Notes: a model not told the origin generated them from the letters alone. Counted from the stretch's first letter, positions 1 to 64,000 are shown. The stretch is 64,000 nucleotides of DNA from Synechococcus sp. (GCA_047285805.1 JBJBCN010000003.1:640001-704000); one strand, 5' to 3'. A program made the numbers and translations.

Positions 1-128
1 TGCGAGCAGAATTCGTCTACTGGTGAGTGGGGTAGGTGGCGTGATCAGCGCTGAATGCAGACGAAGTCCTATCCGTTGAGCGTGCGTTTGTATTGCGTCA
101 CCCCTTATTTCGTAAGGGCTTCCGGTGT

Positions 129-282
129 GCCTGGTCAAACCAGCTGGGCCAGTTCAGCAGCAAGACGAACAGCACCCACAGCAGCCCCGAGCTGATTCGA
201 GGCCATCGCCTTCTCTTGAACCTTGGCGAGGGCGGCAAGCTTTTCTGCCAGGATGTCGCTGGTTCGAACCCGGCACCGGGCA
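129..282 (+). ncRNA. tRNA-like non-coding RNA (acceptor stem + T-arm enclosing a ~120-nt insert); possibly the picocyanobacterial Yfr103-type RNA
   Basis: GCCTGGT (129-135) pairs with ACCGGGC (275-281), followed by discriminator-like A282. T-arm GCTGG-TTCGAAC-CCGGC (258-274) is canonical. No normal D or anticodon arm. The Yfr103 identity is from memory and unverified. Confidence 0.6.
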
Positions 283-291
283 TCAACGTTG

Positions 292-1830
292 TTAGTGAGC
301 TGAGGACAGCTCACCTCCGCGGCCGCCCGCCTCTTCCGCCACGCCGATCCGGGCGAACAGGTTCAGGCTCTCGTCGTTCAGGTTGATCACCTCGACTTGG
401 GTGCCGCCGAGCTTGAGCTTGCGGATGACCTGATCGAGGGCGGTCACACCGCTTTGATCCCAGATGTGGGCCTCGCCCATGTCGATCGTGACGCGAGCGG
501 GATGCTCGTGCAGCTCAAAGCCCTGCCGGAAGTAGATGCTGCTGACGAAGAACAGCTGACCGCGGACGCGGTAGATGCGGTGCTCGCTGCCGCTGAGCTC
601 GCTGCTGACCTCGATCACCTTGGCTACCTTGCGGCTGAAGAGGATCCCCGCCAGGGCTACACCGGAGAGCAGGCCCACCGCCAGGTTGTGGGTCAGCACA
701 GTCACGACCACTGTCAGGAGCATCACCGAGGTGTCGCTCCTGGGGATGCGGCGGATGCTCCGGATCGAATCCCAGTTGGCGGTGTTGATGGCGATCATCA
801 CCATCACCCCCACCAGGGTGGCCATTGGGATCTGATTGACCCATTGGCTGGCAAGCAGGATCATCGCCAGCAGGCTCACGCCCGAGGTGAGGGTGGAGAG
901 GCGGGTGCGGCCGCCGTAGCCCACGTTCATCACCGATTGGCCCACCAGGGCGCAGCCGGCCATGCCGCCGAAGAACGAACTAATGATGTTGCCGATGCCT
1001 TGGCCGCGGGCTTCCTGGTTTTTGTGGGACGAGCTGTCGGTGACGTCGTCGAGGATGTCCTGGGTCAGGAAGGTTTCCATCAGGCCCACCAGGGAGATGG
1101 CCAGGGCTGTCGGCAGGATCAGGCCCAGGGTCCCCGTGGTGAAGGGAACCTGCGGGATGCCGAATTGGGGCAGGCCGCTCGGCAGGGTGCCAAGGCTGCT
1201 CACGGTGGGCACGTCGAGGCCCATGCGAATGGAGATCCCCGTTGAAATCAAGATCGCCATCAGGGCTGAAGGAACGACCTTGGTGAAGCGCGGCATCACG
1301 TAGATGATCACTAGGGTCAGGGCCATCAGGCCCCAGACCTCAGGCAGCTGCCCCGCGGTGACCGCCACCTTCTCGGGGTGGAAGAAATCAAGTCCCAACT
1401 GGGGCAGTTGCGCCAGGAAGATCAGGATCGCCAGGGCGTTCACAAAGCCCGCCATGACCGGTTGGGGCACAAAGCGCATCTGGTGGGCAAGCCGTAAATA
1501 GCCCCAGGCGATCTGCAGAACACCCGTCAGGATCCCGGCCGCCAGCAAGTACTGCAGGCCCATGCCTTCGCCCAGGGCGTTGCCCTGCTCCACTAGCCCC
1601 GTCATCAGCAGGGCGGTGGAGCCCGTGGCCGAGGTGATCATCGCGGTGCGCCCGCCGAAAACCGCGAGGGTCACCGACAGCATGAAGGCGCCGAACAGGC
1701 CGACCCTCGGGTCCACGCCGGCGATGCCGGAGAAGGCGATGGCCTCCGGGATCATCGCGAAGGCCACCACCAGGCCCGAGAGGATGTCCCGATGGGGCTT
1801 GCCCCACCATTCTTTGAGGGCGAGATTCAT
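292..1830 (-). CDS. SulP-family anion (bicarbonate/sulfate) transporter with C-terminal STAS domain
   Basis: [31 protein letters not shown] and STAS motifs GQLFF...IWDQSG. Start taken at MNLALKEW. Confidence 0.9.
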
Positions 1831-1861
1831 AGGGCCTGCGGCTGCTGTCGTTTGGCGTTCC

Positions 1862-2776
1862 CTACTGGGAATCACCCGCTGGGGCCGACCCTATCAGTGC
1901 TGCACTTACGGTCCAGAGGCGTGCACAGGCTTCGACGTCCAGCGCTTGAGGGGGCATGCGGCAGATGGTTGGGTAGCCCTGGAGGTTCCCGAACCCTCCC
2001 GGTCCGTAGAACACCCCGGCTTTGGCGTCCGGTGCCGTCGCGGCAAAGAGCTGGGGTAGGGCCCCCATTGCGGCGCTCTGAAAGAGCGGATCCATCAGGC
2101 GGTAGACCAACCCCTCGAACTTGGCGTTTTTGGCAGCCACGGAGGTGGGCTGCAGGTTGGTGCGGGCCAGCCCCGGGTGGGCCACAAGCGAGAGCACGCT
2201 AGAGCCCTCCTCCTCCAGCTGGCGCTGGAGGAGGAGGGCTGTCATGGCGTTGGCGAGCTTGCTTTGGCCGTAGGCATCCCAGGGCCGGTAACGCGTCTCG
2301 CCCTGCAGATCATCGAATTGGATTCGGCCGAAGTAGGCCGCTCCAGAACTCACATGCACGATCCGGCCGCTGGGGCTCCGCTTCAGCAGGGGGAGTAGGG
2401 CTTGGGTCAAGGCGACATGGCCCAGGTGGTTCACCGCAAATTGCAGTTCAAAGCCCTGGCGGCTCAAGGTCCGGGGCGGTGCCATCACCCCGGCGTTGTT
2501 CAGCAGGAGGTCGAGCTGTTCGACTTGGGTGGCGGCCCGCTGCACGCTTTCCACGTCCGCCAGGTCCAGTTCGAGCGGGATCAGCTCTCCGCCGGTTTCC
2601 GAGCGCAGGGCTGCGGCGGTGCTGCTGGCCCTCTCCAAGCTGCGGCAGGCCAGCAGCACGGTGGCGCCCTTGGCGGCCAGGGCCCGCGCGCTTTCGAGGC
2701 CCAAGCCACTGTTGGCGCCAGTGATCAGGGCGGTCCGCCCCCGTTGATCGGGGATGTCAGCGGTGGTCCAGGGCAC
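1862..2776 (-). CDS. Short-chain dehydrogenase/reductase (retinol-DH/WWOX-like)
   Basis: [19 protein letters not shown] and HPG motifs. GTG start at [11 protein letters not shown]. Confidence 0.9.
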
Positions 2777-2790
2777 GTTGAGGTCGGGCA

Positions 2791-3606
2791 CTACGGTCCC
2801 AATCGTCTCGCCCGCAGCTCCAGCACCGTGGGCCCAACCCAGAAACTGCCGGGGTCTGAGGCGGCCGCCTGGATCTGCTCGAGCGCTTCGTTTTGATTGG
2901 CCGTGCTCCAGAGCCCGAGCCGCAGCAGTTGCAGCCCATAGACCGCGACAAAGCGCTCCATCCATTGGGCCGCCATCGATCCCTGGGGGCCCAGCACAGG
3001 CAGGGGGAGCAACTCTTCGATCTGCCAGCCCCGAGTACTCAGCAGGGATGGCAGCCTGCGGTTCACGTCCGGATCTCCGCCGGCGGCGCGGAAGCTCTGT
3101 TGACAGGCCTGCCCGAACCTCGCGACCGCATCCGCCTTGGGATGGAGGGCGAAGGTGTCCCAGTGGACGTATTCGTGGACGAGCAGCTGGGCGCCCACCG
3201 GTAGGCAGTGCTCCAGGCCCGCCAGCAGGGGTTCGAGGTCCGGCAGAAACATCGCCAGCCAGCGGCACCAGGCCAGATCGAAGTGCTCGTCCGGCCAGGG
3301 ATCCTTCAGCAGATCGTGCTGGCGGAACTCGAGTTGCGGCAGACCGTTTCTTTGGGCGAGGGCTTGGGCCTCGGCGGCGTAGTCGGCGCTGAGCTCCAGC
3401 CCCAGGACTCGTCCGGTGGGGCCTACGCGGGCCGCCAGGTCAGCGGCAGCAAAACCAGGACCGGCTCCCAAATCCAGCAACCGCTGGCCGCTCTCGATGC
3501 CGGCCCGCGTCCAGGCCGCTTCGCTGACGGGGGACCAGAGCTCGTGCTGAAAGCGCAGCCGCTCCAGCTCGCTCTGATGGGTTCCGAGGACGTAGTCCGA
3601 GGCCAT
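2791..3606 (-). CDS. Class I SAM-dependent methyltransferase
   Basis: YVLG..ELERL N-terminus and LLDLGAGPG motif I. Confidence 0.85.
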   Translation of the reverse strand: MASDYVLGTHQSELERLRFQHELWSPVSEAAWTRAGIESGQRLLDLGAGPGFAAADLAARVGPTGRVLGLELSADYAAEAQALAQRNGLPQLEFRQHDLLKDPWPDEHFDLAWCRWLAMFLPDLEPLLAGLEHCLPVGAQLLVHEYVHWDTFALHPKADAVARFGQACQQSFRAAGGDPDVNRRLPSLLSTRGWQIEELLPLPVLGPQGSMAAQWMERFVAVYGLQLLRLGLWSTANQNEALEQIQAAASDPGSFWVGPTVLELRARRLGP

Positions 3607-3617
3607 CGCCCCGCAAC

Positions 3618-3872
3618 TCAGTCTTCGGGGAACAGCAGGGAGGCGAGTTCGTCGGGATCCACGTCGTAAACGCGGGCCAGGCTGGTCTCGATCGCTGCGG
3701 TGACCTCGCCGGGTAGGAAGCGCATTGCGCTGAGGGCGTCGTCGGTGATCTCGTCGGTCAGAAGCTTGTCTCCGCCAAGCTTCTCGTCATTGATGACGGC
3801 CATCACCCAGCTCTGATAGGCGTACACCAGATCGGAAAACTCCAGCTCGGCGTCGTTGAAGTCGAGGGCCAT
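3618..3872 (-). CDS. Small acidic conserved hypothetical protein
   Basis: 84-aa ORF MALDFNDAELEF with host-like codon usage, packed directly upstream of the methyltransferase. Confidence 0.7.
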   Translation of the reverse strand: MALDFNDAELEFSDLVYAYQSWVMAVINDEKLGGDKLLTDEITDDALSAMRFLPGEVTAAIETSLARVYDVDPDELASLLFPED

Positions 3873-3925
3873 GGCTCGGCGTTCACTTGACCGCAGTCTG
3901 CACACCAATGAGGAGGATGGATGTC

Positions 3926-4384
3926 ATGACAACTGCATCTCCTGACCCACTTGCCCTGCAGGCGACCTTGGTGGATTTCGCCTTGGCAGAGTTGGTGCGC
4001 CAAAACCGCGACAGCTTTCCTCCCCTCTGGACCAGTGAGAGCTGGGCGAAATTGCTGATTTGGCTGGCCCTGAACTGCGGCTGCAGCGGCGACCAGTCGG
4101 GCCTGAAGAAGTTCGCGGAGTCCATCGGTGCGGCGCAGACCGCGCGGATGCGCCGGGTCTTTTTCGAGCGGGAGCTGGGGGATCTGGAACTGCAGCTGAT
4201 GGCCGATCCCGCGGAACAGCAGGTTTTGGTTTTGCCCCAGGGCCCCGCTGATGAGGTGCTCGACTTCGATCGCATTGCCCGTGGGCTGGAGCGTGTCGGT
4301 TTGAGCGAGCGGCTGCCGGTGGAGCGGGAGCGCTGGCAACGCTTGGATTCTCTCGTGGCGATCCCCTGGCTGGAGTCCCTGTGA
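3926..4384 (+). CDS. Conserved hypothetical protein
   Basis: AGGAGG upstream; stop overlaps the next start (GTGA). Confidence 0.7.
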   Translation: MTTASPDPLALQATLVDFALAELVRQNRDSFPPLWTSESWAKLLIWLALNCGCSGDQSGLKKFAESIGAAQTARMRRVFFERELGDLELQLMADPAEQQVLVLPQGPADEVLDFDRIARGLERVGLSERLPVERERWQRLDSLVAIPWLESL

Positions 4385-5010
4385 CGGACCTGATCGCCCG
4401 CTACAGCAATCCCGGTTTTGAGGCCCTCTCCGATGGGGTGATGGCCTTCTTTGATCGTCGCGCGGACCTGCAGCGCTCTGGTGTGGCGTTTGGCCCTGAG
4501 GGCCAAGGAGAGCCCGCCAAGGTCTCGACCGACATCAGCCTGGTGACGATCGACCGCTCGGACCCTGAGGCCTTCGCCCTGGCGGAGGTGATCCTGCGGG
4601 GGGTGACGGCTGGCCTGGAGCGCTACCTGCAGGAGCGGCCGCTGTTCCGTGACTGCTGCCCGGACCAGGAGCTCTTCGTCAATCCGATCTTCAACCTGCA
4701 GCGCTATGCCCCCGGCGAGGGCTTCAAGCGCTGGCACTGCGACTGGACCATCAGCGATGAGGCCACTGAGCCGGTGCACCGCGTCTTGGCCTGGATCTTG
4801 TATTGCAACAGCGTCGAGGAGGCCGGCACCGAGTTCCACTGGCAGGGGCACCACGAAGAGGCTCAGCGCGGCAAGCTCGTCTTGTTCCCTGCCGGGCCTT
4901 CCCACATCCATCGCGGCCGGGTGAATCAGAGCGAGAGCAAAACCATTGCCACCGGTTGGATCAATGCCGGCAGCCGCGAGGGCTATCTCAAACGCCTGGC
5001 GGCGGGCTAA
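4381..5010 (+). CDS. 2OG-Fe(II) oxygenase
   Basis: WHCD (HxD), GKLVLFPA and HIHRG motifs. Confidence 0.85.
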   Translation: MTDLIARYSNPGFEALSDGVMAFFDRRADLQRSGVAFGPEGQGEPAKVSTDISLVTIDRSDPEAFALAEVILRGVTAGLERYLQERPLFRDCCPDQELFVNPIFNLQRYAPGEGFKRWHCDWTISDEATEPVHRVLAWILYCNSVEEAGTEFHWQGHHEEAQRGKLVLFPAGPSHIHRGRVNQSESKTIATGWINAGSREGYLKRLAAG

Positions 5011-5059
5011 GTCGCCGGCGGCCCTTTGCGAGCATGGGTGGATTGCCTGATCTGCTTCC

Positions 5060-7840
5060 GTGACCGAGCTCACCGCCGCTGCTCCTGCCACCGCTGCGGA
5101 GGGTCTATCCAAGACGTACGACCCGGTGGGCACCGAGGCGCGTTGGCAGCAGGCCTGGGAAACCCAAGGCGCCTTTCACCCGGACCCGAAGGCTCCCGGT
5201 GAGCCGTTTTCGGTGGTGATTCCACCGCCGAACGTGACCGGCAGCCTGCACATGGGTCACGCCTTCAACACGGCCCTGATCGACACGATTGTCCGCTTCC
5301 AGCGGCTCCAGGGCAAAAACGTGTTGTGCCTGCCCGGCACCGACCACGCCTCGATCGCCGTCCAGACGATCCTAGAGAAGCAGCTCAAAGCCGACGGCAA
5401 GCGCAAGGAAGACGTCGGCCGTGAGGCCTTCCTGGAGAAGGCCTGGAAGTGGAAGGCCCAGAGCGGCGGCACTATCGTCGGGCAGCTGCGCCGCCTTGGT
5501 TATTCGGTGGACTGGCGCCGGGAGCGCTTCACCCTCGACGCCGGCTGCAGCGAAGCGGTGATCGAGGCCTTCAACTGCCTGCATGAGAAGAGCTTGATCT
5601 ACCGGGGCGAGTACCTGGTGAATTGGTGCCCAGCCTCCGGATCAGCCGTGAGCGATCTGGAGGTGGAGATGAAGGAGGTGGATGGTCACCTCTGGCATTT
5701 CCGTTATCCCCTCAGCAGCGGCCAGGGCTTCTTGGAGGTGGCGACGACCCGCCCCGAAACCCTCCTCGGTGACACCGGCGTGGCTGTGAACCCGAAGGAC
5801 CCCCGCTATGTGGAGTTGGTGGGCCAAACCCTGACCCTACCGCTGGTGGGCCGGGAGATTCTGATCGTGGCCGATGACCACGTCGACGCCGAGTTTGGGA
5901 CGGGCTGCGTCAAGGTCACCCCCGCCCACGACCCCAATGACTTCGCGATCGGCCAGCGCCACAACCTGCCGCTGATCACGGTGATGGCGAAGGACGGCTC
6001 GATGAACGAGGCCGCCGGTCGCTTTCAAGGACTCGATCGCTTTGAAGCGCGTAAGGCCGTGGTGGCGGCAATGGAGGAGGAGGGCTTGCTGGTGAAAGTG
6101 GAGGACTACCGCCACAGCGTTCCCTTCTCCGACCGGGGCAAGGTGCCCGTGGAGCCCCTGCTCTCCACCCAGTGGTTCGTCAAAACCGAGCCCTTGGCGG
6201 CCCGCTGCCGCGAGGCCCTCGAGAACGCTGATCCCCGATTTGTGCCGGAGCGTTGGAGCAAGGTCTACCGCGATTGGCTCACGGACATTCGCGATTGGTG
6301 CATCTCCCGCCAGCTCTGGTGGGGCCACCGCATCCCGGCTTGGTTTGTGGTCAGCGAGACCGGCGGTGTTATCACCGACTCCACCCCCTATGTGGTGGCG
6401 CGTGATGAAGCGGAGGCCCAGGGCAAAGCGGATGCCCAGTTCGGTGCTGGTGCTGCCCTCGAGCAGGATCCGGACGCCCTCGACACCTGGTTCTCCAGTG
6501 GTCTCTGGCCCTTCTCCACCATGGGTTGGCCCAATGCCGAGGCGGCCGATCTGCAGCGCTGGTACCCCACCAGCGTGCTGGTGACGGGCTTCGACATCAT
6601 CTTTTTCTGGGTGGCCCGGATGACGATGATGGCCGGCGCCTTCACTGGGCGGATGCCCTTCCAGGACGTCTACATCCACGGCCTGGTGCGGGATGAGAAC
6701 AACCGCAAGATGAGCAAGTCGGCGGGCAATGGCATCGACCCGCTGCTGCTGATCGATCGCTATGGCGCCGACGCCCTGCGCTTTGCCCTGGTGCGCGAGG
6801 TGGCCGGTGCCGGCCAGGACATTCGCCTGGACTACGACCGCAAGTCGGAAACCTCCGCGACGGTGGAGGCCTCACGCAACTTCGCTAACAAGCTCTGGAA
6901 CGTCACCCGCTTCGCCCTGATGAACCTGGGCGGCGAGACCCCTGAGAGCCTGGGTGAGCCAGATCCCGCTGCCCTGCAGCTGGCGGACCGTTGGATCCTG
7001 TCGCGTTTGGCCCGAGTGAACCGAGATAGCGCTGAGCGCTATGGCAGCTACGGCCTTGGCGAGGCGGCCAAGGGGCTCTATGAATTCGCCTGGAACGAGG
7101 TCTGCGACTGGTACGTCGAGCTGATCAAGCGCCGCTTGAACCCCGGCGAGAACCCTAGTTCTGAAGCCCTCGCGGATCAACGCACGGCCCGCCAGGTGCT
7201 GGCCAAGGCTCTGAATGAATTGCTGGTGATGCTGCATCCGCTGATGCCCCACCTCAGCGAGGAGCTCTGGCATGGCCTCAACGGCGAGCTCGAGGAGACG
7301 TTCCTGGCCCTGCAGCCCTGGCCGACCTTCGACGTCTCGGCTCTGGATGAAGACTTGGAGGCGTCCTTCGCCGACCTGATTGACGCGATTCGCGTGGTGC
7401 GCAACCTGCGGGCGGTGGCGGGTCTGAAGCCCAGCCAGAGCGTTCCGGTGCGGTTCGTAACGGGTCGCAGTGCGTTGGCGTCGGTGCTCAGTTCCGCCAC
7501 CCCGGACATCATGGCCTTGTCCCGGGCGGAGCGGGTGGAGGTGCTGGACCCTGCCGCCGCTGAGGCCAATCCCGCCGCGAAGGCCCTGGCCGGGGTGAGC
7601 GGTGAACTTCAGGTGTTGCTGCCGATCGACGGTCTGGTGGATCTCGATGCGCTGCGGGGCCGGCTGGAGAAGGACATTGCCAAGGCGGAGAAGGAGATCA
7701 AGGGGCTCTCGGGTCGCCTTTCCAACCCCAATTTCGCCTCGAAGGCTCCCCCTGAGGTGGTGGTGGAGTGCCAGGCCAACTTGGCGGAAGCGGAGGCCCA
7801 GGCGGAGCTGGCCCGCAAGCGCCTGGCCGACCTGGGTTGA
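5060..7840 (+). CDS. valS: Valine--tRNA ligase
   Basis: [13 protein letters not shown] (HIGH), [17 protein letters not shown] and C-terminal coiled coil. Confidence 0.98.
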
Positions 7841-8429
7841 TGGATTGGCAGAGCTGGCTCCCGGTTCTGCAGTCCCCCGCGGGGGCCCTGCTGTTCATCC
7901 CCCTATATGCGGTTTGGGTAACGCTGCTGTTGCCGGGGGTCTGGGCGTCGATGTTGGCCGGTGCCTTGTACGGCACTTGGTGGGGCAGCTTGATCGTCTT
8001 TGTTGGGGCCTGCCTCGGGGCTGAAGCGGCTTTTTTGCTGGGACGCACGTGGCTGCGTGGTTGGGCGATGCGCCGGCTTGAGTCGTTCCCCAAGCTGCAG
8101 GCGGTGGAGCAGGCAGTTAGCCGTGAGGGGTTGAAGCTGGTGCTGCTGACCCGCCTTTCTCCGGCGTTTCCGTTCTCCTTGCTCAACCTGGCCTATGGCC
8201 TGAGCGAGGTGAGCCTGCGCGATTACACGACTGGTCTGCTAGGGATCATCCCCGGCACGATCCTGTTCTGCGGCTTGGGGGCCCTCGCCGGTGATGTGGC
8301 CCGCTTCGGTGAGGTGCTCAGCGGTGAGGCGGATCCCTTCACCTGGACCCTGCGGGTGGTGGGCATCGCCGCCACGGTGGCCTCTGTCTGGCTGGTGGGC
8401 CGGGCTGCTCAGAGGGCCCTCAGTGCGGC

Positions 8430-8445
<16 letters not shown>
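7840..8445 (+). CDS. TVP38/TMEM64 (DedA/SNARE-associated) membrane protein
   Basis: LLTRLSPAFPFSLLNLAYGL motif; TGATG coupling to valS. Confidence 0.88.
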
Positions 8446-10648
<2,203 letters not shown>

Positions 10649-11077
10649 TCAGGCAGCGGCCATCTTTTGGATGCGATCGACCTTCCAGTCGTCCTCGATC
10701 TTCACGAAAGTGAAGTCCAGAGGCAGCTCGGCGTTGTCTTCAGCCTTGAGCTTTACGGTCAGGGTGATCTGGTCCTCCTGGATGCGGGGACGACCGGACT
10801 TGAGGTTGCGGTACTTGTTCAGCTGCAGGCCGGCCAAAAAGCGAATGAACTGCTGCCGGTTCACGTGGGAGCGATAGTTCTTTGTGGTCAGCAGGTAGGC
10901 GGCGTCAATGCGGCCGGAGGCGACCTGGGTGAAGAATTGCTTGATGACCGGATTGATCCCCCGGGCGTTCAGCACCAGCTTCACGGCGCTGATGGTCCAG
11001 TACAGGAGCAGGGCCCCGGCGCCAGCCAACAGGGCTTTGGTGCCGATCTGAGAGATTAGGGCCGTATTGAGGTCCAT
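10649..11077 (-). CDS. Conserved hypothetical protein (N-terminal TM, NTF2/DUF4864-like C-terminus)
   Basis: TM segment, then FFTQVASGRIDAAY...WKVDRI. Start at MDLNTAL. Confidence 0.7.
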   Translation of the reverse strand: MDLNTALISQIGTKALLAGAGALLLYWTISAVKLVLNARGINPVIKQFFTQVASGRIDAAYLLTTKNYRSHVNRQQFIRFLAGLQLNKYRNLKSGRPRIQEDQITLTVKLKAEDNAELPLDFTFVKIEDDWKVDRIQKMAAA

Positions 11078-11160
11078 CGCGCCCGGGACAAGTACATGCG
11101 GCCCATGAGTCTGACTGACGGACCCGTCAGAATGCGGCGCAGCCGTCCAGCTCCTCCGGC

Positions 11161-11691
11161 GTGCCCCTCGCACCGCTGCTGCCGCTGTATCACCGCCTAA
11201 ACCGCGAGCACTTCGAGGGTTCCCTGGCCAGCGCCGATGGGACCAGCCTTGTGAGCGTTCGTTGGAGCGATGGGCGCATGCGGCGCAGCGCCGGCCTGTA
11301 TCGCTATGGCCCCGGTGTCAGCGAGATCGTTCTCTCGCGGCCCCTGCTCGAACCGCTGCCGCTGGAGGCCTGCCTCAGCACCCTCTGCCACGAGATGATC
11401 CACGCCTGGATCCATCGGGTGGTGCGTGCCGACGAGGTCCACGGTCCCCATTTCCGGGCGCGGATGGCGGCTATTAATGGGGCGCAGCAGGAGTTTTTAG
11501 TCAGCGTCCGCCACAGTTTTCCGGTACCAGCCCAACCGGCGAAGTGGCTGGCCCGTTGCCCCTGCTGCGGTCTGCAGTCTCCCTATCGCCGTCGCCGCCA
11601 GGGGGTGGCGTGCCGGCGCTGCTGCGATCGTTTTGAAGGGGGCCGTTGGAGCGCCCGTTTCCAGCTGGTCTTCGAGCGCTCCGCGGCCTAA
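11161..11691 (+). CDS. SprT-family Zn metalloprotease
   Basis: TLCHEMIH (HExxH), HGPHF and C-terminal CxxC pairs. Confidence 0.9.
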   Translation: MPLAPLLPLYHRLNREHFEGSLASADGTSLVSVRWSDGRMRRSAGLYRYGPGVSEIVLSRPLLEPLPLEACLSTLCHEMIHAWIHRVVRADEVHGPHFRARMAAINGAQQEFLVSVRHSFPVPAQPAKWLARCPCCGLQSPYRRRRQGVACRRCCDRFEGGRWSARFQLVFERSAA

Positions 11692-11700
11692 GTTCCGCCC

Positions 11701-11805
11701 ATGACCACGGTTCTTTTGGTTTGGCAGCTCAGCGGCGTCTCGATCGCCTTGCTGGGCCTTGGGCGTGATCGCTGGTTGCGTGCCCGCCGCCTGGGTCGGG
11801 GCTAG
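11701..11805 (+). CDS. Putative 34-aa single-TM peptide
   Basis: MTTVLLVWQLSGVSIALLGLGRDRWLRARRLGRG fills the gap exactly; hydrophobic segment plus basic tail. Confidence 0.45.
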   Translation: MTTVLLVWQLSGVSIALLGLGRDRWLRARRLGRG

Positions 11806-11824
11806 GTCTCACTAGGCTGGGTTG

Positions 11825-12412
11825 ATGCGCGATTCCTACGACGACTGGTCTTCCGAGCGACCTGAGCGCTCGGCGTACCGGCGTGGGGAGCGAGGCTTGG
11901 ACCAACGGATGGACCAGTGGGTGTCAGCGGGTCGCCAGTTGGTCGATGGTGTCTCTGGCGCCCGACCCGGTGGTCGCCGCTCGTCTTCGGGCCTTCGCCT
12001 GGATCAGGTCGGACGTTGGGTGGAGGACAAGATCGACTGGCTGCTGGAAGATGATGACGGCTGGCGCGAGTCCTGGGAAGAGCCTGCGTCGCCACCCCAG
12101 AGCCGCCGCCAACCCTTAGACGCGATCTCCCGCCGGGGCCGATCCGTTCGCCTTGAGGCTCAGCCAGAACCCAGTGTCCTGGCGTTGGCCCAAGAACCTG
12201 TTGATCCGGACACTTGGCCGCAAGACGACAGTTTCACGCTGAACCGCTGGAAGCGCGAGGCCAGCCCACGGATGCCGGATCCCGCGCGTTCGGATCGCTC
12301 TCGTGCAGATCGAACCAGCTCAGATCGGACCGTGGAGGTCGTTGACTCTCAGCCGTTCGATGCCGGCCTGGGTAGGTCGTTGCCTCGCTCAACCCGGCGG
12401 CGGGCGCGCTGA
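11825..12412 (+). CDS. Conserved cyanobacterial hypothetical protein
   Basis: GRQLVDGVSGARPG and GRWVEDKIDWLLEDDDGW blocks. Confidence 0.75.
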   Translation: MRDSYDDWSSERPERSAYRRGERGLDQRMDQWVSAGRQLVDGVSGARPGGRRSSSGLRLDQVGRWVEDKIDWLLEDDDGWRESWEEPASPPQSRRQPLDAISRRGRSVRLEAQPEPSVLALAQEPVDPDTWPQDDSFTLNRWKREASPRMPDPARSDRSRADRTSSDRTVEVVDSQPFDAGLGRSLPRSTRRRAR

Positions 12413-12705
12413 ATCTGGTGCTTGGATCGCCGGGTTCGGGTTCTACGTTCTTGCACCTGGAATGTGCAGCCCTGCTCGCGCAGTTGGGCGTTCACCGGTG
12501 CGATCAAGTCGCGGGGAACGTCCTCGGCCATTTGCTCGACGCTGGTACTGATTGAGGCGCAGCCGTCCGAGAGCAGTTCAAGGAGGGAAGCCCACTGTTC
12601 GACGAGGGTTGACTGGGACGGACTGGCGCTGGTGTGGGGCCGTCTGCGGGAGCGGCTCCTGAGGGGAATCACGGTGATGACCATCGCTTGCGCTAAGTCA
12701 ATCAT
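12349..12705 (-). CDS. Hypothetical protein
   Basis: ORF occupies the gap between flanking genes; no recognisable motif. Confidence 0.4.
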   Translation of the reverse strand: MIDLAQAMVITVIPLRSRSRRRPHTSASPSQSTLVEQWASLLELLSDGCASISTSVEQMAEDVPRDLIAPVNAQLREQGCTFQVQERRTRTRRSKHQIQRARRRVERGNDLPRPASNG

Positions 12706-12775
12706 CCCGCCAGCACATCGGGACGCAAGCTGTCAACCCTCTTCTGGTTCAACTCGTAACACCTGCAAGAAAATG

Positions 12776-13450
12776 TCATGGAGTTTTGTGTTCGGCGGGG
12801 CCGAGCCAGCGCTCCAGGAGCGGTGAGAAGACTTCCCGGATCACGGTGAGCTCTCGACCGCCGCGGAAAAAGCGGTAGTGCCGACTCCAGTAGGGGCCCG
12901 CCATGCCAAATCCGTCCTCCAGCCAGGGGGCTTGCACGCGCGCCAGGCCATCAACCTCCCGATAGAGCTCGGCGCGGTTCGCGGTGAGGCTCGTCCAGAT
13001 CGGCTGGTTGCGGGCCTGCAGGTGGCGCTCCGCTTGCTGCTGATTCCACCAGCTTTCGGCCCAGGCCAGGGTGAGGGGGCCGCAGCGCAGCCAGACCTGG
13101 CGCCGCAGCAAGGGGGGCTCGAGCTCCTCCACCTCCTGGGGTGCTTCGCTAGCCACCTGTTGATCGGCCTGCATCGCGATCACTTCCACCTGAACGGGCT
13201 GCCCGGTGAGTGATTGCAGGTGCCGGGTGGGACTGCCATCCCCCAGCAGCAGCAGGCGCCAGGGGCCCCTGAGTTCCGGGCTACCGCTGCTGGCGTCGCC
13301 GCAGAGACCGGCGGCCACCGCCTCAGGTGCGGCTTGCCAGAGGGGCTGGGGCGAGGGCCAGAGCTCGGTGGCTTGATGCGGGCTGCTCAGGATCTTGGCG
13401 TCAAAGACAAGATCCGATGCTGACGCGCCGCCGCATCCCATTGCGTTCAA
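12776..13450 (-). CDS. Chorismate lyase-like protein (DUF98/Ycf21, UbiC fold); true start probably near 13390
   Basis: LLLGDGSPTRHL, RRQVWL, AWAESWW and IREVFSP motifs. Confidence 0.85.
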   Translation of the reverse strand: MNAMGCGGASASDLVFDAKILSSPHQATELWPSPQPLWQAAPEAVAAGLCGDASSGSPELRGPWRLLLLGDGSPTRHLQSLTGQPVQVEVIAMQADQQVASEAPQEVEELEPPLLRRQVWLRCGPLTLAWAESWWNQQQAERHLQARNQPIWTSLTANRAELYREVDGLARVQAPWLEDGFGMAGPYWSRHYRFFRGGRELTVIREVFSPLLERWLGPAEHKTP

Positions 13451-14049
13451 TCACGACCCCATCGCCTGGATGGCCACCAGCCGCCAACCGCTGCTGCCGA
13501 TTTGTTCCCTGACGAGGGCGTTGCTGGAGCTGGCGCCCTGCTGAAAGATGGCCGACCCCCGTTGGCCCGGGATTTGGACCACGCCGACCAATTCGGGCAG
13601 TGCGGGCTGCGGCTTGCCAGCCGTGCTCTCCAGGGTGGCTGGAACCGCGGGAAGCGGCGGGAGCTGGGCGATCCAGGCTTCCTCCACGGGCGGTGGCGGC
13701 AGTGACGCTCTGGGCTGAGGTTGCGCAGGTCGCTCAGCAAACGGGCATTGCTGTCCAGCCGCAGTTGGCGTTGGGCCGTGCTCCAGCCCTGCCAGAGCCC
13801 CACGCTGACGCCGAGGGAGCAGAGGATCACCGCGACGACGACCCATTGCTTGGTGCGTAGGCGCTCGGCGATCGAAGTTGCGGTTGCATCGCTCGCCTGG
13901 CTTGGCGTTGCTTCGCGGACGTCGACTTCTATCGTCTCCTGCAGTTCATGTGCCGGGACGCTGTCGGGATGGCAGACCCGATCCATCACCTGCTTTGCTT
14001 TGAGCTCCCACTAGGACCGCGAGCTGGTGGTTGAGCGGAGAGGGCTCAC
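13401..14049 (-). pseudogene. Disrupted membrane-anchored PilP/GspC-like (type IV pilus/secretion accessory) gene
   Basis: GTG14049 frame has an in-frame TAG at 14011-14013 (RS*WELKA). A frameshift near 13705-13720 leads into LPPPP...LVGVVQ..GSAIF...IGSSGWRL. A second frameshift near 13465 leads into GDGVVIERNGMRRRVSIG. Confidence 0.65.
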
Positions 14050-14073
14050 ACGGGGCAGCGCTGTAGCTGAACC

Positions 14074-15996
14074 CTATCGGCTTTGCGGGCTGCTGACGAG
14101 GGTGCTGTTGCGGCGACTCTCCAACTCCAGCCACAGCATCAGGGCCGTCACGTCGGCATGGCTGACCCCCGGAATCCGCGAGGCCTGACCAAGGTTGCTG
14201 GGTTGAATAGCGCTGAGTTTTTCGCGGGCCTCCCGCGAGAGGGTGCCGATGCGCTCGTAATCGATTCCCTCGGGGATGCGCCGCTCGGCTTGTTTTTTCA
14301 GTTGATCGATTTGCTGCTGCTGCCGGGCCAGGTAGCCGCTGTATTTGATGTCGATCTCTGCCCCTTCGCGGACGTCGAGGGGCAGCTCGGCTTTGGCGAG
14401 GCCATGGCGCACCAGGTCTCCGCTGTGGAATCCCGGACGCCGCAGAAGGTCGGCCAAGGTGATCGATCCCTTGATGGCCGCCTTGGTTTCCTCGGCCACT
14501 GCTGGCGCCACAGAGTCACTAACCTTCAGGCGGACGCTCTCGAGCCGTTGTTTTTCGGTCTCGATCGCTTCCTGTTTGCGCTCGTAGATCCCCCAGCGAC
14601 GGTTGTCGATCAAGCCCAGCTCGCGCCCGAGGGGCGTCAGTCTGCGGTCGGCGTTGTCACCGCGCAGCACCAGTCGGTACTCACTGCGACTTGTTAGCAC
14701 CCGGTAAGGCTCTCGCAGATCCTGGGTGATCAGGTCATCGATCATCGTGCCGATGTAGCTCCCCTCCCGTGGGAAGTTGACCGGCTCCTGCTGCCGTAGC
14801 TGACGCACGGCATTGAGGCCCGCAACGAGCCCTTGGGCTGCCGCTTCTTCGTAGCCGGTGGTGCCGTTGAGTTGGCCGGCGCTGAAGAGGCCTTTTACCC
14901 GTTTGGTCTCCAGTGAGGGCTTGAGCTGGGTGGCGGGCAGGTAGTCGTAATCCACGGCGTAGGCCGGGCGCAGCATCACGCACTGTTCCAGGCCTGGCAG
15001 GGTGCGCAGCAGCTCCAGTTGCAGCCGCTCCGGCAGTCCCGTGGAGAAGCCCTGGACGTAGATCTCTGGGGTGTCTCGGCCCTCGGGCTCCAAGAAGATC
15101 TGGTGGCTGTCTTTGTCGGCAAAGCGCACGATCTTGTCTTCGATCGAGGGGCAGTAGCGGGGTCCTTTGCTATCGATGACCCCGCCGTAGATCGGGGTGA
15201 GGTGCAGGTTGTCTTGGATCAGCTGGTGGGTAGCCGCGGTTGTGCGGGTGATGTGGCAGCTCATCTGCTCACCACTGACCCAGCTGGCTGGATCAAAGGA
15301 GAAGTAGCGATCGGCGGCGTCGCTGGGTTGCTCCTCCAGTTGATCGAGGGCGATGCTGCGGCGATCCACCCGGGCCGGGGTGCCGGTCTTCAGGCGGTCG
15401 GTCTGGAAGCCCAGCTCCTGCAGGGCCTCGGTCAGGCCTTCCGCGGCCTGCTCACCGGCGCGGCCGGCTGACATGGATTGATGGCCCACCCAGATCTGCC
15501 CGCCCAGGAAGGTGCCGGCGGTCAGGATCACGGTTCCAGCGCTATAGGTGCTGCCGAAGTAGGTCCTCACGCCCTGGATGGCGGCGTCCTCGACCACGAG
15601 TCCGGTCACCATCGCCTCGCGCAGGGCCAGGTTTGGTGTGTGCTGCAGCAGCCGCAGCATCTGAAGGGAGTACTGGCGTTTGTCGGTTTGGGCGCGTAGG
15701 GCCCAGACCGCGGGGCCGCGGCTGGCGTTGAGGACCCGTTTCTGCAGGGCCGTGGCATCGGCTAGCCGACCGATCACGCCACCGAGGGCATCCACCTCGT
15801 GGACCAGCTGGCTCTTGGCCGGACCGCCCACAGCCGGATTGCACGGCTGCCAGGCGATCCGGTCGAGATTGAGGGAGAAGAGTGCGGTGCTGCAGCCCAG
15901 ACGCGCAGCAGTGATGGCCGCTTCGCAGCCGGCATGACCGCCGCCGACGACGATCACGTCGAAGTGCTCGATCGGGGCGAAGTCAGCGGAAGCCAT
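14074..15996 (-). CDS. mnmG: tRNA uridine 5-carboxymethylaminomethyl modification enzyme MnmG/GidA
   Basis: [28 protein letters not shown] and [12 protein letters not shown] motifs. Confidence 0.98.
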
Positions 15997-16005
15997 GGGT
16001 TGACG

Positions 16006-17421
16006 CTACGGCGCCGCCAGATTGCGGAAGCGGGTGTACTGCGGCTCAAACAGCAGCTTGACCGTTCCCACCGGCCCGTTCCGGTGCTTGGTCACGATGA
16101 TCTCGGTGATGCCCCGGTCGGGAGTGTCCGGGTTGTAGTACTCGTCCCGGTAGATCATCAGCACCAGGTCGGCGTCCTGCTCGATCGAGCCCGATTCCCG
16201 CAGGTCACTCAGCATTGGCCTTTTGTTGGTTCGGGCTTCCACGCCCCGGCTCAGCTGGGAGAGGGCGATGACCGGCACGTTCAGTTCACGGGCCATCTGT
16301 TTGAGGCCACGAGTGATGCGGGAAAGCTCCTGGACGCGGTTGTCCGAGCCGCCGCCTTCCATGAGCTGCAGGTAGTCGATGATCACGACCCCGAGCTCTT
16401 TGCCGCTTTCGGCCATCAGCCGCCGGCAGAGGGAGCGCATCTCCAGCACCCCCACGTTGGGTTTGTCATCGATGTAGATCGGCATCTGCCCGAGGGTGCT
16501 GATGCCTTGGCCCAGCAGCGGCCACTCCTCGGGTTGCAGCCGGCCTGTCCTCAGCCGGCCGCTCTCGATGCCCACCTCCATGGCCAACAGGCGGTACGTC
16601 AGCTGCTCTTTGCTCATCTCCAAGGAGAAGACGCAGACCGGGAGGTTGTGGAGCTGGGCGACGTTCTTGGCCAGGTTCATCGTGATGGCGGTCTTCCCCA
16701 TGGCGGGGCGTCCGGCCACGATGATCAGGTCGCTGCGCTGCAGCCCCTGGGTCATGGCATCGAGGTCGTAGAAGTTGACCGGGATGCCGGCCACGGCCGT
16801 TCCCAAGGAGCGGCTCTCGATCTCGTTAAAGGTGGCCGTGAGGATTTCAGCCGTGGGGGTCAGACCCGCGCTGGGTTTCTCTTGGCTGATGGCAAAGATC
16901 TTCTGCTCGGCCTCATCGAGCACCTGCTCCATGGGCTTGCCTTGATCAAAGCCCAGCTGGATTACCTCGTTGCCGGAGCGGATCAGCTGACGGCGCAGAA
17001 ACTTGTCCATCACCAGGCGCGCCACCTGGTCGATCGAGGCCGTGGAGAGGGTGCGCTCTACCAGCTCCACCAGCCGGCTGCTGCCGCCAACCTTCTCGAG
17101 GGCGCCGGTGTCCGCCAACCAGGCGGTCATCGCCGTTAGGTCGGTGGGTTTGCCCTGGCTGTTGAGCATCAGGGCCGTGCGATAGATCTCCCTGTGGGCG
17201 GAGAGATAGAAGGCCTCCGGTTGTAGAACATCAGCCACGCGCCCGATTGCATCCGGGTCCAGCAGGATTCCGCCCAGGACCGCTTCTTCGGCTTCCAGGT
17301 TCTGGGGCGGCACCCCATCAGGCATTGCCTCGAAACGCTCGTCCTCCCGTGGCCGGCCCCGGGGCGCCCCGCGGCCGCCGCCCTCCTCGGCGTCGCTTTG
17401 GCTTAGGGGAACGCTCACCAT
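16006..17421 (-). CDS. dnaB: Replicative DNA helicase
   Basis: PPQNLEAEEAVLG, AGRPAMGKT, IDYLQLM and DLRESGSIEQDAD motifs; no intein. Confidence 0.98.
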   Translation of the reverse strand: MVSVPLSQSDAEEGGGRGAPRGRPREDERFEAMPDGVPPQNLEAEEAVLGGILLDPDAIGRVADVLQPEAFYLSAHREIYRTALMLNSQGKPTDLTAMTAWLADTGALEKVGGSSRLVELVERTLSTASIDQVARLVMDKFLRRQLIRSGNEVIQLGFDQGKPMEQVLDEAEQKIFAISQEKPSAGLTPTAEILTATFNEIESRSLGTAVAGIPVNFYDLDAMTQGLQRSDLIIVAGRPAMGKTAITMNLAKNVAQLHNLPVCVFSLEMSKEQLTYRLLAMEVGIESGRLRTGRLQPEEWPLLGQGISTLGQMPIYIDDKPNVGVLEMRSLCRRLMAESGKELGVVIIDYLQLMEGGGSDNRVQELSRITRGLKQMARELNVPVIALSQLSRGVEARTNKRPMLSDLRESGSIEQDADLVLMIYRDEYYNPDTPDRGITEIIVTKHRNGPVGTVKLLFEPQYTRFRNLAAP

Positions 17422-17443
17422 TGCTTTGGGAGGGGTTTCAAAG

Positions 17444-17476
17444 AAAAAGCCGTCAGTCCCGTTGGGGCCTGACGGC
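17444..17476 (-). terminator. Intrinsic terminator after rplI
   Basis: On the minus strand, GCCGTCAG...CTGACGGC stem followed by a T-run. Confidence 0.6.
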
Positions 17477-17536
17477 GAAGGGGGCGCTCATTGTGGCGGG
17501 AACCTTGAGGTTCGCCTAGACCACGCTGAACGGTTC

Positions 17537-17995
17537 TTAGTGGCTGACGACTTCGAGGTTGATCTCAGCGGTGACTGCGCTGTGGAGCTTGACCTTCACC
17601 TTGTAGGTGCCGGTGCGGTGGATTTCGGGGACGACGATGTCGCGGCGATCCACTTCCTTCTTGGTGGCGGCCTCGATGGCCTCAGCCACGTCGGCGTTAG
17701 TCACGGTTCCGAAGAGCACGTCGTCGCCACCGGTCTGCTTCTTGACGGTAAAGCGGCCGATGGTGTCGAGGGCAGTGCGGAAGTCCAGGGCTTCCTGCTT
17801 GAGGGCGGCCTGACGCTCGGCTTCCTTGGCGCGACGGTGCTCCACCTGCTTCAGGACCGCGGGGGTCAGGGCAACAGCCTTGCCTTGGGGGAGGAGGAAG
17901 TTGCGGGCATAACCGGGGGCAACTTCCACCAGGTCACCGTTCTTGCCCAGGCTCAGGACGTCCTCGCTGAGGACTATGGATACACGCTTAGCCAT
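17537..17995 (-). CDS. rplI: 50S ribosomal protein L9
   Basis: [21 protein letters not shown] motif. Confidence 0.98.
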
Positions 17996-18033
17996 GGGGT
18001 TGCAGTCGAACGATCAGCGAATTTGGCGATTGA

Positions 18034-18936
18034 TCAGACTACGCCACCACTCGCGGCCTGTGCTAGCAGCGGCGCGGGCAGCCGCACCTGGGTTGCCATT
18101 CCCAGCCGTTGCAGCAGCTGGATGTGCATCCAGGTGAGGTCCGGTTCCCGCCAGCCCCAGCCGTGGCGAGCGGAGTGAGGATAGGCGTGGTGGGTGTTGT
18201 GCCAGCCCTCGCCAAAGGTCAGGGCGGCCACCCAGGGGTTGTTGCGGGAGCCGTCGCCACTGCTGTGGCGGATGTAGCCCCAACGGTGGGTGGCGGAATT
18301 CACCAGCCAGGTGCAGTGGTAGACGAGCACCAGGCGCAGGGGAATACCCCAGAGCACCAGTGCCCAGCCGCCGGCGTTGGTGACGCTGCCAATCCAGAAG
18401 AGCATTCCTGCCAGGGGGATCTGCAGCATCAGGAACCAGCGGTTCAGCCAGCGGTAGTAGGGGTCTTTGGCTAGGTCCCCGGTAAAGTGCGGGACCGCCC
18501 GCTCAGCCGGGATGTCGCGGAACATCCAGCCCATATGGCTCCACCAGAAGCCGCGATGGCTGTTGTGGTGATCTGAATCCGTATCCGAAAACTTGTGGTG
18601 GTGGCGGTGCAGGCCGACCCAGTCAATGGGGCCGTGCTGGCAGCTCAGAGCTCCGCAGGTGGAGAAGAAGCGCTCCAGCCATTTCGGAAGCCGCAGGGCC
18701 CGGTGGGAGAGCACCCGGTGGTAGCCGATGGTGACCCCCAGGCAGGCCGTGACCCAATAGAGGATCAGCAGGGTTGCGGTGGATTCCCAGCTCCAGAACG
18801 CCGGAAGGAGGGCGATTAGCGCCAGGCCATGCAGGGCGCCCATGAAGCTGATCACTCCCCAGTTGCGCGGAAGTTTGGTGATTGGCGTTTGGGCGTGGTT
18901 CGCCCAAGCGCTGCTGCGGCTGATGGTGGTGGTCAT
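18034..18936 (-). CDS. desC: Delta-9-type acyl-lipid desaturase
   Basis: Three His boxes: HRVLSH, HRHHH, HNTHH. Confidence 0.9.
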   Translation of the reverse strand: MTTTISRSSAWANHAQTPITKLPRNWGVISFMGALHGLALIALLPAFWSWESTATLLILYWVTACLGVTIGYHRVLSHRALRLPKWLERFFSTCGALSCQHGPIDWVGLHRHHHKFSDTDSDHHNSHRGFWWSHMGWMFRDIPAERAVPHFTGDLAKDPYYRWLNRWFLMLQIPLAGMLFWIGSVTNAGGWALVLWGIPLRLVLVYHCTWLVNSATHRWGYIRHSSGDGSRNNPWVAALTFGEGWHNTHHAYPHSARHGWGWREPDLTWMHIQLLQRLGMATQVRLPAPLLAQAASGGVV

Positions 18937-19000
18937 ACCCCCCCTCCCGATACGGACGAGATGTTCTCGCTAAAATGGTAGCAGTACGGATTCGTAACGA

Positions 19001-19786
19001 GTGAATTATCGGGACGAACTCGAAGCGGGTCGTGATGCCTTCGGGCATCTGATCAAGGTCTGGCACGAGCGGAACGGTTGGAGTCAGAGGGTTTTGCCGG
19101 CCTTGGCGGAGCGCCTGGAGCTAGGCCGGGTCCATAACTCCCAGCTCTCCAACCTGCGCAATCGCAAGTTGGCCTCCCCTGGGCCGGAGCTGTTTGTGGC
19201 GCTGGGTCGTATCAATGAGCTGTTGGCGGCACAGGGGTCTGCGGGGCTCTCTGCTGAGCTCGAGCAGCAGGTCAGCGATCAGCCCGAGTTGCTTGCCGCC
19301 CTTCAGGCTTCGTCCCTGGCGCTGCTGAGTGATTCCGGTGAAGCGTTGGGCCCGGCGCAGCTCTTCGAGATCTTTGTCGGCCTGCGTCAGCCGCCGGGGG
19401 CCTTTGACCTGCGCATCGACGCGGTGGAAGCCGCAGGCCTGAGCGCCGCCTTGGCGGAACTGCTGACCGCGGGGCGTCCCTGGCGTGTTTGCCGGGAGCA
19501 ATTAATCGCGGCTTATCCTGCCGAGAAGCGGCAGCGGAGGGAGCGCTTCGCTGAGGTCATGGCCGGTCAGCGGGAGTACAGCGCTGAGGAGCTCGACGCG
19601 GAGTTGGCTGATCTGCGCCGGACCCTGGCGGTGCTCGGCGCGGCGGATGAGCAGGAGCTCAGCGCCGACCAATTTCTGGAGCTGTTGCGCCAAAAAGCCC
19701 GACTGCTGGAGCAGCCGGGCCAAGGGGACGGGGAGTCCGATCTGGCGGAGGCGATCCGCCGTCAGTTGCAGGCTTACCCGCTATAG
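19001..19786 (+). CDS. XRE-like helix-turn-helix protein
   Basis: N-terminal GWSQ..LAERL...NSQLSNLRN HTH pattern; lies between two desaturases. Confidence 0.7.
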   Translation: MNYRDELEAGRDAFGHLIKVWHERNGWSQRVLPALAERLELGRVHNSQLSNLRNRKLASPGPELFVALGRINELLAAQGSAGLSAELEQQVSDQPELLAALQASSLALLSDSGEALGPAQLFEIFVGLRQPPGAFDLRIDAVEAAGLSAALAELLTAGRPWRVCREQLIAAYPAEKRQRRERFAEVMAGQREYSAEELDAELADLRRTLAVLGAADEQELSADQFLELLRQKARLLEQPGQGDGESDLAEAIRRQLQAYPL

Positions 19787-20739
19787 CGGGCTTCGCGAAC
19801 TCGCTTCGCCCAGCCCAGCTTGCGCAGCAGCTTGATGTGCTGCCAGGTGATGTCGAACTCGAACCAGCGCAGGCCGTGGCGGGCACTGGAGGGGTGGGCA
19901 TGGTGGTTGTTATGCCAGCCCTCGCCGAAGCTCAGAATCGCCACCCACCAGCAGTTGCGGGACAGGTCAGGGCAGTCGAAGTTGCGATAGCCGAAGGCGT
20001 GGGTGGCGGAGTTCACCAGCCAGGTCACGTGATACACGAGCACCAAGCGCAATGGGATGGCCCAGAGCACCAAGCCCAAGCCGCCGCCATGGACTTGCGC
20101 GGCGTTGCCGTACCAGTAGAGGGCAGCGCCCAGGGGGATTTGCAGCAGCAGGAACCAGCGGTCCAGCCAGCGGTAGAGAGGGTCCTGGAGCATGTCGCCC
20201 GTGAAGCGATGGATCTCCTTCAGCGCGGGGATCTCATGGAGCATCCAATCGCTATGGGCCCACCAAAGACCGCGGGCGGCGTCGTGGTGGTCGTTGGGCT
20301 GGTCGGAGAACTTGTGGTGGTGACGGTGCAGGCCGACCCACTCGATCGGACCGCTCTGGCAGGCCAGCGTGCCCATTACCACGAGGACGCGCTCTACCCA
20401 CTTGGGTGCGACAAAACTGCGGTGGGCCACCAGACGGTGGAGGCCCAGGGTTACGCCGATCACGGTTGTCCAGTAAAGGACTGCGAGCACGGCAACCCCT
20501 TGCCAGCTCCAGTACTGGGGCAGCAGCGCAAAGACCGCACCGATGTGGATCGCCAGCATGAAGCCGGTGGTCCCGGATTTGTATTTCCTCTGACTACGGG
20601 GAAGTTGAGCGCGGGGCACCACCAAAGCGGCGCGCATCCGCGCCTCCTGGGCCGCGGTGTACCCATTGGATCCGCCGGCTTGGTCCGCCCCGTCGCGTTG
20701 GGAGGCTGCCGCCGCAGCGGTGTCGTGGGCTAGGACCAA
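19774..20739 (-). CDS. desC: Delta-9-type acyl-lipid desaturase (paralog)
   Basis: His boxes HRLVAH, HRHHH, HNNHH. TTG start after GGAG is assumed. Confidence 0.9.
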   Translation of the reverse strand: MVLAHDTAAAAASQRDGADQAGGSNGYTAAQEARMRAALVVPRAQLPRSQRKYKSGTTGFMLAIHIGAVFALLPQYWSWQGVAVLAVLYWTTVIGVTLGLHRLVAHRSFVAPKWVERVLVVMGTLACQSGPIEWVGLHRHHHKFSDQPNDHHDAARGLWWAHSDWMLHEIPALKEIHRFTGDMLQDPLYRWLDRWFLLLQIPLGAALYWYGNAAQVHGGGLGLVLWAIPLRLVLVYHVTWLVNSATHAFGYRNFDCPDLSRNCWWVAILSFGEGWHNNHHAHPSSARHGLRWFEFDITWQHIKLLRKLGWAKRVREARYSG

Positions 20740-20922
20740 AGTGAACTCCTGAAGGGGGCGCAGGCGTCGGGTCGCTGGGTTGCTCCAACGGGGGAGCCTG
20801 CGCACCAATGGCCTGGGATGTCGGTCTGCAGCCCGGGGCTGTGGTCAAGACATCTAACTGAAAAATCTAGACGGCTGGGCCATCGTCACGCGGGAGCAGC
20901 ATGAGTTCACCCGTGCATCGAC

Positions 20923-22221
20923 ATGACCTCCCCCCACCAGGCCTGGGCTGCTGATCAATTGGCGCTCGCCCTCGCGCGTATGGCGCCGGTGGCTGAGCAG
21001 CGGCGGGTGGGCATCAAGCCCCGGTTGCAGCGGGTTCTCGATGCCTTTGCATCGGAACGCCTTGGGGTGCACCATTTTGCCTCCGTCAGTGGCTATGGCC
21101 ATGGGGACCTGGGACGGGAGGTGCTTGATCGGGTCTTTGCTCGGGTTCTGCAGGCCGAGGCCGCGGCGGTGCGCCTGCAATTCGTGAGCGGTACCCACGC
21201 CATCGCCGCTGCCCTCTATGGCGTGCTGCGCCCAGGCGATCGGCTGTTGGCCCTCACCGGTCGGCCCTACGACACCTTGGAAGAGGTCATCGGCATCCGG
21301 GGTGAGGGCCAGGGGTCCTTGGCGGAATTTGGGGTCGCTTATGAAGAGCTGGACCTCCTGCCGGATGGCAGCGTCGATGAGGAGGGGATCGCGGAGGCCT
21401 TGGCGCAGCCCACCCGCATGGTGCTGATCCAGCGCAGTTGCGGCTACAGCTGGCGCCCTTCCCTGACCGTGGCCCAGATCGGCCGGCTGGTGGAGCGGGT
21501 CAAGCTGATTCAGCCAGGTTGTTTGGTCTTCGTCGACAACTGTTACGGCGAGTTGGTGGAGCTGCAGGAGCCCACTGCCGTCGGGGCGGACCTGATGGCG
21601 GGCTCCTTGATCAAGAATCTCGGCGGAACGATTGCCCCCACCGGTGGCTATGTCGCCGGTCGCGAGGAGCTGGTGGAGCAGGCCTGCTGCCGGTTGACCG
21701 CGCCGGGGATCGGTAGTGAAGGGGGCACGGGCTTTGACCTCCATCGCCTCCTCTTCCAAGGACTGTTTTTGGCGCCGCAGATGGTGACAGAGGCCCTGCT
21801 CTGCGCGGAGCTCACCGCGGCGGTGTTCGATGGCTTGGGCTACGCGGTTAAGCCCCTGGTTGGCGGCGTTCGCAGTGACGTAATCCAGGCGGTGCGCCTG
21901 GAGTCTCCCGAGCCGCTGAAGGCGGTCTGCCGTGCTTTCCAAACTTGCTCACCCGTGGGGTCCTATCTCGATCCGATCCCGGCGCCGATGCCGGGTTACG
22001 CCAGTGAGTTGGTGATGGCCGGTGGCACTTTTATCGACGGCAGCACCAGCGAGTTCTCCGCCGATGGCCCCCTTCGGGAGCCCTATGTCCTGTACGCCCA
22101 GGGCGGCACAACCCAGGCCCACGCTGAGCTCGCCTTGGAGCGGGCCCTATTTGCCTTGGCTGAATCCCATTACAAGGGTGGCCCTGGGAACAACCGCACC
22201 CCCGCAAATTCGACAGACTGA
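20923..22221 (+). CDS. Methionine gamma-lyase family / aluminium-resistance (YnbB-like) PLP enzyme
   Basis: FVSGTHAI, FVDNCYGE and GSLIKNLGG motifs. Confidence 0.9.
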   Translation: MTSPHQAWAADQLALALARMAPVAEQRRVGIKPRLQRVLDAFASERLGVHHFASVSGYGHGDLGREVLDRVFARVLQAEAAAVRLQFVSGTHAIAAALYGVLRPGDRLLALTGRPYDTLEEVIGIRGEGQGSLAEFGVAYEELDLLPDGSVDEEGIAEALAQPTRMVLIQRSCGYSWRPSLTVAQIGRLVERVKLIQPGCLVFVDNCYGELVELQEPTAVGADLMAGSLIKNLGGTIAPTGGYVAGREELVEQACCRLTAPGIGSEGGTGFDLHRLLFQGLFLAPQMVTEALLCAELTAAVFDGLGYAVKPLVGGVRSDVIQAVRLESPEPLKAVCRAFQTCSPVGSYLDPIPAPMPGYASELVMAGGTFIDGSTSEFSADGPLREPYVLYAQGGTTQAHAELALERALFALAESHYKGGPGNNRTPANSTD

Positions 22222-22248
22222 GCACCACCTTTTGCTGCGGCGCGGCCC

Positions 22249-22638
22249 ATGGGTCTGCACTATCCCGATGACTGCCGCTACTCGGACAGTCACGAGTACG
22301 TGAAGTCCGAAGGAGAGCTGGTGCGCGTTGGCATCAGCGCCTTTGCGGTCGATCAGCTCGGCGACATCGTCTTCGTAGAGTTGCCCGAGGTGGGCGACAG
22401 CCTGACCCAGGGCTTCAGCTTCGGTTCGGTCGAGTCGGTGAAGGCGGTCGAGGACATGCTTTCCCCTATCGACGGGACGGTGGAGGCCCGCAACGAAGCG
22501 GTCCTGGCGAGCCCGGAGGAGCTCCAGAACGACCCCTACGGCGAGGGTTGGTTGCTGTTGGTCCGACCGTCGGCTCCCGCCCAGGTTGATGGCCTGATGG
22601 ATTCAGCCAGCTACGGCGCCAAGGTCGAAGGCCACTGA
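22249..22638 (+). CDS. gcvH: Glycine cleavage system H protein
   Basis: SVESVKA lipoyl-Lys motif and DPYGEGW. Confidence 0.97.
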
Positions 22639-25565
22639 TGGAGTTGAGCGCCTTTGTTCAGCGCCATATCGGTCCGACCCCGGCCGAGCAGCAGACGATG
22701 CTGCGGGACCTGGGACTGGCTGATCTGGAGTCCCTGGTGCGCCAGGTGGTCCCCGAGCCGATTCGCCTCGTGCCCGCCCAGGCTCTTGAGGGGTTGCCCG
22801 CAGGTTGCCAGGAGGCCCAGGCGCTGACGGAGCTGCAGCAGATCGCGGCGGCCAACGAGGTGCGCCGCTCGCTCATCGGCTTGGGTTACTACGGCTGTAT
22901 TACCCCGGCGCTTATCCAGCGTCATGTCTTTGAGAACCCGGCCTGGTATACGGCCTACACCCCCTATCAAGCGGAGATCAGCCAGGGGCGTCTGGAGGCG
23001 CTGCTCAATTTCCAGACCCTGATCAGTGAGCTCACGGGCCTGCCGATTGCCAATGCCTCGCTGCTGGATGAGGCCACGGCAGCGGCCGAGGCCATGGCCC
23101 TGAGCCTGGGGGCCTGCCGCAACCGCAACGCCCGCCGTTTTCTGGTGGATGAAGCGGTCTTCCCGCAGACCTGGGCGGTCCTGGAGACCAGGGCTGAACC
23201 GCTGGAGCTTGTCCTGGAGCGGGTCAATCCCCAGGAGCTGTTGGACCGCCCTGAGGCGTTTAGTGATGCCTTCGGTCTGCTATTGCAGTTGCCCGGCAGC
23301 TCCGGCGCCCTCTGGCACCCCGGGGCCGTCATTGCTGCGGCGTGCGATGCGGGGGTGATCGTGACGGCTGCAGTCGATCCCATGGCCCAGGTGCTGATGG
23401 CGCCGGTGGCCGAACTGGGGGTCGAGATTGCGGTGGGCAGTACTCAGCGCCTGGGAATCCCCTTGGGATTTGGCGGACCCCATGCGGCCTTCTTTGCCAC
23501 TACCCCAACCCACCAGCGCAAGATCCCAGGGCGTTTGGTGGGCCAGTCGGTGGATGCCGAGGGCCATCCGGCGCTGCGCCTCGCCCTGCAGACCCGTGAG
23601 CAGCACATTCGCCGGGACAAGGCCACCAGCAACATCTGCACCGCTCAGGTTCTGCTGGCGGTGATGGCCAGCTTCTACGCGGTGCACCACGGTCCCGATG
23701 GCCTAACGGCGATCGCCCGTCGCTTGGTGTTGTTGCGGGAGTTGCTGCGCCGCGGGCTGGAAACCCTGGGGCACCCCGCCGAGCCAGCGCCTGGCTTGGA
23801 CACCCTGCGGGTGCGCTGCGCCGATGGGGCGGAATTGATTGCTCGGGCGGCGGCAGCGGGCTTCAACCTGCGCCCCGAGACTGACGGGTTTGCGATCAGC
23901 CTCGATGAGCTGAGCGACCTGGAGGAGTTGCAACGGCTGCTCTCCGCACTGGCGGCCCTGCCCCAAACGGCTCCGGATCTGACCCAACTGGAGCACGCCC
24001 TGCTGCAGGAGACCCAGGGCCAGTCCATCGAAGAGCGGCTTTGGGGAACCCTGGTGCCCCGTCGCAGTCGCTCCTGGCTGCAGCAGCCGGTCTTCCACCG
24101 CTACCGCAGCGAGACCGAGCTGCTTCGCTACATCCAGCGGCTGGTCTCTAAGGACTTCTCATTGGTCCACGGGATGATTCCGCTGGGCAGCTGCACGATG
24201 AAGCTCAATGCGGCGGCGGAGCTGCTGCCGGTCAGTTGGCCAGGGTTCGCCGGTTTGCATCCCTTCGCGCCAGCGCACCAAAGCGCGGGGTATCGCCGCC
24301 TGGTGGCGGATCTTGAGCACTGGCTGGCGGCCATCACCGGCTTTGCCGGGGTCTCCCTGCAGCCCAATGCGGGATCCCAAGGGGAATACGCCGGATTGCT
24401 TGTGATCCGCGCCTATCACCGCAGCCGCGGCGACGCGCAGCGCCGGGTGTGCTTGATCCCCACCAGTGCCCATGGCACGAACCCAGCCAGTGCCGTGATG
24501 GCAGGCTTGAAGGTGGTGGCCGTGGCCTGCGACGACCAGGGGAATATCGACCGGGCGGATCTGCAGGCCAAGGTTGAATCCCACCAGCAGGAGCTGGCGG
24601 CCCTGATGGTCACCTACCCCTCCACACATGGGGTGTTTGAAGAAGGCATCCGCGAGATCTGCGCGTTGGTGCATGCGCACGGTGGTCAGGTTTACCTCGA
24701 TGGCGCCAACCTCAATGCCCAGGTGGGCCTGGCCAAGCCCGGTGCGTACGGCGCCGATGTTTGCCACCTGAACCTGCATAAGACCTTCTGCATTCCCCAT
24801 GGCGGTGGTGGCCCGGGCGTGGGGCCGATCGCCGTGGCTTCGCACCTGGTGCCCTTCCTGCCCGGCCATCCCGCCGCGGAGACCTGTGGGGGCGATCAGG
24901 CCATCGGTCCGATCAGCGCGGCTCCCTGGGGCAGCGCCAGCATTCTTCCGATCAGTTGGATGTACATCCGGATGATGGGTGGGGCTGGCCTGCGCCAAGC
25001 CAGTGCGGTCTCCCTGCTGTCCGCTAACTGGCTGGCCCATCAATTGGAGGATCACTTCCCGGTGCTCTATCGCGGCCAATCAGGACGGGTTGCCCATGAA
25101 TGCATCTTTGATTTACGGCCGCTGAAGCGCAGTGCCGGTTTGGAAGTGGATGACCTCGCCAAACGCTTGATGGACTATGGCTTCCATGCCCCTACGGTCA
25201 GTTGGCCTGTCGCCGGAACGGTGATGGTGGAGCCCACGGAAAGCGAGGGGTTGGCCGAGCTGCAGCGCTTCTGCGACGCGATGGCTGCGATCCGTGCAGA
25301 GGCCGCGGCGATTGAGTCGGGAGCGATGGATCCTGAGAACAATCCCCTTAAACGTGCACCCCATACGTTGTCAGCGGTGACGGCGGATGTTTGGGACCGT
25401 CCCTATAACCGTCAGCAGGCTGCTTACCCCCAGGGAGAGGAGGTGCAACAGGGCAAGCTTTGGCCGGCGGTGGCCCGCATTGATAACGCCTTTGGTGATC
25501 GCAACTTGGTTTGTACCTGCCCTTCTGTTCAGGAAATGGCCGTTTCATCGCCAACGGCGGCTTAA
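22638..25565 (+). CDS. gcvP: Glycine dehydrogenase (P protein)
   Basis: [32 protein letters not shown] and [10 protein letters not shown] motifs. Confidence 0.98.
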
Positions 25566-25680
25566 TTTGGGTTTAAATGCTCTTGCGAAGGGAAAGTGCA
25601 GAATTTCTTTCTGCTACTTCCCTTGATTTCCCACCAATATCTGCTGCAACTGCAGGAATCGCTGTAGTTCAAGGGGGCCC

Positions 25681-25932
25681 ATGAACGACGAGACCAAAAT
25701 CACCATCCTCGAAGACCAACAGGGTGTGAAGCTCCCCTCCCTGCAGGGCAGCCTTAATCAGGCAGCGATGACCGGTCAGACCCTGCGGGTTGAAGGCACT
25801 AACGTGGTTCGCGTTCCCTTCGGCGTTCGCCGTCCCCGCCGTGCCCGTCCGGCCCGCCCTGATCATTGGGCCACCGTGGTGCTGCCGTTCCAGGCTGGTG
25901 GATCCACTCCGCCCCCTCCGCAAGCCGCCTAG
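25681..25932 (+). CDS. Small conserved hypothetical protein
   Basis: 83-aa ORF with host-like codons and an AGGGGG RBS-like run. Confidence 0.6.
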   Translation: MNDETKITILEDQQGVKLPSLQGSLNQAAMTGQTLRVEGTNVVRVPFGVRRPRRARPARPDHWATVVLPFQAGGSTPPPPQAA

Positions 25933-26135
25933 TCGGCGTTCTGGCCGAGGCGCCAGTCAATCAACGCTTTGACGTCTTCCACTGAGCGCGCTGGTGCGCG
26001 AAAGGGCAACAGCTTCATGGGGCTGCGCTCGGGCCTGACCATCCAAGACAGGTTCTTTTGCGGGATCAGGACGAAGCCGCGATAGCGAACGATCCAGCGC
26101 TGTGAGGTTGGACTGGGGTTGGTGAGCGCTCCCAT
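25929..26135 (-). CDS. Small conserved hypothetical protein
   Basis: 68-aa ORF (RYRGFVLIPQ...WMVRPERSP), convergent with the previous gene. Confidence 0.6.
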   Translation of the reverse strand: MGALTNPSPTSQRWIVRYRGFVLIPQKNLSWMVRPERSPMKLLPFRAPARSVEDVKALIDWRLGQNAD

Positions 26136-26237
26136 CCAGTTGCTGTGACCTCAGAAATTCATTTCAGCCCTTGTGGGGCTGAGCTCCTCTGAATTCAGGT
26201 TTTCTTCCGCTGCAGATCACGAGATCTTGCAGGCAGT

Positions 26238-28067
26238 TCAATAGTTGGCACCGCTGCGGCGCTGGTGGACGGCGGTGGTGGCTTCTCCATCCAGCAGGGC
26301 GCCGGATCCCACCTGGGCGTAGATCAGCCAGTGGTCGCCGCACTCCATGCGCTGTTTGACGCTGCAGTCCAACCAGGCCAGGGCTTCGGGGAGGATCGGC
26401 TGACCGCCGGGGCTCTCCTCGAGATCCAGACCCGCGAAGCGGTCGGCGCCGGGGGCGAAGGGCTTCAGGAACTGCTTCATCAGTCCGCTCTCACGGCCGG
26501 AGGCCAGAACGTTGAGGGCGAAGGAATCGCCGACGTGCAGCAGGGCTTCCACGGCCCGGTCCTTGGCAACGGCCACGGTCAGGCCCGGCGGGGTGAAGCT
26601 CGCCTGGCTGACCCAGCTGGCCACCATGGCGCCGCTGAGTTGGCTTTCGCCACTGCCTTTGCGGGTGGTGAGCACGCAGAGGGACCCGACGACCCGACCA
26701 AGGGCGAGGACGGCGGGGTTGCTGCGGCTTTCGCGGAGGCCGCCACTGCTGGCGCTGCGGCGTTGGGCCTTGCGTTGGGCCGTGATCAAGCTGCGGCCGA
26801 GACCGGTTCCAATTTCCTCGAGGGTTTTGATCGTGGAGGCATCGGGGCTGAACTTCACCCGGATCGGCTCAAAGGCGAACGTGAAGCCGCCGTCCCGCAG
26901 CTTGCTCTCCAACAGATCAATCGCCTCACCACTCCAGCCGAAGCTGCCGAAGACCCCAACGGGTTTTGATCGGTCCCCTTCGGCGAGCACCGTGCCCAGG
27001 GCGGAGACGATCGGAGTCGGGGCATGCCCCCCCAAGGTGGGGGAGCCGATGAGCAGCGCATCGCAACTGCGGATCGTCTCCAGCAGTTTCTCGGCGGGGG
27101 TGAATTCGCAGTTGACGCTCTCGACCCGGACACCGGTGCGGGATACCCCTTGGGCGAGGGCATCAGCGATGGCGGCTGTGTTGCCGTAGGCGCTGGCGAA
27201 GAGCAGGGCCACCGAGAGGCTGGAGCGTTCCTGGGATTCACCCCAGCGGCGGTAATCCACCAGCAGGCTGCGCCAGCTTTCGGCGATGGCGGGACCATGG
27301 CCGGGGGCGATGCAGCGGATGGAGAGCTCATCGAGGCGGTTGAGCACCGCTTCCACTTGGCGGACCATGGGCGCCATCAGGCAGTCATAGAAGTACCGCC
27401 GGTCCTCCTCAGTGCTGCTTCGGTTCGCTTCCGCCCAGTCCTGGATGCAGAGGTGGGCCGAGAAGAACTTGCCGCTCATCAGTAGACCCGTGGTCTCCTC
27501 GAAGGCCATCAGGGCACCGGGCCAGCGCGGGGTTGGCGCCGAGAGCAAGTTGATCGTGTAGCCGTCGGGGCGCTCGATGATGTCCTCGCCCCGTACCACG
27601 GTCAGGGGCGGGAGCGGCAGCATGGCCGGGCCTTCCGGTTCGCCGGCGGGCGTTGGTTTGCGCTGGGCCCAGAGGTCCTGCAGCAGCTTGGCGCCGGGGT
27701 TGGAGGCAATCAGTCGTAGCTTGTCCCAGCGCCGGGCGAGCTCATGCAGCAGGGCAATCCGGTTGGGGTTGACGTGGCTGACGACTACCTGCAGTTCGCT
27801 GCTGCTGGGCACCAGGGCCCCGAGCTGCTCGAGGTAGGGCTCTGCGAAGGAGGCGCCAGGGGGGTGGACCAAGAGCGCGGCGGCGCTGCCGATTTGTTCC
27901 GCCTCTTCACTGCTGGGCATGAACAGAAAGCTGTTGGCCGTCGTGCCGCGCTCCAGGCCGTACTCGACCTCAAAGCGCAGGCGCTTGGGGCTCAGGCCCC
28001 GCAGGCAGACCAGGCCCGGTTCAACCGGAATCTGGATGACCTGGCGTTCTGCGGTGGCGCTGGCCAT
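26238..28067 (-). CDS. flv1: Flavodiiron protein Flv1 (non-canonical diiron ligands)
   Basis: Beta-lactamase-like (SHVNPNR), flavodoxin (ASAYGNT) and flavin-reductase domains. Confidence 0.9.
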   Translation of the reverse strand: MASATAERQVIQIPVEPGLVCLRGLSPKRLRFEVEYGLERGTTANSFLFMPSSEEAEQIGSAAALLVHPPGASFAEPYLEQLGALVPSSSELQVVVSHVNPNRIALLHELARRWDKLRLIASNPGAKLLQDLWAQRKPTPAGEPEGPAMLPLPPLTVVRGEDIIERPDGYTINLLSAPTPRWPGALMAFEETTGLLMSGKFFSAHLCIQDWAEANRSSTEEDRRYFYDCLMAPMVRQVEAVLNRLDELSIRCIAPGHGPAIAESWRSLLVDYRRWGESQERSSLSVALLFASAYGNTAAIADALAQGVSRTGVRVESVNCEFTPAEKLLETIRSCDALLIGSPTLGGHAPTPIVSALGTVLAEGDRSKPVGVFGSFGWSGEAIDLLESKLRDGGFTFAFEPIRVKFSPDASTIKTLEEIGTGLGRSLITAQRKAQRRSASSGGLRESRSNPAVLALGRVVGSLCVLTTRKGSGESQLSGAMVASWVSQASFTPPGLTVAVAKDRAVEALLHVGDSFALNVLASGRESGLMKQFLKPFAPGADRFAGLDLEESPGGQPILPEALAWLDCSVKQRMECGDHWLIYAQVGSGALLDGEATTAVHQRRSGANY

Positions 28068-28068
28068 C

Positions 28069-28813
28069 AGTAGTGCATCCTCACTTTCTCCTTGAAGACT
28101 GGCGTCTGGGTGGGTTTCAATTGTTTTTCAATTTTCTTGGCCAACATTCAACTTTCTCTTGTTACTGGGAAGGCACGCTCATTATCGGTTCTCGCATGGA
28201 TGGTCTGTTGGATAGGTGTTCAAGGGTTAGCCTGAAAGACTTCGTCTCTGGTGGGGATCAATTTTAAGGCAAACTTTTCTAATTGGTGTTTTGTTGAAAA
28301 AGTAAATGAGCTTCATTCACTCGCTCACTGATTGCCAGTCTACCGAGATTGGTAAAGATACAAAGATTTGGCAATTTTGCGTCATATTGAGAGGTGCTAT
28401 TATTGGGGAGAATTGCAATATATGCTCACATGTCTTCATTGAGAATGACGTCAAAATTGGCAATAATGTGACCATAAAGGCTGGCGTTCAGGTTTGGGAT
28501 GGAATAAATATAGAAAGCAATGTATTCATTGGTCCAAACGTCACGTTTTCAAACGACAAATACCCAAGGAGTATGGTGCATCAAGAGAACTTTCCAAAAA
28601 CAGTTGTTGAAGAGGGTGCGAGTATCGGTGCTAATTCAACGATCTTGCCTGGTATCCGTATTGGCAAGGGCGCAATGATAGGTGCTGGTGCTGTTGTTAC
28701 TAAAGATGTTCCGCCAGGAGTGCTTGTGACAGGTATTCCTGCTCGGGTAGTAAAAATATTGTCCGACCAGTCTTCTTGACAAGATTATTTGCCTAGTAGT
28801 GGTTCCCTACTTT
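28069..28813. mobile_element. AT-rich single-gene insertion bounded by a degenerate duplication of the flv3 3' end
   Basis: 28069-28087 AGTAGTGCATCCTCACTTT vs 28795-28813 AGTAGTGGTTCCCTACTTT (15/19 identical, 7-bp perfect core); abrupt GC drop between them. Confidence 0.65.
28306..28779 (+). CDS. Hexapeptide-repeat N-acetyltransferase (WxcM/FdtC-like, dTDP-amino-dideoxyhexose)
   Basis: [48 protein letters not shown]; low-GC codon usage. Confidence 0.88.
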
Positions 28814-30556
28814 GCGGTGGTGGACAGCTGTGCGGGCCTCGGTGTCCGAGACATTTCCCTGCTCCACCTCGCCGTAGATGATCCAGTGATCGGGGCCCTC
28901 CATCCGCTGGCTGACGCGGCAGCCGAGGAAGGCCAGAGCATCGCCGAGGACCGGGCCGCCATTGGCGACGCCCTCGAGGGTGTTGACGCCGGCGAAGCGA
29001 TCTGCCCCCGGCGGGAAGCGCTTGAGGAAGTGGCGCATCAGGTCCTGGTAGTTGTCCTCCCGCAGGATGTTGAGCACGAAGCGATCGCCCACCTGCAGCA
29101 GGGCTTCGATGGCCCGGTCCTTGGCGACGGCCACGGTGATGCCGGGAGGATCAAAGCTGGCCTGGCTGACCCAGCTGGCGACCATCGCGGAGGCGCGCTC
29201 CTCCTGGCGGGCGGTCACCACATAGAGGCCTCCAGAGAGACGGCCCAGGGCTTTATCGAGATCGCCATCCAGAGACTTCATGGCCGCGATGGTCTTGGCC
29301 CTGGTCAGTAGTTGACCGAGGTCGGTGCCGGCTTCTTCGCAGCGCTGGTAGTCGTTGCCATCGGGCACCTGCCGCACCCGCAGGGGCTCGAAGGCTTCCT
29401 TCTGGCCCATGCTGCGCAGCTGCGTGGCGACCGCGTCAATCGGCTCGTCGTTGCCGCCGTAGGCGTCGTAGCTGCCGATCCACTGTTTGGGTTTCAGGGC
29501 CGCCAGCAGGGTGCCGATGGAGGCTTGGAGTTCGGGGTCGGGGTTGGCTGGCCAGGTCGGTACGACGACGGCGCTCGCTTCTCCAATTAATGCGCTGAGT
29601 TCCTGGGCGTCGGTGGCTCGCATGTCCACCAGTTGCACCTGGGCTTCAGCTTTGCCGATGCCCCGGGCGATGGCCTGGCTGAGGCGGTCGCAGAATCCGT
29701 ATTGGCTGAGATAGCAAACGGCGGCATAGGCCTCACCTTTGCTGCGATCGCTGCTCCAGTCCTTGTAGTCCCCCATCCAGAGGTTGAGGTGGTGGCGCAG
29801 CAGCGGGCCGTGGCCGGTGGCGATCGTGTTGATGGTGCCCTCAAGGCCATCCATGCGTTTCATCGCCTGGAGGACGCTGCGGGCGTTTGGGCCCATCAGG
29901 CAGTCGTAATAGAAGCGGAAGTCCGGAGCGAGGGCGCCGGGGTCGAGATCGAAGGTGTCCTCGGAGCAGTAGTGCATCCCGAAGGCATCGCAGGTGTAGA
30001 GGATCCCGGTGCCGTGGTCGAAAGAAAAGATCGTGTCCGGCCAGTGCAGGTTGGGAGCACTGAGGAACTCGAAGCGGTGATGGATGCCGCTCTCGGGGTT
30101 GGTGCCCAGGTCGAGTTCATCGCCGCTTTTGACCGCGTGGTTTTTGAAGGGGCGATGAACCTGGTTTTCCAGGAACTGAATCGCGATCTTGGAGCCCACG
30201 ACTTCAATGTCGGGGTTGAGGTCGATGACGTGACCCACCAGGCCGGAGTGGTCCGGTTCGGTGTGGCTGACGATCAGGACATCGATCGCTTTCGGGTCGA
30301 TCTGTTCTTTGAGCCGGTCTAGCCAGGTCCCTTCGAACTTGAGGTGGCTGGTGTCGATTAGGGCGGTGCGCTCACCCCGCACCAGAAAGCTGTTGTAGGT
30401 GGTGCCGTTGCGCAGGCCGAACTCGATGTCGAAGCGGCTGCGGTCCCAGTCCAGGGAGCGGATCGTGGTGGTGTCGCTGGCGATGGCCTCGCACTGCAGG
30501 CTCAGCCGGGGCGTGCTGGCAACGACAGCCATGGGATCACCAGGGGGATGAGTCAA
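28793..30556 (-). CDS. flv3: Flavodiiron protein Flv3 (canonical diiron ligands)
   Basis: SHTEPDHSG, HWPD, CDAFG and HG ligands plus flavin reductase domain. Start may be 30532. Confidence 0.92.
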   Translation of the reverse strand: MTHPPGDPMAVVASTPRLSLQCEAIASDTTTIRSLDWDRSRFDIEFGLRNGTTYNSFLVRGERTALIDTSHLKFEGTWLDRLKEQIDPKAIDVLIVSHTEPDHSGLVGHVIDLNPDIEVVGSKIAIQFLENQVHRPFKNHAVKSGDELDLGTNPESGIHHRFEFLSAPNLHWPDTIFSFDHGTGILYTCDAFGMHYCSEDTFDLDPGALAPDFRFYYDCLMGPNARSVLQAMKRMDGLEGTINTIATGHGPLLRHHLNLWMGDYKDWSSDRSKGEAYAAVCYLSQYGFCDRLSQAIARGIGKAEAQVQLVDMRATDAQELSALIGEASAVVVPTWPANPDPELQASIGTLLAALKPKQWIGSYDAYGGNDEPIDAVATQLRSMGQKEAFEPLRVRQVPDGNDYQRCEEAGTDLGQLLTRAKTIAAMKSLDGDLDKALGRLSGGLYVVTARQEERASAMVASWVSQASFDPPGITVAVAKDRAIEALLQVGDRFVLNILREDNYQDLMRHFLKRFPPGADRFAGVNTLEGVANGGPVLGDALAFLGCRVSQRMEGPDHWIIYGEVEQGNVSDTEARTAVHHRKVGNHY

Positions 30557-30604
30557 CTCTACGGAGCTTCTCCAGCGAGCTGGCTAATGGCCCTTGGTGC
30601 GGCC

Positions 30605-30634
30605 AAAAAAAAGCCCTGACGTGTGGCCAGGGCT
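30605..30634 (-). terminator. Intrinsic terminator after hspA
   Basis: On the minus strand, AGCCCTG...CAGGGCT stem followed by a T-run. Confidence 0.7.
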
Positions 30635-30675
30635 CGGTCCCGTTTCTCTCTGGTTGTTGTGATCGTTCTGGTCGC

Positions 30676-31071
30676 TTAGCCCTCCACCTTCACCGAAACG
30701 GTGGTCATGGTTTGGGCCTTGGGGGCGGTGACAAGCAGCAGCCCGTCGCGGTAGTGGGCCTCGAGGCCCTCCCGGTCAATGCCGGAGGGGAAGCGGAAGC
30801 TGCGGCTCCAGGTCCCGTAGCGGAATTCGCTCAGGAGCGGCGCTTGGGTGTCGGCGGCCTCCTCGGGGGCGAGGCGCTCGGCGCTGATGACAAGGGTGCG
30901 ATCGGTGGCTTTGACATCGATCGAGTCACGGTTCACGCCGGGCAGTTCCAAGGTGATGGCGAAGCCAGCCTCGGCTTCACGCACCTCAGCGGCGGGGACG
31001 CGCTCGGCGGTGTGCAGCTGCTGCTCGAGTTGTTCGAACAGATCAAAGGGTGATTGGCGCAGGGTCAGCAT
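30676..31071 (-). CDS. hspA: Small heat-shock protein (Hsp20)
   Basis: Alpha-crystallin motifs ELPGV, EFRYGTWSRSF, AHYRDGLL; GGAGG RBS. Confidence 0.92.
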   Translation of the reverse strand: MLTLRQSPFDLFEQLEQQLHTAERVPAAEVREAEAGFAITLELPGVNRDSIDVKATDRTLVISAERLAPEEAADTQAPLLSEFRYGTWSRSFRFPSGIDREGLEAHYRDGLLLVTAPKAQTMTTVSVKVEG

Positions 31072-31233
31072 GGCTGTTCCTCCAAGACTTGACTGGGCGG
31101 GGTGTTGCCCGCAACGCCAATGTGGCCCCGCTGAATGAGAAGCAAGAGGGGCGAGAACCGACCCTCCCAGTACGGCCCTCACCCCTCGAGTTCGGGTGCT
31201 ACGCCTGGTTTGTCGTGGGGCCCGAACCGGCGT

Positions 31234-31728
31234 TCAGATCCACCACCAATCGCTGAAGGCCGCCGCCTGGCCGCACGGTCGTCCATCGGGGTCGCTCAGG
31301 CACCAGAGCCGGGCGTTGTGGATCTGAAAGCGCCGGCCCGTGCTGCTGATGCGGATTCCGCTGTAGCCCTCGATCGCTTGTTGCCGCAACGCTTGCTGCA
31401 GCACCAGCGAGCGGCTTTGGTGCTCTTGGGTTTCGGCGGTCAGGCGCGAGGGCATCCCGACCATGGCGCCCCAAGGGCGCTCCCAGACTCGAAGGGCGGC
31501 GGCGTTGGCGTAGGTCAGGCAGGGGTCACTGCTGCCGTCATGGGCCAGCACGACAAGATCCGCTGAAAAGAGTTCCTGGGCCGAAGGGGCCAGGGCTCGG
31601 CCAAAGGCCTGCACGTGGGAGCGGAGGATTAGCTCGGCTAACTGCCACTTCCCCGGGGTAAGCCAGGGGGCTGGTGCTTGCTTGAGTTGTTGCCGCCTCA
31701 GGCGGTGCCGCCGGTCGCTCAGGGGCAC
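31234..31728 (-). CDS. MEKHLA (PAS-like) domain protein
   Basis: VVLAHDG..DP.LTYANAAAL, GMPSRLTAE, YSGIRISSTGRRF and GQAAAF motifs. Confidence 0.85.
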   Translation of the reverse strand: MPLSDRRHRLRRQQLKQAPAPWLTPGKWQLAELILRSHVQAFGRALAPSAQELFSADLVVLAHDGSSDPCLTYANAAALRVWERPWGAMVGMPSRLTAETQEHQSRSLVLQQALRQQAIEGYSGIRISSTGRRFQIHNARLWCLSDPDGRPCGQAAAFSDWWWI

Positions 31729-31729
31729 C

Positions 31730-32623
31730 TCAGTCGTCCTGGTTGCTGCCGGCCGCCATTGCTGTGGCCATCGCTGTGGCACCGAAGCTGGCCCCCTGGG
31801 CCTTGAGGTGCTCGACGAATTGCTTGCCGGCCTCGGGGAAGCGGCCGTCTTCCGCCAAGGGGATCGCACCGGCTTCATCCAAGCCGGTGTCCCCCTCCAT
31901 AGCCGGAGTGATCACCACCAGGCCGGGATCCAGGGCGGCCCCGTAGCGCCACCAGCGCTTGGGCTCGCGAATGGAGACGGGCGCGGGGTGGGCTTGAGGG
32001 GTGATCGCCGGCTCAGCGTCGGGGTTGGCCTTGGCCTCCTTGGCTTTCTTGGCGAGCAGGGCCCTGCGCTTCACAGCCAGGTCGCTGAGCAGCTGGGCGC
32101 GGGTTCGGCCCCGCAGTTGGAAGAGGACGAAGGGGTCTTCGCTGAAGCGTTCCCCCATCAAGTAGTAGACGGCGCTGACGTGTTTGCAGGGGTTGACCTT
32201 GTCCGGGCAGGTGCACTCGCTGCGCACCTCCTGCAACTTGAAGGGGAAGAGGCGCTTACCGCTGGCCGCGAAGGCCCGCTCGATGTCCTGCGGCATCACC
32301 CCCGCCAAGAGTTGGGCGGACCAACGGGCCTTTTGCCCGAGGGCCTCAAGGACGTAGTTCCAGTCCTCATTGTTGAGGACATCCAGCCAGAGCTTCACCT
32401 TGTAGGGGTCTTCGCCGCTGCCCTGCACCCGGGCGTGAACGCGGCGGCCTTCAAAGCGGATGGAGAGGACGTTGCCTTCGCGGGCGTAGGCCCAGGCCCG
32501 CTCCAAGCGCTTCTTGAAGCGGTATCCGTTGATCAGCTCCATCCACTGCTCAACCCACCAGGGTTGCTGGCTCAGACCTTCATTGCCGAGTTGGGTTGTG
32601 ATGCTGTTGGAAGAAAGAGTCAT
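31730..32623 (-). CDS. SWIM zinc-finger protein
   Basis: CTCPD..NPCKH motif; DPFVLFQLRG. Confidence 0.92.
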   Translation of the reverse strand: MTLSSNSITTQLGNEGLSQQPWWVEQWMELINGYRFKKRLERAWAYAREGNVLSIRFEGRRVHARVQGSGEDPYKVKLWLDVLNNEDWNYVLEALGQKARWSAQLLAGVMPQDIERAFAASGKRLFPFKLQEVRSECTCPDKVNPCKHVSAVYYLMGERFSEDPFVLFQLRGRTRAQLLSDLAVKRRALLAKKAKEAKANPDAEPAITPQAHPAPVSIREPKRWWRYGAALDPGLVVITPAMEGDTGLDEAGAIPLAEDGRFPEAGKQFVEHLKAQGASFGATAMATAMAAGSNQDD

Positions 32624-32627
32624 GGGA

Positions 32628-35600
32628 TTAGTTCTCGCTGAGGGTGACGAGTTCTTTGAGTTGGCTCACATCCATGCCGCCGAGCCAATCCTCACCGGAG
32701 CCAACGATGTCTTCGGCGAGCTTCGACTTCTCTTTAATCATCCTGTCGATGCGCTCTTCCACGGAGCCGCTGGTGATGAACTTGTGGACCATCACCCGGT
32801 TCTGCTGACCGATGCGGTAGGCACGGTCGGTTGCCTGGTTTTCGACGGCGGGGTTCCACCAGCGGTCGATGTGGAAGACGTGGCTGGCGCGGGTCAGGTT
32901 GAGGCCGACGCCACCAGCCTTAAGGGACAGCAGGAAAAGTTGGGGGCCGCGGGGGTCGTCCTGGAAGCGGTCGACCATGGCCTGACGCTCGGTCTTGCTA
33001 GTGCTGCCATAGAGGAAGGGCACCTTTTGGCGCCACTTGTGCTCGAGGTGGGCCTTGAGCAGATGACCCCATTCGGCGAACTGGGTGAAGAGCAGGGCCC
33101 GATCGCCGGCTTCCACCACTTCCTCGAGGATTTCCTCAAGCCTCTGCACCTTGGCGCTGCGGGCCGCGAACTCCTTGAAGAAGCTGGCATCCGCGTCAGC
33201 GGGGTCCTGCTTGAGGGCGAGTGCCGGGTGGTTGCAGATCTGCTTGAGTTTAGTGAGCAAGGCCAGCACCTGCCCATGTTTCTGGCCTAGTGGTGCCCGG
33301 GCGATCGCATCGAGGCTCTCGTCCACGGTCTTGGAGTAGAGCTTTTTCTGCTCGGGCGCCAGACCCACCCATTCGCTCAGTTCCACCTTCTCGGGCAGGT
33401 CGGAAATGATCGACTTGTCGGTTTTCAGGCGGCGCAGGATGAACGGGCCCACGCGGCCCTTGAGGTCTCGTAGGGACGACATGTCGCCGTAGCGCTCGAT
33501 CGGCATTCGGTAGCGCTGGCGGAAGAAGGGCTCATCGCCGAGCACTTTCGGATTGAGGAAATCCATCAGGGCCCAGAGCTCGCTGACCCGGTTCTCCACC
33601 GGTGTGCCGGTCAGGGCAATGCGGAAGCGGGGCCCCTTGCCTGAGCGTCCCATGTCCCGGGCCGCCATGGACTGCTTGGCGGTGTGGTTCTTGATCGCCT
33701 GGGCTTCATCGATCACAACCCCCTGCCAGTCGACCTTGTCCAGCAGCTCGCTGTCCCGTTGCAGCAGGCCGTAGGTGGTCAGAACGAGATCCACGCCCTT
33801 CAGCGCTTTCTTGAGGGCTTCCGCGCTGGAGGGGCGGCGGGGGCCGTAGTGCTCGTTGACCGTCAGGTCCGGGGTGAAGGCTGCGGCTTCCCGCTTCCAG
33901 TTCGTCAGCACCGAGGTGGGCGCCACCAGCAGCACGGGGCGTTTGAGCTCCTCTTCGGCCTTGAGGTGTTGCAGGAAGGCCAAGAGCTGAATCGTTTTGC
34001 CCAGACCCATGTCGTCGGCCAGGCAGGCGCCCTGATCGAAGCGGTGCAGGAAGGCCAGCCAGCCCAAGCCGCGTTCTTGGTAGGGCCGCAGTTGGCCGGC
34101 GAAGCCTGGGGGCGCCGGCAGCGGATCCGGGGCCTTTTGCTGGTGGTATTGCTCGAGGACCGCCTGCAGGCGGGGCCCGGCCGTGAAGGCGTGAACCGGG
34201 AGCCGGGCCAAGGTCTCGCCCTCGTTGCCAGTGATGCGCAGGGCTTCATCGAGGCTGAAGGGCGGCTCCGAGGAGCAGAACTTCTCGGCGTTCTTCAGGT
34301 CGAGGGGGCGCAGTTCGATCCAGGCGCCCTTGTGTTGCACCAGGGGGCTGCGCTTTGCCGAGAGCTTCTCGAGGTCCTTCAGGTTCAGCGTGACCCCGCC
34401 GATCATGAATTCCCAGCGCCAATCCAGGCTTTCGCCGAGCGTGAAGCCGCGGGATTTCTCGGGTAGCTCGGCCGTGATCGCCAGGCCCAGGCGGCTGGCC
34501 AGGCCCCCGGAGAGGCTGGCCGGGAGGACCACGCCGACACCCACATCCCGCAGGCGCGCCGCGGCGGTGCGCACGAGGACAAAGGCCTCAGCGGGGGTGA
34601 GCTGCATCGCCTCGGGGGTGGCGGCATCGAGGCCCCGCTCGAGGGGCTCAAAGGCCAAGAGGGCGCGGCCCAGGCCCTCCAGCAGCAGTGCTCCGGGCTG
34701 CTCCAGCTGCAGTTCACCGAGGGCCAGGCTGCTGTCGCCTGCGGCCCAGACCAAGCTGGCGGGCAACCGCAGGGTCGGGTCAGCCTCAGCTTGAAGACCG
34801 AATTTCAGCTCCCAAAGTTCCTCCCCTTCCGGCGGGGTGAAGAGCTCGAAGCAGGCCCTGGCGGGAGCGACCTTGCCGGCGACAGTCTCGCGCCAGTGAT
34901 TGCTGGCGCCGCAGAGGCGCTCCTGTTCTTCCTCGTCGAGCTTGAGCTTGCCGTCGCGGCTGGCGAGGCCCTCTTCCCAGGCTGCCAGCAGGGGGTCTAG
35001 GCCGGCTGCACCCGGCTTGAAGGCTTCCCGCAGCTGCCCGTCCACCAGCTTGTCGACGATGCTCGCTACCAGGAGCCGATTGGAGCGGGGACGACCGCAG
35101 GCCAACTGGGGATCGGGGCTGGAGGCGGCCACCACCTGGGGCATCTGGGAGGCGAGCTCCTCTAGCCGGCGGCGGTCGTCTTCCCGGTTCAGCAAGGGGC
35201 GCCAGCTGGCTGTGCCGTCCGCGCTCTCCGGTAGCCAGCGGCCACGGGCGATCAGGCTGAGGCACCAGCGCTGGACGTGGCACCACCAGAGCAGGTCATC
35301 CCCCAGGCCCGCCTCATAGGCGCCTGAGAGGGGCAATTGGTTGAGCCAGGTGGCCGCGGGCCCCGGTTTGAGGAACCAACCCTCCACCTGCCAGGGCCAC
35401 CAGCTCAGGTCCTTGGGGAGGGGTTCCCCGGATTGCAGCGGTAGGCCACTCCAGGGGCTTCTGTCTGTGCTCTTGGTGCCGCGGCTCTGCTGTTGACGGC
35501 TGGGTAATGTCAGGGTGACGGTGGCTTGACGCAGGTCCTCGGACCAGAATTTGTTGTCGTCTAGCCAGGTGGCTAGATCGTCAAGGTCCAGGCTCAGGGG

Positions 35601-35747
35601 GTGCAAGGGGGCCTCGTCCTTCGGGCTGACGGGTTCAGCCACACGCCAGGTGTCAGCCCAGATCAAGAGGCCGGCGGTGGGCGCCTTGCCTTTGGCGAAG
35701 CTCCCCGCCGGGACGACGGGCAGCCAGGTGGCATGCAGCAGGCTCAT
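32628..35747 (-). CDS. SNF2-family helicase/ATPase
   Basis: LADDMGLGKT, DEAQ, LTGTPVEN and WWNPAVENQATDRAYRIGQ motifs. Confidence 0.95.
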   Translation of the reverse strand: MSLLHATWLPVVPAGSFAKGKAPTAGLLIWADTWRVAEPVSPKDEAPLHPLSLDLDDLATWLDDNKFWSEDLRQATVTLTLPSRQQQSRGTKSTDRSPWSGLPLQSGEPLPKDLSWWPWQVEGWFLKPGPAATWLNQLPLSGAYEAGLGDDLLWWCHVQRWCLSLIARGRWLPESADGTASWRPLLNREDDRRRLEELASQMPQVVAASSPDPQLACGRPRSNRLLVASIVDKLVDGQLREAFKPGAAGLDPLLAAWEEGLASRDGKLKLDEEEQERLCGASNHWRETVAGKVAPARACFELFTPPEGEELWELKFGLQAEADPTLRLPASLVWAAGDSSLALGELQLEQPGALLLEGLGRALLAFEPLERGLDAATPEAMQLTPAEAFVLVRTAAARLRDVGVGVVLPASLSGGLASRLGLAITAELPEKSRGFTLGESLDWRWEFMIGGVTLNLKDLEKLSAKRSPLVQHKGAWIELRPLDLKNAEKFCSSEPPFSLDEALRITGNEGETLARLPVHAFTAGPRLQAVLEQYHQQKAPDPLPAPPGFAGQLRPYQERGLGWLAFLHRFDQGACLADDMGLGKTIQLLAFLQHLKAEEELKRPVLLVAPTSVLTNWKREAAAFTPDLTVNEHYGPRRPSSAEALKKALKGVDLVLTTYGLLQRDSELLDKVDWQGVVIDEAQAIKNHTAKQSMAARDMGRSGKGPRFRIALTGTPVENRVSELWALMDFLNPKVLGDEPFFRQRYRMPIERYGDMSSLRDLKGRVGPFILRRLKTDKSIISDLPEKVELSEWVGLAPEQKKLYSKTVDESLDAIARAPLGQKHGQVLALLTKLKQICNHPALALKQDPADADASFFKEFAARSAKVQRLEEILEEVVEAGDRALLFTQFAEWGHLLKAHLEHKWRQKVPFLYGSTSKTERQAMVDRFQDDPRGPQLFLLSLKAGGVGLNLTRASHVFHIDRWWNPAVENQATDRAYRIGQQNRVMVHKFITSGSVEERIDRMIKEKSKLAEDIVGSGEDWLGGMDVSQLKELVTLSEN

Positions 35748-35765
35748 GGAGGCGGGGCCTGGGGT

Positions 35766-36212
35766 TCAGGGGCGCCGCTGGATCGGTTCAACCCGGCTCA
35801 CGACAAGTCGCGATAGGGCCATCGATCCGTGCAACACCAGCGCGGCGCCGATCAGCGGCAACCAAGCACGAATAAACTCCATCATCACAGTTGGCGCGAC
35901 CTCAGCCAAGGTCTGGGGCCAAGGGCCCTGCAGCGGCCAGGGCAAAAGTGCCGGCCGGCCAAGGCTGTGGATGCCGCAGACCGCTCCGACGAGGCCCGCC
36001 TGCAGGTGGCCATCGTTGGCGTCGACCCGCTGTAGGTGGAAGGCCAGGAGGCCATAGAAAAGACCGCAACCGCCGGCCCTAAGGGCCGATTCCAAGCCGA
36101 GTGGCAGCCCCAAGATCAAGGCGCTGAAGCCGGCCCCCAGGGCCCAGGCGATCGATCGCAGCCGCAGTTCGGCCCGGCTGGGCTCAGAGGTGGCGGGGGA
36201 GGCGGCGCTCAT
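35766..36212 (-). CDS. Hypothetical membrane protein
   Basis: Several hydrophobic segments; divergent from alaS. Confidence 0.65.
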   Translation of the reverse strand: MSAASPATSEPSRAELRLRSIAWALGAGFSALILGLPLGLESALRAGGCGLFYGLLAFHLQRVDANDGHLQAGLVGAVCGIHSLGRPALLPWPLQGPWPQTLAEVAPTVMMEFIRAWLPLIGAALVLHGSMALSRLVVSRVEPIQRRP

Positions 36213-36253
36213 GCTGCGCGATCATGGCGGGTTAAGGCTCGTTTTGCTTCGCC

Positions 36254-38890
36254 ATGGCCGCCGCTCCCCGCACTGGTGCTGAGATTCGTGCGGCTTTTCT
36301 GGACTTCTACGAGCAGAGGGGCCACAAACCGATGGTCAGTGCCTCGCTGGTGCCGGAGGACCCGACGGTTCTGCTGACCATCGCCGGGATGTTGCCGTTT
36401 AAGCCGGTCTTTCTTGGTCAGCAGCCCCGGCCTTCGGCTCGCGCGACCAGTAGCCAGAAGTGCATTCGCACCAACGACATCGAAAACGTGGGGCGCACGG
36501 CGCGGCACCACACGTTCTTCGAGATGCTCGGGAACTTCTCCTTCGGCGACTACTTCAAGGAGCAGGCCATCCAGTGGGCCTGGGAGCTGAGCACCGCTGT
36601 GTTCGGGATCAGGCCCAATAACTTGGTGGTTAGCGTCTTCCGCGAGGACGACGAAGCCGAGCAGATCTGGCGCGATGTCGTGGGGGTGAACCCCAAGCGG
36701 ATCATCCGAATGGATGAGGCAGACAACTTCTGGGCCTCCGGTCCCACGGGCCCTTGCGGTCCCTGCTCGGAGATCTATTACGACTTCAAGCCCGAACTGG
36801 GCGATGAAGACATCGATCTGGAGGACGACAGCCGCTTCATCGAGTTCTACAACTTGGTGTTCATGCAATACAACCGCGACGCTGAGGGCACCCTCACGCC
36901 GCTGGAGAATCGCAACATCGACACCGGGATGGGCCTCGAGCGGATGGCCCAGATCCTGCAGCAGGTTCCGAACAACTATGAGACCGACCTCATTTATCCG
37001 CTGATCGAGGCCGCGGCGGGTTTGGCCGGGATCGACTACAAGCAGCTCGACGCCAAAGGCCAGACGTCGCTGAAGGTGATCGGGGACCATAGTCGCGCTG
37101 TAACCCAGCTAATCTGTGATGGCGTCATCGCCAGCAACCTCGGCCGCGGTTACATCCTGCGCCGGCTGCTTCGTCGCGTGGTCCGCCACGGACGTCTCCT
37201 GGGCATCGACAAGCCCTTCCTGACGGCCATGGGTGAAGCGTCGATTGCCCTGATGCAGTCGGCTTACCCTCAGCTGCGGGAGCGTCAGGAGGTGATCCTG
37301 AGCGAGCTGAAGCGCGAAGAGGCGCGCTTCCTGGAAACCCTGGAGCGGGGCGAGAAGCTGCTGGCGGATGTGCTGGCGGCCAAGCCCAAGCAGATCTCAG
37401 GCGAGCAGGCCTTTGAGCTCTATGACACCTATGGCTTCCCCGTGGAGTTGACCCAGGAGATCGCCGAGGATCATGGCCTCGTGGTCGACTTGGACGGCTT
37501 TGAGCAGGCCATGGAGGCCCAGCGCCAGCGGGCGAAGGCCGCGGCGGTGAGGATTGATTTGACCCTTCAAGACGCCATCGATCAGATGGCGGCGGATCTG
37601 GAGGCCACTCGCTTCCAGGGCTATGAGCTGGTGGACTACAGCAGCAGCGTTCAGGCGCTGGTGGTCAATGGTGAACCGGCGGAGCGGGCCGAGGCTGGCG
37701 ACAGTGTTCAGGTGGTTCTCGACATCACTCCCTTCTACGGCGAAGGCGGCGGTCAGGTGGGCGACCGCGGCGTGCTCAGCGGAGACGGCTTGATCGTCGC
37801 GATTGAGGCCGTGAGCCGAAACCGCAGCGTCTTTGTCCACAGCGGCCGGGTGGAGCGCGGCAGCGTGAGCGTTGGCGATGTGGTCCACGGCCAGGTGGAT
37901 CGGGCCTGCCGCCGTCGGGCCCAGGCGAACCACACGGCGACCCACCTGCTCCAGTCGGCCCTCAAGCAGGTTGTCGATCCCGGGATCGGGCAGGCCGGCT
38001 CACTGGTTGATTTCGATCGCCTGCGCTTTGACTTCCATTGCCCCCGTGCGATCACCGTTGAGGAGCTCGAGCAGATTGAGACCCTTATCAACGGTTGGAT
38101 TGCCGAGGCCCACAACCTCGAGGTGCAGGAGATGGCGATCGAGAAGGCCAAGGTCGCCGGCGCCGTGGCGATGTTCGGTGAGAAGTACGCCGATGTGGTT
38201 CGGGTCGTCGATGTCCCGGGCGTGTCGATGGAGCTCTGCGGCGGCACCCACGTCAGCAACACAGCTGAGATTGGCCTGTTCAAGATCGTCAGCGAAAGCG
38301 GTGTGGCCGCGGGCATCCGACGCATTGAGGCGGTCGCGGGTGCGGCGGTGCTCGCCTATCTGAATGAGCGCGACGCGGTGGTGAAGCAGCTCGGTGAGCG
38401 CTTCAAGGCCCAACCGGCAGAGATCGTTGAGCGGGTCGTCAGCCTGCAGAGCGAGCTGAAGGCCAGCCAGAAGGCTCTGGCCGCTGCCCGCGGGGAATTG
38501 GCCTTGGCGAAATCAGCTGCCCTGGTGAGCCAAGCCGAAGCGCTCGGCGAGTGCCAGCTGCTGATCAGTCGCCTGGATGGCGTGGAAGGTGGTGGCCTGC
38601 AGAGCGCGGCCCAGGGGCTCGTGGATCAACTCGGCGATGGAGCCGCAGTTGTCCTTGGCGGCCTGCCGGATCCGTCTGATCTGGGCAAGGTGATCTTGGT
38701 GGCCGCCTTCGGCAAGGGTGTGATCGCCAAAGGCCAGCAGGCCGGCAAGTTCATTGGCGCCGTGGCCAAGGCGTGTGGCGGCGGTGGTGGCGGCCGGCCG
38801 AACCTGGCGCAGGCCGGCGGTCGCGATGGTGCAGCCCTTGATGCAGCGCTGGAGCAGGCCAAAGGCGAGCTGACCCTAGCCCTGGGCTGA
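36254..38890 (+). CDS. alaS: Alanine--tRNA ligase
   Basis: [35 protein letters not shown] and GGGGG motifs. Confidence 0.98.
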
Positions 38891-38981
38891 TCCAGACAGC
38901 TCCTGAACCGCTCTCCTGGCGTTGCCAGGAGAGCGGCAGGAGAGGAACCCTGAAGCCAAGACCTGTTGCAGGAGAGTCCCG

Positions 38982-39173
38982 ATGGCGAGCTCCTTTGAGA
39001 TTCACGCCCGGCACCACTGGAGCTTTCAGTTGGTGCTGATGGGTAGCCGACTCCAACTGGAGGGTTGCCGTGAAGGGGAAGAGCCCCTGCGCTGTTCCAC
39101 TTGGCTGGAGCCCCAGGATACGCCCCTTCACATGGCCCATGAGCTTATGGCTCACCCGAGCTGCGCTGTTTGA
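38982..39173 (+). CDS. Small hypothetical protein (63 aa)
   Basis: GGAGA RBS before the ATG; fills the alaS-speA gap. Confidence 0.5.
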   Translation: MASSFEIHARHHWSFQLVLMGSRLQLEGCREGEEPLRCSTWLEPQDTPLHMAHELMAHPSCAV

Positions 39174-39177
39174 TCGA

Positions 39178-41112
39178 TTAGCTCTGCAGGTAAGTCGTTT
39201 GCCTGAGGCTCGTCTCCAGGTGATCCATCAGGCGCCGGGCCTCCTGGATTTTGAGGCTTCCCTTTTGGATGGCCGCCTCACTGGTCACCCGCAGGCGCTC
39301 CAGCAGCACCTCCGGGTCGTGTTCCATCGCTTCAAGCACTTCGGCGTTGGTGTCTCCCCGCACGACATGGTCCACCTGGTAGCCGCCGCCTGGTGAGAGG
39401 CGGATGTGGACCGCATTGGTGGCGCCAAACAGGTTGTGGAGGTTGCCCATCACCTCCTGATAGGCCCCGCCCAGGAACAGGCCGATCAAGTAGGGCTCAC
39501 CTGGAGTCAGCGCGTGGAGTTCCAGCAGTGGTTTGCTTTGCCCCTGGGCGATGAACCGCGCCAGCTTTCCATCGGAGTCGCAGGTCAGGTCTGCGAAGTG
39601 CCCCAGCTGCTCGGGCTGTTCGTTCAGCCGGTGAATCGGCAGCAGCGGGAAGAGTTGCTCAATCGCCCAGCTGTCGGGGGCGGAGCGAAAGACCGACAAA
39701 TTGGCGTAGAACGTCGCTGCCAGTTCGGCTTTGAGGTTGCTGAGCTCCTCGGGAATAGCCTCATTGCTCGGCAGTTTTTGGGCAATGGCCTGGGCGCATG
39801 CCCAGGTGAGCTGCTCGGCTACGGAGCGTTCCGGAAGGCTGATGTAGCCCAGGCGGAAGGCGTTCAGTGCGTCGTCTTTAAATTTTAGGGCGTCGTTCCA
39901 TGTCTCCTGCAGCTTCGAGAGATCGCGATCGCCCTCCCCATCGAAGGCTTCAATCTCCGCGAGGGTTTGGCGCAGGTTGCGGACCGTGAGCGCTTCCTCG
40001 CCCTCGGTGGCTGGGCAGCCACTAGGCACGGTGCTCTGGCCGAGCACGTTGAACACCAGCACCGAGAAGTGGCTGGCGATGGCCCGGCCGCTTTCGCTGA
40101 CCAGGGTTGGAACGGGAACACCGTGGGGCTCGCAGCATTCCCTGACTGTCGCGACGACGTCGTTGGCGTAGTTCTGAAGCGAGTAGTTCGTTGAGGCCGA
40201 CGTCGCGGTCCGGCTGCCGTCGTAGTCGACCCCGAGCCCACCACCCACGTCCAGGAATCCCATAGGAGCGCCGAGCTTGGTCAGTTCGACATAGATCTGT
40301 CCGGCTTCCTGCAGGGCGTCCTTGAGAACTGCAATGTCGTTGATCTGACTGCCTACATGGAAGTGGAGCAGCTTCAGGTCGTTCAGCAGGTTGGCCTGCT
40401 TCAGGGCCTCGACCGTTGCGAGGAGTTCGGGGATGGCCAAGCCAAATTTCGCTTTGGCGCCAACGGAGCTACCCCAGCGTCCGGTGCTGCGGCTGGAGAG
40501 CTTGGCTCGGATGCCAATAAAGGGTGCTGCGCCTAGGTCTTGGCTGGCCTGGATGATCCGTTCGACTTCGTCGGCCTGCTCGATCACGACCACCGGTTGC
40601 CGGCCGAGGCGTCTGGCGAGAATGGCCGTCTCGATGTAGCGCTGATCCTTGTAGCCGTTGCAGATCAGCAGCGCCTCGGTGTCATCCACCAAGGAGAGGG
40701 CGATCAGTAGTTCCGCTTTGCTGCCGGCCTCCAGGCCGAAGTGCCAGCGCTTGCCGCAGGCCACGAGCTCCTCGACCACATGGCGCTGTTGGTTGCACTT
40801 CACGGGGAAGACCCCCTGGTAGCGACCGGAGTAGCCGTATTGGGTAATGGCGCGCTCAAAGGCGGCATGGAGTCGCTCGAGCCGATCCTCGAGGATGTCG
40901 TCGAAGCGAATCAGCAGGGGGAGCCCGAGGCTGCGACCTTCTAGGCCCTGGACGAGATCCAGGAGATCCAGGCTCCCGCCCCGCTCCCCTTTGGGCTGGA
41001 CGTTGATGTGGCCGCGGGCATTGACAGAGAAATAGGGATCTCCCCAGCGGTCGATGCCGTAGAGGGCTGCGCTGTCGGCCGCGCTCCAGCTGGTGTTTTC
41101 AGCGGAGACCAT
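39178..41112 (-). CDS. speA: Biosynthetic arginine decarboxylase
   Basis: FPVKCNQ PLP-Lys, [17 protein letters not shown] and ADLTCDSDG motifs. Confidence 0.96.
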
Positions 41113-41227
41113 CGAGCTGGCAGCGGGGCAATGCCGGAAATCTAAGGACTCGTGCCCGCGCCGCCACGTGTACTTGCCAAGCGGTAGGGCGGCCACGGAC
41201 GATGGCCCGGATCTGACGTTTTTTGTT

Positions 41228-41686
41228 ATGGCTGCCGAGCGCACCTTTGTCGCCATCAAGCCCGATGGTGTTCAGCGCGGTTTGGTGGGCGAGATTCTCG
41301 GCCGCTTCGAGCGCAAGGGCTTCAAGTTGGTGGGGCTCAAGCAGCTCACCCCCAGCCGTGAACTGGCAGAGAGCCACTACGGCGTCCATCGCGAGCGCCC
41401 CTTCTTCGCTGGCCTGGTGGACTTCATCACCTCGGGCCCGGTTGTGGCCATGGTTTGGGAAGGCGACGGCGTGATCGCCAGCGCCCGCAAGCTTATCGGC
41501 GCCACCAAGCCCCTGGAAGCTGAGCCCGGCACCATTCGCGGTGATCTCGCCGTGAACATCGGCCGCAACGTCATCCACGGTTCGGACGCCCCTGAAACCG
41601 CTCAGTTCGAGATCGGCCTCTGGTTCCAGGCTTCTGAGCTCAGCGATTGGACCCCTTCGGATCAGGGCTGGCGCGTCGAGGGCTGA
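41228..41686 (+). CDS. ndk: Nucleoside diphosphate kinase
   Basis: [16 protein letters not shown] and NVIHGSD motifs. Confidence 0.98.
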
Positions 41687-41705
41687 TCCCTCCCCTTCCA
41701 ACGAG

Positions 41706-41734
41706 ACCGGGGAGCGCAAGCCCCCGGTTTTTTT
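41706..41734 (+). terminator. Intrinsic terminator after ndk
   Basis: ACCGGGG...CCCCGGT stem plus T-run. Confidence 0.75.
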
Positions 41735-42860
41735 ATGCCGCGCGCTGGTCGCGTTCGGAAAAGCGTTTCCAGCTGAAAGCACCCAGCAGCTGCTCTTCAT
41801 CCGGCGTCAGCTCTTCGCCAAGAAGGCACTTGCGCAAGAGCTGGGCGGTAACGGCGGCTAGCAGAACACCATTGCGATGGTGCCCTGCCGCAAGCCACAG
41901 GCCTGAGATCGCACTGTCCCCTAGCAGGGGCCCTTCGTCGGGGGTGCAGGGCCTGAAGCCCCACCAGCGCTCCATCGGCGGCCAGTGTTTTGCTTCAGGG
42001 AGGAGCGCCGCGATGCCCGCCTGCAGTTGTCTTTGGCCGAAGGGGGTCAGCCCGGTGGTGAATCCCGCATCCCGTTCGCTGGTGGCTCCGACCACCAGCA
42101 GGCCGTCTTCCCGAGGGACCAGATAGGTGCCCGGGCCAAAGATCACGCGGGGCAGGGCATCTTTGGGGCCCTGCAGCGAGAGCATCTGTCCTTTCACCGG
42201 ATAGATCGGTAGCTCGGGCAGCAGCTCGGCACTCCAGGCTCCGCAACAGAGAACTGCCTCAATTGCATCGATGGTCTGGAGGTCGCCTTCAGCGTTGCGG
42301 ACGCGGATCCCCTGGAGCGTCTGGTCCTTCTGGAGCAGCTCCAGGACTTCAACGCCCTCCTGAAAACGCACCCCCAGGTCGACGCAGGAGCGCTCCAGGG
42401 CGCGCATAAGTTGACGGCGGTTGTCGATTTGACCGTCCTGCTGGAAGAGCAGTCCGGCCTGCCAGCCCGGCCCGATGCCCGGGATTTCACGCTCGAGGCC
42501 GGCTCGATCCAGGGCTTGCCCCCAGGGAGCCGTCGGATAGACGTCACGCTCCGCCTCCGAGGCGAAGGGCACCACGATCCCGCACTCCCGCAGCCCGCAG
42601 GAGATGCCGCTTTCGGTTTCGATCTGGGCTACCCAGCCGGGCATCCGCCCCAAGCTTTCTTGGCCGAGGCGCAGCAGATCACCGCTGAGCCCTTCGGCAT
42701 GGGGCGCGAGCATCCCGGCGGCCACAAAACCCGCCGCTTCGCTGCGTTGACGGCTGAGCACTTCGACGGAGCGTCCAGCCCGGGCGAGCTGATGGGCCAG
42801 GGCAAGACCCATGAGGCCGCCCCCGACGATCAGAACTCCGTTGCCCTGGGCGGCTGTCAT
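41733..42860 (-). CDS. thiO: Glycine oxidase ThiO
   Basis: GGGLMG, AAGMLAP, PVKGQM, GFRPCTPD and GHHRNGVLLA motifs. Confidence 0.92.
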   Translation of the reverse strand: MTAAQGNGVLIVGGGLMGLALAHQLARAGRSVEVLSRQRSEAAGFVAAGMLAPHAEGLSGDLLRLGQESLGRMPGWVAQIETESGISCGLRECGIVVPFASEAERDVYPTAPWGQALDRAGLEREIPGIGPGWQAGLLFQQDGQIDNRRQLMRALERSCVDLGVRFQEGVEVLELLQKDQTLQGIRVRNAEGDLQTIDAIEAVLCCGAWSAELLPELPIYPVKGQMLSLQGPKDALPRVIFGPGTYLVPREDGLLVVGATSERDAGFTTGLTPFGQRQLQAGIAALLPEAKHWPPMERWWGFRPCTPDEGPLLGDSAISGLWLAAGHHRNGVLLAAVTAQLLRKCLLGEELTPDEEQLLGAFSWKRFSERDQRAA

Positions 42861-42953
42861 AGCCGGTCCAACCCGAACCGCCAGTGTTTCAGGTGATGCG
42901 CAGGGCTGACCAGCGGCCCTTCCATAGGATCAGACGATTGACGGAGTTTTGAC

Positions 42954-44426
42954 ATGGCTGCTGAGGCCGCCTGGGAAGCAGTGATCGGCTTGGAGACCCA
43001 TGTGCAACTGGGGACCAACAGCAAGATCTTTACCAGTGCCTCCACCACCTTTGGGGACGATCCCAACACCCATATCGATCCGGTGGTTTGCGGTCTGCCT
43101 GGCACCCTTCCGGTGCTGAATCAGAAGGTGCTGGAGTACGCAGTGAAGGCGTCGATGGCCCTCAACCTGAATATTGCTGAGCACAGCAAATTCGATCGTA
43201 AGCAATATTTCTATCCGGACCTGCCCAAGAACTACCAAATTTCCCAGTACGACGAACCGATCGCTGAGGACGGCTGGATTGATGTCGAAGTTGCTGAGAA
43301 AGGCAAAGAGACCTATCTCAAAAAGATTGGAATTGAGCGCCTCCACATGGAGGAGGATGCCGGCAAGTTGGTCCACGCCGGTAGTGATCGCCTTGCCGGC
43401 TCCACCCATTCTTTGGTGGACTACAACCGCGCTGGTGTGGCCCTCGCTGAGATCGTGAGCAAGCCCGATTTACGCACCGGCCGGGAGGCGGCGGAGTACG
43501 CCTCGGAGATCCGCCGGATCATGCGCTATTTGGGCGTCAGCGACGGAAATATGCAGGAGGGTTCCCTGCGCTGTGATGTCAACATCTCTGTGCGCCGTGG
43601 GCCGGATGCGCCCTTTGGTACGAAGGTGGAGATCAAGAATATGAACTCCTTCTCGGCCATCCAGAAGGCCTGTGAGTACGAGATTCAGCGTCAGATCAAG
43701 GCCTACGAAACGGGCGAACCGATCGTTCAGGAGACACGCCTTTGGGATGAGGGCAAGCAGCTCACCAAGAGCATGCGCAGTAAGGAGGGAGCAAGCGATT
43801 ACCGCTACTTCCCCGATCCTGACCTGGGACCGATAGAAGTAAGCGCCGAGCTCCGGGAAGGTTGGCGCTCTGAGTTGCCCGAGCTGCCGGCAGCCAAGCG
43901 CCACCGCTACGCCGAAGACCTCGGCCTGTCCCAGTACGACGCCCGCGTGCTGACGGACGAGCGTCCGATGGCGGAATTCTTCGAGGCGGCTGTGGCCACC
44001 GGAGCAGACCCCAAAGGTGTGTCGAATTGGATCACCGGTGACATTGCCGCATACGTCAATGCCAACCGTCTGAGCTACACGGAATTGGCCTTCCGCCCGG
44101 AACAGCTGGCGGAGATGGTGAAGCTGATCGACGATGGCAAGATCAGCGGCAAGATCGCCAAGGAAATCCTTCCTGATTTGCTGGAGAAGGGTGGCTCACC
44201 GGCCAAGATTGTCGATGAGCGGGGCCTCGGCATGATCAGTGACCCTGCCGCGATCACCGCGATCGTGGAAGAGCTTCTGGCTGCTCACCCTGAAGAGGTC
44301 GAAGCCTTCCGCGGCGGAAAGAATAAGCTACAGGGCTTCTTTGTCGGTCAGCTGATGAAGAAGACTGGTGGTAAGGCTGATCCGAAACTGGCAAACCAGA
44401 TCTTGAGCCAGAAGTTGAAAGGATAG
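42954..44426 (+). CDS. gatB: Asp/Glu-tRNA amidotransferase subunit B
   Basis: VIGLETHVQL, RKQYFYPDLPKNYQISQ and DYRYFPDPDL motifs. Confidence 0.98.
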   Translation: MAAEAAWEAVIGLETHVQLGTNSKIFTSASTTFGDDPNTHIDPVVCGLPGTLPVLNQKVLEYAVKASMALNLNIAEHSKFDRKQYFYPDLPKNYQISQYDEPIAEDGWIDVEVAEKGKETYLKKIGIERLHMEEDAGKLVHAGSDRLAGSTHSLVDYNRAGVALAEIVSKPDLRTGREAAEYASEIRRIMRYLGVSDGNMQEGSLRCDVNISVRRGPDAPFGTKVEIKNMNSFSAIQKACEYEIQRQIKAYETGEPIVQETRLWDEGKQLTKSMRSKEGASDYRYFPDPDLGPIEVSAELREGWRSELPELPAAKRHRYAEDLGLSQYDARVLTDERPMAEFFEAAVATGADPKGVSNWITGDIAAYVNANRLSYTELAFRPEQLAEMVKLIDDGKISGKIAKEILPDLLEKGGSPAKIVDERGLGMISDPAAITAIVEELLAAHPEEVEAFRGGKNKLQGFFVGQLMKKTGGKADPKLANQILSQKLKG

Positions 44427-44446
44427 CCTCTTTGTTTGTGAGGCAT

Positions 44447-45073
44447 TCAGAGCACAATCTGGATGCCTTTCTTTAAATGTTTTTCCGTGCTGATTGACAC
44501 CCTGTTGTCAATCAGCACGTCGCTGAGGGGTCTTTTCTGGTCTATCGGCCACTGGGCGTTGATCCGCGCCTCTGCCTCGACAACGCTCAGCCCATCGCGC
44601 TGCATGAGGCGTTCTAGTTGCTGCGCTTCGTCGCAATCCACGAGCCAGATCTCGCTGCAGAGCTCTTCGAGCCCGGACTCGAAGAGCAGTGGAATCATCA
44701 GCACCACCGTTGGCTCCGCCACGAGCTCAGCGAGAGCTAGGTCAAAACGCTGGCGCACGAGCGGATGGACGAGCTGCTCCAGCCAGCGTTTTTCGGAGTG
44801 GTCAGAAAAGACAATCGAGCCGAGGGCCCCGCGATCGATCGTCGGCCACTCTGGGCCCGTGCCATCGGCTCGAACGGTGTCGCCGTAGCGCTGCAGCACA
44901 GCTGCGGCACCAGGGCGGCCAGGAGCGAGGACCTCGCGGGCGTAGTGGTCAGCATCCAGAACGGGGAGCCCCTCGGCTTCAAGCAGCCGGCCAACCGTGC
45001 TTTTGCCCGTCGCAATGCCGCCGGTCAGGCCGATCCGTCGTTGCGCTCCGCACCAACGTGACGACCGGCTCAT
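44447..45073 (-). CDS. coaE: Dephospho-CoA kinase
   Basis: IGLTGGIATGKSTV and IPLLFE motifs. Confidence 0.95.
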   Translation of the reverse strand: MSRSSRWCGAQRRIGLTGGIATGKSTVGRLLEAEGLPVLDADHYAREVLAPGRPGAAAVLQRYGDTVRADGTGPEWPTIDRGALGSIVFSDHSEKRWLEQLVHPLVRQRFDLALAELVAEPTVVLMIPLLFESGLEELCSEIWLVDCDEAQQLERLMQRDGLSVVEAEARINAQWPIDQKRPLSDVLIDNRVSISTEKHLKKGIQIVL

Positions 45074-45128
45074 TGAGGCAGGGCTGACTGCATCTCAGAA
45101 TCGCAGGAGTTCCTCTCGCTCACCAGTT

Positions 45129-46358
45129 GTGACGCAGTCCTGGCGATTGATTGCAGGTGGCGTGACGGCGCCCCGGGGCTTTCAAGCCGCCGGGATGACC
45201 GCCGGATTGAAGGCCTCCGGCAAGCCGGACCTCTCGCTCTTGCTGGCCCCTGAGGGCGCCGCCTGTGGGGGGACCTTCACGACCTCGTTGGTGCGGGCGG
45301 CCTGTGTGGACCTTTGCTCCGACCGATTGGCGGCCAGTGGGGGCACCGCCCGGGCGGTGCTCACCAACTCCGGTCAGGCCAACGCCTGCACGGGTGACCG
45401 TGGCCTGATTGACAGCATCCGCGCCACCCAGGCCGTGGCTGACCGCCTTGGGCTCGCCGCTGAAGAGGTCTTGATCTGCTCCACCGGAGTCATTGGGGTC
45501 CCGATCCCGATGGAGACCTTGTTGCAGGCCATCGACCCGCTGGCGGAAGGCCTCTCGTCAGAGGGCGGCCCTGCGGCAGCCCAGGCGATCCTCACGACGG
45601 ACCTGATCGACAAGCAAATCGCTCTTGAGGCTGATCTGGGTGGTCAGACCGTTCGCATCGGTGGGATGGCGAAAGGCTCGGGAATGATTCACCCGAACAT
45701 GGCCACGATGCTCGGCTATCTGAGCTGTGATGCTGGTGTTCCCGCGGAGGTTTGGCAGGGGATGGTCTCCCGCGCCGTGCGGCGCTCCTTCAATGCGATC
45801 ACGGTCGATGGCGACACCAGCACGAACGACACCTATCTGGCCTTTGCGGGCGGTCCCGCCCTTGACCCGGCCCACTACGCGGCCCTGGAAGAGGGGGTGA
45901 CTGCCGTTTCGCAGCATCTGGCCAAGGCGATTGCCCGGGATGGCGAAGGGGCCACCTGTCTCCTGGAAGTGCGGGTCGAAGGAGCCATCAGTGAGGCGGA
46001 TGCCCTGGCTATCGCCCGCACCGTTTGCGGGTCGTCCTTGGTCAAGACCGCTGTCCACGGCCGCGATCCGAACTGGGGCCGGATCGTGGCAGCGGCAGGT
46101 CGAGCAGGTGTTCCGTTCCAGCCCGGGGCCGTCGCGCTCTGGTTAGGGGCACACCAGCTCATGGAAGCAGGTCAACCCTTGGCCTTCAATCGTGCAGCTG
46201 CCTCGGCCTACATGCGCGATCGGGCTGTTGGCGCCTACCTCTTGGAGGACAGTATTCAGATCCGCCTTTCGGTAGGCGATGGCTCAGGTAGCGGCTTTGC
46301 CTGGGGCTGCGATCTCTCTGATCAGTACGTCCGCATCAACGCCGACTACACTACGTAG
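45129..46358 (+). CDS. argJ: Bifunctional ornithine acetyltransferase/N-acetylglutamate synthase
   Basis: NSGQANACTG, KGSGMIHPNMATML, DGDTSTND and YVRINADYTT motifs. The last codons lie within and after attL. Confidence 0.97.
   Translation: MTQSWRLIAGGVTAPRGFQAAGMTAGLKASGKPDLSLLLAPEGAACGGTFTTSLVRAACVDLCSDRLAASGGTARAVLTNSGQANACTGDRGLIDSIRATQAVADRLGLAAEEVLICSTGVIGVPIPMETLLQAIDPLAEGLSSEGGPAAAQAILTTDLIDKQIALEADLGGQTVRIGGMAKGSGMIHPNMATMLGYLSCDAGVPAEVWQGMVSRAVRRSFNAITVDGDTSTNDTYLAFAGGPALDPAHYAALEEGVTAVSQHLAKAIARDGEGATCLLEVRVEGAISEADALAIARTVCGSSLVKTAVHGRDPNWGRIVAAAGRAGVPFQPGAVALWLGAHQLMEAGQPLAFNRAAASAYMRDRAVGAYLLEDSIQIRLSVGDGSGSGFAWGCDLSDQYVRINADYTT
46334..46350 (+). repeat. attL core (17 bp CATCAACGCCGACTACA) in the argJ 3' end
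   Basis: Identical to 54321-54337; extends to 23/26 identity (46325-46350 vs 54312-54337). Confidence 0.92.
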
Positions 46359-46404
46359 TCCAGAACACCTGTATTTGCAAGGGTTCTCAGCTGCGGTAGT
46401 CGTT

Positions 46405-46422
46405 GGGTAACGGTCGGGTAAC
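46405..46422 (+). repeat. Arm-type integrase binding pair (GGGTAAC x2, 11-bp period)
   Basis: Copies at 46405-46411 and 46416-46422; the same motif and spacing recur twice at the right end. Confidence 0.75.
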
Positions 46423-47082
46423 AGACTTGATACACGTGTGGCGGAACCAAAAACGTCTACTGATACGCCACTCACACAAGCATGATTCGTAGGTAGAAAT
46501 ACCTACTTAGATGCTGGTGAAGAGTTGTTGAGACAGTTCTGCGCTGTCCAACTTGGCGCGTATCTGCATCAATGAAAGTTACGCAGAAGAGAAAAACCCA
46601 GTTATGACGCTGGGTTTCGACTCCCTCGTTGTCCAGAAACGCTTGGTTTGGACAAAAGCCGTCCCTTCACGGCTCTAATGGCAATCTATCTCATCGTCTA
46701 AGCGCCCGCAAGATAAGCCTATGAGGCGTGTCTACTCAGGCTTTGGGCTAGTTGGTACAGAAAGACGGTATGAGCGCCTTGCTGGCTGCGTGAGACTTGG
46801 CAGAACGCACCAAATGCAATGAAGCTAAGCATTAGGGCGTGTGAGAAAAGTTCAAGGAGATTACGTAAGTTTGTTGAGAACTAAACACAATCCAATCCTT
46901 AAGTAATAAATCACTCGATCTAGGAGGGGTACTGAAAACGACACCCCGGCACGGGGCTTACTGCGTACTGGTACCTATGTAATACCCCTTGAGAAAAATA
47001 TTTCACTTTTTCTGCTTAGACCACATGCGCCTATGCAAGTCGGTATAAATATAAGTAAGGATGCAAGCCAGAAGAAGCTCAA

Positions 47083-47256
47083 TTATAACGCTTGCTGGCT
47101 GAGCAGATTGAATACTCCAGCCCGAGCAGCTAGCCAATATGCCACATTGTCTGGCTCAGTCGGTCCACTGAAGAAGAAGATCCAAGACGCAAGAAGAGCA
47201 GGACCGAGAGTGCAGTTAATAAGGATTGTATAGAAGATTCTGCCAAACTTTGTCAT
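47083..47256 (-). CDS. 57-aa putative membrane protein (not in the ORF track)
   Basis: MTKFGRIFYTILINCTLGPALLASWIFFFSGPTEPDNVAYWLAARAGVFNLLSQQAL, starting 19 nt after the Zn-finger gene stop. Confidence 0.55.
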   Translation of the reverse strand: MTKFGRIFYTILINCTLGPALLASWIFFFSGPTEPDNVAYWLAARAGVFNLLSQQAL

Positions 47257-47275
47257 TCACATCGATCAGAGGCTT

Positions 47276-47635
47276 TCAGCAATTTAGTTGTTTCCAAGGT
47301 CCTTGTCTAGCTTTACGTTCCTCCTTGTACTCATCGTCCCAAGTCCATGACATCCATCCCATTCTTCGGGCTTCCTCCATTCGGAACCTTTCTCCTGTCC
47401 TCTTCCACGGCATAGGACCATAGACGAAAGGGTTTTTATTGAGACCTAACTCTTTCCACCATCCTTCTTTATGTGGGATGAATGGAGGATTACAAGTCCT
47501 ACATGGACGTGATAGACAGTCTTCTACTGCTTTACTGGTAAGAGATCCTTTTGCTTTTGTTTTTGCTCCACACTGGGAACAAGTGATGATTGTTAGAACT
47601 TTGTTGTCTACATAAGTTTGATTAGCGGTTTTCAT
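47276..47635 (-). CDS. Zn-ribbon (CxxC...CxxC) Trp-rich hypothetical protein
   Basis: CSQC and CRTC pairs. Start at MKTANQ preferred because the upstream extension overlaps RNA structure. Confidence 0.65.
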   Translation of the reverse strand: MKTANQTYVDNKVLTIITCSQCGAKTKAKGSLTSKAVEDCLSRPCRTCNPPFIPHKEGWWKELGLNKNPFVYGPMPWKRTGERFRMEEARRMGWMSWTWDDEYKEERKARQGPWKQLNC

Positions 47636-47692
47636 TTTCTTTGAAGGGTGTTTCGTTAACCATCTCCACAACGGGAAATGGAACGCACCCAA

Positions 47693-47738
47693 GACGAACC
47701 AGTGGAATCGAACCACTGCTGAGTCGCCAGACATTCGT
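47693..47738 (-). ncRNA. Miniature tRNA-like structure 1 (acceptor + T-arm)
   Basis: Minus strand reads ACGAAT...CAGTGG-TTCGATT-CCACTG-GTTCGT-C: canonical T-loop on a 6+6 bp coaxial stack. Confidence 0.5.
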
Positions 47739-47901
47739 TTTACACATTAAGTAATTGGTTAAGTCAGTCCACCCTTCTGACTTCCCGTAGAGCATGACTT
47801 CTACGGGTAGACAACCAACTGGTAATGCTCCAGTTCTTAGATCACTTGATGGTTGCTGCGTATGTCATTAGTCTTGAGTTATTCACCCTCACTTGAAAGT
47901 G

Positions 47902-48192
47902 ATGTACGTCCCTAAGACGTTAATCATTATTTTTCTCATCATTGGGGTCACTATTTACCTAAATACTAATCATCCAAACAATCCTGCTTGGCAGAAGATC
48001 AAGAGTATTTGCGGTGGCATTTTTCTTATTACTGTAGGAGTACCTTTGGCAGGCTTTGGGCTTGGTATCTGGCTATCTGAACAGGCTGGTTGGGACAAGA
48101 ATGGATGGAAAGCGGGTCTTACCACTTTATTCTTTGGCTTTGGATTGCCAGGAACTATTGTTTATGTACTTGTTCTACTGAATGTCTTCTAA
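47902..48192 (+). CDS. Small membrane protein (about 3 TM segments)
   Basis: Hydrophobic stretches LIIIFLIIGVTIYL, GGIFLITVGVPLAGFGLGIWL and LFFGFGLPGTIVYVLVLL. Confidence 0.7.
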   Translation: MYVPKTLIIIFLIIGVTIYLNTNHPNNPAWQKIKSICGGIFLITVGVPLAGFGLGIWLSEQAGWDKNGWKAGLTTLFFGFGLPGTIVYVLVLLNVF

Positions 48193-48366
48193 GTAAGTAT
48201 TTATAGGCTTCAATAAGATCCACGCAGTAAGAGAAATTAATTAAAGTATGTGTGTTCACTCAGTCGCTTCGCTCCTTCGTTCACAACAAATAAGTAAATA
48301 GAAATTTTGTCGTTAGGGTTTACCTCTTTATTCCCTACTTCGTAGTAGGAGGGTAAGGGCTAAAAG

Positions 48367-49548
48367 TCAGTGTTCATCAGGCTTTTGATAGGAAGGATGG
48401 AAATAGGTACCAATCCCGTGGAAGGGTTTCTGATTCTTTGGAATCTTGAGTTCAGGTATGTCCGTTAGAACACGACCCCGATAACGGACTTGTATGGGTT
48501 TCTGCTCAACTGCTTTCATATCGGCTTCTGCCTTATCTCGTACCTTTTTGAGAGTTGCAGTATCTAGTGATTTCCAGTCGCCGTCAAAGTTTTGATCTAA
48601 CCATTCACTTATACGTTCTTGATGCAACTCTTCAAACAAGAGATGAATCATTAATTCGAGTTCATCCTCTGTAAGGTCGCTATCGTCTTCACTATCTAAA
48701 GCCGCTTCTGCATCAATTCTGGATAGACAAAGGTGATGCATGAGTCTTCTTATCTCGGCCTCTCTGTCATCAAACTTGCCTTCATTGAGCAGTTGCTGAA
48801 TCTCCGATTCAAATGGATCCAGTCTCTGCATGCCTAACTGGATCAGTGCATCTATCTCATTGCTGTCTGCATACTTGTTCTCAGCCTTATAAAGGCGACG
48901 CAGCTTCTTTTGCTGCTCCCTCTCCAGATAGCGATCGAACGCGCGTTCTTCGGCTTCATCCCAAGCCTCCTGAGATGCATCCCTGAGGCTGGTGAGCTTA
49001 GTAGGAGCACCATCATGGGCAGAGCTCCACTTTCTAAATAGTTCTTTTTGACTACGCCTGCTGGAATTGTCGAGCTTGGCGAGGTCTTCGATCCTGATTT
49101 GATTTCTAAGCCATATAAAAGAAAGTCTCAGTAGTTCTCCATCTGTTAACCCGACTTCTTTTGCGGCAGCCTGTAATTCTTTCTTTTCGGCGGAAGGAAG
49201 CTTGAGTACTAATTTTTCATTTCTACTCTCATGACCTTTCTCTGTTGCTCCAGACCTGCATCGCTCTAGATCTCTGTCGAGGACAGGACAGCCAGCTGAA
49301 ATAAATTCGTAAATACAAATCCTCAAAGCCTGCCTTTCATTGCACTCAAGCGTATTGCTAAGACCTTCGATAATCTGCGTTTCTTGGTGCGATACGACCG
49401 CCTTAAGAGATGCAGCGCATCTTTCTCTTGATTGGTTGATCGGGTGCTTTTCAGTATTGAAGCGGAACTGCTTAATGCAGAAGTAGTAGAGGATTCCTTT
49501 GTCTGCAGAGCCAAGCCGCCTGCTCTGGTTGTATTTGTTCTGTGGCAT
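48367..49548 (-). CDS. Hypothetical protein with two ribbon-helix-helix-like units and a charged helical C-terminus
   Basis: SLKAVVSHQETQIIEGLSNTLECNERQALRICI and KLVLKLPSAEKKELQAAAKEVGLTDGELLRLSF both fit the beta-alpha-alpha RHH pattern. Confidence 0.7.
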   Translation of the reverse strand: MPQNKYNQSRRLGSADKGILYYFCIKQFRFNTEKHPINQSRERCAASLKAVVSHQETQIIEGLSNTLECNERQALRICIYEFISAGCPVLDRDLERCRSGATEKGHESRNEKLVLKLPSAEKKELQAAAKEVGLTDGELLRLSFIWLRNQIRIEDLAKLDNSSRRSQKELFRKWSSAHDGAPTKLTSLRDASQEAWDEAEERAFDRYLEREQQKKLRRLYKAENKYADSNEIDALIQLGMQRLDPFESEIQQLLNEGKFDDREAEIRRLMHHLCLSRIDAEAALDSEDDSDLTEDELELMIHLLFEELHQERISEWLDQNFDGDWKSLDTATLKKVRDKAEADMKAVEQKPIQVRYRGRVLTDIPELKIPKNQKPFHGIGTYFHPSYQKPDEH

Positions 49549-49869
49549 TGTCGTTCTTAATGTGTATGTGTAATGCCTGTATGGCTCTCTGTGCAGCGTT
49601 ATGCACAGGCTATATGGGATGTGATGGATTGCCAGCCAGAGTCGGCTTCCTGGCGCTCTTTGACTGATTGCGCCTGTCGGTCAGCGCGTGCTCTGGCGCA
49701 GCAGTCCAGATTGGACGATTCGTCCAGTCGATGCCGAGAACCCTTGGCATGACTGGGTTTCGCCTCCTCGTCTGCGCCTCTCGCCTCGTGCTGGCGGGTT
49801 GCAGAAATCGTGGCGGCACTTGTGCTTTGTCCTGCTGGTAGATAGTTTTGTCGCAGGTGCGCCTTCTTG

Positions 49870-50475
49870 ATGTCCGAGATCGTTGACGTTGTCGAATCTC
49901 TAGACGTAAGAGACGCCGATAAAGTCGTGCTTCCAGAGAGCGCGGTGGTCGGCTGCAACGGGGTGCAGATCCAGTTGATGAAGGAAACTGTTGCCAGTGT
50001 GCAAACGAGTTTTGCTGTTGCTGGTGCTGCTATGCGTAGTGCCGCGCAGGAGCTTTATCACCTGCGTGGAGCGCTGGCTAAGCGGAAGCTTTGGAATCAG
50101 TTCATTAAGAGCGGTGCTCTGCCTATCTCGCCAAAGGTTGCTCAGGACTTGGCGAATGGCTGGGATAAGTGGCTGAAGGACAGCGACCTTTCAGATGGTG
50201 CTCTGATCAATCTCTCCTCTCGGACTCTTAATCGCATCGCCAACGCTGATCCTGAGGTTCAGATGAAGGCTACGAAGACCCTCAAGGCGGGTAAGAAAGT
50301 CACCGAGAAGATGGCGGATGACTGGATCAAAAACCTCTCTTCCGAGTATCAAGGAAAGGTGATGACGATCACCAAGAAGGCAGGTGAGGTGGGCAAACTC
50401 AAGGCGAGGATTAAGGAACTGGAGAAAGAGAACAGAGAACTAAAAGAGAAGTACGCATCCTTCATGGCTCAGTGA
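49870..50475 (+). CDS. DUF3102-like phage protein with C-terminal coiled coil
   Basis: AQELYHLR...LWNQFI...ISPKVAQDLAN and LSSRTLNRIA...LKAGKKVT resemble DUF3102-type proteins (pattern recall). Confidence 0.65.
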   Translation: MSEIVDVVESLDVRDADKVVLPESAVVGCNGVQIQLMKETVASVQTSFAVAGAAMRSAAQELYHLRGALAKRKLWNQFIKSGALPISPKVAQDLANGWDKWLKDSDLSDGALINLSSRTLNRIANADPEVQMKATKTLKAGKKVTEKMADDWIKNLSSEYQGKVMTITKKAGEVGKLKARIKELEKENRELKEKYASFMAQ

Positions 50476-50479
50476 TCTG

Positions 50480-50674
50480 ATGTCCCCAATTCCTCCTCGT
50501 CACTACCCTCCCAACGTTTACGGGTTTATTGACTATGCGTCTCGCATATCTCGTCCTGCTGGTTGGAAGCACGATATGTGCGGCGACATTTGCAAGTACT
50601 CGCTCAACACAGCAGTTATCAGGACGATGATCGAGACGAATGGAATTGACTACTACAAGACCGTTGCGTTATGA
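50480..50674 (+). CDS. Small hypothetical protein (paralog A, CxxxC)
   Basis: Starts 4 nt after the previous stop, has an ATGA overlap with the next gene, and is similar to the next ORF. Confidence 0.6.
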   Translation: MSPIPPRHYPPNVYGFIDYASRISRPAGWKHDMCGDICKYSLNTAVIRTMIETNGIDYYKTVAL

Positions 50675-50862
50675 CCATCCCACCACGCTATGCACACAAC
50701 GTTGTTGCATTTAAAAAGCAGGAAGGTCCAACCCTTCTTGTGCGTTGTCAGTGCGATCTGTGTGCAAACGATAAGCAATCAACTTATCTGCATAGCCTGC
50801 GACTAATGATCGAACTGCAGCAATTGGATGCTGATAAGTTCTCATTGCGAAGAGCAGCCTGA
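50671..50862 (+). CDS. Small hypothetical protein (paralog B, CxCxxC)
   Basis: Translationally coupled; shares IPPR-Y..NV..F and R.MIE with the previous ORF. Confidence 0.6.
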   Translation: MTIPPRYAHNVVAFKKQEGPTLLVRCQCDLCANDKQSTYLHSLRLMIELQQLDADKFSLRRAA

Positions 50863-50965
50863 TGGACGAATCTGCAGGCTTTGATTTGGTATTGGGTTGA
50901 ACTAATGTAAAGACTGAGACCATTGCCAATAGACGCAGGCTTAAGCTGCAAAAAGCCGTTTATCT

Positions 50966-51400
50966 ATGATGTATCTAGCCCAGAATGCAAGTCATTGCTC
51001 GACTAACTACCTTGAGTTCTCCTTATATCTGGATCAGAAACTACGGGAATGTGCTCTCAATATTGAGAAGCAGGCAAAAGAGAAAGAGCATATCAGCAAT
51101 GTCCAAGTAAATACTAAAAAAGAAATGGAGGAGCACGAGAAAGTCGCTCCTGAAGTCGTTCACGTGAAGGTCTCTCGGCCCTTTGATAAGTCCTTGGCTG
51201 CTATAGAAGCGAATGAATGGCTGGAATTCTGTATGTGGCTAGTTGTCCTGAGCATTGAGGCTTATGAAGCCCTGCGCCCATTTCTAAAGACGCTTCAGCC
51301 CAATCGTAATACGAAAGCAGCTCTTTCCCAATTAAGAGGTGAACTTGGCAGGATATTCCGTTTTAATGCACATGTCTATTCCGCAATGCAATCGGCCTAA
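50966..51400 (+). CDS. Hypothetical protein
   Basis: 144-aa ORF in AT-rich DNA, co-oriented with the operon. Confidence 0.55.
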   Translation: MMYLAQNASHCSTNYLEFSLYLDQKLRECALNIEKQAKEKEHISNVQVNTKKEMEEHEKVAPEVVHVKVSRPFDKSLAAIEANEWLEFCMWLVVLSIEAYEALRPFLKTLQPNRNTKAALSQLRGELGRIFRFNAHVYSAMQSA

Positions 51401-51489
51401 TGGACGACTTCTCAAGCCTTTGGCTGCTACTTGCTTTTATGCCTGTGATCTATGTCATGGCATTCGTACAACGACTGGCAAAGAACTAG
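51400..51489 (+). CDS. 29-aa single-TM peptide (not in the ORF track)
   Basis: MDDFSSLWLLLAFMPVIYVMAFVQRLAKN; TAATG coupling; stop overlaps the convergent gene's stop. Confidence 0.45.
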   Translation: MDDFSSLWLLLAFMPVIYVMAFVQRLAKN

Positions 51490-52559
51490 AAGTCTTGCAT
51501 TAATGGGTTAGGGGTCTTATCCCTGTACAACTCTGGAAAGTTGAGCCTGTGTTGTTCCAGTCCATACGCAAGAACTGCAGCCATGTCCTCCTTAAATGGA
51601 CTGGCTCCTAATGCAGCTCGGCGAAGGTGATACTCACGATTGCGAGGATCAACTTGAGGGTCGCTCAGGCCATCTTGTACTGCTTTTGTTGCCGCTTGGG
51701 GTTGCTCTACTGACGATTCTTGTTTGGATTGTTGCAGTGCAGAGTTCTGCTGCTTGAACTGACGAACAAGTTTCTCCTGTTCCTCAAGGTTTTGCGCTGA
51801 GCGAAGTTGTCGCATTTGTTTTTGGTTGAATTGGGATAGAAGTGATTCTTGAGCAGAGCCAAAACGTGGGTTTGGCTTATTCATGTCCGCAATCCGCTTA
51901 CGCATTACATCAATCTGTGTTTGGATTTCTTCGGTACTTGGTTGCAGTCCTTGTTGTCGTTGTTGCTCTACATCCTTTTTGACTTGAGCAAATATCTCTT
52001 GCCATTCATCAAATGTGAGTCCATCTCTGTCGCCAAAGATCGCTTCAGACCCTGCATAAAGACCACGAGCAAGTTTTTCTGCTAACCAGCCAATGGCAGG
52101 TTGTGCTGCCTGTTCAATCGCCATTGCAGCGCCAGCAGCAGCGAGGTTGGCACCGACGGCAGGTATAGGAGCAAGACGAACAGCACCACCCTTGGTGACT
52201 AGCTGCATCTTCATAGGTTGTGGCTGAGGTACAGATGGTGCTGAGAACGTCCCAGAAGGCTTCAGAGACGCTCCTGCACCCTCGCCTAATGCCTGACGCT
52301 GTACAGCGCCCATAGCAGCCTGCTGACGCGCTTGTGCAGCACGGAGTTGATTCTTGTTGGTAGTCGCATCAGGTTTGTCGATGTACCTGGTGTTCGGGTT
52401 GTTCTGTTCTTTGATCTGTCGTGCTGCTTCACGACCAGGATCGGTAGATGATTGTGATGAATGTGCACTTGGACCTTGGATTAGTTCTGTCTGTACCGCA
52501 GACGCAGCAGTAGTACTCGGACGCATACCGCGCCTGTGTTGGTATTTGTTTTTAGGCAT
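51486..52559 (-). CDS. Gln/Ala-rich, partly disordered/coiled-coil hypothetical protein
   Basis: 357-aa ORF with an Ala/Gly hydrophobic centre and Q-rich helices. Confidence 0.75.
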   Translation of the reverse strand: MPKNKYQHRRGMRPSTTAASAVQTELIQGPSAHSSQSSTDPGREAARQIKEQNNPNTRYIDKPDATTNKNQLRAAQARQQAAMGAVQRQALGEGAGASLKPSGTFSAPSVPQPQPMKMQLVTKGGAVRLAPIPAVGANLAAAGAAMAIEQAAQPAIGWLAEKLARGLYAGSEAIFGDRDGLTFDEWQEIFAQVKKDVEQQRQQGLQPSTEEIQTQIDVMRKRIADMNKPNPRFGSAQESLLSQFNQKQMRQLRSAQNLEEQEKLVRQFKQQNSALQQSKQESSVEQPQAATKAVQDGLSDPQVDPRNREYHLRRAALGASPFKEDMAAVLAYGLEQHRLNFPELYRDKTPNPLMQDF

Positions 52560-52588
52560 TGTCTAATTGTTATTACCTGTAATTGATC

Positions 52589-52627
52589 AAAAGAAAAAGC
52601 CCACCGGTTTGATCAGAACCGGCAGGC
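52589..52627 (-). terminator. Intrinsic terminator downstream of the integrase and tRNA-like element
   Basis: Minus strand GCCTGCCGGTT-loop-AACCGGTGGGC-TTTTTCTTTT. Confidence 0.75.
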
Positions 52628-52629
52628 AA

Positions 52630-52691
52630 GGACTGGCGATGGAATCAAACCACCGAAGCAACTAACTAATTGCTTCTACTTCAGTTCAGTC
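52630..52691 (-). ncRNA. Miniature tRNA-like structure 2 (no D-arm)
   Basis: Minus strand GACTG...GAAGCAA-8nt-TTGCTTC-GGTGG-TTTGATT-CCATC-GC-CAGTC-C. Confidence 0.5.
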
Positions 52692-52725
52692 ATTGGTAAG
52701 TGTTTTCTTATTTGTGCGTCCTTGA

Positions 52726-54174
52726 TTACTGCGTCCACTCAAGGTGGTCTTCTGCTTTCTTAAGCGACTTCCTACCCTTTCCGAGAATCTCGGTTGCTTC
52801 ATCGGCACGGTAGTGGAAGTAATGATCTTCGATGTACTGCATACTTGTATCTGTATTGGCAGCAAGTACGGGTAGCGGTGTTCCCGCTTTAAGTCGCATC
52901 GTGATGTGCGTATGGCGGAATGAATACCACGTGATGTTCTTCCCCGACTTCATGTCAACCTTGCGGCAACTATTGGAATCATCTTCACTCCAGTCAGCAA
53001 GACGTGCTTCGACTAATGCTTCACAGAATCCATCACGCCTTATGCGTTCACTGAACATCCGTCCATCACGTTGATTGCAAAAGATGTAGTCATCCTTTTT
53101 GCTGTGCTTGGTGACTTCCCGAATCTTTTCAAGGTGTGCAGCAATAGGCGCTGAGATTCTGTAGTACCTACCAGTCTTAGTGTTTTCAGGTGGTACTTCG
53201 ATGATGATCCACGTCTTCCTTTCTGCCTTGGGAATGGATGTGTTTTCGGAGATGTGTTTCCACTGCACTTTCCACAATGAACCGGGTCTTATTCCCGTAT
53301 CCATCATGATCCGCATTGCGTAGTAGAGAAGTTTGCGGTGGATAAGTTGGTTCGTACTGCGCTCACCTTTCCCAGTCACTTTCTGCTTGGTGACATATGA
53401 AGAACCTTTCTTCAAAGGCTCACCATCACTGTCTAGTTGCCGCTCTAGCCCGTTGATCCAGTAGAGGCGAGAGGCGCGTTCTAGTTCCAGCCATTCGCGC
53501 TCTGTAAGGTCATCCCTGCGGTGCTTCTTATCCTTCGGTAGCTTGATGCTGGGTATCTGAGGAAGGCTGTCGCGTGAGACATAGCCCTGAGCTATACCAA
53601 CCTCATCAAAAGCTCTCTTGAGCGTTGACATTTCTTGGAGGATTGTTGTCTGTACTGGAATCTGTTTGCCGAACTCCAGTGCTCTTTCTTTCCTCCACGT
53701 CTCATAGTTCAGGAACGCCGAGCGTTTGAACTTATGAATAATCTTCTTATCGTCACCGACATAATCACGAACCCAGCGTAGTTGAGTCTCAAGTAAGCGA
53801 TACCTGGCGGCAGAGATTCCCTGGTGTGGGATAGAACTTATCTTCTTCTTTTCCTTTGAAAGGAACTCCTTGCACATATTTCCGAATCCCAGTGAGCGTA
53901 TTGCTTCGCCTCTATCAGCCTTAGCCTTTAGTTCCATGTACATGGCTAACCCAAGCATCCAAGCCTGCTCTTGGGTTTCACTAATAGGTTCTGGTGCTAC
54001 GCCGTTGTGATCCTTGAGCGCAAACCTATGCCTTGTGCCAGCAAAGCGATCGTAAAAATACAGATGCCATCTACCACCCTTGTCTCCACGCCGATAGACA
54101 TAGGAGTAGGGATCAGTAGGAATGTCCTTTCTATCAAGGACGTTCTGTGTTTTCCGCAGTGCTGCGGCAGGCAT
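52726..54174 (-). CDS. Tyrosine recombinase / phage-type integrase
   Basis: N-terminal arm-binding-like beta domain; catalytic R (DTGIRP), K (NTKTG), YSFRH and C-terminal Tyr (DHY); adjacent to attR. Confidence 0.93.
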   Translation of the reverse strand: MPAAALRKTQNVLDRKDIPTDPYSYVYRRGDKGGRWHLYFYDRFAGTRHRFALKDHNGVAPEPISETQEQAWMLGLAMYMELKAKADRGEAIRSLGFGNMCKEFLSKEKKKISSIPHQGISAARYRLLETQLRWVRDYVGDDKKIIHKFKRSAFLNYETWRKERALEFGKQIPVQTTILQEMSTLKRAFDEVGIAQGYVSRDSLPQIPSIKLPKDKKHRRDDLTEREWLELERASRLYWINGLERQLDSDGEPLKKGSSYVTKQKVTGKGERSTNQLIHRKLLYYAMRIMMDTGIRPGSLWKVQWKHISENTSIPKAERKTWIIIEVPPENTKTGRYYRISAPIAAHLEKIREVTKHSKKDDYIFCNQRDGRMFSERIRRDGFCEALVEARLADWSEDDSNSCRKVDMKSGKNITWYSFRHTHITMRLKAGTPLPVLAANTDTSMQYIEDHYFHYRADEATEILGKGRKSLKKAEDHLEWTQ

Positions 54175-54176
54175 TT

Positions 54177-54254
54177 GGGTAACGCTTTGGTAACACCAGC
54201 ACCATCACCACAGCGTTTTTACGTGATGACTGTTCTAGGTAACACCAGGGTAAC
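54177..54254 (+). repeat. Two pairs of arm-type GGTAAC repeats (11-bp period)
   Basis: Pairs at 54177/54188 and 54237/54248; three copies read GGTAACACCAG. Confidence 0.8.
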
Positions 54255-54320
54255 ACCAGTGCTGTCGGAGCGCAACCCTGTCATAGCAAGGGGTCTGGCC
54301 GCAACATGCATGTACGTATC

Positions 54321-54337
54321 CATCAACGCCGACTACA
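54321..54337 (+). repeat. attR core / displaced argJ 3' end
   Basis: Identical 17-mer; reads YVSINADYMT* in the argJ frame (TAA at 54343-54345). Confidence 0.92.
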
Positions 54338-54349
54338 TGACCTAAAGCC

Positions 54350-54886
54350 ATGCCTACGATCAAACACCATCGACCAGTTGAGATGGCTAAGGCCGGAGCA
54401 CCCCATAAGCTGGCTCCGAGTGGTCTCCCCCGGATCTGGATGGGTCCGTTGGTGGCAGGGGTCAGCTTCGCTTTGGCCTATGGGATCACCCACCGCCTGA
54501 GCGCCATCAACCTGGGCGATTTCATTCGCCTGAGCCCTCGTTTTGAGCAAAAGCAGACCCCTGGGGTGAGCCTCAAGGACATGCGCTTGCGTTACGGCGA
54601 ACAGCCGTCGGAACTGCGTTCCGATCTCGATCCCCAGCAGTTGGAGCTGTTGCGCAAGGCTGAGGAGCATGCCGAAGCGCTCGAGAAGGCCAAGGCGGAT
54701 GCCGAAGCCAAAGCCGAGCGTGAAGCCGCCGGCCAGGCCGCTCCGCCGAAGCCCGCTCAATCCGCCAAGCCAGCAACCAACCAGGCCGAAGAGCCACCGG
54801 TTGCGCCAAAGCCCCAATTGCAGACCCCTGCACCCAACAGGCCGCAGTCATCGGTTCCTCTCTTGGACTTGCCTCCCCTTCAGTAG
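54350..54886 (+). CDS. Hypothetical membrane-anchored protein with Pro/Ala-rich tail
   Basis: WMGPLVAGVSFALAYGITHRL TM segment; host-like GC resumes. Start may be 54383. Confidence 0.7.
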   Translation: MPTIKHHRPVEMAKAGAPHKLAPSGLPRIWMGPLVAGVSFALAYGITHRLSAINLGDFIRLSPRFEQKQTPGVSLKDMRLRYGEQPSELRSDLDPQQLELLRKAEEHAEALEKAKADAEAKAEREAAGQAAPPKPAQSAKPATNQAEEPPVAPKPQLQTPAPNRPQSSVPLLDLPPLQ

Positions 54887-54928
54887 CTCCGATCTGCCAC
54901 GATTTGGGTGACTCTCGAGCGGTCCGCC

Positions 54929-55243
54929 ATGAGTGAGCCTCAGACCCTTGTTCAGGCGGCCCTTAATCGTCTGAGTGCCCGCCTGGGAAGCGGTCTTGCG
55001 GATGCCGCTGCTGGCCTTACGGTCCTGGCCCAAGACGCCCCCGACCGTTTGCGCCAGGAGTGGGACCTTTTTAAAGAAGAGGTGGAGCTCGAAGCCCAAC
55101 GGCTCGAGCATGGCGAGCAGGAGGTGCCGGCGGCGGAGTCCGTCATGGCCTCGTCTTCTCCACCGCTAGATCCCCAGCAACAGATCGATCAGCTCCGCGC
55201 CCAGGTCACTCGCTTGGCCCGCCGCCTCGAGGGGCCCGCTTGA
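54929..55243 (+). CDS. Conserved hypothetical coiled-coil protein
   Basis: Coupled to the ABC1 kinase start (TGATG). Confidence 0.7.
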   Translation: MSEPQTLVQAALNRLSARLGSGLADAAAGLTVLAQDAPDRLRQEWDLFKEEVELEAQRLEHGEQEVPAAESVMASSSPPLDPQQQIDQLRAQVTRLARRLEGPA

Positions 55244-56910
55244 TGAGCCGCCTTGGACCTGCACTGGTGAGCGCGCTTCGCTCCCTGCGGATCTGGTCTG
55301 CCGTTCTTCAGCTCCTGCTGTTTCTTTGGTGGGATGCTCAATCCTGGAGTTATCCCGGCGGTGTCACCCAGGATCGGCAAGAGCTCCGCCAGCGGCGCCG
55401 TGCCCGCTGGCTGACGACCCAGTTGCTCGCGTTGGGGTCGGCGTTCATCAAGTTGGGTCAGTTGCTCTCGGCCAGGCCGGATGTCTTGCCGGCCAGTTGG
55501 GTCGCGGAACTTTCCAGCCTTCAGGACAGCGTCCCGGCCTTCTCCTTTGATACGGCACAGTCTCTTCTGGAGCAGGAGCTCGGTGAGCGCTGTGCCGAGA
55601 TCATCGATATCGAAGAGCAGCCCCTCGGCGCCGCCAGTCTGGCTCAGGTGCATCGAGCCAGCCTCCGCAGTGGCCGGCAGGTGGTCTTCAAGATCCAACG
55701 GCCTGGTTTGGAGCGCCTCTTCCGCCTGGACCTCGAGGTCATGCAACAGGTGGCTGCGGTGCTGCAGCGCCATCCCCAGTGGGGGGTGGGACGCGATTGG
55801 GTCTCCATCGCTCAGGAATGTCGACGCGTGCTGCTGCGGGAGCTCGATTTCCGCCTGGAGGCCGAACATGCCGCCCGTTTCCGCCAGCAATTTCTGGATG
55901 ATGCGGGCATTCGAATTCCAGCGGTCGTCTGGGAACTCACCACCCGCCGGGTGCTCTGCCTCGACTATGTGCCCGGGATCAAGATCAACGACCGCCAGGC
56001 CCTGATTGAGGCCGGCATCGATCCCTCAGCCGTCGCCGAAAAAGGCGCAGCCAGCTACCTGCAGCAGCTGGTGTGCTTTGGATTCTTCCATGCCGATCCC
56101 CACCCTGGGAATTTAGCTGTAGCCCGTGATGGCGCTCTCATCTACTACGACTTCGGCATGGTCGGCACCTTGTCTCAGCGTCTGCGTAGTCGTCTGGGCC
56201 GGATGGTGACCGCCGCCGCCGCTCGGGACGCGTCGAGCCTCGTGTGTGAACTCCAGGCCGCCGGTGTCATCGCCACCGAAATTGATCCGGGCCCGGTACG
56301 CCGCATGGTGCGCGTGATGCTCGCGGAGGCCCTCACGCCGCCGTTCTCCCCCAATATCCTCGACAAACTCTCCGGCGATCTCTACGACTTGGTCTACGGG
56401 CAGCCTTTCCGTCTGCCCCCGGAGCTGATCTTCGTGATGCGGGCCCTCTCCACCTTTGAGGGGGTCGGCCGCAGCCTGGATCCCAGCTTTAGCCTCGTGG
56501 CCATCGCCCGTCCCTATCTGCTTCCGCTCATGACCGCCAGTGGCAACGGACCCAACGATCTCTTCAATCAGTTGGGGCGTCAGGCCGTCGAAGTCGGGAG
56601 CCGTGCCTTGGGATTGCCCCAGCGCCTGGAGGACAGCCTTAGCCGGATCGAGCAGGGTGATCTCCAGGTGCAGATTCGCGCCGGTGAAACCGATCGTTTG
56701 CTGCGCCGTCTGGCCCTGAGTCAGCAGAGCGCGGGGCAATCCGTGCTGCTTGGCGCTCTCACCATCGCAGCCGCGATGCTCGCAGTCAGCACCAAGCCGG
56801 CTTTGACCTGCATTCCTGTGGTCGCCGGTGTCCCGGTGGGTCTGAGCTGGTTGAAGCTGCAGGCCCGTCTCAAGCGCGACGCCCGCATCGACAAGCTCGG
56901 CAATTCCTGA
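55243..56910 (+). CDS. ABC1/AarF/UbiB-family kinase
   Basis: IKLGQLLSARPD, AASLAQVH, FFHADPHPGN and YDFGM motifs. Confidence 0.95.
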   Translation: MSRLGPALVSALRSLRIWSAVLQLLLFLWWDAQSWSYPGGVTQDRQELRQRRRARWLTTQLLALGSAFIKLGQLLSARPDVLPASWVAELSSLQDSVPAFSFDTAQSLLEQELGERCAEIIDIEEQPLGAASLAQVHRASLRSGRQVVFKIQRPGLERLFRLDLEVMQQVAAVLQRHPQWGVGRDWVSIAQECRRVLLRELDFRLEAEHAARFRQQFLDDAGIRIPAVVWELTTRRVLCLDYVPGIKINDRQALIEAGIDPSAVAEKGAASYLQQLVCFGFFHADPHPGNLAVARDGALIYYDFGMVGTLSQRLRSRLGRMVTAAAARDASSLVCELQAAGVIATEIDPGPVRRMVRVMLAEALTPPFSPNILDKLSGDLYDLVYGQPFRLPPELIFVMRALSTFEGVGRSLDPSFSLVAIARPYLLPLMTASGNGPNDLFNQLGRQAVEVGSRALGLPQRLEDSLSRIEQGDLQVQIRAGETDRLLRRLALSQQSAGQSVLLGALTIAAAMLAVSTKPALTCIPVVAGVPVGLSWLKLQARLKRDARIDKLGNS

Positions 56911-56921
56911 GCGACACCCAT

Positions 56922-56952
56922 AAAAAAATCCCGGGACCGTGGCCCCGGGATT
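56922..56952 (-). terminator. Terminator between the convergent kinase and eno genes
   Basis: AATCCCGGG...CCCGGGATT stem with an A7 flank. Confidence 0.75.
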
Positions 56953-56968
56953 GCTGTTTTTACAGGGC

Positions 56969-58776
<1,808 letters not shown>

Positions 58777-58787
<11 letters not shown>

Positions 58788-61500
58788 TTCCTACGCCGCT
58801 GGCGCTGGCCTCGACAGCCTCACCACGGTTCCTGATCGCTTCAGCGATGCCGCTTGGGACCTGATGCTGGCCAGCCAGGAGCAGACCAGGCGCTGGCGTC
58901 ACGGTGAGATGAACGTGGAGCACCTTCTTCAGGTGCTGCTCAATGACGAGCGCTACGGCGCCTGGGTGGACCCCCTGCCGCTCGATGCCTCCCGCCTGCT
59001 CGATCAGCTGGACGACTTCTGTGCGGATCAACCCACCAGCAGCGCCAGGGATCTCTTCGTCGGCGAGGACTTGGAACTGCTCCTCGAGGAAGCCGATCGC
59101 CAGCGGGGCCAGTGGGGCTCTCGCTTCATCGATGTTCCCCATCTTTTGGCGGCCCTCCTGGACGATCGCCGCATCGCGGGCGCCCTCCTGCAACAGCAGG
59201 GGATGACCCCTGAGGACCTGCGTAGCGCTGGCCCCAGGCCGGCTCCTGCTCCCAGCGCTCCGCCGGCTCCTGTCGTGGAGCCCGCTGCTCCCCAGCGCCC
59301 TTCCGTCTTCAGCACTCCCCCGAGCGAACCCTCCGTCCCTGAGAACGGCCTCAAACTGGAGCAGGAGCCGGCTGCCCTCGAAGAGTTCGGCCGGGACCTC
59401 ACGGCGGCCGCCCGGGCGGGTGATCTCGATCCAGTCATCGGCCGCGACACCGAAATTCGGCGCCTGATGCAGGTGCTCTCCCGCCGAGGCAAGAACAACC
59501 CGGTCCTAATCGGCGAGCCCGGCGTGGGTAAGACCGCCATCGCCGAGCTGCTGGCCCAAAGGATCGTGGCGGGTGAAGTGCCCGACGCCCTTAAGGGGCA
59601 GCGCCTGGTCTCCCTGGATCTGGGGGCCTTAATCGCGGGCGCCAAGTTCCGCGGTCAATTTGAAGAGCGCCTGCGCAGCGTGCTCAAGGAGGTGCGCGAG
59701 GCCGAGGGCGCCGAGGCGGGTGGCGTGATCCTCTTTATCGACGAGCTCCACAACGTCGTGGGGCCCGAGCGCTCCAACAGCGACGCCGGCAGCATCCTCA
59801 AACCGGCGCTGGCCCGGGGTGATCTGCGCTGCATCGGCGCCACGACCCCGGAGGAGTACAGCCGCACCGTTGAGAAGGACCCTGCGCTGAACCGGCGCTT
59901 CCAGCAGGTCCTTATCAAGGAGCCGAGCCTGGAGGAGAGCACCCTGATCCTGCGGGGGCTGAAGGAGCGCTACGAGCTCCACCACGGGGTGGCGATCACC
60001 GATGGCGCCGTCGTGGCCTCAGCCCGCCTCGCGGATCGCTATATCTCCGATCGCTGCCTGCCTGATTCCGCCATCGATCTCATCGATGAGGCCGCTGCCC
60101 AGTTGCGGATGGAGGTCACCTCCAAGCCGCGTCTCGTAGAGGAAGCCGAGAGCGACCTGCGCCGGGTGGAGTTGGCCCTGCTCTCCGCTGAGAGTGCCCC
60201 GGAAGCCGAACGGGTCGCGTTGCAGCAACAGCGCCGCCAGGTGAGCGAGAGGCTGCAGTCCCTGCAGGAGCGTTGGTCTGCGGAGCGCGAGCAGTTGGCG
60301 GAGTTGCGTCAGCTCCTTGCCGATGACGAGGCCCTACGCCTGCAGATCGCCGAGGCCGAACGGGATGGCGATCTTGAGGAGGCGGCCCGGCTGCAATACG
60401 ACCAACTCCATGGCGTGCAGCAGCGCCGCAACGAATTGGAGGATCAACTCCAAGCGAGTCAGCAGAGCGGACAGTCCCTGCTGCGGGAACAGGTGGAAGA
60501 GGGGGATATCGCCGATGTGGTGGCCCGCTGGACCGGGATTCCGGTGCAGCGCCTGATGGCGGGTGAGCGCCAGAAGCTGCTGGAGCTTGAGCAGCGCCTG
60601 GCGGAGCGGGTGATCGGCCAAGGGGAGCCCGTGGGGGCGGTGGCCGCGGCGATCCGTCGCGCCCGCGCCGGCATGAAGGATCCCCGCCGTCCTGTCGGTT
60701 CCTTCCTCTTCCTCGGCCCCACCGGTGTGGGCAAGACTGAACTCGCCAAGGCCCTGGCGGCCTCCCTCTTCGATGAGGAAGAAGCCCTGGTGCGCTTGGA
60801 CATGAGCGAGTTCATGGAGCGCAATGCCGTGGCCCGGCTGCTCGGTGCACCTCCGGGATACGTCGGTTACGAGGAAGGAGGCCAGCTCACCGAGGCGGTG
60901 CGCCGCCGTCCCTACGCGGTTCTGCTGCTTGATGAGGTGGAGAAGGCCCACCCGGATGTTTTCAACGTGCTCCTGCAGGTGCTCGATGAAGGCCGCCTGA
61001 CCGATTCCCAGGGCCGCACGGTCGACTTCCGCCACACCGTGGTGGTGATGACCAGCAACCTGGCCAGCCGGGCGATCCTGGATGCTGCCCGCGGCCAGGC
61101 TGATGCGGCGGCCTTGGAAGAGCAGGTGGAGCGCGCCCTCGCCAGTCAGTTCCGGCCAGAATTCCTGAACCGGATTGATGAAGTGATCCGCTTCCAGCCT
61201 TTGGGGCCGGCCGACCTGCAGCGGATCGTGCGTCTACAAGTGCTGGAGTTGGCCCAGTTGCTCCAGGAGCAGGGGTTGGCTCTGCAGGTGGACGAGCCGG
61301 TCGTGGCTTGGCTGGCGGAGCAGGGGTACGAACCGGAATACGGGGCCCGGCCTCTGCGCCGGCTCCTGCGGCGTCAGATCGAGAACCCCTTGGCGACCGA
61401 GTTGCTCGAGGAGCGCTTCCTGGGTGCTGCCGCCGTTCAGGTCAGCCTGGGCGAGGGCGGCCAATCGCTCTGCTTCAAACCCATCGCAGGCCCTGAATAG
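58777..61500 (+). CDS. clpB: ClpB chaperone (ClpB2-type)
   Basis: Two AAA+ modules ([16 protein letters not shown]) with a coiled-coil M domain. Confidence 0.93.
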
Positions 61501-61594
61501 GACATCCGTTAGTGTGTTTGTTTGCCGGCGCGTGGGCTCAAACGCCGCGCGGCCCGCTGAAGGCTCAGCAGGCTTCATGTTCTGTCCATGAGGC

Positions 61595-61861
61595 TTGACC
61601 CTGATTTCCCCTGTGGAATCTTCATCCGTGGAATCCCAGACCGAACCACAAGTCAAGTCCGACGAGACTGTCGCCACGGAGCCGGTGAAGACCGGCTTTG
61701 TGGCGGACACCGTCGCTGAGTTGCGCAAGGTGGTTTGGCCGAGCCGTCAGCAGCTGTTTGGTGAATCAGTCGCGGTGATCTTGATGGTCACCATCTCGGC
61801 CTTTGCGATCGCCGCCGTCGATCGCTTCTACGGCTGGGGAAGCTCCCAGGTGTTCCGCTGA
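61595..61861 (+). CDS. secE: Preprotein translocase SecE
   Basis: ELRKVVWPSRQ plus one TM; start uncertain. Confidence 0.93.
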   Translation: MTLISPVESSSVESQTEPQVKSDETVATEPVKTGFVADTVAELRKVVWPSRQQLFGESVAVILMVTISAFAIAAVDRFYGWGSSQVFR

Positions 61862-61891
61862 CCCGCTGAATCGTTCGCCCTCTTTATTCCT

Positions 61892-62554
61892 TTGCCCGTG
61901 TCCGACGTCGACCTGACCACTGAAGAATTCGCCGCGGCGGATCTGGCTGCCGACGCTGAACCTGCGGCGCCTGCCGCTGAAGGCCGGGCTCCGATTGCTC
62001 GCTGGTATGCCGTTCAGGTGGCCTCCAGCTGCGAGAAAAAAGTCAAGGCCACCCTGGAGCAGCGGGCCGTCACCCTCGGCGTCGACAACCGCATCCTCGA
62101 GATCGAAATCCCCCAGACCCCCGCGGTCAAACTCAAGAAAGACGGCAGCCGGACGAGCACCGAAGAGAAGGTGTTCCCCGGCTACGTCTTGGTTCGGATG
62201 GTCCTCGATGAGGACACGATGATGGCGGTGCGGAGCACCCCTAACGTGATCAACTTCGTGGGTGCGGAAGATCGCCGTGCCACCGGCAAGGTGCGTGGTC
62301 ATATCAAGCCCCGCCCTCTGAGCCGCCAGGAGGTGGATCGCATCTTCAAGCGGGCTGCCGAGAAGAAGCCTGTCGTGAAGGTCGATCTGGCCGAGGGCGA
62401 TCAGATTCTGGTGACGGCAGGCCCCTTCAAGGACTTCCAAGGCGAAGTCATCGAGGTCTCCGGAGATCGCAACAAGCTCAAAGCTCTGCTCTCGATCTTT
62501 GGTCGGGAAACCCCGGTGGAACTCGAGTTCTCCCAGATCAGCAAACAAAGCTGA
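61892..62554 (+). CDS. nusG: Transcription factor NusG
   Basis: WYAVQV, KVFPGYVLV and KOW GPFKDFQG motifs. Confidence 0.97.
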   Translation: MPVSDVDLTTEEFAAADLAADAEPAAPAAEGRAPIARWYAVQVASSCEKKVKATLEQRAVTLGVDNRILEIEIPQTPAVKLKKDGSRTSTEEKVFPGYVLVRMVLDEDTMMAVRSTPNVINFVGAEDRRATGKVRGHIKPRPLSRQEVDRIFKRAAEKKPVVKVDLAEGDQILVTAGPFKDFQGEVIEVSGDRNKLKALLSIFGRETPVELEFSQISKQS

Positions 62555-62672
62555 TTCCCGTGCGGCCGTCTCCCTGCGGAGGGCGGCCTAAGGCGGTGCT
62601 TCGGTTTTCGGAGTCCGCCGCACACGCTGCCCTAGTGTCGCGGATCCGCAGATTGCTCAAGACGCCAGGACG

Positions 62673-63098
62673 ATGGCAAAAAAAGTTGTAGCTGTGATCA
62701 AGCTGGCACTCGATGCCGGCAAAGCAAACCCCGCGCCACCGGTGGGCCCCGCCCTCGGTCAGCACGGCGTCAACATCATGGCGTTCTGCAAGGAGTACAA
62801 CGCTCGGACGCAGGACAAAGCCGGATACGTGATTCCGGTGGAAATTTCGGTCTTTGAAGACCGCAGCTTCACCTTCATCACCAAGACCCCTCCCGCTTCC
62901 GTGCTGATCGTGAAGGCAGCCGGTATCGCCAAGGGTGCCGCAACCTCTTCCAAGGGTTCTGTCGGGGCCATCAGCCGCGCACAGCTCGAAGAGATCGCCA
63001 AGACCAAGCTGCCCGACCTCAACTGCACCAGCGTTGAGTCGGCCATGCGCATCATCGAAGGCACCGCCCGCAACATGGGCGTTGCTGTGAAGGATTGA
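62673..63098 (+). CDS. rplK: 50S ribosomal protein L11
   Basis: [18 protein letters not shown] motif. Confidence 0.98.
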
Positions 63099-63183
63099 GC
63101 CACGGGTTCATCCCGACTCGTCCCTTCCTTTCTGTTCCTTAGCGGGGGAGAGCTCCTGAGCTCGTCTGCACCCCATTCCTGAC

Positions 63184-63891
63184 ATGCCCAAAATTTCCAA
63201 GCGCTACTCCGCCGCCTTCGGCAAGGTCGAAGAACGCGTCTACGCCCCGCAAGAGGCCGTTGAACTGGTGAAGGCCAACGCCACCGCCAAGTTCGACGAG
63301 ACCGTCGAGGCCCACGCTCGTCTTGGGATCGACCCCAAGTACACCGACCAACAGCTGCGCACCACCGTGGCGCTGCCCCACGGCACCGGTCAGAGCATCC
63401 GGATTGCTGTGATTGCCCGCGGCGAAAAGGTTGCTGAAGCCAAGGCTGCCGGTGCGGACCTGGCCGGTGATGACGATCTGGTCGAAACCATCTCCAAGGG
63501 CGAGATGGAATTCGATCTGCTGATCGCTACCCCGGACATGATGCCCAAGGTGGCCAAACTTGGTCGCGTCCTCGGCCCCCGTGGACTGATGCCCAACCCC
63601 AAGGCCGGCACCGTCACCACCGATCTGGCCTCGGCCATCAACGAGTTCAAGGCCGGCAAACTGGAATTCCGCGCTGACCGTACCGGCATCGTCCACGTGC
63701 GTTTCGGTAAGGCCAGCTTTGACGCTGCCAAGCTGCTGGACAATCTGAAGGCCCTGCAGGAGACCATCGACCGCAACAAGCCCAGCGGTGCGAAGGGGCG
63801 CTATTGGAAGAGCCTTTACATCACCTCCACCATGGGCCCCTCCGTGGAAGTGGATGTGACCGCACTGCAGGACATCAAGCAAGAGGGCTGA
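63184..63891 (+). CDS. rplA: 50S ribosomal protein L1
   Basis: [18 protein letters not shown] and STMGP motifs. Confidence 0.98.
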
Positions 63892-63910
63892 TCGTCCCCG
63901 TTCCTCTGCT

Positions 63911-63940
63911 CAACGCCCCTGCCTCGGCGGGGGCGTTGTT
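63911..63940 (+). terminator. Terminator-like hairpin after rplA
   Basis: CAACGCCCC...GGGGCGTTG stem followed by TTGT. Confidence 0.55.
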
Positions 63941-63984
63941 GTATGTTCATCATCTGGCTAATGCCAGAAGGGTTACGCGCCCTA

Positions 63985-64000
63985 CCCAAGACAGCAGGTC
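63985..64000 (+). promoter_or_regulatory. Probable start of the ribosomal protein L10 leader (truncated by window edge)
   Basis: AAGACAGCAGG motif at the expected position downstream of rplA. Confidence 0.5.

Follow-up and report, generated by a model that had tools for sequence, protein, structure and literature searches.

An apparently intact 8-kb element at the 3′ end of argJ in marine Synechococcus, likely from a family of small elements driven by an integrase

A low-GC unit of 7,987 bp occupies the 3′ end of argJ in a marine Synechococcus. With a probability that we put at roughly 0.7, the unit belongs, still intact, to a family of small elements that are driven by an integrase and insert into the final codons of argJ in marine picocyanobacteria, would likely leave the chromosome as an 8-kb circle, and would need outside help for copying and transfer. 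An earlier note on the window (the whole stretch of 64,000 nucleotides analysed here) had described an AT-richer unit with intact att cores, arm repeats and a tyrosine integrase, inserted in a protein-coding gene and devoid of recognisable replication or packaging genes, and these claims are borne out below. It had also proposed a satellite of a T7-like cyanophage, a reading that we weigh in the Discussion.

Results

In the window's GC profile, values of 0.63-0.67 give way to 0.40-0.55 over the interval from about 46,350 to 54,340, and the unit as a whole has a GC of 0.471 vs 0.627 in the flanks, which are cyanobacterial (gatB-coaE-argJ). An exact 17-bp direct repeat, CATCAACGCCGACTACA, marks both ends (46333-46349 and 54320-54336), its identical copies sitting within an imperfect 33-nt repeat and spaced 7,987 bp apart. 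The argJ gene (Pfam ArgJ, 6e-137) stops at 46358 with the protein end ...INADYTT*, and a relic argJ end, ...INADYMT*, stops at 54345. At 10 of 27 same-genus argJ loci the site is empty and argJ continues directly into the downstream genes. Arm repeats of the form GGTAAC-N4-GGTAAC begin at 46403, 54175 and 54235; this three-site layout is repeated in a related element with identical insertion site and arms (G125), and another relative (L097) has two sites with the 60-bp spacing. The border features are as follows.

46333..46349, + strand: attL core, the exact 17-bp repeat, within the final codons of argJ; lines up with the unoccupied attB in 10 same-genus genomes
46350..46358, + strand: element-supplied final codons and stop of argJ (...YTT*), differing from attR and the empty sites with the frame kept
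54175..54255, no strand: a pair of arm-type GGTAAC repeat sites spaced by 60 bp, lying upstream of the integrase gene in the layout of G125 and L097
54320..54336, + strand: attR core; the relic host argJ end comes next, to 54345
52726..54174, − strand: intact tyrosine integrase, 482 aa (phrog_1, 1.6e-21; PF00589, 6e-6; dN/dS 0.03-0.05 vs relatives)
52599..52627, − strand: terminator-like hairpin after the integrase gene, 11 pairs and then a T-run (terminator scan)

The integrase is full length, and its PF00589 match places it among the tyrosine recombinases of the phage integrase family. Residues R296, R420, H421, H451 and Y452/Y455, which we take to be catalytic, are invariant in 13 sequences, and the protein is under purifying selection. 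Between the window and G125, integrase dS is 0.82 (dN/dS 0.043), about three times that of the flanking host genes (0.19-0.31), which argues against simple co-inheritance with G125. Integrase identity also fails to follow host identity, one same-genus genome having an argJ 80% identical and an integrase 53% identical to those of the window. No excisionase was recognised in the element. The strain's own contigs, from three runs in which single contigs span the integrated element, contain no attB or attP junction; this absence is weak evidence, because contigs drop rare variants.

Of 401 family genomes, 50 carry the integrase lineage (E≤1e-10), and the integrase adjoins a duplicated argJ 3′ end at all 12 loci with both ends readable, so that the target is a protein-coding gene, not a tRNA gene. 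ARAGORN calls no tRNA gene in the window, and none lies within the 5-11 kb examined at any of 10 loci of more distant integrase relatives (23-31% identity). The argJ-targeting elements span 3.6-16 kb and share only the integrase, with varied cargo that includes tnpR-type resolvases in five relatives. Capsid, terminase, primase, helicase and relaxase genes were not found in the scanned ORFs of the relatives, where the only phage-type gene is an RNA polymerase and structural, lysis or conjugation genes are lacking. We also considered a remnant of a larger prophage or ICE, which the earlier note had named as an outcome that would refute its proposal; the relatives, at 3.6-16 kb, and the circular units, at 4.7-8.8 kb, have no structural or conjugation genes, which speaks against it.

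Metagenomes yielded 222 relatives, from which we retained 80 loci. Seven of these contigs have exact terminal overlaps (123/127 bp) and two have near-exact ones, an overlap that denotes a circle or a tandem array alike. Together they represent seven distinct units, 4,727-8,773 bp long, that have one att core apiece and no argJ body; in one near-exact case (L132) the core is read twice, inside its 140-bp terminal overlap. An attP-type junction, running from left arm to core to integrase end, is present in all five contigs whose integrase is 97-98% identical to that of the window. In these contigs q357 is only 61-67% identical, and two of them carry the polymerase and not p393; no circular metagenome unit had exactly the gene set of the window element. 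The element likely still moves, because relatives form circular or tandem assemblies and those nearest to it encode a phage-type RNA polymerase.

Beside the integrase, the unit holds about nine orphan genes and several non-coding features.

46359..47014, no strand: conserved non-coding left arm, with an arm-type site at 46403-46423; 79-83% identical in G125 and L092-L096
46618-46593 and 46957-46943, − strand: terminator-like hairpins in the left arm (terminator scan)
47276..47734, − strand: zn152, small Cys-rich protein whose true start is probably further downstream; homologs in G125, L093 and L096
47700..47718, − strand: T-arm-like hairpin CAGTGGTTCGATTCCACTG, one match against a chance expectation of 0.17; G125 has two related copies (family D2)
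47893..48192, + strand: tm99, small hydrophobic ORF, no Pfam/PHROG family match
48367..49548, − strand: p393, tandem ribbon-helix-helix (RHH) protein with an acidic helical tail (AF2 model, Foldseek)
49549..49866, no strand: divergent intergenic control region, with a conserved motif (49558-49590) that stops about 10 nt upstream of the p393 start
49867..50475, + strand: p202, coiled-coil protein whose likeness to DUF3102 lies in language-model features only
50480..50862, + strand: p64 and p63 (50480-50674 and 50671-50862), small paralogous ORFs, no Pfam/PHROG family match
50966..51400, + strand: p144, orphan ORF, no Pfam/PHROG match and no homolog in the relatives compared
51486..52559, − strand: q357, Gln-rich protein conserved in its first 30 and last 55 aa; 168 homologs

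Pfam and PHROGs searches of the window at E≤0.1 returned no primase, helicase, relaxase, capsid, terminase or AlpA, and the same databases gave no Rep or partition ATPase. The most widely shared accessory gene is q357, which occurs in seven relatives (L092-L096 among them), in three circles and also in islands carrying other integrases; its AF2 model was uninformative. The zn152 protein is 70% identical to its G125 homolog over aa 24-142 and has no Pfam, PHROG or phage match. Homologs of p202 are 75% identical in the circle L097 and 42% in L094, and p64 is 90% identical in L094. The earlier labels for these ORFs fared unevenly: the tandem RHH call agrees with the AF2 model and Foldseek, and the DUF3102-like call has an ESM Atlas lead (0.91 to DUF3102 clusters; p202 also resembles plasmid-partition N-terminal clusters, by features only), with no Pfam match for p202 or its 36 homologs.

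The AF2 model of p393 has two strand-helix-helix modules (aa 44-85 and 111-150). Its best Foldseek matches are F-plasmid relaxosome chains (9f0x and related; E 0.02, TM-score by target 0.6-0.69), followed by DndE and AvtR, and a NikA-like Pfam match is weak (E 0.07). Like TraY/NikA-type relaxosome proteins, p393 carries two RHH modules in one chain and its fold matches the small F relaxosome chains, but it adds an acidic helical tail of about 240 aa and the E-values are weak (0.02, 0.07). This TraY/NikA-like fold is the only trace of a mobilizable element, neither a relaxase nor an oriT having been identified in the element. Homologs of p393 adjoin integrases in six other loci.

A sequence of about 35 nt directly upstream of p393, whose motif is present as a single copy in the window, also precedes the start of an RNA polymerase gene in L094 and G125. 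These two and L093 and L097, the closest relatives, encode full-length, single-subunit T7-type polymerases (phrog_414, 2.4e-136; PF00940) with motifs A, B and C by the patterns generally used for such enzymes. Their best phage matches are polymerases of T7-like cyanopodoviruses (P60, Syn5, S-CBP1 and SS120-1; genomes of 42.6-47.4 kb), yet at only 27-29% identity, and the carriers are integrative elements of 8.6-11 kb without other phage genes. The window element has no polymerase; p393 occupies its slot behind the shared upstream sequence. What had been read as a stripped-down state is thus in part a cassette swap within a sub-lineage that normally carries the polymerase.

A conserved block of about 480 bp in the left arm, next to attP, contains stable hairpins and terminators, with folding z-scores of −3.3 and −4.6 (from only 20 shuffles). 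The hairpins are conserved in seven sequences, and double changes occur in only 8 of 151 pairs, covariation too weak for a structure to be called; the proposal of structured non-coding DNA therefore stands for the hairpins and their z-scores and not for paired changes. Conservation is confined to the closest sub-lineage, L097 matching just about 90 bp beside the core. The suggested tRNA-like elements come down to the single T-arm-like hairpin, which neither ARAGORN nor Rfam calls a tRNA, Rfam being blank. No sequence answering to the earlier note's terminus-like site was located.

Discussion

In the mechanism that we favor, the integrase would bind the three GGTAAC arm sites and recombine within the 17-bp core, and the element's copy of the argJ end would keep argJ whole after insertion. 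p393 may bind DNA and exert regulation at the divergent control region (49549-49866), and copying and cell-to-cell passage would depend on outside help, whether from host enzymes, a phage or vesicles.

Several described systems resemble this element in part. Tycheposons and the 'cryptic' Prochlorococcus elements, as presented in the preprint (Hackl et al., 10.1101/2020.12.28.424599), share with it a picocyanobacterial host, a tyrosine recombinase, flanking partial target copies, small size and variable cargo that includes defence-type and orphan genes; by the preprint's account, 436 of 937 elements have no hallmark gene beyond integrase and excisionase. However, tycheposons are described there as targeting one of seven tRNA/tmRNA genes, whereas the target here is the argJ 3′ end (12/12 loci), and the window holds no primase, helicase or polymerase module by Pfam and PHROGs. 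The tycheposon-like insertions at tRNA-Phe beside the Synechococcus phycobilisome rod region (Grebert et al., 2022, PMC8995045) likewise place the integrase distally, beside the target remnant, and carry tnpR-type resolvases as do some relatives here, but they differ in target and in a size of up to 22.8 kb, and the available text of that paper reports no circular forms. PICMI (phage-inducible chromosomal minimalist islands) of Vibrionaceae (PMC10803314) are also gene-reduced, without capsid-remodelling genes and located in or beside a housekeeping gene, and a helper phage has been demonstrated for them according to that paper; theirs is the concatemer packaging that the earlier note had suggested. 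They are described as having three core proteins for excision and replication, with AlpA as key regulator, and fis as target, whereas in the cyanobacterial argJ element only the integrase is recognised. VEIMEs (virion-encapsidated integrative mobile elements; Eppley et al., 2022, PMC9618062) are likewise small marine integrative elements with mostly tyrosine integrases and no capsid genes, some, by their description, lacking a known replication gene and some linked to Cyanobacteria. In contrast to the argJ element and its relatives, known from genome and metagenome assemblies, they are defined by concatemer reads from purified virions, and serine recombinases are said to dominate their cyanobacteria-linked module. 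PICI hallmarks (master repressor/AlpA, pri-rep module, terS, capsid-morphogenesis genes) are absent from the window by Pfam and PHROGs.

Among the alternatives to an integrase-driven element copied with outside help, the least improbable, and still doubtful, is a plasmid-like integrative episome that uses the hairpin-rich left arm as origin for transcription-primed host replication and spreads by vesicles or uptake of free DNA. The primer would come from the polymerase in the relatives, or from host RNA polymerase in the window element. The circular assemblies of relatives indicate an attP form abundant enough to assemble, a point for this reading, as are the conserved non-coding block beside attP, the feature-level likeness of p202 to plasmid-partition clusters and, in the tycheposon preprint (10.1101/2020.12.28.424599), the enrichment of tycheposon genes in vesicles; set against these are the missing Rep, primase and partition ATPase (window, Pfam and PHROGs), the narrow conservation of the left arm and its weak covariation. 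That the element was integrated once, is now immobile and keeps its genes for host benefit is very unlikely. The strain's contigs do hold only the integrated form, a related element with matching arms occupies this site in G125, and the relic argJ end has drifted (DYMT vs DYTT), but identical att cores, three intact arm sites, a full-length integrase at low dN/dS, its excess divergence from G125 over the flanking genes and near-identical integrases on attP-form contigs in five metagenome assemblies all speak against a fixed island.

The proposed T7-like cyanophage satellite, excised on infection, copied by helper or host and packaged as 5-6-mer concatemers into podovirus capsids by means of cis signals, seems to us unlikely. 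The element's DNA matches none of 50,697 phage records, nor do its integrase, p202, zn152 or q357 proteins match phage records, and scans for relatives of the integrase, of q357 and of the element polymerase were all negative in IMG/VR, although this database would not list elements lacking viral hallmark genes. T7-like phages package by cutting concatemers at defined junctions, and a cut site of this sort was not identified in the element; five copies (39.9 kb) and six (47.9 kb) bracket the listed cyanopodovirus genomes without matching them. The polymerase is distant from phage enzymes and missing from the window element, but its presence in the closest relatives, with cyanopodoviruses as best phage matches, counts in favor, as do the small size, the want of packaging and replication genes, the circular or tandem attP form of relatives and the precedent of gene-poor marine satellites moving as concatemers in the accounts of PICMI (PMC10803314) and VEIMEs (PMC9618062). 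We hold as less likely again the fuller version, in which the window element, lacking a polymerase, belongs to an undescribed family of circular mini-elements of 5-9 kb that integrate in argJ in marine picocyanobacteria and whose close members typically have their own T7-type RNA polymerase, and the whole family consists of T7-like cyanophage satellites, the polymerase or cis sequences recruiting helper replication and packaging of concatemers into podovirus capsids.

Published work already describes gene-poor integrative elements of this broad type, including the 'cryptic' elements as the tycheposon preprint presents them and VEIMEs that lack replication genes, and the window element, having relatives at argJ, is not a lone oddity. 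The circular or tandem metagenome units with attP-type junctions are a new finding of this analysis. The sequences suggest that the argJ-targeting integrative elements form an undescribed family, of which the window holds an active-looking member.

An integrative element at the 3′ end of argJ

Between ~46,350 and 54,340 of the window the GC content drops sharply from 0.63–0.67 to 0.40–0.55, the element as a whole having a GC of 0.471 against 0.627 in its flanks. The flanking repeats and the integrase lie at:

46333-46349 and 54320-54336: 17-bp exact direct repeat CATCAACGCCGACTACA, inside an imperfect 33-nt repeat, copies 7,987 bp apart
52726-54174, minus strand: integrase, full length

In its left copy the repeat makes up the final codons of argJ (Pfam ArgJ, 6e-137; gene end ...INADYTT* at 46358), and a relic argJ end, ...INADYMT*, follows the right copy and terminates at 54345. 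One site of paired GGTAAC repeats lies near the left core, attL (46403), and two such paired sites, 60 bp apart, lie between the right core, attR, and the integrase start (54175 and 54235). A survey of 31 same-genus genomes gave 27 argJ loci: in 10 of them argJ runs straight into two downstream genes, an empty site that reads ...CGCATCAACGCCGAYTACACSACS-stop; in 4 a gap of ~1 kb follows argJ; in 12, the window genome and genome G125 among them, more than 1.5 kb of extra sequence is present; and the last is truncated where its contig stops. To the right of attR, the window is similar to what lies downstream in the empty sites. The borders, the repeat, the integrase and the 10 empty loci therefore confirm an AT-richer integrative unit in argJ with intact cores and GGTAAC arm repeats, as described in the earlier note, and the crossover probably lies within the 17-bp core.

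Beyond the insertion site, the next gene (54350-54886; 178 aa, with a Pro/Ala/Gln-rich tail) is poorly conserved, at 30–52% identity among relatives, and its position between argJ and an ABC1-kinase-like gene is kept in them.

Integrases at argJ and at other gene ends

Integrase matches (E<=1e-10) were present in 50 of 401 same-family genomes, and the loci of the 13 best full-length matches were fetched; the genome of the window itself holds a single match to the argJ-type integrase. At each of the 12 loci with both ends readable (the window and 11 others) a duplicated argJ 3′ end adjoins the integrase, the elements ranging from 3.6 to 16.1 kb; in loci L039 and L040 the same downstream host genes lie beside the integrase, argJ being outside the fetched stretch. 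The integrase is the only gene common to all argJ elements compared. The cargo includes arrays of 5–6 Nif11-leader peptides, a CHAT-TPR protein, DruA, resolvases, methyltransferases and YadA-anchor proteins, and no capsid, terminase, primase, helicase or relaxase was found in the scanned ORFs of the genome relatives.

Integrase identity is not tied to host identity: in G299, of the same genus, argJ is 80% and the integrase 53% identical to that of the window. Between the window and G125 the integrase shows a dS of 0.82, compared with 0.19 for the flanking argJ and 0.31 for gatB, and the two elements were thus not simply co-inherited with their hosts; its dN/dS of 0.043 indicates purifying selection.

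Several argJ elements deserve separate mention. The Nif11-leader peptide arrays, of five to six genes, lie at L032:6004-8446 (G076) and L033:7573-11599 (G032). In G227, a low-GC host (0.35), a 10-kb argJ element carries a 1,224-aa TPR-CHAT protein and a zinc-peptidase-like gene (L036:9820-14280), and an integrase fragment inside it suggests stacked insertions. On one contig of G138 (L039:3193-13942), two full-length integrases of the argJ type, with 53% and 46% identity to that of the window, lie in tandem with a fragment of an integrase, a pattern that repeated insertion into one site would leave.

More distant integrases (23–31% identity) were examined at 10 loci, with no tRNA within the fetched 5–11 kb. 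Three of them (L175:2991-5657, L176:3245-5880 and L177:3237-6019, from G384, G306 and G236; 23–27% identity) belong to a second, distant lineage and are ~190 bp away from the 3′ end of argJ, in an arrangement opposite to the window's with the integrase adjoining attL, which makes argJ a hotspot shared by at least two integrase lineages; another, L181, is arranged at argJ as in the window. In two same-genus genomes, a flavodiiron-type gene with metallo-beta-lactamase and flavin reductase domains has a 25%-identical integrase directly at its 3′ end (L178:3150-6546 and L179:859-4250), a further protein-coding target. As a group, these integrases thus seem generally inclined to target the ends of conserved protein-coding genes. 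Homologs of the element's Gln-rich protein, q357, also occur in other low-GC islands (G281, G009 and G272), the one in G272 being an argJ island without integrase. The island at a second locus of G281 (L090:5836-14138), between glyQ and a ubiE-type methyltransferase gene, contains a different integrase (463 aa), the q357 homolog and an Mrr-ParA fusion.

Free and integrated forms in metagenomes

Scanning metagenome contigs with the integrase alignment returned 222 relatives, and 80 loci were retained. Seven contigs (L097, L101, L102, L105, L109, L122 and L145) overlap exactly at their ends, by 123 or 127 bp, and two do so nearly exactly (L110, 130 bp at 99.2%; L132, 140 bp at 97.1%). Merging near-identical pairs (L102 and L105, 99.96–99.97% identical; L109 and L110, 100% and 99.8% over two aligned pieces) left 7 distinct overlap-ended units of 4,727–8,773 bp, each with one att core and no argJ body; in L132 the core lies in the overlap and is read at each end. 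Five contigs (L092-L096) encode an integrase of 97–98% identity to that of the window, and all five show the attP arrangement: the window's left arm, from 47014 to 46325, continues through the core directly into the integrase end, from 54337 downward. The attP junction of the argJ family therefore physically exists in nature, in overlap-ended units that may be circles or tandem arrays alike. Integrated forms were also found: 10 loci have host downstream genes beside the core, and 6 have argJ at the far end; the metagenome loci beyond these classified ones are too short for assignment to either form. The strain's own three sequencing runs each gave one contig across the integrated element and no joints, at a contig level where rare variants are dropped.

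A T7-type RNA polymerase in close relatives

The G125 integrase is 94% identical to the window's, and its element encodes an 822-aa T7-type RNA polymerase (PF00940, 2.7e-45; phrog_414, 2.4e-136). The left arm, the region of the small Cys-rich protein zn152 and the integrase are common to both elements, and the middle differs. The polymerase recurs in metagenome relatives (PF00940 at 9e-48 in L093, 6.5e-42 in L094 and 4.9e-48 in L097), the full-length copies (822–828 aa) being:

L031:6611-9079: G125
L097: 8,630-bp circular unit
L093:28-2025: metagenome contig
L094:4778-7138: metagenome contig

The conserved motifs A, B and C are present in these single-subunit element polymerases. Their nearest phage matches are cyanopodoviruses (genomes of 42.6–47.4 kb), at 27–29% identity, and the polymerase-bearing argJ elements carry no other phage gene. 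Rotated to its att site, L097 reads attP, integrase, a p202 homolog (75% identical), the complete 828-aa polymerase and small ORFs over 8,630 bp, and L094 reads attP, integrase, q357, small ORFs, p64, p202 and polymerase. In the window the polymerase position is occupied by p393 and the small hydrophobic protein tm99, and the ~35 nt before the start codon of p393 are the same as those before the polymerase of L094 and G125; this makes the window element a variant, without polymerase, of a sub-lineage that usually carries one. This upstream motif is single-copy, and a search for promoter-like repeated words gave no repeated 11-mers common to the polymerase-bearing relatives and the window. Relatives of p393 stand beside other integrases of the family (L032, L033, L036, L098 and L099) and, in L180, at a different locus together with an integrase of 25% identity.

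Element genes and non-coding DNA

The integrase is the sole element ORF recognised by Pfam and PHROGs, in agreement with the earlier note, which had recognised no primase, helicase, relaxase, capsid, terminase or AlpA. Its assignment of a tandem RHH protein, p393, is supported by an AF2 model of moderate confidence (pLDDT 62), in which two strand-helix-helix modules and an acidic helical tail are predicted. The best solved-structure matches (Foldseek) are small F-plasmid relaxosome chains (E 0.02, TM-score by target 0.6–0.69), which a weak NikA-like Pfam match agrees with, followed by DndE and then the tandem-RHH regulator AvtR; the p393 profile had no match among PDB sequences at E<=10. The DUF3102-like character proposed for p202 lies in language-model features only (score 0.91), and none of its 36 homologs has a Pfam domain. 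The 168 homologs of q357, from metagenomic data and a small number of named Synechococcus genomes, are conserved in the N-terminal 30 and C-terminal 55 residues; its AF2 model (pLDDT 57) and an Atlas search (best score 0.81) were both uninformative. Similarity between p393 and q357 is not significant (BLASTP E 0.16). Both proteins start with MP(Q/K)NKY, in a similar start context (GACAATGCC...AACAAATAC; 49545-49548 and 52556-52559, minus strand).

Of the tRNA-like elements suggested previously, one T-arm-like hairpin remains (47700-47718; 1 match to the pattern against a chance expectation of 0.17, with two related copies in G125): ARAGORN found no tRNA in the window, and Rfam at E<=1 on 45500-55500 gave three chance-level matches only. 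The left arm, 656 bp of non-coding DNA, folds better than its shuffles (z –3.3 and –4.6 on the two strands, 20 shuffles each) and holds terminator-like hairpins on the minus strand; the ~480 bp adjoining the core are conserved with hairpins kept in seven aligned relatives. The proposed structured non-coding DNA is supported to this extent, but RNAalifold found double changes in only 8 of 151 predicted pairs (seven sequences), too few to establish a functional structure. In the zn152 region (47444-47767), matching contigs of lagoon metagenome run X4 reach a summed depth of ~200–400, against 2–16 elsewhere in the element, which suggests that this segment is also present in other, more abundant contexts.

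Nature and significance of the argJ elements

The element fits best among the known small site-specific integrative elements of picocyanobacteria, near tycheposons, cryptic elements and VEIMEs. The earlier interpretation is partly supported. In favour of a phage satellite are the small size, the absence of packaging genes, the free (circular or tandem) forms of relatives and a T7-type polymerase in some of them with cyanopodoviruses as nearest phage matches. Yet the 7,987 bp had no blastn match ('distant' setting) among 50,697 phage records, where tblastn also found nothing for integrase, p202, zn152 or q357, and IMG/VR held no relatives of the integrase alone, a 13-sequence integrase alignment, a 53-sequence q357 alignment or the G125 polymerase, although elements without viral hallmark genes may be left out of that database. 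Five or six copies would measure 39.9 or 47.9 kb, which brackets the phage sizes without matching them, and the strain's runs display the integrated form only, at the resolution of contigs. We regard a satellite as unlikely, and a specifically T7-like helper as less likely again. A degraded prophage or ICE was rejected, the scanned ORFs of the argJ relatives (3.6–16 kb) and of the units (4.7–8.8 kb) including no structural or conjugation genes.

Several described groups can be compared with the argJ elements. As excerpted, the tycheposon preprint (10.1101/2020.12.28.424599) describes tRNA-targeting elements with replication modules and sets aside 436 of 937 'cryptic' elements with integrase and excisionase only. 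The consulted portions of other papers report Synechococcus tRNA-Phe insertions with a distal integrase and resolvases (Grebert et al., 2022; PMC8995045) and show gene-poor marine satellites to be packageable as concatemers (PICMI, PMC10803314; VEIMEs, PMC9618062). A 'relic prophage' preprint (10.1101/325100) is, from its excerpt, unrelated, its subject being a 70-kb tRNA-bounded island. A limited literature search returned no paper linking argJ to an integrase in Synechococcus or to attB, and none on an integrative mini-element or phage satellite with a single-subunit RNA polymerase or on a Synechococcus island that holds a T7-like polymerase. The argJ family is distinguished from tycheposons, cryptic elements and VEIMEs by its argJ target, its free forms of 4.7–8.8 kb and a sub-lineage with a T7-type RNA polymerase; the element lists of the tycheposon and VEIME papers could include members of it.

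To our knowledge, marine picocyanobacteria lack plasmids and conjugation and are largely free of prophages, which raises the question of how their genomic islands move. In the argJ family, an entire integrase lineage has the end of a protein-coding gene, not a tRNA, as its target; the elements are seen in integrated form and as free (circular or tandem) units of a few kb, and their cargo extends from Nif11-type peptide arrays through defence-type genes to a T7-type RNA polymerase. With attB, attP and integrase known, the argJ elements offer a concrete, PCR-testable system for the copying of such elements and their carriage from cell to cell.
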